From Octopus vulgaris (lineage: Eukaryota), in NCBI GenBank assembly GCA_951406725.2, contig OX597814.1, positions 109,182,001 through 109,246,000 of the forward strand: a stretch of DNA of 64,000 nucleotides, given 5' to 3'. The notes below the pieces were generated by a model. That model worked only from the letters and a program-made list of their open reading frames with translations, ran no database searches and was not told where the DNA came from. A program made the translations under genes and the position numbers. Numbering within the stretch: position 1 is the stretch's first letter; each line of letters starts with the position of its first letter. This document shows, in pieces, positions 1-64,000 of the stretch.

Positions 1-117
1 AAGAAATGCCAAAGCATAAATTCTTTCAGGATCACAAAAATTACTGTTGTAACTTCAACATTTTGATTAAATATTACTCTTTCCAAACATTCAAATCTTT
101 ACATCTCCAAAAATAAT

Positions 118-401
118 TCTAACCCCTTTGACATCAAAACCCACCCAAAACCCTTGGTTCTGCGAAACAAACTTCCTGTTCTAAAGCGATCTAAGTTAAA
201 ATTCTTTCCACCAAAATTTCAAGTTGATTCCAAACACTGCTTTAATAATGGTAAAGTTATTTTACTAAATTCTTTGTTATTTTCAAAATTAACTGAAATA
301 AATGAAGTGTATTTGAACATAAATATGGTAACAAAAGGGTTAAAGTGATCTAAATTAAAACATTTGTATTTCAAAAGAAATATGGTAACAAAAGGGTTAA
401 A
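118..401. mobile_element. piggyBac-type MITE with a duplicated terminus
   Basis: Ends in ggtaacaaaagggTTAA twice (~342 and ~401); body similar to the MITEs at 57553-58018. Confidence 0.65.
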
Positions 402-444
402 CATGAGCAATATTACAGCTGTAAATATTTTTAAGAGGGCTTAC

Positions 445-639
445 CTGATTTTTCTTGGACGAAGATGGAAGATAGCTCCATTCACATTGAACATATTGGT
501 GGTTATGAAGTTGGGTGCTCATTATTTTACACTCACCACATTTCACATTTTCAAAATCCAGTATATCATGAGAAACTTCCATATCAGGCATGGTGATATG
601 AGCGCGAAGAGACACAATAATTTGTGGGCCATTTGTTAT
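445..639 (-). CDS. HYDIN: HYDIN exon (last in window), ITNGPQIIVSLRAHITMPDMEVSHDILDFENVKCGECKI...CEW...KKNQ
   Basis: TAG/GTAAGC sites; 195 nt, phase 0/0; GP....L.A.VT.P, DF...CG.C and CEW motifs. Confidence 0.93.
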
Positions 640-749
640 CTATTAATGATGTCACAAATAAAATTAATAAACAAAAAAAAAACAAAAAAAATAAATGAAA
701 TGAAATGTTAAAAAAACAGTTATAAGTTCTGCAACACACCACCACCACC

Positions 750-1230
750 ATCATCATTTAATGTCCATTTTCCACGCTGGCATGGGTCAGGCATTTAATA
801 GGATCCAACTAGCTGGAAGACTGCTTTATGTTCCAATACATACTTTGGTTTGGTTCCTATAGGTGGGTGCCATTCCTTATGCCAGCCACTTTACAGTGTG
901 TACTGGGTGCTTGGCATGTAAAAAGCACTATCCAAACATGATCGATGACAGGCCCGCTTAACTGGTCTTGTGCAAGTGGTACATAAAAAGCACCATTCGA
1001 GCGTGGTCGATGCCAGTACCGCCTGACTGGCTCCTGTACTGGTGGCATGTAAAAAGCACTCACTACAGTCTCGGAGTGGTTGGCATTGGGAAGGGCATCC
1101 AGCTGTAGAAACCTTGCCAGATGAGATTGGATCCTGGTGCAGCCATTGTCTCTTCAAACCTCAAACTGTCCAACCCATGCCAGCATGGAAAACGGATGTT
1201 AAACAATGATGATGATGATGATGATGATGA
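750..1230. mobile_element. Two oppositely oriented RTE-3'UTR-derived short repeats with (GAT)n tails
   Basis: ccatgc(c/t)agcatgg stem plus (GAT)n tail, as at the 3' end of the RTE at 6921-8721. Other copies at ~4010-4560, 10240-10770, 18335-18740, 22823-23070, 50770-51240, 53270-53850, 61770-62190. Confidence 0.75.
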
Positions 1231-1887
1231 TTAACATTAGTGAGATCACCAAATAAGTCACATGACAAAGAAAAAGGCCCTGAGTCAGCAGGTAATAAAG
1301 GGACAGGTGACTTAATACCAGGTATTGATAAATTAAAGTATGATAGAGGGACTGGCATAGGTGTCTTACTATAGGGGAGATATGTGGCCAACCCACAGTA
1401 TATAAGGGTGGGTGAGGGTAGGTGATGGTGGTGATGGGGTGGCAGGGTGGACTCTCAAGATACAAGAAGGTAAGTTTGAGAGAGAATACAAAACATCAGG
1501 AATGGTGAGTGGACAAATGGGTTAGGGTTAGGTGAGAGGAGAGTGAGAGATGGTTATAGATGGGTGTTGAGGTGAATGGAACCAGGGTGGAAATGTGGAT
1601 AATGGTAAATACCAGTGTGGGGATGGGTGGGGAGGTGAAGGAATGGAAATGGCTGAGAATGGATGATGTGATAATGGCAGGAGAGAAAGGGTGGAGAACA
1701 GCAGTGAAATAAACCTGTAGATGGATCAGAAAATATACATTTATTATATGAGAGCCATGTCAGGTAAATAGAGGTACATGTTCTTTGAAGCAGTTAGGGT
1801 GAGATAAGTGATCAAATGTGTTTTTTTTCCTTTTGTAGAAGCAGTTAGGGTGAGATAAATGATCAAATGTTTTTTTTTTTCCTTTTG

Positions 1888-2830
1888 TAAAGTGAAAGGA
1901 AGATTGTATGATGTATGTGTACAAACTGCACTGTTACATGGTAGTGAGACATGGGCTCTGGATGCAGAGAACATGCGAAGATTAGAGAGGAATGAAGCCA
2001 GTATGTTTCGTTGGATGAGCAATATTAGTGCACATGTGCAACAGGGCACTAGTGTATTGAGATAAAAGACATATGAGGAATTAGATGCAGTGTGCAAGAG
2101 AGAACGCTGCAGTGGTTTGGTCATGTGATGTGGATGGATGAGGAACAATTGCATAAAGTGAAAGTGGATGGAAGTTGTGGAAGAGGGAGACCCAGGAGGA
2201 CATGGGACGAAGTTCTGAAGGTCTGTCTCAAAACACTGAGCCTAACAGAAGAGGTGACAGAGAAAAGAGATATGTAGCACCTTGCTGTACTCAAGAAGAC
2301 CCACCCACCACATCAGAACTGAGATCCAAAAACCAAGGCACTGGTGCTGGTGTCACATAAAAAAAAATGATAATGGTGCCATGTAAAAAGCATTGGTGCT
2401 GGTGCCACATAAAAAGTACCCAATACACTCTGTAAAGTTGGCATTGGGAAGGGGATCCGGCTGTAGAAACCATACCAAAATAGACTACGGAACCTGGTGT
2501 GACTCCTGGCCTTGCCAGCTACTGTTGAACCTATTTCTTTATTGCCCACAAGGGGCTAAACACAGAGGAGACAAACAAGAACAGACAGGCGGATTAAGTC
2601 GATTACATCGACCCCAGTGTGTAACTGGTACTTAATTTATTGACCCTGAAAGGATGAAAGGCAAAGCTGACCTCGGCAGAATCTGAACTCAGAACGTAAC
2701 AGCAGATGAAATACGGCTACACATTTCATCTGGCGTGCTAACATGTCTGCCAGCTCGCCGTTGAACCATCTGATCCATGCCAGCATGGAAAAAACAGATG
2801 TTAATTGATGATAATGTTGATGATGATATC
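1888..2830 (+). mobile_element. Degenerate 5'-truncated RTE LINE (C-terminal coding relic plus 3'UTR), interrupted by a SINE
   Basis: ORFs 1859..2065 and 2092..2277 (KGRLYDVCVQTALLHGSETW; GRGRPRRTWDEV) match the C-terminus of ORF 7478..8698. Confidence 0.85.
2533..2760 (-). mobile_element. tRNA-derived SINE (family beginning GGCGAGCTGGCAGA)
   Basis: A-box- and B-box-like (GAGTTCAGATTC) head; flanked by direct repeat GTTGAACC. Further copies at 15510-15720, 48995-49590 (three in tandem), 50022-50256 and 60520-61320. Confidence 0.8.
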
Positions 2831-4754
2831 TTTTACTTGTTTCAGTCATTAGACTGTGCCCATGCTGGGGCAGTACTTATATTTTTTTAAGCCCATCACG
2901 TATTCTATCAGTGTCTTTTGCCAAACTGCTAAGCTGCAGGGATGTAAACACAGCAACACTAGTTGTCAAGAGGAGGTGGGGTGGCAAACACAGACATAAA
3001 GACACACACATACACACAACAGGCTTCTTTTAGTTTCCAAAGTTTTGGTCAGCCCAAGTCCACAGTAGAAGTCACTTGCCCAAGGTGTCCAGCAGTAAGA
3101 CTGAACCCAGAACCACATGGTTGGGAAGCAAACTTCTTACCACACAGCCAGAGTTTAACCATGTTTCCATGACATATAAGTGACCAAGATTACAATTCCC
3201 TCGCCATCCTGGATGGGATGCCAGTCTGCTACAGGGTTAACTTTTCAACTATTGCTGGAACTCATTAAGAAGTGACTGGACTGGAGCAATGTGAAATGGA
3301 GTGCTTGGCTCAAGAACATAATACACCACCCAGTCCAGGAATTGAAACCGCAATGTTACAATCATGAATACAACGCCCTAACAACTGAAGACAGAAGTGA
3401 AATAATGAAAGGTGCAGCCAAACAATATGAAATTTCAATACAGATTGATGAATAGATACATATGGATAGATAGACAGACAGACAAATATATTCATTTATT
3501 TTTTCATTCTTTTACTTGTTATAGTCATTTTGACCATGGCCATGCTGGAACACTGCCTTTAGTCAAACAAACTGACCCCAGAACTTCTCCTTTGTAAGTC
3601 TAGGACTTATTCTATCGGTCTCTTTTGCTGAAACTGCTAAGTTACGGGAGACGTAAACACACCAACATCAGTTGTCGAGCGATGGTGGGGGGACAAACAC
3701 ACACACATATGTATGTGTGTAGGGCTTCTTTCAGTTTCCATCTACCAAATCCACTCACAAAATTTTGGTAGGCTTGAGGCTATAGTAGAAAACACTTGCC
3801 CAAAGTGCCACGCAGTGGGACTGAACCCAGAACCGTGTGGTTGGCAAGCAAGCTACTTACCGCACAGCCACTTCTTTCAGGTTTTGCCTACCAAATCCAT
3901 TTGCAAGGATTTGGTTGGCTCTGAGCTATAGAAGCCAAGTTACTGTACAATGGAACTGAAAACTGAACCCAAGACCACATGGTTGGGAAGCAAGCTTCAT
4001 AATCACACAGTCGTCATCATCCTCGTTTAACGTCTGCTTTCCATGCGAGCATGGGTTGGACGATTTTGACTGAGGGATGGTGAACCAGATGGCTGCACCA
4101 GGCTCTAATCTTGATCTGGCAGAGTTTCTATAGCTTGATGCCCTTCCTAACGCCAATCACACTGAGAGTGTAATGGGTGCTTTTTACATGCCACTGGCAT
4201 GGGGGCCAGTCAGGCAGTACTGGCAATGACCTCGCTCGAATCTTTTTACACATGCCACCGGCACAGGTGCCAGTAAGGCGATGCTTGTAATGATCACACT
4301 TGAATGGTGCCCTTTTACGTGCCACCAGCATGGGAGCCAGTTGGCTGCTCTGGTAACGATCATGCTCAGATGGTGCTCTTGGCACCCTACAAGCACGGGC
4401 ACAAGCGCCAGTAAGGCAACACTGGTAACGATCACACTTGAATGGCGCCCTTTTATGTGCCACTGGCACGGAAGCCGGTTAGCCGCTCTGTCAAACGATC
4501 ACACTCATATGGTGCTCTTTGCACCCCGCTAGCACGGATACCAGTCATTGAATTTGCTTTTGCTGAGCTTATAAACAGTAGAAACTACTGTGGCAATATG
4601 GCTTCCTACTTCTACACAATTAAACATACAACATTGCTGAGTTCAAAAGGGGAGTAGAAGCAGTCAGTCATTCACAGAATAACAAGACAATTTAACTTGT
4701 TGATTCAAATCCGCTGCCGCACTGTGTTCAGGAAAATTTGTTTTAGATACTTAC

Positions 4755-5019
4755 ACTGATGAGTAGTTTTGTTTCTATGGGGCCCTTGGTAAGATTTGCT
4801 CCTCTCGGATCAAATGTCAACTGAAAGCTAGCACTCTCTTGTGGTGGGAGATTCGTAACTTTATGAAGGTCAATTTTAAATCCCCAGTACTGCAGATGTT
4901 CATATACAATCTTGAAGGAAACTGAGAGGTTTCCACAATTAGTCAGAGTAACAGTGCGGTTGGTTATCAAACCAAGGATTACAAAGCCAAGGTCCAGTTC
5001 ATAGATAGGCAAGAAGGGT
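4755..5019 (-). CDS. HYDIN: HYDIN exon, (R)PFLPIYELDLGFVILG...FDPRGANL...LLIS
   Basis: TAG/GTAAGT sites; 265 nt, phase 2/0; LP.Y.LD.G..ILG and FDP.GANL motifs. Confidence 0.95.
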
Positions 5020-5670
5020 CTAAAATTAAAAAACGAAGAATAGGAACATATATAAGTCAGTGATCTCTCAATTTCACAGAAAATATACAATAATAAACGA
5101 TTACAAGGAAGTTATTTTAACTATTCAATATCATCATGATAGATCATTAGCTCCTACACGCATTTTTTTCTCTCCTTGCTTTTTTTCTGTGTATCTTTCT
5201 GTCGAAGAGCGTAGGTTCGAAACATAAAAGACTTGTTCTATTTCTATTCCTGAGCACCATACTAATACATTTGTTTGTTTGTACTCCACCTGCCTTAGTC
5301 TTTTGTTTATTTTCGTAAACCTTCCCGTTATATATATATATATAACAATTAATAAGAGGGATGACCACAAAAGTGGATTCCTAATATGCTAAAGATAGAC
5401 ATCAAATCACCTTACCACAAAGAGTGTGTTAGAAAAATCTCAGCAAAAATACCAGAATGCAAAAATGAGCAGGATAAATGAAAATATACAAAATAAAACA
5501 ATTACCTACATAAACACAAAAGAGGTGACCCTAACAGGACACCTTACATGCTAGAAGGAACAGTCAAAGTCCAAACCACAGTTAAGAGCAATTTCGAAGG
5601 GAATGAAAAGTGAAAATATAAAAACATTTACAAAGATGAGACATGCTATTTATATACATATATAGATATA

Positions 5671-6922
5671 CAAGGAGATACCCCAAAGTAACCAGAAACG
5701 TTCTCTGTGGGACAAGCCCATTGTAGTTCAGGCTTCTGCTGCTAAAAGCCACTTGATGTGACCCTCAGGCATCAGTCTACCAACTGGCAGTGTCGTTTTT
5801 AGTCTTACTGCGACATGGTGCATCTTTGTTTTGCAGTGTTTCTTCCCTGTTCATTGATTTTTGTGATGGCTAAAATGAAGGGGTGACATCCGTCCATGAA
5901 ATTTTGTTTTCTGCTGGAGAAAACAATAGCCAAAACAGTTGTCATGCTTCTAACAGCTTACAAGGTCACTGCCATGAGCAAAACACAAGTTTATAAGTGG
6001 TTTTCATACTCTAGGAATGGTCACTTGTCACTTGAAGACCAACCTCGTACAGGGCGACTGACGACCTCCCAAACGAATGAAAACAACACGAAAATTCATT
6101 AACTGATCTTGGAGGACTGTCGCTGAACAATTGATGAACTTGTAGATAAGACTGATGTGTACAGGAGCTCATACCAACGAATTTTGAGTGAGGAGCTGCA
6201 AATGGAAAGAGTTACAGCTCAAGGAAGATCAAAGGCAGTCAAAACTGAATGCGTGTTCTGAAAGTTGATCCAGACCATTTTTCAAAGGCCATCACTGATG
6301 GCAAAAGCTGGTGTTACAGCTACAACCTGGAAACGAAACAGCAATCAACTCAATGGAAGCATTCGATGTCACCACATCCCCCAAAAAAGCATGTTAAGTG
6401 AAGTCCAGTGTCAAGATGTTGCTAATTTGTTTCATTGATGAGAAAGGAATTGTCCACTCAGAATTTGTTCTCCTGGTCAAACTGTTAACCAGACATTTTA
6501 CTTGGCAGTTCTGAAGCATTTGCGAGACGTGGTGAGATGAAGATGCCCCAGCCAATGGCAAAGTGGAGAGTGGTGGTTTCATCATGCACCCCACCTTGAC
6601 CAAAAATGGCATGACCCCATTTACCCACCTTTCCTATTCCCCCGATCTTGATCCCTGCAATTTTTTTTTTTGTTCCCCCAATGAAAACAGTTCTTAAAGG
6701 AAAATGTTTTGCAGATGTGGAAGAGGTGAAGAAAAGAAATGATTGAAGCATTAAAAGGCATCACTTTACAAATGTTCCAGGATTCCTTCAAACAGTGGAA
6801 AACACATCTGGACCAATGCATTGCTTCAAATGGAGAAGACTTTGAAGGCAATAAAAGTGTAAACATGTAAAAGGGAATAAAATAACATTACAAAATTCCA
6901 GTTTCTTTTGGGTAACCCCTCA
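5671..6922 (+). mobile_element. Decayed mariner (Tc1/mariner) DNA transposon
   Basis: ORF 5896..6102 is a mariner HTH N-terminus (MKFCF...TQVYKWF...EDQPRTGR); downstream relics resemble the catalytic region; imperfect TIRs caaggagataccccaaag / cttttgggtaacccct; TA on the left. Confidence 0.88.
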
Positions 6923-8721
6923 TCATCATCATCATCATCGTTTAACGTCCGCTTTCCATGCTAGCATGGGTTGGACGGTTTAAAAGGGGTATGGGAAGCC
7001 CGAAGGCTGTACCAGGCCAGTCAGATCTGGCGGTGTTTCTACAGCTTGATGCCCTTCCTAACGCCAACCACTCCGTGAGTGTAGTGGGTGCTTTTTATGT
7101 GCCACCGACACAAGTGCCAGACAAGGCTGGCAAACGGCGTCGCTCGGATGGTGTTTTTTACGTGCCACCGGCATGGAGGCCAGGCAGGGCTGGCACAGCC
7201 ACGATCGGATGGTGTTTGTTACGTGCCACCAGCACGGAGGCCAGTCGATGCGGTGCTGGCTACGGCCACATTCGGATGGTTTTCTTATGTGTCACCGGCA
7301 CTGGTACCACAAACTACAAATTCCATTGATGTGAATCGATTTCGATTTGATTTGATTCTTCGATTTTGATTTTCACTTGCCTCAACAGGTCTTCACAAGT
7401 AGAGTTATGTGTCCCAAGAAGGAAGGTATGCACAGGTGGACTGACTACATCCCAGATAGGGGCCACGGGTTATGGCCTCACTTGTCCTGCCGGGTCTTCT
7501 CTCGCACAGCATACTTCCAAAGGTCTCGGTCTCTGGTCATTTCCTCGGTGAGATCTAAAGAGCGAAGGTTGTGTTTCACCACCTCATCCCAGGTTTTCCT
7601 GAGTCTACCTCTTCCACAGGTTCCCTCAACTGCTAGGGTGTGGCACTTTTTCACACAACTATCTTCATTCATTCTTACCATGCATCCATACCAGCGTAGA
7701 CGTCTCATTTGCACACCACAACTGATGCGTCTTAGGTCCAACTTTTCTCTCAAGGCACTTACACTCTGTCGGGTATGAACACTGACATTACACATCCATC
7801 GGAGCATACTGGCTTCATTTCTTGCGAGCTTACGCATATCCTCAGCAGTCACGGCCCATGTTTCACTGCCATGTAGCATGGCTGTTCGTACACATGCGTC
7901 ATACAGTTTGCCTTTTACTCTGAGCGAAAGGCCTTTTATCACCAGCAGAGGTAAGAGCTCTCTGAACTTTGCCCAGGCTATTCTTACTCTAGCAGTTACA
8001 CTTTCGGCACATCCACCCCCACTACTGACTTGATCACCTAGGTAACGGAAACTATCAACTATTTCTAGTTTTTCTCCCTGGAATGTGGCGGAAGATGGTC
8101 TCTGCGCATTTTCAGCGTTTATTGCACCAGAGCATCTGCCACATACAAAAACTATATTCCTAGTTAGCCTTCCTTTGACATTGCTGCACCTCTTATGTGT
8201 CCATAGCTTACACTTGGTGCACCTTATAGAGTTCCTACCTACGCCTTTTCTACAGATCGAGCAGGGCCATCTACCTGAAGGCGTTTGAGATTTGTCTACC
8301 TTCCTACTTATTAGGACTTTGGTTTTAGCTAGATTGACTCTGAGGCCCTTCGATTCTAATTCTTGCTTCCACACCTGAAACTTCTCCTCGAGTTCTGATA
8401 GTGATTCAGCAATTAGAGCAAGGTCATCAGCATAGAGGAGCTCCCAGGGGCATCCTATCTTGAATTCCTCCGTTATTGCCTGGAGGACTATGATAAATAG
8501 GAGGGGGCTGAGGACTGAGCCTTGGTGGACCCCAACCTCCACCCGGAATTCTTCACTGTACACGTTGCCAACCCTCACCTTACTAACAGTGTCCCTGTAC
8601 ATGGCACGCACAGCTCTCACTAACCATTCATTTATCCCTAGTTTCCTCATTGACCACCAGATAACGGAACGGGGGACCCTGTCAAAGGCTTTCTCCAAGT
8701 CAACGAAAGCCAGGAACAGAG
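6921..8721 (-). mobile_element. 5'-truncated RTE-clade LINE: RT C-terminal half, 3'UTR and (GAT)n tail
   Basis: ORF 7478..8698 with DLEKAFDRV, GVHQGSVLSPLLF, YADDL, FRYLG and GSETW motifs; intact to its stop; ~550-nt 3'UTR. Confidence 0.95.
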
Positions 8722-8739
8722 TTCGTATACATATATACT

Positions 8740-9145
8740 CTCTCTCTTTACTCTTTTACTTGTTTCAGTCACTTGACTGCGGCCATGCTGGAGCACCGCC
8801 TTTAGTCGAGCAAATCGACCCCAGGACTTATTCTTTGGAAGCCTAGTACTTATTCTATCGGTCTCTTTTGCTGAACCGCTAAGTTACGGGGACATAAACA
8901 CACCACTATCGGTTGTCAAGCGATGTTAGGGGGACAAACACAGACACACAAACATATATACATACACATATATATACATATATGACGGGCTTCTTTCAGT
9001 TTCCATCTGCCAAATCCACTCACAGGCTTTGGTCAGCCTGAGGCTATAGCAGAAGACACTTGCCCAAGGTGCCACGCAGTGGGAATGAACCCAGAACCAT
9101 GTGGTTGGTAAGCAAGCTACTTACCACACAGCCACTCCTGTGCCT
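8740..9145 (-). mobile_element. tRNA-derived SINE with CORE-like ccttgggcaagt block, internal (CA/TA)n and CR1-like 3' end
   Basis: Head GTGGCTGTGTGGTAAG...GGTTCA.TCCC; tail (GTAAAAGA)n. Other copies at ~2830-3150, 3510-3870, 11400-11900, 12395-12810, 16720-17110, 45905-46200, 55310-55770 and 62815-63195. Confidence 0.85.
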
Positions 9146-9312
9146 TATATATATATGCATGTGTGTGTGTGTGCTTACTCTGCTATATATATATATAGCA
9201 GAGTAAGCACATAAATGTGAAACAAGGTGGAAAAATAGTATTCAAATACCGAAGGTAGAGCAAAATGCTTTATTAATAAAGTATATCATCACCATCATCA
9301 TATACATATATA

Positions 9313-9378
<66 letters not shown>

Positions 9379-9639
9379 AGAGAGGCGGAGGGAGGGGGAG
9401 AGACAATGATTCAAATAAACAGCCTAAACCTTAGGTTTATTTGACCACTGTCTCCACATCCGCTCACTTGGATTCCTCTTATAGACTCTTCTTGCTGACT
9501 TGTATATAATACAATTTTATTGAACCTTCAGCTTTTTTTATATGCTAGACCACCGGTGTGAAGTCGATGTTAATTAAATTAATATCTAATTTCTCACCCT
9601 CATTTTAAATTTATATATATATATATATATAGATATAGA

Positions 9640-9845
9640 TATATTGATAGAAATGATAAGACAACAAAAGAATGAAAGAGACCTTGATATTATGTAAATA
9701 GAGGAATTTATCTGTAAATGTAATATGTGATAATTATTCAGTAGCCATGATAAAACTCCGAGTTTCCACTCTGACATCCGAAACTCTGAGTTTTATCATG
9801 GCTACCAAATAATTGTCACATATTACATTTACAGATAAATTCCAT
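9640..9845. mobile_element. Fold-back element between (TA)n tracts, same family as 63596-63866
   Basis: About 60-bp inverted arms (gaatttatctgtaaatg...gagtttc / gaaactc...cagataaattc). Confidence 0.7.
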
Positions 9846-10990
9846 TATATATATATATATATATATACTGGAATTTAGAGAATGGAGTAGGTAAACCCCA
9901 GAAGTAGGGTACACAATGAGGGGGTACCCTGCTAGCTATTCATCAGGCCAAACATACCTTGTTTAAATGAAGATTACATTGTTATCAAGGGGTCTCATGT
10001 TAACTTGTCAGAGATTTGATCAATCAAATCTCCTGTGAGTTAACATAGGACCCCTTGATGGCAATGTAACCTTCATTTGACTAAGATATGTTTGGCCTGA
10101 GTACCCCTCATTCAGTAGTCACTAATCAAGTACTACTAACTACTAATGGAACACCCCTCGTTAAGTAATTACTACTTCCGATGTTTTGCTAGATGTGAAA
10201 CATACGCAGCTTGGATTTTACCTCTTCTGAAATCGAAATCAAAGTGAAATTCAATGACGGGCACAAGCTCCATTCGATTGTGATCGTTGACAGAGCGGCT
10301 AACTGGCTTCTGTGCCAGTGACACATAAAAGGCACCATTCAAGTGTAATTGTTGCCAGCTTCACCTTACTGGCACTTGTACCCCGTGCTAGTAGGGTGCT
10401 AAGAGCACCATCCGAGCATGATCGTTGCCAGAGCAGCTAACTGGCTACCGTGCCAGTGGCATGTAGGAGACACCATTCGAGCGGGATGGTTACTAGCATC
10501 GCCTTACTGGCACCTGTGCCGTTGGCATGTGTAAAAAATTCTAGCGAGGTTATTGCCAGTACCGCCTGACTGGCCCCCCATGCTGGTGGCACGTAAAAAG
10601 CACCCACTACACTCTCAGAGTGGTTGGCATTAGGAAGGGCATCAAGCTGTAGAAACTCTGCTAGATCAAGACTGGAGCCTGGTGCAGCCATCTGGTTCAC
10701 CAGCCCAGTCAAACCGTCCAACCCATGCTAGCATGGAAAGCGGACATTAAACGATGACGATGATGATGATGTTCCCTAATTCACATACACAGCAACCCCA
10801 GCTACTAACTGTAAATTATAAAATAACTTTTTTCAGCTTATCAAACTTCAATATGGGAAAAACTCACAACCTTCTATGCCAATAAACCCCTACTGATACT
10901 AAAAGTTGTTTTTTATATACTCTCTATGGACTGCTTGAAGCTTACTAACTACCTACACCTTGATCCTTGGATCTTACCTTTCCATATCAT

Positions 10991-11041
<51 letters not shown>

Positions 11042-11399
11042 AAAGTAAGTTAAAGGTTGTGAATCTAACCAACTACGGGATAGTATCTATCCAATATAGT
11101 GCTGTATATATAAAAACTCTCTAACAAAGCCAAGAGGCATACCCAAGTACCCTAATTTATCTACAGATTTACAATACACTGAAAAGAAGGAAATAACATA
11201 TGGGGTACTGGGACCTCTTGGCTGAAACAGCTGTAAGAAATTGCTCTTCTTTCTCTTTTCTCTATTCTAGAAATTACTAATACCTTACACATGTTTTCTG
11301 AACTGTTTAAAATAAATAAATGGAAATAACATAATGTCTAACAACTAATGAATAATACTTCTGGATTCCCTCCATTTCCTTCTTGCCATATATATATTT

Positions 11400-11440
<41 letters not shown>

Positions 11441-11901
11441 ATTGCCCCCCCCCCCCATCACCACTTGACAACCTGTGTTGGTGTGCTTACAACCCAGTAA
11501 CTTAGTGGTTCGGCAAAAGAGACTAATAGAATGAGAACTAAGCTTTAAAAAAAATAAGCTCTGCAGTTGATTTGTTCAACTAAAACCCTTCAAGGCAGTG
11601 CTCCAGTATGGCTACAGTCAAATGACTGAAACAAGTAAGAGAATAAAAAAAACATATATATATAAATAGGTGCAGGTGTGGCTGTGTGGTAAGAAGCTTG
11701 CTTCCCAACCATATGGTTCTGGGTTCAGTTCCACTGCATGGCACCTTGGGCAAGTGCCTTCTGCTGTTGCCTCGGGCCAACCAAAGCCTTGTGAGTGGAT
11801 TTGGTAGACAGAGACTGAAAGAAGCCCATCATATATATATATACTGAACCTGGAACCATGTGGTTGGCAAGCAAGCTTCTTACCACACAGCCACATCTGT
11901 G

Positions 11902-11939
<38 letters not shown>

Positions 11940-11969
11940 CAAAATAAGCAACAAGGATATCCAAGGTAG

Positions 11970-12044
11970 TGTAGTACAATTGTTTCATGCTACTTCATTT
12001 AAGTATTACATCAGTTTTAAAATGTAGAGCACTCTTCAGCCACA
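11970..12044 (-). ncRNA. Type-I hammerhead ribozyme fold, canonical core
   Basis: UGUGG-CUGAAGA-GUGCU..long stem II..AGCAU-GAAAC-AAUU-GUA-CUACA; stem I UGUGG/CUACA; palindromic stem III ACAAUUGU. Confidence 0.75.
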
Positions 12045-12106
12045 TATAGAATTTTTTTAATTAAATAGACAATGTTCATTTATACGTATTATACAAAAAT
12101 TCTATA

Positions 12107-12194
12107 TGTGGCTGAAGAGTGCTCTACATTTTAAAACTGATGTAATACTTACATTGTTTAATTAAATGAAGTAGCATGAAATGATTGTACTACA
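12107..12194 (+). ncRNA. Type-I hammerhead ribozyme fold, inverted copy with mutated stem III
   Basis: tgtgg CTGAAGA gtgct...agcat GAAA tgatt GTA ctaca. Confidence 0.6.
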
Positions 12195-12343
12195 CTACCT
12201 TGGATATCTTTGTTGCTTATTTTGATTATAACCACCCGCATTTGATTTATATGGATAATACCATACCAAATTCTGGTGCCTTTAACTTAAGTACCATATT
12301 CATCTGAATCTAAATTTTCCTGAACTTATAATACCATACATTG

Positions 12344-12383
<40 letters not shown>

Positions 12384-13432
12384 TATTTTCTTATCTTTTA
12401 TTTCACTTGTCTCAGTTATTTGACTGCAGCCATGCTGGAGCACAGCCTTTTAGTCGAACACATCGACTCCCAGGACTTATTCTTTGTAAGCTTGGTTTTT
12501 ATTCTATTGGTATCTTTTGCTGAACTGCTAAGTTACGGGAACATGCACACATCAACATCAGCTGTCAAGCCCCAGTGGCGGGAACAAACACAGACACAGA
12601 GACACACACATGCATACAAACACACACATATATAAATATATATACAATGGTTTCTTTCAGTTTCCGTCTACCAAATCCACTCACAAGGCTTTGGTCGGCC
12701 CAAGGCTATACAGTAGAAGACACTTGCCCAAGGTGACACACAATGGGACTGAACCCAAAACCATGTGATTGGGAAGCAAGCTTCTTACCACACAGCCATG
12801 CCTACACCTATTTAATAAATACAAAAGTTATACATGAGCTGTTTCAACTACCATGCTCAAAACATGTAGCATTCAGAAGAGCTTGTACAATGCATCATGT
12901 TGGATCCAGTAATCCTTCAGGCTCATGTCAAACACCACACTTTTCAAGCATAAAACTTGAAGTAGTTCACATGTAACACCTACACTTATTAAATAAGATT
13001 TCATTCTTGCTGAATTCCCAAGAATCTGTGTTTCTTGCAGGCAATGATTGTGACAATAATGGAAATATTCAAAGAAAGTTCAATTTTTGCATTACTGACA
13101 AACCCAAAGAAAATTTTAATTGACAAAAAACCCTGAGTTTTCCAAAGATGACATCATCCAAATAAATTTATACACCATAACATGTACTAAGCACTTTTTT
13201 TGGCATCATTGATCAAATAAAATATGTCAGCACTTGAAATATTTTTTGCTTTGTTTCAAATTTTGGCACAAGATCACTACCAGGATGATTTTTCATCTCC
13301 CTCTGATATATTCTGCTTTTGACACATCATGTCTATAAGAGATTTTATCTCAGACAAAAACTGTAGCATCTTGCCTGTGAATGGTGTATATGCATTAAGT
13401 ATGATACATAAATGGCTATCTCTCTCAATCGT

Positions 13433-13755
13433 GAAGGCACATGGCTTAATGGTTAGGGTATTTGGCTGATGATTGTAAGGACATCAGTTTGATAGCAGGT
13501 GGTGTGATGTATCCTTGAGCAAGATACTTAATTTCACATCACTCCAGTCAACTCTGCTGGCAAAAACTAGTAGTACCAGTAATTCAAAGGACCAGCCTTG
13601 TCACATTCTGTGTAATACTGAGTCTCTCTGAGAACTACATTAAGGGTATGCGTATCTGTGGAGCGCTCAGCCACTTGTATGTTAACTTCACGAGCTGGTT
13701 GTTCCATTGATCGGATAAACTGGGACTTTCGTCATCATAACCGATGGAGTGCCTG
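13433..13755 (+). mobile_element. Old tRNA-derived SINE (ccttgagcaaga core)
   Basis: tRNA-like head tggcttaatggttaggg; similar copies at ~48355-48590 (+) and ~3200-3390 (-). Confidence 0.6.
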
Positions 13756-13800
13756 TTGAGTTTCTCTCAATATAAATTCTTGGGAAGAAATGTTGCATAC

Positions 13801-14012
13801 CTTTGTCTCCATAATTTGGAAGAATCCTTTCGAAGAATTCTGGTGTTACTATATATAATCGAAGATGCTCTCTTCTGATCCAATACAAAGGAAGGAATTT
13901 CTAAATCTGACCTGCAAATACTATCAGTCTCTGGTCCATTAATATATAAAGTCACAGCAACTCTGTCGATTTCCTTTTGTAATTCTGTCTCTTTAAAAGT
14001 TTCTTCTTGTTC
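13801..14012 (-). CDS. HYDIN: HYDIN exon, EQEETFKETELQKEIDRVAVTLY...KLWRQ(R)
   Basis: CAG/GTATGC sites; 212 nt, phase 0/2; LQKEIDR resembles HYDIN LQMEVER; the phase-2 end fits the next exon. Confidence 0.85.
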
Positions 14013-14555
14013 CTGAATTTAGACAATGAAATAAAATCAAAAAAATTATCAAATTGAGAGAGACAAACAGACAGACATAGATGGCATGCATGTGTGTGTG
14101 TGTGTTTGTCCCACACCACCACTTTACAACCAGTGTTGGTGTGTTTATGTCCCTGTAAATTAGAGACTGATAGAATAAGTACCAGGCTGAGAAAAATATA
14201 AGTACTGAAGTTGATTTGTTTGACTAGAAAATCCTTCAAGGCAGTGCTCCAGCATGGCCACCATCTAATGACTGAAACAAATAAACAGTAAAAGATATGT
14301 GTGTATGATAGGGGGGAAGCTATTTGTGTCTTCTAGTTCAGTTCCATTAATGTAATCCCGCAGCCAAAAGTTTAATGAAGTAAAAAGCACAAGTCACTTA
14401 CAGCCCCTTACTTCTAACGGCTTTAATCAATCAATTAACCAAACGAAACTGCAGCCAAGTTGAAAAGCCTTTATCACGTGACCATCAGATTGGGTCACAT
14501 GTCATAGTCATACAAAACACATGCAACCACAATGACAGTAAAGGCATGTGGCTTA

Positions 14556-15295
14556 ACCCTTTCGTTATTGCATTTATTTAGAGACTAGCAGTATCGCCCG
14601 GCGTTGCTCAGGTTTGTAAAGGAAATAACTATAAAGCATTTTTAGAGAGTTATAGCCAAAAAACAGCAAAAAAATGGGAAAAAAATGATGGTAAATTTTT
14701 TTTTTAGTTAAAAAAGGTAGAGTTGCGTCCCCTAGACAGTTTGTGGTTCGTGTTTCTGATTGTCGACCCCATGTCGAATTTATCGATTTTTTTCAGAACT
14801 GGGGGAACTTTTCAAAATTTTCACTGCGTTAGTTTTGAATTATGGCATTGGGCTATGTGTGTGTCAAGTTTCATCAGAATCGGTTGAAAGCCGTGGTCAG
14901 GGTGAGGGTACAAGCAAACAGACACACAGAAACACGCACAGACAAACTGCCGTTTATATAGAGAGAGATGCCCTGTGTTTCTTTCAATTAATTTTAAATA
15001 TAACAACGAATTTAGTAAAATAATTTAGTTACCATTAAGCTAGTGTTAGGAACATAAATTGTGACTAAGGTTTGGTGGAAGATTTTAATTCAAAACTTTT
15101 GAAAACAAGACATTTGTACTACAGAGCTAGAGCTGGTTTCAAGCAGGTTGGTAACGAAAGGGTTAAGAATTGTTTCTCTATTATATATTTTGATCCTTTT
15201 GTTACCATATTTCTGTTAGCTAGTGTTAGGAACATAAATTGTGACTAAGATTTGATGGAAGATTTTAATTCAAAACTTATGAAAACAAGACTTCT
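14556..15295. mobile_element. piggyBac-type MITE pair, first unit interrupted by a Helitron
   Basis: TTAA-ccctttcgtta...ggtaacgaaaggg-TTAA, followed by a second truncated unit. Confidence 0.75.
14585..14968 (-). mobile_element. Non-autonomous Helitron
   Basis: Minus strand has 5'-TC, 3'-CTAG and a GC-rich hairpin just before the end; inserted between A and T with no TSD. Confidence 0.85.
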
Positions 15296-16072
15296 TTGAC
15301 CAGGGCTGGCAAGCTGGAAGGCTACACCAGACTCCAGTCTGATTTGGTATGGTTTCTATGTCTGGATGCCCTTTCTAACGCCAACCACTCTGAGAATATA
15401 ATGAGTGCTTTTACATGCCACAGCACGGGTGCCATTTGTGTGACACCGGTATCTGCCACAACTGTGATTTTGCTCGGCTTGATGGGTCTTCTTCTCAAGC
15501 ACAACATAATCCTTTCTATAATAGGCACAAGGCCTGAAATTTTGGGAGGGGGATAGTCAATTACATCGACCCCAATACTCAACTGGTACTTAATTTATCG
15601 ACCCCAAAAAAAATGAAAGGTAATGTCAACCTTGGCGCAATTTGAACTCAGAATATAGGTGACGGGCGAAATACTGCTAAGCATTTCGTCCAGTGTGCTA
15701 ACAATTCTGCCAGCTCGCCACTTTTCAAGCACAACATAATGCCAAAGGTCTTGGTCATTGCCTCTGTAAGGCCCAACACTTGAAAGGAGCTCAACCACTT
15801 TGCCTCTGTGAGGCCCAACGTTCCTGAACTAGAAGACACAAGTAGCTTCCCCCCTATCATACACACATATCTTTTACTGTTTATTTGTTTCAGTCATTAG
15901 ATGGTGGCCATGCTGGAGCACTGCCTCGAAGGATTTTCTAGTCAAACAAATCAACCTCAGTACTTGGTGCTTTATACGTGCCACAGCATGAATGCCAGTT
16001 AAACATAATTCTTAAACAATAATATTTTTTAAATGACAAAAAAAAACTATAAAAAAAAGGAAACACTCCTAC

Positions 16073-16372
16073 CTCTACATTGTTAACTTCATCTTTTTCA
16101 TTCTCTGCCTTTGGTTCCATTGGAACATTGCTAGAAGCAGCCTCTTTACTGAGATGGACTTTTGCAGCCTTCAACGATTTTTTATAAAGTGAATCGTGTT
16201 TGTGTCTGGGTAAGTTGAGAAGCAAATGAGGGAAAATGCCATTGCCAATGAGTGTTATTGTCTCTGGTTTGAAATGGTTCACTTGAATGCTGAAACTGGA
16301 ATTGAACTTGACAGGAAAACCAGGAAGATATTTGACCATGAGAACCTGACTGTCTCCAGATTTTATATGACC
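16073..16372 (-). CDS. HYDIN: HYDIN exon, GHIKSGDSQVLMVKYLPGFPVKF...GIFPHLLLNLPR...NNVE
   Basis: TAG/GTAGGA sites; 300 nt, phase 0/0; YLPG.P..F and G.GIFP...L.LPR motifs. Confidence 0.93.
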
Positions 16373-18054
16373 CTAGGAGAGGTAAAGAAAAAAAACAATT
16401 AATTGCAAACATAAAATAAAATGCAAACATAATTAATTGCAAACATAAAATAAAATGAAGGTTGTTTAGAATCAAAGTGAAATTAAAAGGAAAGAAAGAA
16501 CAAATCAAAATGATAGAATCAAATATAATAAGGTTTGCATACTGGTCTCTTTCATTTCATATACTCTTAGACACACACACACATACAAACACACGGTATT
16601 CTCATCCCAAATGGAGACAAGTGTCAACATTTCCATGCGGCATGCTTAAACAATTGTGAAGATCTCTTCACATGAAACCATTGGTTGCCTTGTTAACCCA
16701 CAAATAAAGTAAAGTATATAGGTACAAATGTGGCTGTGTGGTAAGAAGCTTGCTTCCAAACCATGATTCCAGGTTCAGTCCAACTGTGTGGTTGCTTGGC
16801 CAAGCGCCTTCTACTATTGCCTTAGGCCAACCAAAGCCTTGTGAGTGAAATTGGTAGACAGAAAAACACTTTTCGTGTGCGTGTGTGTCTTTGTGCCAGT
16901 GTTTGTCCTCCACCACTGCTTGACAACCAGTGTTGGTGTGTTTACGTGCCTGTAACTTAGCAGTTCAGCAAATGTGACCGATAGAGTAAGTATGTGCCTT
17001 AATAAAAATAAAATAAGTACTGGGGTCGATTCATTTGACTAAAAATTCTTCAAGCTGGTGCCCCAGCATGGCCACAGTCTAATGACCAAAACAAGTATAA
17101 AATGAAAGATACACACACACACACATAAACATGTTAAATTGAGGTTATGCGGATGCAAATGTGGAATGAGGCTAGTTGTAATATTGTGTCTCAGAGAAAC
17201 TTCTCAAGGAGAATTGCATGAAGCCCTATTCCTTCTTTAATGCCCAAGCCTCTTTGAGCAGTCTCGCTGGGACACAATATTACAGCTGGCACCGTCTCAT
17301 GTTTGTATATACATTATAAAGATCATACACACTAGTATTTTAATCCAACACAGTTTCAAGTGCACTCACCCACCTACCTACATGCATACATATATATGCA
17401 TATATATGAGTACAGGACGTCACCACCTGTGTAAACAATATTAAATATGAAAAGAAATGAGTTAAATGCGCAAACAAGAGAAAAAAAGGGAAAACAGGAC
17501 AAGTAAACACAGAGAATGACACTTCATCAGTTATTGGCTGTCTATCTACTCCTCATTTGGAGCATTCAATGACAATATGAGTCTTCAAAGACAGTCGATC
17601 CCATAAATTCTAAAATAAGATTTAGGATTTCTGGAGGGTCAAAGTTGGAAAGAAAAACAGGACAGTGGAGACACACAAGGAAACCAAACGGAAACAAACA
17701 TGGAAGGTCGTTAGACCAGAACAAGAGGAAAATATTGAACGCTGGGGGAAATATTTTCTTTGAAAAGACAAAAGATAGAAGATAGAGAAAGAAAATGTCC
17801 TGTCTTTTGAACGTTTATGCAGGAAAAGAAAGATGGTGATATGAGGAAAAGAAAGATGGATGATGGTCATGTTGAAATTCATAGAAAAACAAAAGACGAA
17901 GACAGCTGTATGAACAACAAGTAACTGTATTAGTTTGACGCTTGGGAAAACAAAAGTTTTTAACATTTCGAGCCTTTGTTCCTCAACAGAAAGGAATAAG
18001 AAGAAATAAAGTGAGGGAGAATGAAAAAAACTTGTATATTTCGGCGGCCCAGCA

Positions 18055-18086
<32 letters not shown>

Positions 18087-18149
18087 CACACATATATACA
18101 CATATATATATATATACACACATATATATACACACACATATATATATAC

Positions 18150-18180
<31 letters not shown>

Positions 18181-18207
18181 CATATACATATATATACATA
18201 TACATAT

Positions 18208-18254
<47 letters not shown>

Positions 18255-19648
18255 CATATATATATATACATATACATATATACATATACATATATATATA
18301 TACATATACATATATATATATACATATACATATATCATCATCATCATCGTTTAACGTCCGTTTTCCATGCTAGCATAGGTTGGACGGTTTGACCAGGGTC
18401 TGGGAAGCCAGGAGGCTGCACTAGGCTGCAGTCTGATCTGGCAGTGTTTCTACAGCTGGATGCCCTTCCTAACGCCAACCACTCCGTGAGTGTAGTGGGT
18501 GCTTTTTATGTGCCACCGGCACATGGACCAGAGGTGGCTGGCAAATGGCCACGATCAGTTGGTGCTTTTACGTGTCACCAACACGGACGCCAGTCAGGAG
18601 GCGCTAGCATCTGCCATGTTCGGACGGTGCTTTTAATGTGTCACCAGCACGGGTATCTTAACTACAATTTCCATTTGATTTTCATTTTGATGTTGGTGTT
18701 AACGCACTTGGCTCAATAGGTCTCCTCAAGAACAGCGGGATATATATATATATATATGAAGTTGCATATATATATATATATATATATATACATATGTATA
18801 TATATATACATATACATATATATACATATATATACATATATATATACATATATATATTGTTGTGGGTTCAGCTTAAGGACAGTTGGCTGTGACCTACTTT
18901 GGAATATATCCATTGTCCTGTCAGATTCAGGTGGATTGATTGGTTCTGGGTAGACCTGCGACCCCTTTCGGGTGAACTAAAGTTCGTTCTAAACACCCCT
19001 TAAAGAAGGAAGAATCTAGTGACAGTGAAGAAGAGGAAGAAGAAAGTAGTGAGGAAGACAGATTAAGGAACTTGAGAGCTGGTAGAGAGAGTGACAGTGA
19101 CAGCATCGATGAGGACAGGCACATAGGACCAAGCGGCGATAGAGAGAGTATTAGAGCAGAGAGAGATAGAGCAGAGAGACATTGTGTACAGAGTTGTTGA
19201 AGAGAGAACTGTGTAATGAACATTGAACTGTATAGGCCTTTAATGTCCTTTGAACTGTAACTTTAATGTGTTTTGAAACAGAACTGTTGTCTCCAGACGT
19301 GTACTCTTGAAATGCTGTTGTTATTGCATTTGATGTGTTGTTACCGGGACAGTTTAAATGCTGTGATGTGTTGATTCTGTTACTTGCTTATATTTACCTG
19401 TTGTATACCTGTTTCTTGCATGTGTTATCTTTAAATGTACTTGATGTTGTAATAGTCATATAAACTAGTTGTTAAACGTAGCCAATTGCCTTCCGCTGTA
19501 TCTCTGTGTCTCTTCTTCCTGCTGCTGTTGTTGTCATTGTGTCTCTCTCTCCTCTCCGAGTTTCCGTGGCGAACATTCGCTGATCGAACGGGCCTGTGGG
19601 AGGGATTCCGTAACAGCTTTCGTTCTTCGGAGGTCCCCTCGTAACAAT

Positions 19649-19666
19649 TGGTGTCAGAAGTGGGAT
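19649..19666 (+). other. Primer-binding site complementary to the tRNA-Leu 3' end
   Basis: TGGTGTCAGAAGTGGGAT, 2 nt after the LTR-terminal CA. Confidence 0.85.
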
Positions 19667-21335
19667 TTTCCTGATTGCTGCGCTCGATCGGCTTTTCGCT
19701 ATGGATTCGTCTGGTGGTCAGACTGGGAAGGAGGAGATTTCGCTTGCCTTGATTACAGAGATGTTGAGGGGCCAGATGACGCAGACAAACACATTCTTGG
19801 AAAGGATGGACAAGAGGCGACAGGGCCTGTGGGCAGATCGGGAAGAGCTAGAGGTTATGGATGGGTCAGCTTTGGAGGATCGGTGTCGGACCGGGGATAG
19901 CGACTGTCCTGTGGGCGGAGATTGCCCGTCAAATGAAGCATCAAGTGAAATAGATAATGAAGGAAGTGTTGCGGAACCTGGGTTGGTTGCCGAAATTTGT
20001 GATGCTGGACCGGAAGTGGTTACGGAAACTGAAGCGTATGTTGCTGAGACCGATGTTAAGAAAACCGAAAAGCCTGCTGCGTGTGTGATGGCTGATGCTG
20101 TTGTCCCATATCTGGAGCCCTTGGCGTCTCGACCCCTCTCTCTCAAAGCTCAGGACGAAGAGCTGGCGAAGTCTGCAGCAGATATCGCTGAATCGGAGGA
20201 GCCGGCTCTATGTGTGATGGTCGCTGCGGTTGTTGTGCCGTGTGTGAGTCCTTTGGTGTCTGGGCCCCTGTCTCTCGGGGCTCAGAAGGACTGTATGGTT
20301 CCCACTGTGGAGAGGCCACAGGCGTGGATGGACTGGCGGCCAAGCGTACGTTTTGTGAAGCCTTCGGTGCAGAAGCTGGTGAGGAAGAGGACCAGGCCTG
20401 GTGACGAGGCGAGACGACTGCGAACGGTGGTAGGTCTACCAAGACCAGGAAGACTGCTTCAGTGTTGGGTGAGCTGTGTGGTTGATGGCTGCTTGGGGCC
20501 GGTGGAGCCCGACAGGCAGTGCATAGCAAAAGCTCAATTGAGGGTCGGGTGGACCCTAGTAGAAGCAGAAGCTGGCAGAGCGCTGGCTGGGTCAGCCGAT
20601 CTTTTGGAAGTGGCACAGGCGATTTGTAGAGGGCAAATCAAGGAATCGTGCCAGATGGCGAACCAGTGGCGGGGCCAGTTCTGCCGATATGGCAACGCAG
20701 TTGAAGGAGATGGTGGCCCACTGATGCAGTTGCGGAAGCAGTCCGCAAGGAGTCGCTGGTGCTTAGTTGGCACTCAGATGTTGGTGAAAAGTGCAGGACG
20801 TTGGTCGCGAGGGGTGTCGGATGTTGGCCGCACAAACCTGGGAGAGTGCTTCATCAACCAAGGCGGTCGTCGCTTGATGAAGTAGCAAGGCCGGAGCAAA
20901 GTCCCAGTACGGCAGCGAGGGAGGAGATATCGGCGACAGGGAAAAGTGGAAAAGCGGAATGGTCCCTGGTCGTCGGCGATAGTTGCGCGGAATGGAGACG
21001 GCACAGCAAGATGCTACGTGGGGTATAGAGCCCTGAGGAAGGTGGCCACTGTGAAGGATTGGTCGGACCCTGCCTGTGTGAGGGATTTGAGGAACTTCCT
21101 CGGACGGTGCGCCTATTGTAGGCGGCTCGTAGGAGGCCTGGCGGCCTTGGCAGAGGTGTTACCCAAGGCGCAGAGGGAAGATGCCAACCTGTGGCCAGTG
21201 GTGAAGTGGTGGCTGTGGGAGGTGAGAACCCCGGAGGAGAAACCACCCAACGGGACCTCCAGTTCCTGGAACATCTGCTGGAGCTTGCCCTCAGAGGTAT
21301 GGGTTTGTTGTGCTTTTGTCGGGTCGACAAAGCTT

Positions 21336-21348
21336 AGGTAGGGGGTAG
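21336..21348 (+). other. Polypurine tract
   Basis: AGGTAGGGGGTAG immediately before the TG of the 3' LTR. Confidence 0.8.
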
Positions 21349-22736
21349 TGTTGTGGGTTCAGCTTAAGGACAGTTGGCTGTGACCTACTTTGGAATATAT
21401 CCATTGTCCTGTCAGATTCAGGTGGATTGATTGGTTCTGGGTAGACCTGCGACCCCTTTTGGGTGAACTAAAGTTCGTTCTAAACACCCCTTAAAGAAGG
21501 AAGAATCTAGTGACAGTGAAGAAGAGGAAGAAGAAAGTAGTGAGGAAAACAGATTAAGGAATCTGAGAGCTGGTAGAGAGAGTGACAGTGACAGCGTCAA
21601 TGAGGACAGGCACATAGGACCAAGATAGAGAGAGTATTAGAGCAGAGAGAGATTGAGGGTAGTGACAGAGCAAGAGGTTTTGGCGGTCGGTTTTTGGAAG
21701 TCAAGGCAAGCGGTTGGATTTAGCGGCCAGGATTTGGTATTCAGGGCAAGCAGGTTAGCAAGTTGGATTTAGCGGTGCTGAGAGAGATGAGGTACAATAT
21801 GAGACATTGGCTATTATAGTAGGAACTAAGGTACGTGAATTGTGTATTGATATGTGAAGAAAAAGAAGGAAAAAGAATCGATGTATTGAAATGTAAAAGA
21901 AATGAGACAGTAAAAAAAGAACAATGTGAACTGTGTAAAGACATTGTGTACAGAGTTGTTGAAGAGAGAACTGTGTAATGAACATTGAACTGTATAGGCC
22001 TTTAATGTCCTTTGAACTGTAACTTTAATGTGATTTGAAACAGAACTGTTGTCTCCGGACGTGTACTCTTGAAATGCTGTTGTTATTGCATTTGATGTGT
22101 TGTTACCTGCATGTTTAAATGCTTTGATCTGTGGTATACGTGTATGATGTATTGAGTTGTTGTTTAATTCGACGTATCCTCTTTAGATGTATTTTACATT
22201 GTATTTGATGTTGTAATAGTCATATAAACTAGTACATTAAATGTGAGCCAATTGCCTTCTTTGTGTCTATCTCGGTTGCCTCTGTGTGTCTCCTCTTGCG
22301 GCTGCTGTTGTTGTTGTTGTCGTTATCTCTCTCCTCTCCGAATTTCCGTGGCGAGCTCTCGCCGAGCGACCGAGCGACGGCAGGTGGGATTCCGTAACAA
22401 TATATATAAATATACATATATATATATATATACATATATATAAATATACATATATATACATATATATATATAAATATACATATATATATATAAATATACA
22501 TATATATATATAAATATACATATATATACATATATATATATAAATATACATATATATACATATATATATATAAATATACATATATATACATATATATATA
22601 TATACATATATATACATATAATATATATATACATATACATATATATACATATATATATATATACATATATATATATACATATACATATATATACATACAT
22701 ATATATATATATACATATATATACATATATATATAC

Positions 22737-22767
<31 letters not shown>

Positions 22768-22768
22768 C

Positions 22769-22826
<58 letters not shown>

Positions 22827-23597
22827 TCATCATCATCATCATCATCATCGTTTAACATCCGTTTTCCGCGCTAGCACGGGTTGGACGGTTTCGACCGGGG
22901 TCTGGGGAGCTCGGGACTGACCCAGGCTCCAGTCTAGTCTGGCAGTGTTTCTACAGCTGGATGCCCTTCCTAACGCCAACCACTCCGCGAGTGTAGTGGG
23001 TGTTTTTTACGTGCCACCTGCACAGGTGCCAGAGGGGTCTGGCATCGGCCACGTTCGGATGGTGCTTTTTATTGGGGGGGGGTGCAGAAATATAGGGGCG
23101 CACCAGTGGGAGGGGTGGTTCAGAGGACAGGTACTAGGCAAGTAGAACGTAGGATATCGAGAGAGGGGTAATGCATGGTGAAATAGCGTATTGAAGAGGG
23201 GGGTTCAAAGAGTAGACACCTATAATGGTGGTGGGGGTGCAGAAATATAGGGGAGCACCAGTGGGAGGGGTGGTTCAGAGGACAGGTTCTAGGCAAGTAG
23301 AACGTAGGATATCGAGAGAGGGGTAATGCATGGTGAAATAGCGTATTGAAGAGGGGGTTCAAAGAGTAGACACCTATAATGGTGGTGGGGGTGCAGAAAT
23401 ATAGGGGAGCACCAGTGGGAGGGGTGGTTCAGAGGACAGGTTCTAGGCAAGTAGAACGTAGGATATCGAGAGAGGGGTAATGCATGGTGAAATAGCGTAT
23501 TGAAGAGGGGGTTCAAAGAGTAGACACCTATAATGGTGGTGGGGGTGCAGAAATATAGGGGAGCACCAGTGGGAGGGGTGGTTCAGAGGACAGGTTC

Positions 23598-25330
<1,733 letters not shown>

Positions 25331-25822
25331 TATAAGAAAAAGGGACAGGCAAAACAGGTTGCTTGACCGCATACCGAAAAAATAGAAATAGCAGTCAAGA
25401 ATGCTTATTTCTATCAAAGTTGGACTCCGGGCATGACAGACCCTGTAATTCACATATTCCCTTTTTCTTATATACAATATATATACTGAACTTTACAGAA
25501 GTTCCTGCCGGTAATCGGCTATATTTACATACCGAATTCTACCAGTAAATAATTGGGGTTTTTTTAAAAGCCTTTATAGAAATTATTTACTCTTATCTAT
25601 ATATACATATATATATACATATACATATGTGAGCAATCATCTAAAAGTTTTTGTGCATTTTGATGTTGACATAAGTTCCTGCTTTTCTTGATGAGAAAGC
25701 GGCATAATGTACTCCTTATTCCTTCACAATTAGGAATATGCAGCCTTCGAAACATATGTTGAAAATAAAGGAATTTTGTTAATTCGTCGTTCAGCTCCAT
25801 TCTTTCATATATTTATATTTTT

Positions 25823-25876
<54 letters not shown>

Positions 25877-26059
25877 AAAAATATAAATATATGAAAGAAT
25901 GGAGCTGAACGACGAATTAACAAAATTCCTTTATTTTCGACATATGTTTTGAAGGCTGCATATTCCTAATTGCGAAGGAATAAGGAGTACATTATGCCGC
26001 TTTCTCATCAAGAAAAGCAAGGAACTTATGTCAACATCAAAATGCACAAAAACTTTTAG

Positions 26060-26812
26060 ATGATTGCTCACACGGAGCCCATAACATACAATAATAATAA
26101 TAATAGAAATAGTATTGATATTACCAAAATTCATAGCAGCATTGGCGTTAACAATAGTAATAATGATAATAACATTAGCCAGATTATTAACAATGGTGGT
26201 GTTAGTGGTAATAGTAACAGCATTTCTAATAACAGTTGTATTATTGATGATAACAATCACAGCATTCCTATAGTCAGAGAAATTGCCGACGATATTACAA
26301 TTAATAGTAATGATAATAAGATGAATAGTATTGTGGCCAATGCTAGCAACAATATTTACACCTATCATAACAATAAAAACTCTGTCTTAGTATCAGAAGT
26401 TAACCCCAACAGATTAAAGTTCTTATCCAAAAATTCCAAAATTAGAAACACCATTTACCAGTGCAAAATTTCTTCTGGAACCGATGTCTTCTTCTACATT
26501 GGAGCAACTTCTTCTAAATTATCCCAAAGGATCTCCAATCATTATTCAACTTTCCGAGATAAGAGAAAACAACACAGCACGGGACTAAGTAAATTAGTTT
26601 GGCGTCTGAAAGACAGCAATACAACTTTCAAGCTGGAATGGTCCATATTATCGGTGTCCTTTCCGTTTGATAAGGGCAGAAAACTTTGTGGCATCTGTAA
26701 TTCCGAACTTTTTCATATTTTGTTCGCCAAAGTCCCTTTAATAAATACAATCGTCGAGAGGTCCTACAGGTGCATGCACTGGCAAAAACACACCTTTCAC
26801 TCATATGAATAA
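26060..26812 (+). pseudogene. GIY-YIG endonuclease domain of the PLE; RT portion lost
   Basis: IY...YIG motif, conserved Arg, C-terminal CxxC and CxH; preceded by an Asn-rich low-complexity stretch. Confidence 0.85.
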
Positions 26813-27398
26813 TGCTTAATATAGATAACCCCTTGAATTTTAATTAATATAACTTCTTTTTTTATATGTCACCCCCATAGTCATAAAAAATTTTTTTATA
26901 CTTTCAAAGAACTACTACCCAATCCAGTGAGGTATGTGTTGCCTTAGTCCCCCTACCTCACCCTCCTCTTTCTCTCTCTATTTCCCTCTTTCTATAGTAA
27001 GCACAATCAAACACACAGACAGAAACCTCTCACCTCACCACTGTCTGTTTTCTGACATCTACCCATCCACATACATAATCACACACACATACACACACAC
27101 ACATTAATGCAGTTATATACAGTCACACACACAGGCACTCATTCACAAAAGAAATTAACAAAATCCACCATTCATATGACCTGCACCCTTTCACCTTCCT
27201 ATTCTTATGCCTCTCTCCTCCAACTTCGTTTGAACCCTTGAACCTTTAGAACCTTCTATAGTCTTCTACATCCAACCATTTTGACGTCACTCCTTATAAA
27301 GGAATATTTTAAAGAGACACTCATTATCACCATGGGCTCCGTGTGAGCAATCATCTAAAAGTTTTTTGTGCATTTTGATGTTGACATAAGTTCCTTGC

Positions 27399-27481
27399 TT
27401 TTCCTGATGAGAAAGCGGCATAATGTACTCCTTATTCCTTCGCAATTAGGAATATGCAGCCTTTGAAACATATGTCGAAAA
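27399..27481 (+). ncRNA. Type-I hammerhead ribozyme fold in the PLE pseudo-LTR, canonical core
   Basis: TTTTC-CTGATGA-(~54-nt stem II)-GAAAC-ATAT-GTC-GAAAA; stem I extends as ttcctt/aaggaa. Copies at ~25683-25765 (+) and ~25935-26015 (-) carry TTGATGA. Confidence 0.8.
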
Positions 27482-27526
27482 TAAAGGAATTTTGTTAATT
27501 CGTCGTTCAGCTCCATTCTTTCATAT

Positions 27527-28512
27527 TGTTACGAACCTGCCGTCGCTCAAACTCTTTGGAAACCCGGGACCCTACCAAGTCGAGCGACGACGATTGACTG
27601 GCTCGATCGAACGGGGAATTCGCCACGGAAGGAGAGAATTCTGTGGGGGAGAATGGCAGCGAACCCGGCAACTGGAGATAACGACAACAACAACAGCAGG
27701 AAGAAGAGACACAAAGAGAGACGGCGGAAGGCAATTGGCTTACATTTAACAACGGTTTATAACAATTATTACAACATCAAATAAATCAAGATACATCAGG
27801 TATACAACAAATCAAAGCATTTAAACATGCAGATACAATATACAATGTTCAAATCACATTAATGTTCACGATACAGTTCAAAGACAAATCAGAACAGTTC
27901 AATACAAAGTCTTTCTCTTTCTTTTTTTTCACGTCACGTATCAACACAATTCAGATTGTTCTTTATAATCTCTTTAGCACTGTTCTTTCTTTTTGACAAG
28001 TCTTTTACTTAATTCACATATCAATTCTTTTACATTTCAACACAACTCAACAACACATACCGTTTCAATTCCTACTATAATAGCCGTGCCTTCTATCCAC
28101 CGTAATCCCTCCTTCGCTCTCAGTCCTCTGTGTATGTCTTTCTCAACCTCTCATCCTCTCACTGTCTGCCTGTCGTTCTCAACGCTGTCACTGTCACTCT
28201 CTCGCCTGTCATTTCTCAGATTGTCTGTCTGTCTTTCTCAACTGACCGCCCCCTCCGTAATCCCATCTGCCTTGTTACCAACTCAATTTCTCCGGCCGAA
28301 CTTTCTAACAGACTCACAGTTCCTGCCTTTTTATAGGGTAGCTTCTTCGAACTTTCCTTGACCGGCACAAGGCCGAAGGTCCTTTCAAAGCTCATTACTC
28401 TTTCGTGAATCTGACAGAACAAAGGACAATAACATTAGATTGTAGACTTCCAGACTACACCCCAGCAAAGAAGGTCATAGCAGTTGTTTACCAATTTGAC
28501 CTACTCGTATCA
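27527..28512 (-). mobile_element. Solo LTR related to the Gypsy family at 18858-22399
   Basis: TG...CA ends; ATAT TSD (27523-26 and 28513-16); shares agccaattgccttc, (gtt)n and the terminal cgtaaca; the PLE repeat resumes after it. Confidence 0.88.
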
Positions 28513-28619
28513 ATATATTTATATTTTTAGAATAAACATACAAATTTCCACACGAAAGCATGTAATCTATGCCCTAGGCATGTAACTTCAACCGTGTTTT
28601 TTGTGATGTGAATTTGCTA

Positions 28620-28743
28620 CCCAGGTATCGGTTAATTCGAATTATCCTTAATAAGATAATTCATTCAACTACTCGAATATATATATATACCCAGGTATCG
28701 GTTAATTCGAATTATCCTTAATAAGATAATTCATTCAACTACT

Positions 28744-28750
<7 letters not shown>
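28620..28750. repeat. ~70-bp tandem duplication at the PLE end
   Basis: cccaggtatcggttaattcgaattatcc...actc occurs twice. Confidence 0.85.
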
Positions 28751-28802
<52 letters not shown>

Positions 28803-28823
28803 GTATATGTATATATATATATA

Positions 28824-29206
28824 CTAGCAGTATCGCCCGGCGTTGCTCAGGTTTGTAAGGGAAATAACTATAAAGCATTTTTAGAGAGTTATAGCCAAAA
28901 AATAGCAAAAAAATGGGAAAAAAATGATGGTAAATTTTTTTGAGAGTTAAAAAAGGTGGAGTTGCGTCCCCTAGACGGTCTGTGGTTTGGGTTTCTGATT
29001 CTCGACCCCATGTCGAATTTATCGATTTTTTTCAGAACTGGGGGAACTTTTCAAAATTTTCGCTGCGTTAGTTTTGAATTATGACATTGGGCTATGTGTG
29101 TGTCAAGTTTCATCAGAATCGGTTGAAAGCCGTGGTCAGAGTGAGGGTACGAGAAAACAGACACACAGAAAACGCACAGACAAACTGCCGTTTATATATA
29201 GAGAGA
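28824..29206 (-). mobile_element. Non-autonomous Helitron, second copy of 14585-14968
   Basis: Near-identical sequence with TC/CTAG termini, inside (TA)n. Confidence 0.85.
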
Positions 29207-29234
29207 TATATGTATATATATATATATATATATG

Positions 29235-29273
<39 letters not shown>

Positions 29274-29286
29274 GTATATATATATG

Positions 29287-29331
<45 letters not shown>

Positions 29332-29599
29332 GCATATATATATATGTGTATGTATATATATATATATGTGTATGTATATATATATGTATATATATATATG
29401 TATATATATATCTATATATGAGAGAGATTTTCTTTAAGTATTAGAAATAGCTTTAAAAAAGTTTTTTAGCTGCTATTTCTAATGAGTTCAGTATGCGGCG
29501 AAGTAATTTATTTTACTAAGCCCTTTTATATAATATATATATATGTATATATATATGTGTATGTATATATATATGTGTATGTATATATATATATGTATA

Positions 29600-30441
29600 T
29601 CAATGGAAACAGTAGTTGTGATACCTGTGCCGGTGACACATAAAAAGCACCATCCGAACGTGGCCGTTGCCAGTGCAGCCTCCACTGGCTTCTGTGCCGG
29701 TGGCACATAAAAAGCACCATCCGATCGTGACCGATGCAAACCCCGCCTCGAATGGCTTCTGTGCCGGTGGCACATGAAGATCGAACCAAATATCAATGGA
29801 AACAGTAGTTGTGATACCTGTGCCGGTGACACATAAAAAGCACCATCGGAACGTGGCCGTTGCCAGTGCAGCCCCCACTGGCTTCTGTGCCGGTGGCACA
29901 TAAAAAGCACCATCCGAATGTGACTGATGCCAACCCCGCCTCGAATGGCTTCTGTGCCGGTGGCACATAAAAAGCACCATCCGAACGTGGCCGATGCCAG
30001 CACCGCCTCAACTGGCTTCTGTGCCGGTGACACATAAGAAGCACCAACCGATTGTAGGATCCCGGAACATCTCGCTGTGCTTGAGGAGACCTGTTGAGTC
30101 AAGTGCATGTACATGTACATGAACATCGAACCAAATATCAATGGAAACAGTAGTTGTGATACCTGTGCCGGTGACACATAAAAAGCACCATCCGAACGTG
30201 GCCGTTGCCAGTGCAGACCCCACTGGCTTCTGTGGCTTCTGTGCCGGTGGCACATAAAAAAAGCACCAACCGATCGTAGCCGAAGCACCCACTACAGTTG
30301 CGGAGTGGTTGGCGTTAGGAAGGGCATCCAGCTGTAGAAACACTGCCAGATCAGACTGGAGCCTGGGGCAGCCCCTGGCTTCCCAGACCCCGGTCGTACC
30401 GTCCAACCCGTGCTAGCGCGGAAAACGGATGTTAAACGATG
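29600..30441 (+). mobile_element. RTE 3'UTR fragment with an expanded ~60-66-nt subrepeat array
   Basis: About 8-9 copies of tgtgccggt(g/a)gcacataaaaagcacc, ending in the terminal stem and GAT tail. Confidence 0.85.
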
Positions 30442-30528
30442 ATATATATACATATATATATATACATATATATATATACACACATATATATATACATATA
30501 TATATATACATATATATATATATACATA

Positions 30529-30569
<41 letters not shown>

Positions 30570-30787
30570 ACATACATATATATATACATATATATATATA
30601 CATATACATATATACATATACATATATATATACATATATATATACATATATATATACATATATATATATACATATATATATATACATATATATATACATA
30701 TATATATATACATATATATACATATATATATATACATATACATATATATATACATATATATATATACATATATATATATACATATAT

Positions 30788-33700
30788 ATGATTGATTGAT
30801 TGATTGATTCTAGTTTCAGCTTATGAGCTGTGGCCATGCTGGGGCACCGCCATTTGGTGTTGCTACTTGGTTTCACTTCATGGAGGCTTTCTAGCAACTG
30901 CTATTTGGTGCATGAGAGAGTTCGATGCAGCTGCCCTCATCTGCCCCTCCTGCCGTGAAGTTGGTTCATCTGGGACACCTGACAGGAAGAGATCCAGCTT
31001 CATTTTAAAGACATCTGTATCCACCCCATGCAGGTCTCTCAGGTTCTTCGGGAGGATATTGAAGAGCTGTGGGCCTCGGAAGCCCAGGCTATCACAGTAT
31101 CTTGTCCTACATCTTGATGGCAGGTTTGGAGTCCTAGGCACCACGCAGTGGCGCCCAGTTCTGGCATTTGCGTAACTCTCGATGCCAAAGTTCAGGACAC
31201 TTCCCTCCAGGATCTTCCAGATGTATATTATGGCATATCTTTCCCGCCTACGCTCCAGGGAATATAATTTTAATCTCTTGAGTCTTTCCAGTAGCTTACA
31301 TTCTGCATAGAGGCTATCTTCTTTGTGTAGCTTCGTTGGATCGCCTCAAGTTCTGTGATCAACTTGACACTGGATGGTGACCATAGCTGAGAGCAATAGT
31401 CAAAGTGGCTTAGGACAAGTGTCTTCCAGAGGACCATCATGGTTTCTTGTTCTCTTGTTCTAAAGGTTCTAAGAATCCATCCAGCCAGCCGTCTACATTT
31501 CATTGTCAGTTTAGCAACATGTACATGAAAGGTCGCGTCATCACTCATGTGAATACCCAGGTCACGCACTGATTGTGCCTCTGGGATTGCAATCCCTCCG
31601 GGTCCAGTGTATTCATTGGGTATTGCATTCAGTTTTGCATGCTGATAGTATAAAGCTTGAAACTTTCCAGCATTGAACTGCATGCTATTCTTTTCAGCCC
31701 ACTTGTATATTTCGTCCAGCTCACATTGCAGGTGTTTAGTGTCCTCAGGGTTCTGTATTGCCTGTGAAACTTTTGTATCATCTGCATAACTTGTGATCGT
31801 GGCTCTCTGCGTGGCTGAGGGCATGTCTGAGAGGGCCATTATGAACAGTAGTGGTCCCAGAACAGTGCCCTGCGGAACACCGCTCACTATTTGTGTGTTA
31901 ATGGAGGTGGCCCCATTGGCTACTACCACCTGACTTCTATCCTTCAGAAAGTCATGAAGCCATTCTCCCAGTTTTCCAACTATGTTGAGATCACGCAGTT
32001 TGTGACATATCATTCCATGATCGACTTTATCAATGGCCTTTGCAAAGTCGAGATATATCACTTCCACATTTGAGTGGTTGAGCAGCCGTTTCAGCACCCA
32101 GTCATAGTGTTGTAGGAGCTGAGTTAAACAGCTTCTCCCTGGTCGGAAACCATGTTGGGTGTCGGGCAGCAAGTCATTCTCTTCAAGGAAGGTGATCAGC
32201 TTCCTTCTGACTATTCGTTCCATGACCTTGCTGATGTGTGAGGTCAGAGAGATAGGTCTATAGTTCTTGGCTTCCGCTCTGCTACCTCCTTTATGAATGG
32301 GGCATATTTTACCTTCCTTCAGTTTTCCTGGAAGTTTGCCAGCTGCAAGGAAGCTCTGAAAGAGGAACTGCAGTGGTCTTGCTAGGACTCTCTTACATGC
32401 TTTTAGGTGGATTGCCGGGAATCCATCGGGGCCAGTAGCTGAGTCTGTTTTCATTTCATCTATAGCCTTGGTTACATCGTCTTCATTTATATCGATGTAA
32501 TCTATCGTCGCCGCCTCTGATTTTATATCTGCAGTGGTAAAAAAGTCAGTTGGATTGGTGATTTGGAGATGCCCAAGGGGTGGAGTGAAAACACTCTTGA
32601 ATTGCTCATTCAGTATTTCACTTACCCTCATTGGTTTTCCTGTAAGTGTGCCATCCTTTTCGAGGAGTGGCCCTATTCTACAGTGCACTGTAGCTGTTTC
32701 TTTGGCATACCTGTAGAAAGCTCTGGGGTTAGATTTTATGTTTTCTATAGCCCAGGCTTCTTTGTCTGCTCTTTCTTTTTCATGGGAGAGTTGCAGACAT
32801 TTTTCGATTTCCAACAGTTTTATTTTTAGGCGGGACTTTTCACTGCTTTCAATCTGTTTGTTTAGGCGATTTGAAAATTTCGTACGCCGTCTCATTAAAA
32901 TTTTCCTCTCTCTGGGGATTTTGTTCTTGTGTACAGCGGCCTTTCTCTCTGGGACACATTTGTAGCATATGGCTTGCATTACAGACATGAATTGTTGAAG
33001 TTTCACGTCGATGTCTGGCGAGAGAGACATTCAGGCCAGTTTTGTTTGAGGATCTCTTTCTCAATTTGTTTCCAGTTTGCCTTATGGTAGTTCAAGCTGG
33101 AAAGATTTTGAGGGTTTCTTGTAGGCTGCATGTCCGTGCTCTCTTTTGGCCCGTACATGGTCAGCTCTACCATGTTGTGATCCGAGAGTAGTGTCGGTGT
33201 CACTTTCACATTATGGATGAGATCCATGTCATTTGTGAAGCAGAGATCCAGTGTGTTACCTGCCCTGGTTGGTTGGAGTATTACCTGCTCCATGTACAGG
33301 GTGTTGATGAGGTTCAGGAGGGACCTCGCCTGTCCTCGTTCACATCTTGTCATTCCTGGGAGAGAAAGGCCCTCGGGCCATCTGACATTGGGCAGATTGA
33401 AGTCTCCCATAAGAAGCACACCTATGTGTTGTTCTAATGTGGTTAGAATTTCTTCTATTTTTATAAGGCAGTCTTCGAACTTGCCCACATGGCTTGGGGC
33501 ATCTGGAGGGCGATATGTAGCACACACAACTACATCAAGTTGCCTAATATGTACAATTAGTGTGTCACACACCGAGTTTGAGTATGACAAGAGGACCTGG
33601 GGTGTGAGGTCCTCACGGATGTACATAGCAACACCTCCATGACTCCTTTCTTTCCTGTCGGTCCGTAGTACAGCATACTGTGGTATGTGTAACTCCGCAT

Positions 33701-33906
33701 CTGCTATGTCCGGTTTCAGGTGCGTTTCTGTAAGTGCTATGCATAAGGCTTCATTGCATGCAACAAAGTCTCTCAGGAACGGGATCTTTGTCCTGTTACT
33801 GAGTGTTTGCAGTCCTCTGATGTTCAGTAGGAGTATCGAGGTGAGGTGTACGTTGTTGCCGGCGGTGTCCATCCTGTGTCTGTTTGCTGTGGTGGTCTGG
33901 TATATA
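30788..33906 (-). mobile_element. CR1-group LINE family A, copy 1: APE endonuclease plus RT, two 1-nt frameshifts, (CAAT)n tail
   Basis: LNIRG, TETHL, GDFN, NYRPISLTS, GVPQGTVLGP, YADD and LERRRERY motifs across ORFs 33003.., 31270..33030 and 30878..31144. Confidence 0.95.
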
Positions 33907-33930
33907 TATACATACATATATATACATACG

Positions 33931-33966
<36 letters not shown>

Positions 33967-34093
33967 CATACGTATATATATACATACATATATATATATA
34001 TACACATATATATATACATATATATATATACATATATATATATATACATATATATACATATATATACATATATATATATATACATATATATAC

Positions 34094-34288
<195 letters not shown>

Positions 34289-34423
34289 CATATATATATA
34301 TACATATACATATATATATATACATATACATATATATATATACATATACATATATATATATACATATATATATATACACATATATATATACATATACATA
34401 TATATACATATATAAATATATAC

Positions 34424-34506
<83 letters not shown>

Positions 34507-35443
34507 TATACATATATATATACATATACACATATATATATACACATATATATATATATACACATATATATATATACACACATATATATATATAACACAC
34601 ACACACATACACATACACATATATATACACATATATATAGACACATATATATATACACATATATATATATACACATATATATATAGACACATATATATAT
34701 ATACACACATATATATAGACACATATATATATATACACATATATATATATACAACGGGAAGCATTATGAAAAGAAACAAAAGACGAAGGCAGGTGGAAAA
34801 CAAACGAACAATTGTATTAGTATGGCGCTCAGGAAATATAAATAAAACAAGTCTTTAACGTTTCGAGCCTACGCTCTTCAACAGAAAGATCCACAGAGAG
34901 AATACACATATATATAGACACATATATATATACACATATATATACACATATATATATACACATATATATACACACATATATATACATATATATATATACA
35001 TATATACATATATATATACACATATACATATATATATACACATATATATATACATATATACATATATACATATATATATACATATATATATATACATATA
35101 TACATATATATATACATATATACATATATATATATACATATATACATATACACATATACATATATACATATACACATATACACATATACATATATACATA
35201 TACACATATACATATATACACATATACATATACACATATATATATACACATATACATATACACATATACATATATATATATATACACATATATATATACA
35301 TATATATATACATATATATATATACATATATATATACATATATATATATACATATATATATATACATATATATATACATATATACATATACATATATATA
35401 TATACATATACATATATATATATACATATACAAATATATATAC

Positions 35444-35493
<50 letters not shown>

Positions 35494-35573
35494 ATATACT
35501 TATACAAATATATATATACTTATACAAATATATATACATATACAAATATATATACATATACAAATATATATAC

Positions 35574-35623
<50 letters not shown>

Positions 35624-35715
35624 ATATATATACATATATACATATACATATACATACACACACACACACACACATACATACACATATACATATATACATA
35701 TATATATATATACAT

Positions 35716-35770
<55 letters not shown>

Positions 35771-35861
35771 CTTATACATATATATATATACATATACATA
35801 TATATACATATACATATATATATATACATATACATATATATATACATATACATATATATAC

Positions 35862-35892
<31 letters not shown>

Positions 35893-35913
35893 CATATACA
35901 TATATATATATAC

Positions 35914-35998
<85 letters not shown>

Positions 35999-36021
35999 CA
36001 TATATATATACATATATATAC

Positions 36022-36104
<83 letters not shown>

Positions 36105-36134
36105 TATACATATATATATACATATATATATATA

Positions 36135-36165
<31 letters not shown>

Positions 36166-36224
36166 CATATATATATACATATATATATATATACATATAT
36201 ATATATACATATATATATATATAC

Positions 36225-36374
<150 letters not shown>

Positions 36375-36392
36375 ACATATATATATATATAC

Positions 36393-36423
<31 letters not shown>

Positions 36424-36475
36424 CATATATATACATATATATATACATATATATACATATATATATATATATACA

Positions 36476-38795
36476 TTGCCAAGACTGTCCGTAAACGAAG
36501 TGATCCCAAGATAAGAAATCCTTGAACTTTAATTCATCCCGTATTTCTATTTATTAATTATTATTATTATTCTCATCCCCCAAGACGCCACTCTGTTTAC
36601 TATTTCAGCCTCGCCTCGTTTTTGCATATTCTGTATAATTCACTAGTTATCGTTATAGATATTTAAGATCTATTCTCCCTTACAGGGCTGATAGGAATTG
36701 GCTGCCGATTCTTCGCGCCCTTCTCTCCCCCTCTTTTTACATTGTCTGTCTGGACTCCTATGCATACTTAAGCTAGTATCCTGCCTCATTCTTGATTCCG
36801 AATTCCTTTTGCCAAGACTGTCCGTAAACGAAGTGATCCCAAGATAAGAAATCCTTGAACTTTAATTCATCCCGTATTTCTATTTATTAATTATTATTAT
36901 TATTCTGATCCCCCAAGACGCCACTCTGTTTACTATTTCAGCCTCACCTCGTTTTTGCATATTCTGTATAATTCACTAGTTATCGTTATAGATATTCAAG
37001 ATCTATTCTCCCTTACAGGGCTGATAGAAATTGGCAGCCGATTCTTCGCGCCCTTCTCTCCCCCTCTTTTTACATTGTCTGTCTGGACTCCTATGCATAC
37101 TTAAGCTAGTATCCTGCCTCATTCTTGATTCCGAATTCCTTTTGCCAAGACTGTCCGTAAACGAAGTGATCCCAAGATAAGAAATCCTTGAACTTTAATT
37201 CATCCCGTATTTCTATTTATTAATTATTATTATTATTCTGATCCCCCAAGACGCCACTCTGTTTACTATTTCAGCCTCGCCTCGTTTTTGCATATTCTGT
37301 ATAATTCACTAGTTATCGTTATAGATATTTAAGATCTATTCTCCCTTACAGGGCTGATAGAAATTGGCTGCCGATTCTTCGCGCCCTTCTCTCCCCCTCT
37401 TTTTACATTGTCTGTCTGGACTCCTATGCATACTTAAGCTAGTATCCTGCCTCATTCTTGATTCCGAATTCCTTTTGCCAAGACTGTCCGTAAACGAAGT
37501 GATCCCAAGATAAGAAATCCTTGAACTTTAATTCATCCCGTATTTCTATTTATTAATTATTATTATTATTCTGATCCCCCAAGACGCCACTCTGTTTACT
37601 ATTTCAGCCTCGCCTCGTTTTTGCATATTCTGTATAATTCACTAGTTATCGTTATAGATATTTAAGATCTATTCTCCCTTACAGGGCTGATAGAAATTGG
37701 CTGCCGATTCTTCGCGCCCTTCTCTCCCCCTCTTTTTACATTGTCTGTCTGGACTCCTATGCATACTTAAGCTAGTATCCTGCCTCATTCTTGATTCCGA
37801 ATTCCTTTTGCCAAGACTGTCCGTAAACGAAGTGATCCCAAGATAAGAAATCCTTGAACTTTAATTCATCCCGTATTTCTATTTATTAATTATTATTATT
37901 ATTCTGATCCCCCAAGACGCCACTCTGTTTACTATTTCAGCCTCGCCTCGTTTTTGCATATTCTGTATAATTCACTAGTTATCGTTATAGATATTTAAGA
38001 TCTATTCTCCCTTACAGGGCTGATAGAAATTGGCTGCCGATTCTTCGCGCCCTTCTCTCCCCCTCTTTTTACATTGTCTGTCTGGACTCCTATGCATACT
38101 TAAGCTAGTATCCTGCCTCATTCTTGATTCCGAATTCCTTTTGCCAAGACTGTCCGTAAACGAAGTGATCCCAAGATAAGAAATCCTTGAACTTTAATTC
38201 ATCCCGTATTTCTATTTATTAATTATTATTATTATTCTGATCCCCCAAGACGCCACTCTGTTTACTATTTCAGCCTCGCCTCGTTTTTGCATATTCTGTA
38301 TAATTCACTAGTTATCGTTATAGATATTTAAGATCTATTCTCCCTTACAGGGCTGATAGGAATTGGCTGCCGATTCTTCGCGCCCTTCTCTCCCCTCTTT
38401 TTACATTGTCTGTCTGGACTCCTATGCATACTTAAGCTAGTATCCTGCCTCATTCTTGATTCCGAATTCCTTTTGCCAAGACTGTCCATAAACGAAGTGA
38501 TCCCAAGATAAGAAATCCTTGAACTTTAATTCATCCCGTATTTCTATTTATTAATTATTATTATTATTCTGATCCCCCAAGACGCCACTCTGTTTACTAT
38601 TTCAGCCTCGCCTCGTTTTTGCATATTCTGTATAATTCACTAGTTATCGTTATAGATATTTAAGATCTATTCTCCCTTACAGGGCTGATAGAAATTGGCT
38701 GCCGATTCTTCGCGCCCTTCTCTCCCCCTCTTTTTACATTGTCTGTCTGGACTCCTATGCATACTTAAGCTAGTATCCTGCCTCATTCTTGATTC
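36476..38795. repeat. 333-bp tandem array, 7 near-identical units
   Basis: aagactgtcc anchors at 36481, 36814, 37147, 37480, 37813, 38146 and 38478. Confidence 0.97.
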
Positions 38796-38899
38796 GGAAG
38801 CCCAGGCTTTTGCCAAGACTATCCGTAAATCTTGATGTATTTCTATTTATTAATTATTATTATTCTGCAGGTTTGCTCGCTCGTTTTTGCATATTCTGT

Positions 38900-41834
38900 A
38901 TCCTAGGCACCACGCAGTGGCTGTCTGCTCCCTCAGTTCTGGGCATTTGCGTAACTCTCGATGCCAAAGTTCAGGACACTTCCCTCCAGGATCTTCCAGA
39001 TGTATATTATGGCATATCTTTCCCGCCTACGCTCCAGGGAATATAATTTTAATCTCTTGAGTCTTTCCCAGTAGCTTACATTCTGCATAGAGGCTATCTT
39101 CTATGTGTAGCTTCGTTGGATCGCCTCAAGTTCTGTGATCAACTTGACACTGGATGGTGACCATAGCTGAGAGCAATAGTCAAAGTGGCTTAGGACAAGA
39201 GTCTTCCAGAGGACCATCATGGTTTCTTGTTCTCTTGTTCTAAAGGTTCTAAGAATCCATCCAGCCAGCCGTCTACATTTCATTGTCAGTTTAGCAACAT
39301 GTACATGAAAGGTCGCGTCATCACTCATGTGAATACCCAGGTCACGCACTGATTGTGCCTCTGGGATTGCAATCCCTCCGGGTCCAGTGTATTCATTGGG
39401 TATTGCATTCAGTTTTGCATGCTGATAGTATAAAGCTTGAAACTTTCCAGCATTGAACTGCATGCTATTCTTTTCAGCCCACTTGTATATTTCGTCCAGC
39501 TCACATTGCAGGTGTTTAGTGTCCTCAGGGTTCTGTATTGCCTGTGAAACTTTTGTATCATCTGCATAACTTGTGATCGTGGCTCTCTGCGTGGCTGAGG
39601 GCATGTCTGAGAGGGCCATTATGAACAGTAGTGGTCCCAGAACAGTGCCCTGCGGAACACCGCTCACTATTTGTGTGTTAATGGAGGTGGCCCCATTGGC
39701 TACTACCACCTGACTTCTATCCTTCAGAAAGTCATGAAGCCATTCTCCCAGTTTTCCAACTATGTTGAGATCACGCAGTTTGTGACATATCATTCCATGA
39801 TCGACTTTATCAAAGGCCTTTGCAAAGTCGAGATATATCACTTCCACATTTGAGTGGTTGAGCAGCCGTTTCAGCACCCAGTCATAGTGTTGTAGGAGCT
39901 GAGTTAAACAGCTTCTCCCTGGTCGGAAACCATGTTGGGTGTCGGGCAGCAAGTCATTCTCTTCAAGGAAGGTGATCAGCTTCCTTCTGACTATTCGTTC
40001 CATGACCTTGCTGATGTGTGAGGTCAGAGAGATAGGTCTATAGTTCTTGGCTTCCGCTCTGCTACCTCCTTTATGAATGGGGTATATTTTACCTTCCTTC
40101 AGTTTTCCTGGAAGTTTGCCAGCTGCAAGGAAGCTCTGAAAGAGGAACTGCAGTGGTCTTGCTAGGACTCTCTTACATGCTTTTAGGAGGATTGCCGGGA
40201 ATCCATCGGGGCCAGTAGCTGAGTCTGTTTTCATTTCATCTATAGCCTTGGTTACATCGTCTTCCTTTATATCGATGTAATCTATCGTCGCCGCCTCTGA
40301 TTTTATATCTGCAGTGGTAAAAAAGTCAGTTGGATTGGTGATTTGGAGATGCCCAAGGGGTGGAGTGAAAACACTCTTGAATTGCTCATTCAGTATTTCA
40401 CTTACCCTCATTGGTTTTCCTGTAAGTGTGCCATCCTTTTCGAGGAGTGGCCCTATTCTACAGTGCACTGTAGCTGTTTCTTTGGCATACCTGTAGAAAG
40501 CTCTGGGGTTAGATTTTATGTTTTCTATAGCCCAGGCTTCTTTGTCTGCTCTTTCTTTTTCATGGGAGAGTTGCAGACATTTTTCGATTTCCAACAGTTT
40601 TATTTTTAGGCGGGACTTTTCACTGCTTTCAATCTGTTTGTTTAGGCGATTTGAAAATGTCGTACGCCGTCTCATTAAAATTTTCCTCTCTCTGGGGATT
40701 TTGTTCTTGTGTACAGTGGCCTTTCTCTCTGGGACACATTTGTAGCATGTGGCTTGCATTACAGACATGAATTGTTGAAGTTTCACGTCGATGTCTGGCG
40801 AGGAGAGACATTTAGGCCAGTTTTGTTTGAGGATCTCTTTCTCAATTTGTTTCCAGTTTGCCTTATGGTAGTTCAAGCTGGAAAGATTTTGAGGGTTTCT
40901 TGTAGGCTGCATGTCCGTGCTCTCTTTTGGCCCGTACATGGTCAGCTCTATCATGTTGTGATCCGAGAGTAGTGTCGGTGTCACTTTCACATTATGGATG
41001 AGATCCATGTCATTTGTGAAGCAGAGATCCAGTGTGTTACCTGCCCTGGTTGGTTGGAGTATTACCTGCTCCATGTACAGGGTGTTGATGAGGTTCAGGA
41101 GGGACCTCGCCTGTCCTCGTTCACATCTTGTCATTCCTGGGAGAGAAAGGCCCTCGGGCCATCTGACATTGGGCAGATTGAAGTCTCCCATAAGAAGCAC
41201 ACCTATGTGTTGTTCTAATGTGGTTAGAATTTCTTCTATTTTTATAAGGCAGTCTTCAAACTTGCCCACATGGCTTGGGGCATCTGGAGGGCGATATGTA
41301 GCACACACAACTACATCAAGTTGCCTGATATGTACAATTAGTGTGTCACACACCGAGTTTGAGTATGACAAGAGGACCTGGGGTGTGAGGTCCTCACGGA
41401 TGTACATAGCAACACCTCCATGACTCCTTTCTTTCCTGTCGGTCCGTAGTACAGCATACTGTGGTATGTGTAACTCCGCATCTGCTATGTCCGGTTTCAG
41501 GTGCGTTTCTGTAAGTGCTATGCATAAGGCTTCATTGCATGCAACAAAGTCTCTCAGGAACGGGATCTTTGTCCTGTTACTGAGTGTTTGCAGTCCTCTG
41601 ATGTTCAGTAGGAGTATCGAGGTGAGGTGTACATTGTTGCCGGCGGTGTCCATCCTGTGTCTGTTTGCTGTGGTGGTCTGGTATATAGTGGGTAGTCCCA
41701 CCTGCGGGCTTGGGTTTGATGAAGCCATGTCAGCTGCTGTACAATCTTTTGTGCCATGCACAAAAAAGATTGTTGCTCAGCAGCTGCTCTTTCGACAACA
41801 TCATGTTGGCTGTTTGTGGCGAGCACAACATCTG
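38900..41834 (-). mobile_element. CR1-group LINE family A, copy 2: ORF1 end plus 886-aa ORF2 with a premature stop; 3' end missing
   Basis: ORF 39101..41761, nearly identical to copy 1; runs into the gap. Confidence 0.93.
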
Positions 41835-41934
41835 NNNNNNNNNNNNNNNNNNNNNNNNNNNNNNNNNNNNNNNNNNNNNNNNNNNNNNNNNNNNNNNNNN
41901 NNNNNNNNNNNNNNNNNNNNNNNNNNNNNNNNNN
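41835..41934. other. Assembly gap (100 N)
   Basis: Direct reading. Confidence 1.
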
Positions 41935-44900
41935 AACAGTGCAACCACACCTCCAGCCAAAAACTGCTCCCTAAGCAGGAAAATTCTTTTTTAGCCATGT
42001 TGAACATGGCAAAAGAGATACACAAAAACATTCTAGCCATCACTCAACACCATCCTATGCTATTACCCCAGTGCACCAATTCCCCACATTGCTGCCACTA
42101 ACACACACAAAAAATCCAAGCCCCCTGCAACAGTCAAAACCAGCCACTACACTAACCTCCACATTCCTACTCAATGCACAAGGTGTCAGCCCTTCCATCA
42201 ATGCACAAAAATGGAAGGTCCAATTCATTGAAGACTGGGTTGGTAACCATTCACACCACATCCCTTTCTTCATTCTCACTGAGACCCACCTTGACAACTC
42301 CCACTTGGAAGCCGAAGTGAGAGTGAAGAATTTCACAACCATCCGCGCGGATCGTATCGGCAGGAGGAAGGGTGGAACTGCCATTTTCCTGCATGATTCA
42401 TTTACGGCAGATGGAAATAGTATATTCTCCAACGGCTACTGTGAATCAGTCACCGTGCACAACAAAGCCAATGACCTGACAGTAATTGGGCTCTATAGGC
42501 CGCCCCAAACACCCATACTGTGCTTTAAAGAATGCCTCAACAGCATTAAGTGCTTTATTCAACAGTGCCATTCTAGCAACATACTCATGATGGGAGACTT
42601 CAATCTACCCTGTGTTGACTGGACTACAAACTGTTTGAAACCAAGCACTCCCGCCTCAACCGCTGACAAAGAAGCAGCAGAGTCACTTTTCGACTTTACG
42701 AATGAGTTTTTCTTGTCCCAACTTGTCCTTGCACCAACAAGACATCAGAACATTTTGGACCTAGTGTTTAGTAACCACACTAACACTATACATAACGTTA
42801 CAGTGGAAAAAACCCTTCTTTCAGACCATGACATGGTTCTCTGTAACATGAAATTCCACCAGCCGAAAGCTAATCCTAGTGACCTTCCTCCAGCCCACCC
42901 ATTTGACAACATGGATCTCCATAATGCCAACTGGGATGCAATCAGGAACGAGCTATCACATGTTGACTGGTCCTTTACACATACACACATCTCCACCAAC
43001 CATAAAACATCTTGGCAGATCTTTGTAGACACCGTCACAGACATATGTGCAAAACACTCCCCACCAAGACCTGTGAACAAAAAGTGCAGAATCCCCCAAA
43101 ACAGAAAAACCATTATCAGAAAAATAAAAAGAACAAACAAAAAAATTAACAAACTAAAGTACTGCCAACAGCAACACACACATTCGACGGCTATCGCACT
43201 GCTTGAATCCAAAAAAATATAACCTCCAACAATGCATGAAGACCCTCATCAATAACCAAAGATCAGCTGAGGAGAAGTGGGCCATTGAAAAAATCAAACT
43301 CAACCCCAAAGTGTTCTTTTCATTTGCGAGGAAACGCAGGGTCACTGTCTCCACTGTAGGCCCTCTAATTGACGAAACTGGCACTCTCCAAGATAATGCC
43401 AAATCCATGGCCGAGATACTGCAGAAACAATACTGCTCTGTTTTCAGCAATCCTGATATGGCCGATCTGGGCTGTATCAGTGATGTCAACCCCCAACACA
43501 CTATATCGGACATAACGTTTAGTGCCCCTGATGTCTTAGCGGCGATAAACGAAATAAAACACAATTCAGCAGTAGGCCCCGATAGGTTCCCTGCTTGTGT
43601 CCTGAAGGTGTGTCGACACCAACTTGCATCTCCCCTTGCTAATCTGTGGAGAAACTCACTGGATGCTGGCTATATTCCAAAAAACCTTCTGTCCCAGTCT
43701 GTTGTCCCAGTTTTCAAAAAGGGAAACAAGTCCCTTGCAGTGAATTACCGTCCGATCTCACTCACCTCTCATATCATCAAGGTATTTGAGAGGGTGGTGA
43801 GATCTCGAATAACCCAATTTCTGGAAAGCAACAGACGGCTGATCTCCAACCAACATGGGTTCCGTAATGGAAGGGACTGCCTAACGCAGCTCCTGCATCA
43901 CTTTGAGGACATTTTGAGAGCTTTGGGAGAGGGCTCCAACACCGATGTCATCTACCTTGATTTCAGTAAGGCCTTCGACAGGGTCGATCACAAGATCCTA
44001 TTGAAAAAACTATCCAACATTGGTGTCTCTGGAAAGTTACTGAAATGGATTAAGTGTTTCCTGACAGACAGATCTCAACATGTTGTAGTTGAAGGGGTAA
44101 AATCAAGCCCAGCCAAAGTCAGTAGTGGCGTTCCGCAAGGCACTGTGCTGGGCCCACTTCTTTTCATCATTTACATTAATGACATTAATGACATCATCAA
44201 GCACAGCAACATAAAAATCTTTGCAGATGACTCCAAGCTACAGAAGGTCATAAATGAGGCGAGTGACCGGACATGCCTTCAGTCAGATCTACTGGCTGTT
44301 ATCCAATGGGCAGAAAAAAACAATATGCTGCTGAACGAGGATAAATTTGAGCTAATCCACTTTGGAAAAGAGGATGCCCTGAAACTCCCATACTCCCTTC
44401 CTTCAGGTGAAACTCTCACGGCGTCCAACAACATCAGAGACTTGGGAGTAATTGTGGACAACAACGTAAGCTGGGCCACTCATATAAACACCAAAGTTGA
44501 CATGGCCCGCAGAATGTGTTCCTGGATTCTCAGAACTTTCCAGTCGAGAGATATCCACACCATTATCCTTCTCTTCTCCACTTTTGCCCGACCCCACCTT
44601 GAATACTGTTGTCCACTGTGGTCTCCCCACACAATACAAGGTATCATAAAAGTTGAAGCACCTCAAAGGGCAATCACAAAAAAGATAGATGGCATGACAG
44701 GCCTCGACTATTGGGGTCGACTAGAAAAGCTAAAACTCTATTCTCTCCAACGTCGTCGTGAGCGCTACATCATCTGCATGATGTGGAAAATATTCCATCA
44801 GCATTGCCCAAATGATGTTGGCATCACCTTTAAGGTACATCCAAGGCTTGGGCCCCGTGCCATCCGCCCAAAACAAAAATCGCACTCTCATCTCATAACA

Positions 44901-45196
44901 ACAATACGGCACAATTATTTCACCTCAATTGGCCCCGCTCTCTTTAACATTACACCAAAACACATTAAAACAGAAACTGACCCTATAGGGTTCAAGAAGT
45001 CTTTGGACAGATTCCTTCAAGAAATCCCGGATAAACCCCCTACACCCGGATATGTCTCTGTAAACAATAACTCTCTACTTGAGTGGGCCATAGTGCCCAA
45101 ATTCTGACTTGAAAGACTTCACCAGGTGGTGCTATTAAGTTAGACATGGCCTGGGCCAATAATGGCCGAAACCTATCAAAGTATCAAAGTAAGTAC
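41935..45196 (+). mobile_element. CR1-group LINE family B: ORF1 end, ORF2 (APE plus RT, one frameshift at the poly-A near 43211), short 3'UTR, TATCAAAG repeat tail
   Basis: ORFs 42071..43222 and 43203..45107 with TETHL, GDFN, SDHD, GVPQGTVLGP, FADD and LQRRRERY motifs. Confidence 0.95.
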
Positions 45197-45316
45197 ATAC
45201 ATATATATATATATATACATACATATATATATATACATACCTATATATATATACATACCTATATATATATACATACCTATATATATATACATACCTATAT
45301 ATATATATATACATAC

Positions 45317-45349
<33 letters not shown>

Positions 45350-45635
45350 CATACATACATATATATATACATACATATATATATATATATACATACATAT
45401 ATATATATACATACATATATATATATACATACATATATATATATGTATACATACATATATATATATATGTATACATACATATATATATATATATACATAC
45501 ATATATATATACATACATACATATATATATACATACATATATATATACATACATACATATATATATACATACATATATATATACATACATACATATATAT
45601 ATATATATACATACATATATATATACATACATATA

Positions 45636-45690
<55 letters not shown>

Positions 45691-45830
45691 ACATACATAT
45701 ATATATATACATACATATATATATATACATACATATACATACATATATATACATATATATATACATACATATATATATACATACATATATACATACATAT
45801 ATATATACATACATATATATATATATACAT

Positions 45831-45892
<62 letters not shown>

Positions 45893-46374
45893 ATACATAC
45901 ACATATACTCTTTTACTCTTTTACTTGTTTCAGTCATTTGACTGCGGCCATGCTGGAGCACCGCCTTTAGTCGAGCAAATCGACCCCAGGACTTATTCTT
46001 TGTAAGCCCAGTACTTATTCTATCGGTCTCTTTTGCCAAACCGCTAAGTGACGGGGACGTAAACACACCAGCATCGGTTGTCAAGCAATGCTAGAGGGAC
46101 AAACACAGACACACAAACATACACATACATATATATACATATACATATATACGATAGGCTTCTTTCAGTTTCCATCTACCAAATCCACTCACAAGGCATT
46201 ATTATACAGTTTGGTGGTACTGGCAATGGCCACGCCCAAATGGTGCTTTTTATGTGCTACCTGCACAGGAGCCAATCCAGCAGCAATGGCAACAACCTCG
46301 CTCAAATGTTTCACGTGCCACCAGCACAGGTGCTAGTAAGGCATGTTTCCACAAATCACATGAATTTAACATGA

Positions 46375-47517
46375 GAGTCAGTATCCTTGGGATTCATACA
46401 GCATAGACTGTATTATCCGTGGGCTTCCGGTTAATCAACATCCTTGATTCGTTTCATCAGGCAATACTGCACTATTGGATGAATCACAGAAGGGTGTTTA
46501 TCCCTTCTTGCCAGTATGAAGGCCAATCTAGCTATGTGAGTATTTCTATATGGACTTGGTCGGGGGAGGTAGGTGATGAGAATAAAGGAAGGAATGGTAG
46601 AAATAAGGGGATGGAGGTGGGTGTGGTGGTGTTAGATTTATTTGCTATTCATGCAGCAGATTTAAGGATGGTAGTACATTTCTTGGTTCTATTTCATTTA
46701 AAACGTGACTCAATAAATTTTGAACCCAACATGCGGTCAGCTAAACAGTGGTGTTTGTTGACCAAATTGATTTAATACCACCCCTCTTATGGTGACCTTT
46801 TCCCTGTTTCTGTTGTTATAGTGTTATCATCTGAAATATTGGTATTTTCGTTTATTTGCCTGTGTTCCTTCGCTATTCTATAATTTGTTATTTGTTTACA
46901 AAATATTTTTTTCAAGTTCCATGAATGATATTTTGTTCCTATGCCTACACGATATGACCATCTCAGAGTGTCTATTCATCACATTTTCCCTGGGTGTGAT
47001 TATTTCCAGGGTTTCTTCAAGGCATATGTTGCATACCCATGAAGTTCCGTTATATGATGCAGCATTTTTTTTATAACTGACTAGTGGCTTCTGTATTCTA
47101 CTCCATTCTGTTTTAGCTTCCAAACAACGTTCAACAGAGATGTGGAATGTCTTTTATTTATATTGAAAAACGATGAGAGATGGTTTCTCAGGCAATTTTT
47201 CATGGTGTCTGACTCACTACTTAGTATCATTAGACATTAGCCGGCATAATGAAATATATATACATATTAGAGGGAAACCACTAAGTGGACACCCTTAAGC
47301 TAGAAATAGATCCGCTATGGTCGTACCACTAAGAAATGTTCTCAAGTTGTAGGACCATAGCGGATCTATTTCTAGCATAAGGGTGTCCACATAGTGGTTT
47401 CCCTCTAATATGTATATAATACAATTTTACTGAACCTTCAGTTTTTTTATATGCTAGACCACTGGTGTGAAATCGATGTTAATCAAATTATTATCTAATT
47501 TCTCACTCTCATTTTAA

Positions 47518-47522
<5 letters not shown>
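46375..47522 (-). mobile_element. Decayed Penelope-like fragment with a terminal fold-back
   Basis: ORF 46896..47123 (Y..TSWVCNICLEE.L.I...NR.SE....CRH.NK) is a PLE GIY-YIG C-terminus; inverted repeat at 47256-47418; the end is shared with 9503-9612. Confidence 0.7.
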
Positions 47523-47574
<52 letters not shown>

Positions 47575-47833
47575 ATTGTGTGTGAGTATGTGTATATGTA
47601 TGTGTTTCCTTGTCTTGATATCACATGACATTTGTGAGTATCACCACCATACAAGTAGTGTCCTTTCTTTCCAACCTTCCATGAAAACATGTCTGGCCAT
47701 GAAGAAATATTACCTTTCTTAGAAAAAGGTGAGGGTTAGTGACAGGAAGAGCATTCGCCTGTAGAAAATCTTCCTTAGTGAATTCCTTCTAACCTGTGCA
47801 AGCAGGGGAAAAATGGACGTTGAAATGATGACA

Positions 47834-47865
<32 letters not shown>

Positions 47866-47944
47866 CAGAGAGAAAGGGTGCTTATATAATTGAAATGAAA
47901 TAAGTTATTAAAAAACAAACAGAAACAAATAAAAAAAAACTTAC

Positions 47945-48079
47945 TGATTCAGGAACTACAATGGGAGTCTGTGGAGGTATTTCATCTTCAATTTTGACCA
48001 TATTTATGGTGCAGAAATTACAACCAACAAGTCCAGTGTTGGTCAGTGTAATGGTAGCTTCAGCCACTTGATCATATTT
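47945..48079 (-). CDS. HYDIN: HYDIN exon, KYDQVAEATITLTNTGLVGCNF...PIVVPES
   Basis: CAG/GTAAGT sites; 135 nt, phase 0/0; ITLTN.G.VG.F ASH-repeat motif. Confidence 0.92.
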
Positions 48080-49651
48080 CTGATATGAATTGATATAGAT
48101 TGATATAAACAAACTTTACTCTCTTTTCATATTAAATATCATATTTGACAGCTTATAAGATGCACTTTTTCCCTCACCAAAAAATGACTAAATAGATTCA
48201 CCCTGGGGCCTATATGTGAGGTTAGACCTATATTACTCATAAAAAAAAAAACGACTTATTTCCCTGGATATCCACTACTGAAATTGGAGTGCATCTGATA
48301 CGTCCATGCGTCTTTTATGGTTCCAAATATGGTAAAAGTAAATTTATGTGAAAACAGATGGCTTTGTGGTTAGCACATTCAGTCCACGATCCTAACATCA
48401 TCAGTTTGATACTTAGCAGTGTGTTGTGTCCTTGAGCAAGACACTTTATTTCATGTTTCTCCAGTCTGCCCTGTAACTGTAATTCAAAGGGACCAGTTTT
48501 GTCACATTCTGTGTCATATTGATCTCCTTGAGAACTATATTAAGGGTACACGCTCTGTGGAGAGCTCGGCCATTTGCAGGTTAACTTCGTGTGTGTGTGT
48601 TTGTCTTTCCCATCAACCACCACTTGACAAATTTTGGTTGGTTGACGTCCAAGTGACTTAGCAGGTCAGCAAAGAGACAGAGAGAATAAGTACCAGGCTT
48701 AGAAAGATAAAATAAGTTGGGGTCAATTCATTCAACTAAAAATAATTCAAGGTGGTGCCCCAGCATGGCCGCAATCTAATGACTGAGACTAGTAAAAGAT
48801 GAAAGAAAAAAGAAAAGATCAAGCTGATATAATGAAAACCAATGTTTTTGGAATCAGCATCCAAGACATACCCATGAAGAGACCAAACTTTCAGAACAGC
48901 AGAATTCTTTGTTTTTTTTTTTTTTTTTGTAGCTCAATCTGATGAATCAATGAACTAAACAGAACATTTAAGAAAAACCATTTATTATTACATTGGTTTC
49001 AAATTGTGGCACAAGGCCAGCAATTTCGGAGAAGTGGGTAAGTTGATTAAATCAACCCCAGTACTCAACTGGCGTTTATTTTATTGACCCAAAAAGGAGG
49101 AAAGGCAAAGTCGACCTCAGCAAAAATTTGAACTCAGAACGTAGCGACAGGTGCGCTAATGATTCTGTCAGCTTGCTGCCTTAATAGAACATTAATAATC
49201 TTTTCTATTCTAGGCACAAGGCCTGAAATTTGGGTGGAAGGGATAAGTCAATTAGATCAACCCCAGTATGCAACTGGCGCTTATTTTATTGACCCCAAAA
49301 AGAGGAAAGGCAAAGTTGTCTTCGGCAGAATTTGAACTCAGTATGTAGCAACGGGTGCACTAATGATTCTGCCAGCTTGCCGCCTTAATAGAATATTAAT
49401 AATCCTTTCTATTCTAGGCACCATGCCCGAAATTTTGGGGGAAGGGACAAGAAAACTAGATCAACCCCAGTATGCAACTTTATCAACCCCAAAAGAAGGA
49501 AAGGCAAAGTCTACCTTGGAAGAATTTGAACTCAGAACATAAAGACAGACAAAATGCCTCAAAGCATTTTACTCAGCATGCTCACAGCCTTACAATTATT
49601 ATTATAACATTGTTATATTATTATTATATGGTTTTAATGTTCCTTTCTTAC

Positions 49652-49861
49652 CTGTTCTCCATAATCGATTGACAAAACATCAAATTTGTAACTTAGGTAT
49701 GAAGCTTCTCCAGACAACTGGATGCAATATGTCGGACCCCCTTCAACAGTACACATGGCTGTCACGCGTGCCGTTGTGTTGGCATGTCCAAAGAATGTCA
49801 CTTTGACAAGTTCTGCTTGTCCTGGATGTAATACACCATTCATGGGAAGTAAATTGAAGGC
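49652..49861 (-). CDS. HYDIN: HYDIN exon, AFNLLPMNGVLHPGQAELVKVTFFGHANTTARVTAMCTVEGGPTY...DYGEQ
   Basis: CAG/GTAAGA sites; 210 nt, phase 0/0; close to HYDIN FDILP..GVL.P...TFYGHAN...CEVEEGPTY. Confidence 0.95.
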
Positions 49862-51562
49862 CTGCAATTAGAACAATTAACATCAATACAAAGTTATAGA
49901 AAAGAGCAAGCAAATAAGAAGCCTGCATTTAAATGTGACAACACAGGCAGGAGTATAACCATTATCATCATCATCATCGTCATTTAATGCCTGTTTTCTG
50001 TGCTGGTATGGGTTGGATGGTAAAGGCGGCGAGCTGGCAGAAACGTTAGCATGCCAGGCAAAATGCTTAGCAGTATTTCGTCTGCTGTTACATTCTGAGT
50101 TCAAATTCTGCTGAGGTCAACTTTGCCTTTCATCCTTTCGAGGTCGATTAAATATGTACCAGTTATGCACTGGTATCGATATAATCGACTTAATCCATTT
50201 GTCTGTCTTTGTTTGTCCCTTCAGTGTTTAGCCCCTTGTGGGTAGTAAAGAAATAGGTATGGGTTGGATGGTTTGACAGGAGCTGGCAAGCTAGAGAGCT
50301 ACACCAGGCTCTAGTTGTCTGTTCTGGCATGGTTTCTATGGCCAGATGCCCTTCCTAATGCCATCCACTTTTCAGAGTGTATAAGGTACGCAAAATGAGC
50401 ATGGGTGATTTTTACATCATGGTGCCAGCACAGATGCTTTCAGACAGTTGTCTTTCCTTGCCTGTCTTGCACTCAACACTTGTTTTTCATTATACTCACT
50501 CTCTCATCCATTCCACACCTCTCACTCCGCTATGTACTCTTGCAGCCTCCATCCATTCACACTCTTTCCCCCATTCACTTCTACTTACTTCATACCTCAA
50601 GACACCTCATCACTGCTATTTTTATCTCTTCTAAGCTCTCCACTGATCACCTCACTGCTTTCTCTTCTAAAATGTCAAGTAGACAACTGGTCCCTCTATA
50701 GTAAGAAACCTGATTTGTTCTGGCTCCTTCACTCATAATATAAGCCCTCAGATCCAAGCATAAATCTCCTGCTCTCAGGGTACAAGATGTACAGTAACTC
50801 CACTGGGGCTAGTGCTACATAAAATGCACGCAGTACACCATGTAAAGTGGTTGGCATTAGAAAGGGCCTCCAGTTGTAGAAACCACACCAAAGCCAACAA
50901 TGGAGGGCAATGCAATCTTGGGCCCTGCTGGGTCTGCCTGACTGGCTCCCATGCTGGTGGCACATAAAAAGCACTATCCAAACGTGATCGATGCCAGTAC
51001 CACCTGACTGGCTCCTGTGCCAGTGGCACGTAAACAACACCCACTATACTCTCGGAGTGGTTGGCATTCAGCTGTAGAAACATTGCCAGACTAGACTGGA
51101 GCCTGGTGCAACCGCTGGCTTTCCAGGCCTTAACCAAACCATCCAACCATTGCCAGCATGGAAAATGGACATTAAATGATGATGATGATGATGTTCAACC
51201 CATGCCAGCATGGGACAATGGATGTTAAATGATGATAATAACGACGATGTAATTTTACTGCTAATTACTTTTGTGTATCTGCAGCATTTAAATCCTACAT
51301 TCCCCATCAGCCATTAGATACTCCACCAAAGCTTTCTTACTGCTTACCAAACACAGCCATTTTTCAAATGTATACGCTTTTAAAATTAATATTCACTTCG
51401 TCCTTTTGTAGAAGCACCAAGAAATTTGTTAGAAATTAAATTATAATTATTGTATGCCATATTTTCTGATATTAGTTATGCCATCGTTGGTGGCAAAAGT
51501 ATATTTCCAGAGTCACCCACCATATGACGGCTAACACTCTAGAATATAAATGAAAGCAATAA

Positions 51563-52441
51563 TATGAAGATCATTCCAGAAGTTTTGAGGATTTTTTTAG
51601 GGGAGTTGGTTATAACTATCCTAGGTTATTGTAATTTTAATATATCGTTACTCTACATCTAATAAGCTGACCGGCCAACTTTTGCTGAACCAGACTTAAA
51701 GAGATGGCTATAACAATACTTTGAACACACCCTACAAAGCACTGCTTATCACAGCTGAATAATTTTCAGGATGCAGTCAGGATGTGAAGACAATTTGGAA
51801 GTTCGTTATGCAAAAAGGTTTTGTATTAAACTGGGCAAAAACACGACTGAAACTTACAAAATGCTCCAGACAGGTCGTGGCTTAACTTATATGAGCCAAG
51901 CATCTGTTTTTCACTGGCACAAAAGGCCAGGCAAATGAAGTCCACCAAGAAGCTCATGAAGATGCCCTTTTTCAACAGCAAGGGTATCATCTACATCCAT
52001 TGGGTTCCCTCTGGTCAAATGGTCAACAAAGTCTTTGTGGAGGTTTTGAGGGAGTCCCAGAAGAGATTTCATTGCAAAAGGCCAGCACACCTGGGCCAGG
52101 ACAATGCACCAGTTCACAATGCCATTCTGGTAACCAAAGGTACCAAAACTCTCCCCCACCCTCTCTACAGTCCAGACCCAGCTCCCTATGACTTTCGGTT
52201 GTCCCCCAAGCTGAAGGAGAACCTCAAAGGCAGTCATTTTGAGGATGAAGGAGGTCGTGACAAGGCTACTGGACACCTTCGCTTTGGAAGATTGCCATGG
52301 GGCCTTCACACAGTGGCAAGAGCACTACAACCAGGGCACTGAAATCAGAGGACCCTACTTTGAAGGCGATTAGAGTTTTGTATGTCTTTGAAAGGAATGT
52401 CTCTCCAGAAAAACTCTCAGAACTTCAGGAATGTACCTTGT
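51563..52441 (+). mobile_element. Decayed mariner transposon
   Basis: ORF 51935..52342 with QDNAPVH and HPLYSPDPAPYDF; degenerate TIRs. Confidence 0.88.
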
Positions 52442-52559
52442 GTTTTCTGAAACAACAACATTTGTGGAAGCACCATTTTATAACACACAAAGCTATTTAA
52501 ATACACTTAAAATTTTACCCTGACAGTGCAGATGATAATTTTTCATACTAACATGCAGA

Positions 52560-53270
52560 CATCATCATTTAACGTCCATCGTCCATGCTGGCATGGGTTG
52601 GACAGTTCGATAAAGAGCTGGAAAGCTGGGGAGCTGCACCAAACTCCTGTTTGTTTTGGTATGGTTTCTATGGCTGGATGCCCTTCCTAATGCCAAGCAC
52701 TTTACAGAGTGTGCTGGGGGATTTTAGATGGCACTGAACAAGTGCTTTTACATAGAACCATATGGGCACTTTTACGTGGCACCATATGGGCACTCTTCCA
52801 TGGCACAGCCACAAGTATTTTACACAACCAGAAGGATTGGTTTTAACACTTCTGTTGTGGGGTATGGGTCTTCTTGTGTACGGCCAGGCGCCAGGTATCT
52901 CGGTCCTTTGTCATCTCACCTGAAAGGTTCAGCTTCCCAAGGTTGTTCTTCAGTGCTTCATCCCATGTCTTCCTGGGTCTCCCACTTCCTGGGTCTATCC
53001 ACTTTGAGAGATTGGTACTTCTTTATGGAGCTGTCAGCACCCATCCACATCACATGATCAAATCAGCACAGTCTCTTCTCTTGTGTACAACAACTAACTC
53101 TTCTTATACCTAACTTCTCCCTCAATACACTATCACTCTGTTGAACATGTACACTTACATTACACATCCAGCAAAGCATACTGGCCTCATTCCTTTTTAA
53201 CCTTTGCATGTCCTCTGCATTCAGGGCCCACATCTCACTAACAAGTATAATTGCTCTCCATATACATGCA
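52560..53270 (-). mobile_element. Degenerate RTE LINE 3' fragment
   Basis: WALNAEDMQRLKRNEASMLCWMCNVSVH matches the C-terminus of ORF 7478..8698. Confidence 0.8.
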
Positions 53271-53935
53271 TCATCATCCTTTGACATCTGTCTTTCATGC
53301 TGGCATGGGTTGGATGACTTGTCAGGAGCTGGCAAGCAAAAGGACTGAACCAACCTCTGTCTGGTACAGCCTCTTGGCTTCCCAGACCCCAGTCGAACTG
53401 TCCAACCCATGCTAGCATGGAAAGCGGACGTTAAACAATGATGATGATGATGATCTTTGTGTGTTTATTAAATGGGTTTTTTTTTATTTAGTTGCTTCAC
53501 TTTCAACACAGTCATAGACCAAGATCATAAGTTAGAAAAATAGCAGCTCTTAAATTTTCAATAAATTGACTGGCTCCCATGCAGGTAGCACAGAAAAACA
53601 CACCTTTTGAGTGTGGTCAGTGCCAGAACTGCCTGACTGACCTTCGTGCCAGTGGCACATAAAAAGCACCCACTACACTCTCGGAGTGGTTGGCATTAGG
53701 AAGGGCATCCAGCTGTAGAAACTTTGCCAGATCAGATTGAGCCTGGTGCAGCCTTCTGGCTCACCAGACCTCAATCAAACAGTCCAACCCATGCCAGCGG
53801 GGAAAGCAGATGTTAAACAACGATGATGACAATGATGATGATGATGATGAAAAAAAAAAACTAATCTTTGACATTACAGTATAACAATTTTACACTTTAA
53901 TAACAATAATCAACAAAACTACAAATTAAACAAAC

Positions 53936-54028
53936 CTGACAATTATCTTTGCCAGAATTCTCTTCATCAAGTTCATTTAAAATTGTATAAGCACCACCAC
54001 CATACAAATCTTGATTTCCTACATTCAT
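53936..54028 (-). CDS. HYDIN: Probable HYDIN linker exon, MNVGNQDLYGGGAYTILNELDEENSGKDNCQ
   Basis: TAG/GTTTGT sites; 93 nt, open, phase 0/0; non-repetitive island between two confident exons; no recognisable protein motif. Confidence 0.55.
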
Positions 54029-54171
54029 CTATTCAAAATAAACAGAACAAGAACAGTAGAATTAATGGTAATGTCTTAAACTATTTCATCATTAACATAT
54101 GTATTCCTCTCTCTCTGAACACACAGCTTGTATTTTGCCAATGTTGTTCTATGAGCTGAATTATGTTGAAA

Positions 54172-54543
54172 CTAGCACTATGACCCAGCAACACCGGGTC
54201 ATAGTGCTAGTGCATGCATATACAGCTGCATGCGTGCACACATACACGCGAGTACTGTCCAAATCTCCGACCAATCACATACAGCTAGCTGGCATTCAAT
54301 TGGCATATCAAGTTTCGAGCATTTTGATTGGGTTTTGGATAGAAAATTCACAAAAAGGTCACTTCTATTGATTTTTTAACGGCTTTGCAGGGTGACTAGG
54401 GAAATGTAAAGATGTGCACGACCACCCTTGGACAGTTTTGAAAGACCATAGAAAGTGCAAGCCCTCTAACTGAGAAACTGTGGATTTGTATAAAGGATAC
54501 ACACACACACAGACAGACATTTTGCTGTTTATATAGAGAGAGA
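54172..54543 (-). mobile_element. Non-autonomous Helitron, second subfamily with a palindromic 3' end
   Basis: Same 5' TCTCTCTATATAAAC start and CTAG end as 14585-14968, different body. Confidence 0.75.
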
Positions 54544-56032
54544 TTAGGCAAATTATTTAAGCTACGTAAGTTCTACTCCTTTTGTATATGTTCAAGTCCC
54601 TTCACGACAGGAATGTGCTGATGATGGCTATTGAGGCAGAAACACATGTCCATGGCTGTCCTCTTATCTCCAGACAATAAGCCTGGTCTTTTCCTGAATG
54701 TCAAGTCAGTTTTGGAGAAATTCTTCAGTTTTGAGATTATTTCCCCCTTCTCCTATGGAGCCGGTCTTAACTGCCATTTGGTAAGAAGCCGAGATAATTT
54801 TTTAATAAATCAAAAATTCAGTTTGAATGGCCCTTGATACGCCTGTATCATTTTTGATACAGCTTCTTCGCAAAGTAGAGCTATAATAATACTGAAGGGG
54901 ATGAAAGAGGGAGAGAACAAGAGTCTTGTAGTAGAGGGAAAGGTGGAAAGGATGGTGGTGGTGAGGTGTGAGAATATACCCTGAGGGTACAAGGAGGGGA
55001 AGAGAGATAGAGTAAGGTCAGGAAATCAAGGATGAATGGGTGGGTGGGTGGGTCTGCAAGTGTGTGAAAGGAGAGAGACAAAATGGTTTGAAATAAGGGT
55101 AGAAAAGAAGTGAATAATGAACATAGACGGAGGCGTGGAGAATGGTGGGTCTCAGTTTGGGGGGGGAGGTTAAAGGCAAATAGGAATAGATCGAGGAGGA
55201 GATGGGTGAGGTGAGGAGGTAGAGAGAAACAGCATAAGAAAACCATGTATGTGTCAGTTATCTCATACTTATTTCAGGTATTGGAGTGCAAGTCATGCCA
55301 GGGTGCCACATTGAAGGCTTTAGCAAATTGACACCAGGGCTTTTTTTTTTCTTTTTAAACCCAGCACTTATTCTATCAGTCTCTTTTGCTAAACTGCTAA
55401 GTTACAGTGATGTAAACAAATCAACACTGATTGTGAAGTGGTAGTGGGGTACGAATACAAAGACACACTCACACAGATATACATGCACACACACACACAC
55501 ACACACACAAAGAGGTATATATATAATCTACCAAAGTGGTATTGAGCACTCATTCTCACTGTTCAATATTAGTGTATATGATGAGCCTCTTTCTTGGCTT
55601 CCATCTACCAAATCCACTCACAAGGCTTTGGTTAGTTGATGGGTTATCGTAGAAGACACTCACCAATGGTAGCGCACAGTAGGACTGAACCCAAGGCACA
55701 GGGTTGGGAAGGAAGCTTCTCAATTGTACACCCAGGCTTATGCCTTTACAGCACAGCCACACCTGAGCCTATATCAGCAGTTCTCAATCGTAGCTCCCAG
55801 GGACGCATGCAGTCCTCAGGCATCCATCCAGTGGCCCCTGACAGTCTTCTCTCTACAAATTTAATCATTTTTTCTTTAATTGACTTCTGTTTTACATTTT
55901 TTGGTGCAGACCCCTAAAACAACCCGGGCTTTGAGTCTGACCCGGATATTAAAGCGGATGAGAACCTCTGATCTATATATTTCAGAAGGAGAAAGGAACA
56001 GAATTCAAGTAAATAGAGGAAGAATAACATAC

Positions 56033-56371
56033 TATGGTTGAACTGATATCTCCACTAGTGAACAACTCAGAGTCATACTCCTTGTAAGCCTTCAAGTCTT
56101 CAAAACCAGCTGACGACATTTTTGACTTTGACTCTGTACCATGAATGGAGGATGTGGAGTCAAGATGCTTAATCAGCTCGTGATTCACCACTTTCTTGGT
56201 TAACTCCAATGTGAACATTGTCCACTGATATCTCACAACCAATGGGCTGTTATTCATAATATTTATTATCTTTGTTTCAGTGCTGTTGTTCATGATGCAG
56301 CCAAAGTCGACTTCTGTTTGTTCAAAAGTGAGGTTGGGAAAGTAAACTTCTCCATGTAAAGTGATATAATC
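56033..56371 (-). CDS. HYDIN: HYDIN exon, DYITLHGEVYFPNLTFEQTEVDFGCIMNNSTET...SSTI
   Basis: TAG/GTATGT sites; 339 nt, phase 0/0; GEV.FPNL.F....DFGCI.N motif of a HYDIN Ig-like (ASH) repeat; overlaps ORF 55982..56293. Confidence 0.9.
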
Positions 56372-56460
56372 CTAGAAAAAAAATACAATTCCATTTATCA
56401 GAAGAGAAAACAAACTATGTACTCTTTTAATAGAGACAATAGAAAATCAATGTACTTTAA

Positions 56461-57548
56461 CCCTTTCGTTACCATATTTCTGACCAAAATACACCCCTTA
56501 TGTGTTTCAATTATTTTCTAACGTAATCATAAATTTAGTCTGGTTTCATTAAACAACAATAACTTTTTTATTTATCAATATATTAACGTGAATTTTGGAA
56601 GATAATTTAATGAAATGTTCTCAACCAATTCTATATAATAATTTTTGTCACGAAGTGACTCTAATTGCAGGTAGATACAGGTAAATTCAACAAAATATAA
56701 AATTATTAAAATTTTGTTCAAACATCGCTATAGAAAATGGGTTATTAGCTAATATTCAATTGGGTATACAACAAAATTTTACGATAGAATTTGTTATTCT
56801 GGGTAACTTTCTGATACCCATAATAATATTTATGGCAAAATAGTCTTAATTTCATTTAAGGTTTGGTTGGAAACCACTAACTATCCTTTCTTTCGCTTTG
56901 TTTACGTTTAGCGTAACGGTTCGTTTCCACCATAATGAGTTCAAATAGACTCATTCGAAAAAGTAAAAAGAAATAGTCTAAGGCTTTACTCTTCTGGGAA
57001 AGTCTGTGGCTTGGTCCAGTTTCTTCAGAAAAATCACCGAAAGAAACAGTTTTTAAATTTTCACTCCATTCAGGTGCCAATTCATTTTCTTTATCGCTGT
57101 CGGAGCTCTCGGATTCACTGTTTTCACTTTCAGAAAATGAAACATCAGATTCATTATCAAATACCACATGCTTTTTTTTTTCAGTCCTAGAGTTAGATTT
57201 ATGAAGGTCTTCAGTAGAAAATCCTTCAAATTCTGACTCGCTGCTTGATATAATGAAATGTGTATCCATTTTTTGTCAGAATTACAAATTTTGAAAACAC
57301 AATAGGAACAAATTTTGGAAAAAAATCTCCCAAAATTCACGGAATTAAAATTACACTTCGATTGTTGTACAAAACTGTAGTTGAACTGTTTACGAAGTAT
57401 AATATGTGTTTTCACGAATGTACTAAAGAGATTTGCTCTGATATTCTCATTTAAATATGAATAGGTAAATTCGGGCGGGTTTGGGCGGTTTGGTCACATT
57501 AACCAAAATTTTTTTCGGGCGGCTTTGGGCGGTTTGGTATCGAAAGGG
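56461..57548 (-). mobile_element. Internally deleted piggyBac transposon keeping the transposase N-terminus
   Basis: TTAA TSDs; TIRs CCCTTTCGTTACC / GGTATCGAAAGGG; ORF 56877..57269 has an acidic N-terminus then F...TGP...LDYF.L.F..IMVETNRYA. Confidence 0.9.
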
Positions 57549-57552
57549 TTAA

Positions 57553-58018
57553 TCCTTTTGATACCAACCCAGCTGAAACAACCAATGGCTCTGTAGTACA
57601 AATGTCTTGTTTTCATAAGTTCTCAATTAAAATCTTCCACCAAACCTTAGTCACAATTCATGTTCTTAACACTAGCTGAATGATAACTAAGTCATTTTAC
57701 TAAATTCTTTGTTATATTTAAAATTAACTGAAAGAAACACAGAGCATCTTAACAGAAATATGGTAACAAAAGAGTTAAAATATATAATAGAGAAACAATT
57801 CTTAACCCTTTCGATACCAACCTGCCTGAAACTGCCTCTGGCTCTGTAGTACAAATGTCTTGTTTTCATAAGTTCTCAATTAAAATTTTCCACCTTAGTC
57901 ACAGTTTATGTTCCTAACACTAGCTTAATGATAACTAAGTCATTTTACTAAATTCTTTGTTATATTTAAAATTAATTGAAACACAGAGCAACACAAAAGA
58001 AATATGGTAACAAAAGGG
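57553..58018. mobile_element. Two tandem piggyBac-type MITEs (57553-57774 and 57806-58018)
   Basis: Each is bounded by TTAA and carries CCCTTT-type TIRs. Confidence 0.85.
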
Positions 58019-58808
58019 TTAATCAACAAATAAACATTTATGGTTTAAGGAATTGTTGGAATAACAATAAATACCTGCTGTCAATACTCTCATCAATATT
58101 CCTATCAATAGCCACCCAATAATGCCCACCCCCATCAATGCCTTCCCATCACTCTCCCTATCAATACTCCCCCATCAACCCATCCATCCCCATCAATACC
58201 TTCACATAGACACTCATTCTTTTTAGCATATTCCACCCCATTCAAACACGAGTATACATGTCCCTGTCATATTTCATCTTTGAAGAACAACTTCTCTTTT
58301 CCGATGATGAATGTCAACAACAGACTATTCAGTGATGACACATCCTCAGAAGGAAGAAATTATTCTCTGAAGATGAAATACAACAGTGATTAGTGTATTA
58401 GCATACAAATCTAGCAGAACGTATCAAGAATGAATGTGTATATCATTTTGATTATTAGAGTTTTACGTCTGGGTAACTTTGACTGAAGAGACACAATGAT
58501 GTTGAAACACTGGTGTCTCAGTGTCTCCTTATGTCATTTAATTGAATGTGTTGTCAACACACATCACCTGAAAGGAGAAACTCTGTCACCAAAGGTGGAA
58601 TACAACAGCAATTAGCATATTTCCATTCAAATCTGAACAGGCTATGAATGAATATCATTTCGATTCTTGCCGTTTTATATCATCATCAACACCACCATCA
58701 CTACCAATACCACCATCATCACCACCATCATCACTATCATCACCATCACCACTACTATCATCATCACATCCACCGCCATCATTACCACCACCATCAGCAT
58801 CACCAGCA

Positions 58809-59201
58809 GGAGGCGCAATGGCCCAGTGGTTAGGGCAGCGGACTTGCGGTCGGAGGATCACAGTTTCAATTCCCAGACCGGGCGTTGTGTGTGTTTATTG
58901 AGCGAAAACACCTAAAGCTCCACGAGGCTCTGGCAGGGGGTGGTTGTACTCTTTCACCTCAACTTTCTCTCACTCTTTCTTCCTGTTTCTTGTCCCCAAC
59001 TTCCTACACAACCGCCGAGCCTGGATACGCATTCATCCATACGTCAATGCTCTTGGTGTCGGGAGTTGACCTGCCTTCTCTTCTGCGAGTCTTACAAATA
59101 GCAAAGGACCATGTTTCGGACTTCTCCCACTACAGACAATCCTGAGGCGCAATCTTGCGAGCTGTGGAACGAAGACTGCTTCGCTCAACAAAACAAAACA
59201 A
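58809..59201 (+). mobile_element. tRNA-derived SINE (GGAGGCGCAATGGCCCAGTGGTTAGG head, (AAAAC)n tail)
   Basis: A/B-box-like head; second copy starts at ~60011. Confidence 0.75.
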
Positions 59202-59470
59202 AGCATCACCAGCAGTCGAGTTTATTTCAGATATTCTCATTCTAAAAATCATCTCTGGCTAATTGTTGAGAGGACATTGGTGTTGCCTTGGTGGAGGTTT
59301 GAGCTCTCTGAGTGCACTTGTTGTTTAACATATTAAATTATTTTTGCTTACATTTTCAGACATTTACAAATACATGAAGGTCTTAATCCAGCCCTGTGCA
59401 CCTTCATTGCTGTTTTACTTTCTCATAGTAAATTAATTTTTCAAAATATGGTTGATATTAAAATGCTTAC

Positions 59471-59599
59471 AATGTGAGGATGTTCATCATAGCTGATGGT
59501 TAGACTCTGTTCAATAATTCGGGTGACTAAATCATCTTTATAACATGGATTGAACTGGATCTTTAAGGCACAGACTTCACCAACATCTATTTGTATTTT
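59471..59599 (-). CDS. HYDIN: HYDIN exon, KIQIDVGEVCALKIQFNPCYKDDLVTRIIEQSLTISYDEHPHI
   Basis: CAG/GTAAGC sites; 129 nt, phase 0/0; matches the HYDIN-type IKFDPSY..D...I.Y.EHP motif. Confidence 0.9.
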
Positions 59600-61330
59600 C
59601 TGGAAAAACAAAATAATTGAAGATTAATAAAACAACAGAAACAGATGGTGTTGATGATGATGATGGTGATGATGATGGTGATGATGGCAGTGGTGGTGGC
59701 AGTGGTAGTGGTGGTGGTGGTGATGGTGATGATGATGGTGATGATGGTGGTGATGATGGTGATGATGATGGTGAAGGTTGCTTTTGTTAATTTCAACATT
59801 TGAGTGTTTGAAGGAAGGGATTTAAAAAAAAAAAGGAAAAACAAGGATTAAAAACAAAAAGAAGCTGCATCTATTTGTGATGAATGCTTGACTGTAATTG
59901 GAGTCCAGGTTTGGATTTTGCTATGAAAGGAGGGACTTTGATGATTTTGATTTTTTCTGGGATTGGACATATGTGTCTGTAGATTGAAGGATAACAACAA
60001 CAGCAACAGTGGAGGCACAATGGCCCAGTGGTTAGGGCAGTGGACTTGCAGTTGTAAGAACGCGGTTTCAATTCCCAGACCGGGCATTGCGTGTGTTTAC
60101 TGAGCAAAAACACCTAAGTTCCACAAGGCTCCGGTGGTGAACCCCGCTGTACTCTTTCATCACAACTTTCTCTCACTCTTTCTTCCTACTTCTGCCACAA
60201 AGCAGAGGAACCATGGTGTAACCCACTATGGTGTGGTAAACTTTCAGACCCTAGTCTAGATTGCGAATCCTCTGTACCCCAGGATGGTTCAGCTCTCCAC
60301 CCATTAAAAGCCACCATTTATAGAATGAGGATAACAACGTAGCTTTTGCACCCGTGCAACCGCCAGTCTATCGCGTGCGGTGGGTGGATCTTCAACTTGC
60401 CACACGCATTCTTAGTAGCTTAGAGTAGGTTCAAATTATAGATTATTCTTTGTCGGTAATGGCATGAGTCCTGATTGGAAGAAGAAGAAAACAGCAACAA
60501 CAAACCTTCCTGCTATAATCACAAGGCTTGCAATTTTGGCCGAGGATGTGTGTGTGTGTGTGTGGGGGGGCTAGCCAATTTGAGCCAATACTCAACTGGT
60601 TCCTTATTTTATCAACCCCGAAAGAATGAAGGACAAAGTTAACCTCTGCAAGGGGTTAGGGTTAGGCAATTTCAGGGGTTGGGGCTAAGTCAATTACATT
60701 GACTCCAGTGCTCAACTGGTACTTATTTTATCGTTCCCCAACAGCATTTGAACCAAGAATGTGAGGTTGGAAGAAATGCCACTAAGCATTGTGTCCAACC
60801 TGGTAACAATTCCTATTTCTTTATTTCCCACAAGGGGCTAAACACAGAGGGGACAAACAAAGAGAGAGAAACGGATTGAGTTGATAACATCGACCCCAGT
60901 ACGCAACTGGTACTTAATTTATCGACCCCGAAAGGATGAAAGGCAAAGTTGACCTTGGCGGAATTTGAACTCAGAATGTAACAGCAGATGAAATACTGCT
61001 AAGCATTTCGCCCGGCGTGCTAATGTTTCTACCAGCTCACCGCCTTTAACAATTCTGCTAAGTCACAGCCTTAAGAATAACAACAATAACAGCAACAACA
61101 ACTCTTTCTACTAAAGGCATAAGGCCTGAAATTTAGGGGAAGGGGACTAGTCGATTACATCTACCCCAGCGTTCAACTGGTACTTAATTTATCGACCTTG
61201 AAAGGATGAAAGGCAAAGTCGACTTCAGCAGAATTTGAATTCAGAATGTAGCGGCAGACGAAATACCACAAACCATTTCGCCTGGCATGCTAACAATTCC
61301 ACCAGCTCATTGCCTTAACAACAACGATAA

Positions 61331-61703
61331 TAACAAGAGCACTCAGAGAGTGCAAACATCGGCCAAAGCAACACCAATGTCCTCTCAACGATTAGCCAGA
61401 GATGATTTTTAAAATGGGAATTTCTGAAATAAACTCAACTGCTCTCATATATGAGAATACTAAAAATGAATCCAACTGCTCTCAAAAATGAAGTAAAAAA
61501 AAAATGGAAAAATAGTCCAGAATCCTTGTCTGGTACCAGATCAATCCCAACATCTGATCAGTTCGTGCCAGTCATGAGGCCAAACATTCCTGAAAGTTTC
61601 ATCTGAATCCATCAAGCGATTCTTGAGATATCTTGTCCACGGACAAACAAACAAATGTGACTATAAACAATACCCCTGTCTTTACTAAGAGGGGAAGTAG
61701 TAA
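61331..61703 (+). mobile_element. HINE/DINE-1-like Helentron derivative
   Basis: Starts taACAAGAG, has (CAAA)n and a subterminal cccct..agggg hairpin, ends in taat; partial inverse copy at ~59210-59325. Confidence 0.55.
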
Positions 61704-63207
61704 TCATAAAAAGAACAAGATAATTACAATAAGAGGTCGATTGTAAATGATTATATATATATATATCAAAAATCAATGGAAATTGTAGTTGTGATCCTGT
61801 GCCAGTGGCATGTAAAAAGCACCATCCGAATGTGGCCGATGCCAGCGCCGCCTTGACTGGCTTCCGTGACGGTGACACATAAAAAGCACCATCTGAACAT
61901 GGCTTATGCCAGTACCCACTGACTGGCTCCCATGCCACTGGGATGTAAATAGCACCATCCGAACATGACCGATGGTGGTACCTCCTGACTGGCTCCTGTG
62001 CCAGTGGAATGTAAAAAGCACCCACTACACTCTCAGAGTGGTTGGTGTTAGGAAAGGCACCCAGCTGTAGAAACCTTGTCAGATCAGATTGGAGCCAGGT
62101 GTAGCTGCTGTGTCTCCAGACTTCTGTCAAACCGTCCAACCCATGCCAGCATGGAAAACGGATGTTAATCAATGATGATGATGATGAAATGTCCTAACAG
62201 ATTAAGAACTGACACAGGTTATTTATTTCAAGATCTGACAATTCTGAATGTGAAAAAATGTCTCCGAAAGTCAAGGAGACATTTAGTACTCATGAATCCA
62301 CATATAAAATCAAGGAGCCTACAAGACTGTGAACTCTAAGGGGCAGCTTTATGCTAGGAGATGATGGGTAAAAGTACGAGGGAGGGGACCCGGAGCAGAA
62401 GTGGTTTCTTGCTGTAGAAGTGCTACATGGTTATTCACATTTTAGGAGAGAGTGTGGGTGGGATTGGGGGTAATTGCGGTGGACATGGGAAGGGATGAAA
62501 ATAGTGAGGATGAGGTGTCTGGGTGGTCCATTAAGGGTACAAGGTGGGTAAAAGTGAGTGGGGAGGCAGACAGAGGGAGCAGAAGTGTGAGAGATAGAGA
62601 ATGTGTGAGGGAGGTGGAGGTAAGCAGCACTGTAAAGATGAAGTGAGGTTGAAGGGTGGATGCTGTAAATGATGACTAGTGGGAGGGGGGGTAACCGACG
62701 ATGGGGGAGGGGGAGGGCCAACAATGGGGTGACGGTGGGTCGGGGGGATTAAACACAAAAACTGATCTTATAATAAATGCTATCTTGGGAAGGATTTAAA
62801 AGCAAAACAAATAAGTGCAGGCATGGCTATGTGGTAAGAAGTATTGCTTCCCAACCAAGTGGTTCTGAGTTCAGTCCCACCACATGGCACCTTTGGCAAG
62901 TGCCTTCTACCATAGCCCCAAACCAACTAAAACCTTGTGAATGGATTTGGCACATGGAAACTGTGCAGAAGCCCTGTGTGTGTGTATGTGTGTGCGCACA
63001 CGTTTGGGTCTCCTCTTATCACTTGATAACTGGTGTTGGTTTGTTTATATTCCCATACCTTAGCGGTTTTGAAAAAAGATCCAACAGAATAAGACAAACT
63101 AAGTACGGGGGTGGGGTCGATCTGTATGACAAAAACCATTCATGGCAGTGCCCCAGCTTGGCCACAATCTAACGTCTGAAACAAGTAAAAGATAGAAGAC
63201 AACTTAC

Positions 63208-63342
63208 GACTTCTGAGAGAATCTCATCATTGTACACAATCTTGAAAGGGTCTGGTATCTGCAGGTTGATTGTGAGGGGCAGAATGGCTGTGTTGGTCAG
63301 TTGAAGGTCTTGATACAGAAGGCCCAGTTTCATATCTGGGGT
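63208..63342 (-). CDS. HYDIN: HYDIN internal exon (first in window), TPDMKLGLLYQDLQLTNTAILPLTINLQIPDPFKIVYNDEILSEV
   Basis: ttttcAG acceptor and GTAAGT donor; 135 nt, phase 0/0; resembles the HYDIN segment YQPLAIKNISTLPVNL as I recall it. Not in the ORF track. Confidence 0.85.
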
Positions 63343-63562
63343 CTGAAAATATATTTTAATTACCTTTTAGTTTATAAATAATCCCTAAATACTTTTAATT
63401 ATAAAGGCAGGTACAGCTGTGTACTTGAGAAGTTTGCTTCAAAACAGTGGTCTTAGGTTCAGTTCTATGGCATGGAACCTTGGGTAAGTGTCATCTATTA
63501 AAGCCCAGGCCGACCAATGCCTTGCAAGGGAATTTGATAGATGAAAACTGTGTGGAAGCCCA

Positions 63563-63595
<33 letters not shown>

Positions 63596-63599
<4 letters not shown>

Positions 63600-63866
63600 A
63601 AATAATATGTGACAATTATTCAATAGCCAAGATAAAACTCTGAGTTTCGGATGCCGAAGTGGAAATCCACAACACCATCTCTTCGGTTATCTGACCATCA
63701 GATAACCAAAGAGATGGTGTTGTGGATTTCCACTTCGGCATCCGAAACTCAGAGTTTTATCTTGGCTATTGAATAATTGTCACATATTATTTTACAGATA
63801 AATTTCTTCTATTTACATAATATTGAGGTCTCTTTCTTTCTTTTGTTATCTTACCATTTTTACCAA
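63596..63866. mobile_element. Near-perfect fold-back element with hammerhead-like folds in both arms
   Basis: 99-bp arms (63596-63694 and 63698-63796), 3-nt loop, one visible mismatch; (TA)n flanks. Confidence 0.8.
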
Positions 63867-64000
63867 TATATATATATATATAAATAAGGATAAGATTGTT
63901 AAATTAAAATAAAACAATGATTTTATCAAGTGGTCAACATGGAAAAAATAACCTTCAAAAGTAATAATCATTAAAATTATAAATTAGAGTATCTACGATA

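Follow-up and report, generated by a model that had tools for sequence, protein, structure and literature searches.

Introduction

How LINEs translate their second open reading frame (ORF2) is called an open question in a passage of PMC3894237. For SART1 and L1, the relevant section of PMC2881922 gives initiation-based routes to ORF2. The text on TRE5-A and TRE3-A in PMC5911963 states that their ORF2 needs a -1 shift, and for the LINEs of Paramecium, +1 shifting, reinitiation or readthrough has been suggested (PMC5405496, in the part on these elements). Among non-LTR elements, the available portion of a review of frameshifting names only HeT-A, TART and mammalian LINEs (PMC5009743). Our literature search found no description of frameshifting at the ORF1/ORF2 junctions of CR1-group elements; Repbase entries, subscription papers and supplements may mention such overlaps. 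In the available text of PMC4120745, the words “CCCH” and “Myb” do not occur, “frameshift” occurs neither there nor in that of PMC13343379, and the ORF1 survey in PMC13343379 does not cover translation in the same portion.

We analyzed 64,000 nucleotides of Octopus vulgaris DNA (contig OX597814.1, positions 109,182,001 to 109,246,000 of the forward strand; hereafter the window). An earlier note on the window had pointed to a possible -1 frameshift site between ORF1 and ORF2 of a LINE on the minus strand (family A), with the same architecture in a divergent LINE on the plus strand (family B). The known answers to LINE ORF2 translation are initiation-based.

Results

Junctions of two LINE families in the window

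The minus strand reads CAA TCT TTT TTG TGC ATG, in which the slippery heptamer T TTT TTG (41767-41761) is in phase with the ORF1 tail. The ORF2 frame is -1 relative to ORF1, the shift lands on the GTG directly after the heptamer, and the frame is shut by a TGA on the 5' side, all as the earlier note had described. The features of the window are as follows.

41761..41767, minus: family A slippery heptamer T TTT TTG, encoding Phe251-Leu252 of the 303-aa ORF1
41777..41779, minus: TGA shutting the family A ORF2 frame, three codons 5' of the heptamer; present in 30/30 family A loci
41741..41773, minus: family A hairpin, whose 5' arm holds the heptamer; confined to some lineages and unlike a standard 3' stimulator
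41605..41834, minus: family A ORF1, 3' part, with stop TGA at 41607-41605; the 5' part is lost in the gap
39101..41767, minus: family A ORF2 (APE endonuclease and reverse transcriptase, RT), -1 frame; premature stop, without its 3' end
41726..41728, minus: MASSN ATG, a mutation private to the window copy; CTG in 29/29 other copies
41651..41653, minus: MDTAG ATG; ATG in family A, GTG in 29/30 loci of the sister subfamily A' (1 unreadable)
41835..41934, no strand: 100-N assembly gap, truncating both elements at the 5' side
41987..41993, plus: slippery heptamer of family B, T TTT TTA, with a T run prone to length changes between genomic copies
41985..42018, plus: family B hairpin enclosing the heptamer, from folding
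41935..42101, plus: family B ORF1, 3' part; 409 aa in intact copies
41975..45107, plus: family B ORF2, -1 frame; about 200 codons without Met
30442..33906, minus: second family A copy, 5'-truncated, beginning about 80 nt past the junction; 3' end retained
7478-8755, minus: other mobile-element remnant, RT with a weak PHD match
19614-21341, 26060-26812 and 51851-52342, all plus: other mobile-element remnants, judged by eye

The junction peptide in the ORF1 frame is S-F-L-C-M in family A and S-F-L-A-M in family B, which bears out the S-F-L-x-M noticed before in both families. The 886-aa ORF2 reported for family A belongs to a damaged copy, which has a premature TAG (39103-39101) and has lost its 3' end, whereas the ORF2 of an intact copy has 1036 codons counted from the heptamer. 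The family A ORF1 stop TGA overlaps the endonuclease Asn codon (41605-41603). In the window copy of family B, a one-base change within an A run near 43200 disrupts ORF2. Because the gap at 41835-41934 removes the 5' side of both elements, the full ORF1s (303 aa in A, 409 aa in B) were read from other copies. At this gap the two LINE families meet head to head, with roughly 50-70 nt left between the cut and the slip site of each; the arrangement is likely a scaffolding join and not real. As for the remnants judged by eye, we take the frames at 19614-21341, 26060-26812 and 51851-52342 to resemble an LTR element, a GIY-YIG frame and a mariner fragment, respectively; Pfam gave no match for the two of them that were scanned.

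Both families are young and abundant: the best 40 matches are 99-100% identical, and the genome holds 685 junction-pattern matches for A together with A' and 380 for B. Identity between A and B is 39% in ORF2 and 20% in ORF1. ORF2 matches PF14529, PF03372 and PF00078, that is, an APE endonuclease and an RT, and ORF1 has weak Pfam matches, under the curated cut-offs, to Myb_DNA-bind_4 (Myb/SANT) and CCCH. A predicted model of ORF1, of low confidence (pTM 0.30), has three N-terminal helices and a C-terminal helix (237-273), in the middle of which the heptamer codons 251-252 would fall; a fold search with this model returned nothing at E<=0.001, with only weak Myb, TEAD and GT-1 rows. An ORF1 layout of Myb/SANT-like or PHD N-terminus, CCCH fingers and C-terminal helix is seen in L003:819-1727, L050:438-1664, P0021-P0024, P0052 and L093. 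It fits none of the ORF1 types I-IV (RRM+CCHC, transposase 22, PHD+RRM, esterase) as these are set out in the available text of PMC4120745.

The heptamer is the conserved part of the junction

Junction types were gathered by protein similarity and not by the heptamer motif. The 11 types comprise eight from this genome (A, A', B, C, D, E, F and G) and three metagenome contigs (L091-L093), the close relatives among 80 such contigs fetched; most copies from a second similarity search, which used an ORF1 homologue, were of the family A type. One copy represents each type (for C, a copy with the majority heptamer), and copies with a truncated, replaced or shifted junction, such as L191, L228, L233, L252-L254 and L256-L259, were excluded.

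What is conserved at the junction is the slippery heptamer and not the hairpin. An in-phase heptamer stands at the homologous ORF1 motif in 11/11 types, spelled T TTT TTG in A, A' and E, T TTT TTA in B, F, G and L091-L093, and A AAT TTT in C and D. The last two have N-F-V instead of F-L, with A AAT TTT placed one codon earlier (24/28 loci; 3 broken, 1 unreadable); therefore, the heptamer outlives the protein change. Since x-F-L is also retained in ORF1 proteins from other sources, protein constraint contributes to the site. Its conservation nevertheless goes beyond the need of the protein, as seen in this swap to A AAT TTT with F-V and in the spelling T TTT TTR, which, given x-F-L, has a chance of 0.017 per lineage from codon usage. 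None of 15 F-L pairs in ORF2 bodies is spelled T TTT TTR, and 2575 upstream ORF1 codons hold 10 in-phase X XXY YYZ heptamers, none of the three junction types. When the three codons were left free in the search pattern, the first 100 of 364 A-type matches gave, by hand count, 90 with T TTT TTG, 2 with another heptamer and 8 with none. Just past the heptamer, A and E are identical at silent sites in 11/14 codons vs 44/105 upstream (p 0.02) and 395/672 in the ORF2 body (p 0.17), so that the extra conservation there is marginal.

The ORF2 frame is open from the heptamer onwards

None of the 11 types has a stop in the ORF2 frame over the 51-141 codons from the heptamer to the first conserved endonuclease Asn; upstream of the heptamer, the stop density of this frame is 3-11%. 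The rough joint chance of the open -1 frame, counted only to the first Met, is 4e-12 for six lineages, a kind of figure that overstates independence because the lineages share ancestry. On the 5' side, the frame shuts 1-8 codons from the heptamer in 9/11 types and 21 and 45 codons from it in C and D, respectively. Past the heptamer, ORF1 and ORF2 overlap by 32-134 codons. In A, A', E, C, D and L091, the ORF1 stop falls on the Leu-Asn codons of the endonuclease, and both frames are therefore open across the whole linker.

Six types (B, C, D, L091, L092 and L093) have no ORF2-frame Met before the endonuclease Asn, and B and L091 have none at all for about 200 codons. The other five (A, A', E, F and G) each have an ORF2-frame AUG in this interval, at no common position, and every A-lineage type examined retains some AUG before the endonuclease. 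The earlier note had named two ATGs before the endonuclease, MASSN and MDTAG, as starts that could overturn the frameshift reading. The MDTAG ATG is kept in 30/30 family A loci, about 45 nt before the ORF1 stop and without overlapping it. MASSN, on the other hand, is private to the window copy, and A' has GTG at MDTAG and Mets elsewhere; read from the alignments, the alternation of ATG and GTG between A and A' consists of silent changes before ORF1 Trp codons. As MASSN occurs in one copy only and MDTAG varies between sister subfamilies, these ATGs do not overturn the reading.

RNA structure at the junction

The family A hairpin (41773-41741) folds as the earlier note had drawn it, at -12.7 kcal/mol (z -4.44; 0/200 shuffles as stable), and the family B hairpin has -16.0 kcal/mol (z -4.90). 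Among 1000 synonymous re-codings, 0.9% fold as well for A and 0.5% for B. Across the set, only 3/11 junctions fold better than their synonymous re-codings at p<0.05 and 8/11 do no better. RNAalifold, run on all junctions but D, which is nearly identical to C, found no consensus pairs in the 10, and the named stem pairs in 55.5% of cells vs 55.4% for a slid control; 6/500 shuffles attain the observed stem pairing. A hairpin core of -10 to -12 kcal/mol is kept in A', E and F, and one compensatory pair (C-G to U-A, read from the folds) separates B from F; C/D, G and L091 are without the hairpin.

The earlier note had supposed a recoding cassette conserved across the clade, to be given up if the phase of the heptamer or the hairpin were not conserved among related families. 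The heptamer part of it holds, in phase with ORF2 at -1 in 11/11 types, and the hairpin is not clade-wide. Nor are CATGGC and AAAAGA supported as cassette words of the clade: where families A and B have them in common, they are probably for the most part codons of the M-A-x-K/E-I helix of ORF1.

Structural stimulators usually, but not universally, begin 5-9 nt past the slip site, according to the relevant part of PMC5009743. The enclosing hairpin covers the slip site itself and, because it contains it, is not a standard 3' stimulator. At the 5-9 nt spacing, family A has no 3' structure (z +1.58); its best downstream hairpin has -6.0 kcal/mol, which 75% of 40 shuffles match. Weak structures at the 3' spacing that beat most shuffles occur in B, F and L091, and a clean stem-loop 3' of the heptamer in L092 only. 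A conserved stem-loop 5-9 nt downstream was not found across the junctions, in folds that covered local hairpins.

Length variation of the T run among genomic copies

T runs were counted by hand from listed coordinates. T6 has changed its length in 15 of the first 100 copies of A/A', 15 of the first 100 of E, 9/99 of G and 38 of the first 100 of B; instability is higher in B than in G, which is without the hairpin (p 2e-6). The 38 length variants of B differ by -1 (17), -2 (10) and -3 (8) or are longer (3). Among the copies listed, ORF1 and ORF2 are fused in 1/100 of A/A', 3/100 of E, 2/99 of G and 12/100 of B, and most genomic copies retain the unfused state. Twenty B indel copies (L291-L310) resemble a normal copy at 97.9-99.8%, have variants in common with normal copies and do not form one clade; their other runs of six or more are rarely altered (2/39 cells). 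Barring assembly error, the slippery T6 of family B (41987-41992, plus strand) is thus a site-specific deletion hot spot. It may stem from slippage in reverse transcription beside the strongest hairpin, or from assembly error. The aligned contigs showed neither joints nor an insertion at the T run and do not speak to expression or slippage.

Classification and the wider CR1 group

The RT tree has 59 unnamed rows and a midpoint root. One clade of it (28/59 rows, SH-aLRT 100) takes in all 10 junction types with a full ORF2, L092 having been left out as too short, and esterase-type loci are relatives of this clade. The 3' ends of seven single copies consist of short tandem repeats without poly(A). 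CR1-group LINEs end in a short-repeat tail. In all seven families (L241-L247, L250), a short GC-rich element, followed by CATGGCC, lies just before the tandem-repeat tail; the GC-rich element is likely an RT recognition stem-loop. Within the CR1 group, poly(A) is said to be unique to Zenon in the available text of PMC13343379. Domains, repeat tails, sequence motifs and esterase-type neighbours in a tree without named reference elements point to the CR1 group, and we use this label, as against L2, Crack, Daphne or Kiri, provisionally. A scan of viral contigs found no relatives.

A wider set of 80 metagenome loci contained 28 with an ORF of at least 900 aa, of which 16 have an upstream ORF at a -1 overlap, 5 in frame and 3 at +1, and 4 have no ORF1. 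An in-phase heptamer lies inside the overlap in 15 of the 16 -1 loci vs 2.5 expected from their own upstream rate, a count of heptamers at non-homologous positions that Lys-rich ORF1 ends may inflate through A runs. Two of the -1 loci are esterase-type, with the heptamer at the very end of ORF1. Counting against the frameshift reading, ORF2 stands at 0 or +1 in 8/28 loci of this set. The metagenome LINEs L116, L119, L124, L126 and L128 have ORF1 and ORF2 in the same frame with a single stop between them, possibly a readthrough branch. L098, L100, L101 and L108 carry a different ORF1 type, towards whose end the motif D-M/L-T-P is encoded by C CCT TTA/G or C CCA AAA; these letters are in phase and inside the -1 overlap and may form a hidden slip site.

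Discussion

We propose that ORF2 of this CR1-group clade, with its Myb/SANT-like and CCCH ORF1, is probably made by low-level -1 ribosomal frameshifting, a mechanism read from sequence comparison. Most ribosomes would complete ORF1, and a few percent or less would shift by -1 at U_UUU_UUG or, in the relatives, at U_UUU_UUA (the HIV-1 heptamer type) or A_AAU_UUU. The product would be a minor ORF1-ORF2 fusion of about 1290 aa that carries the endonuclease-reverse transcriptase and loses the second half of the predicted C-terminal helix of ORF1; the outcome would be a low ORF2p:ORF1p ratio. Local hairpins yielded no conserved 3' stimulator, so that the slipperiness of the site itself would have to suffice, possibly aided by the nascent peptide or by linear 3' sequence. 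A ribosome that reaches the site would have opened the enclosing hairpin, which could at most modify the shift in particular lineages. A heptamer ending in G slips poorly, which counts against the family A site, and broken heptamers exist (8 of the first 100 A-type matches; 3/28 C/D loci and 1 unreadable).

For the A lineage, the main rival to frameshifting is reinitiation. ORF2 would then have its own start at an AUG within the overlap, used through termination-reinitiation or through unconventional initiation, and the heptamer would be a by-product of the conserved F-L. Family A has MDTAG in 30/30 loci, 5/11 types have an AUG before the endonuclease, and reinitiation is described for SART1 and L1 in the relevant section of PMC2881922. 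For the clade, we consider a separate start unlikely: 6/11 types have no AUG, with none for about 200 codons in B and L091, its position differs between sister subfamilies, and the MDTAG codon is about 45 nt short of the ORF1 stop, which it does not overlap. A separate start would also leave unexplained the codon spelling (0.017), the A AAT TTT swap and the -1 frame that is open from the heptamer. The A lineage could use or add reinitiation, keeping its AUG before the endonuclease. Still less probable is a start on the GUG after the heptamer or a splice acceptor tract in the T run. A, A' and E have GTG next to the heptamer and an AG lies within 14 nt in 5/11 junctions, but the other eight types have a different codon at this place, and 6/11 junctions, family A among them, have no such AG, whose phase moreover varies; we regard both ideas as extremely improbable.

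The instability of the T run raises the question of whether RNA polymerase, and not the ribosome, slips on T6, so that a minority of transcripts would carry a fused ORF1-ORF2. The run does change in the genome, in 38 of the first 100 B junctions (12 fusing) and 15/100 of A/A', but C and D have only A3T4 at the site and no long run. Cis preference, in which ORF2p copies its own mRNA, is known for L1 and assumed here; together with polymerase slippage, it predicts mostly fused new copies. Fused copies make up only 1/100, 3/100, 2/99 and 12/100 of A/A', E, G and B, and the 20 B indel copies share variants with normal copies instead of forming one clade. Because fused copies do not dominate and C/D are without a long T run, a ribosomal shift is favoured, and polymerase slippage seems to us very unlikely. 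The view of the enclosing hairpin as a conserved and required part of a recoding cassette can draw on A (0.009) and B (0.005), which beat their synonymous re-codings, on the -10 to -12 kcal/mol core in A', E and F, on the one compensatory pair between B and F, and on the 6/500 shuffles that reach the observed pairing. It is improbable in the light of the absent consensus pairs, the equal slid control, the 8/11 junctions that fold no better than re-codings and the loss of the hairpin in C/D, G and L091; the hairpin also covers the slip site, and stimulators begin 5-9 nt after it in the account of the relevant part of PMC5009743.

Ribosomal frameshifting is directly testable here, with a conserved seven-base site, a natural alternative heptamer and young copies that are 99% identical. 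If it occurs, an ORF2 annotated from its first Met lacks part or all of the endonuclease in many such families, and a one-base offset in such elements is a feature and not damage. We further suggest, tentatively and with somewhat less than even confidence, that gag-pol-style -1 frameshifting could be the default route to ORF2p in a large part of the CR1 group. It would have persisted while the ORF1 type (CCCH, esterase and others) and the heptamer were repeatedly exchanged, and it would work with no conserved stimulatory RNA. In that case, the active enzyme would be an ORF1-ORF2 fusion, and the definition and assays of ORF2p would change in one of the most widespread animal LINE groups.

Comparison with known systems

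Like TRE5-A and TRE3-A of Dictyostelium, the octopus families are two-ORF APE-RT LINEs with ORF2 at -1 (PMC5911963, in the passage on these elements). The TRE elements belong to another lineage and host, target tRNA genes and have an oligo(A) tail. The octopus families have a defined slip site that is conserved across the clade, and the TRE passage of PMC5911963 names none. In the arrangement of the junction, the octopus families recall the gag-pol of retroviruses and LTR retrotransposons, as described in the relevant part of PMC5009743: a first ORF for a nucleic-acid-binding protein with an in-phase X XXY YYZ heptamer ahead of its end, the enzyme at -1, and a minor fusion product, which in the octopus elements would be the ORF1-ORF2 fusion. 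Unlike gag-pol, they are non-LTR elements, and among local hairpins no conserved stem-loop was found 5-9 nt downstream, a clean one being present in L092 only.

With LINEs of the CR1/L2 lineage, whose ORF1 types I-V are treated in the available text of PMC4120745 and PMC13343379, the octopus families have in common an APE and RT ORF2, short tandem-repeat 3' ends and esterase-type kin in the tree. They differ from these ORF1 types in a Myb/SANT-like helical N-terminus (PHD in some relatives) with CCCH fingers. The UAAUG coupling of SART1 and the unconventional initiation of L1 solve the same problem, a low level of ORF2 from a bicistronic LINE RNA (PMC2881922 and PMC3894237, in the sections concerned). 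Whereas SART1 and L1 yield a separate ORF2p by initiation, ORF2 of the octopus families and their close metagenome relatives overlaps ORF1 by 32-134 codons past the heptamer, often without an AUG.
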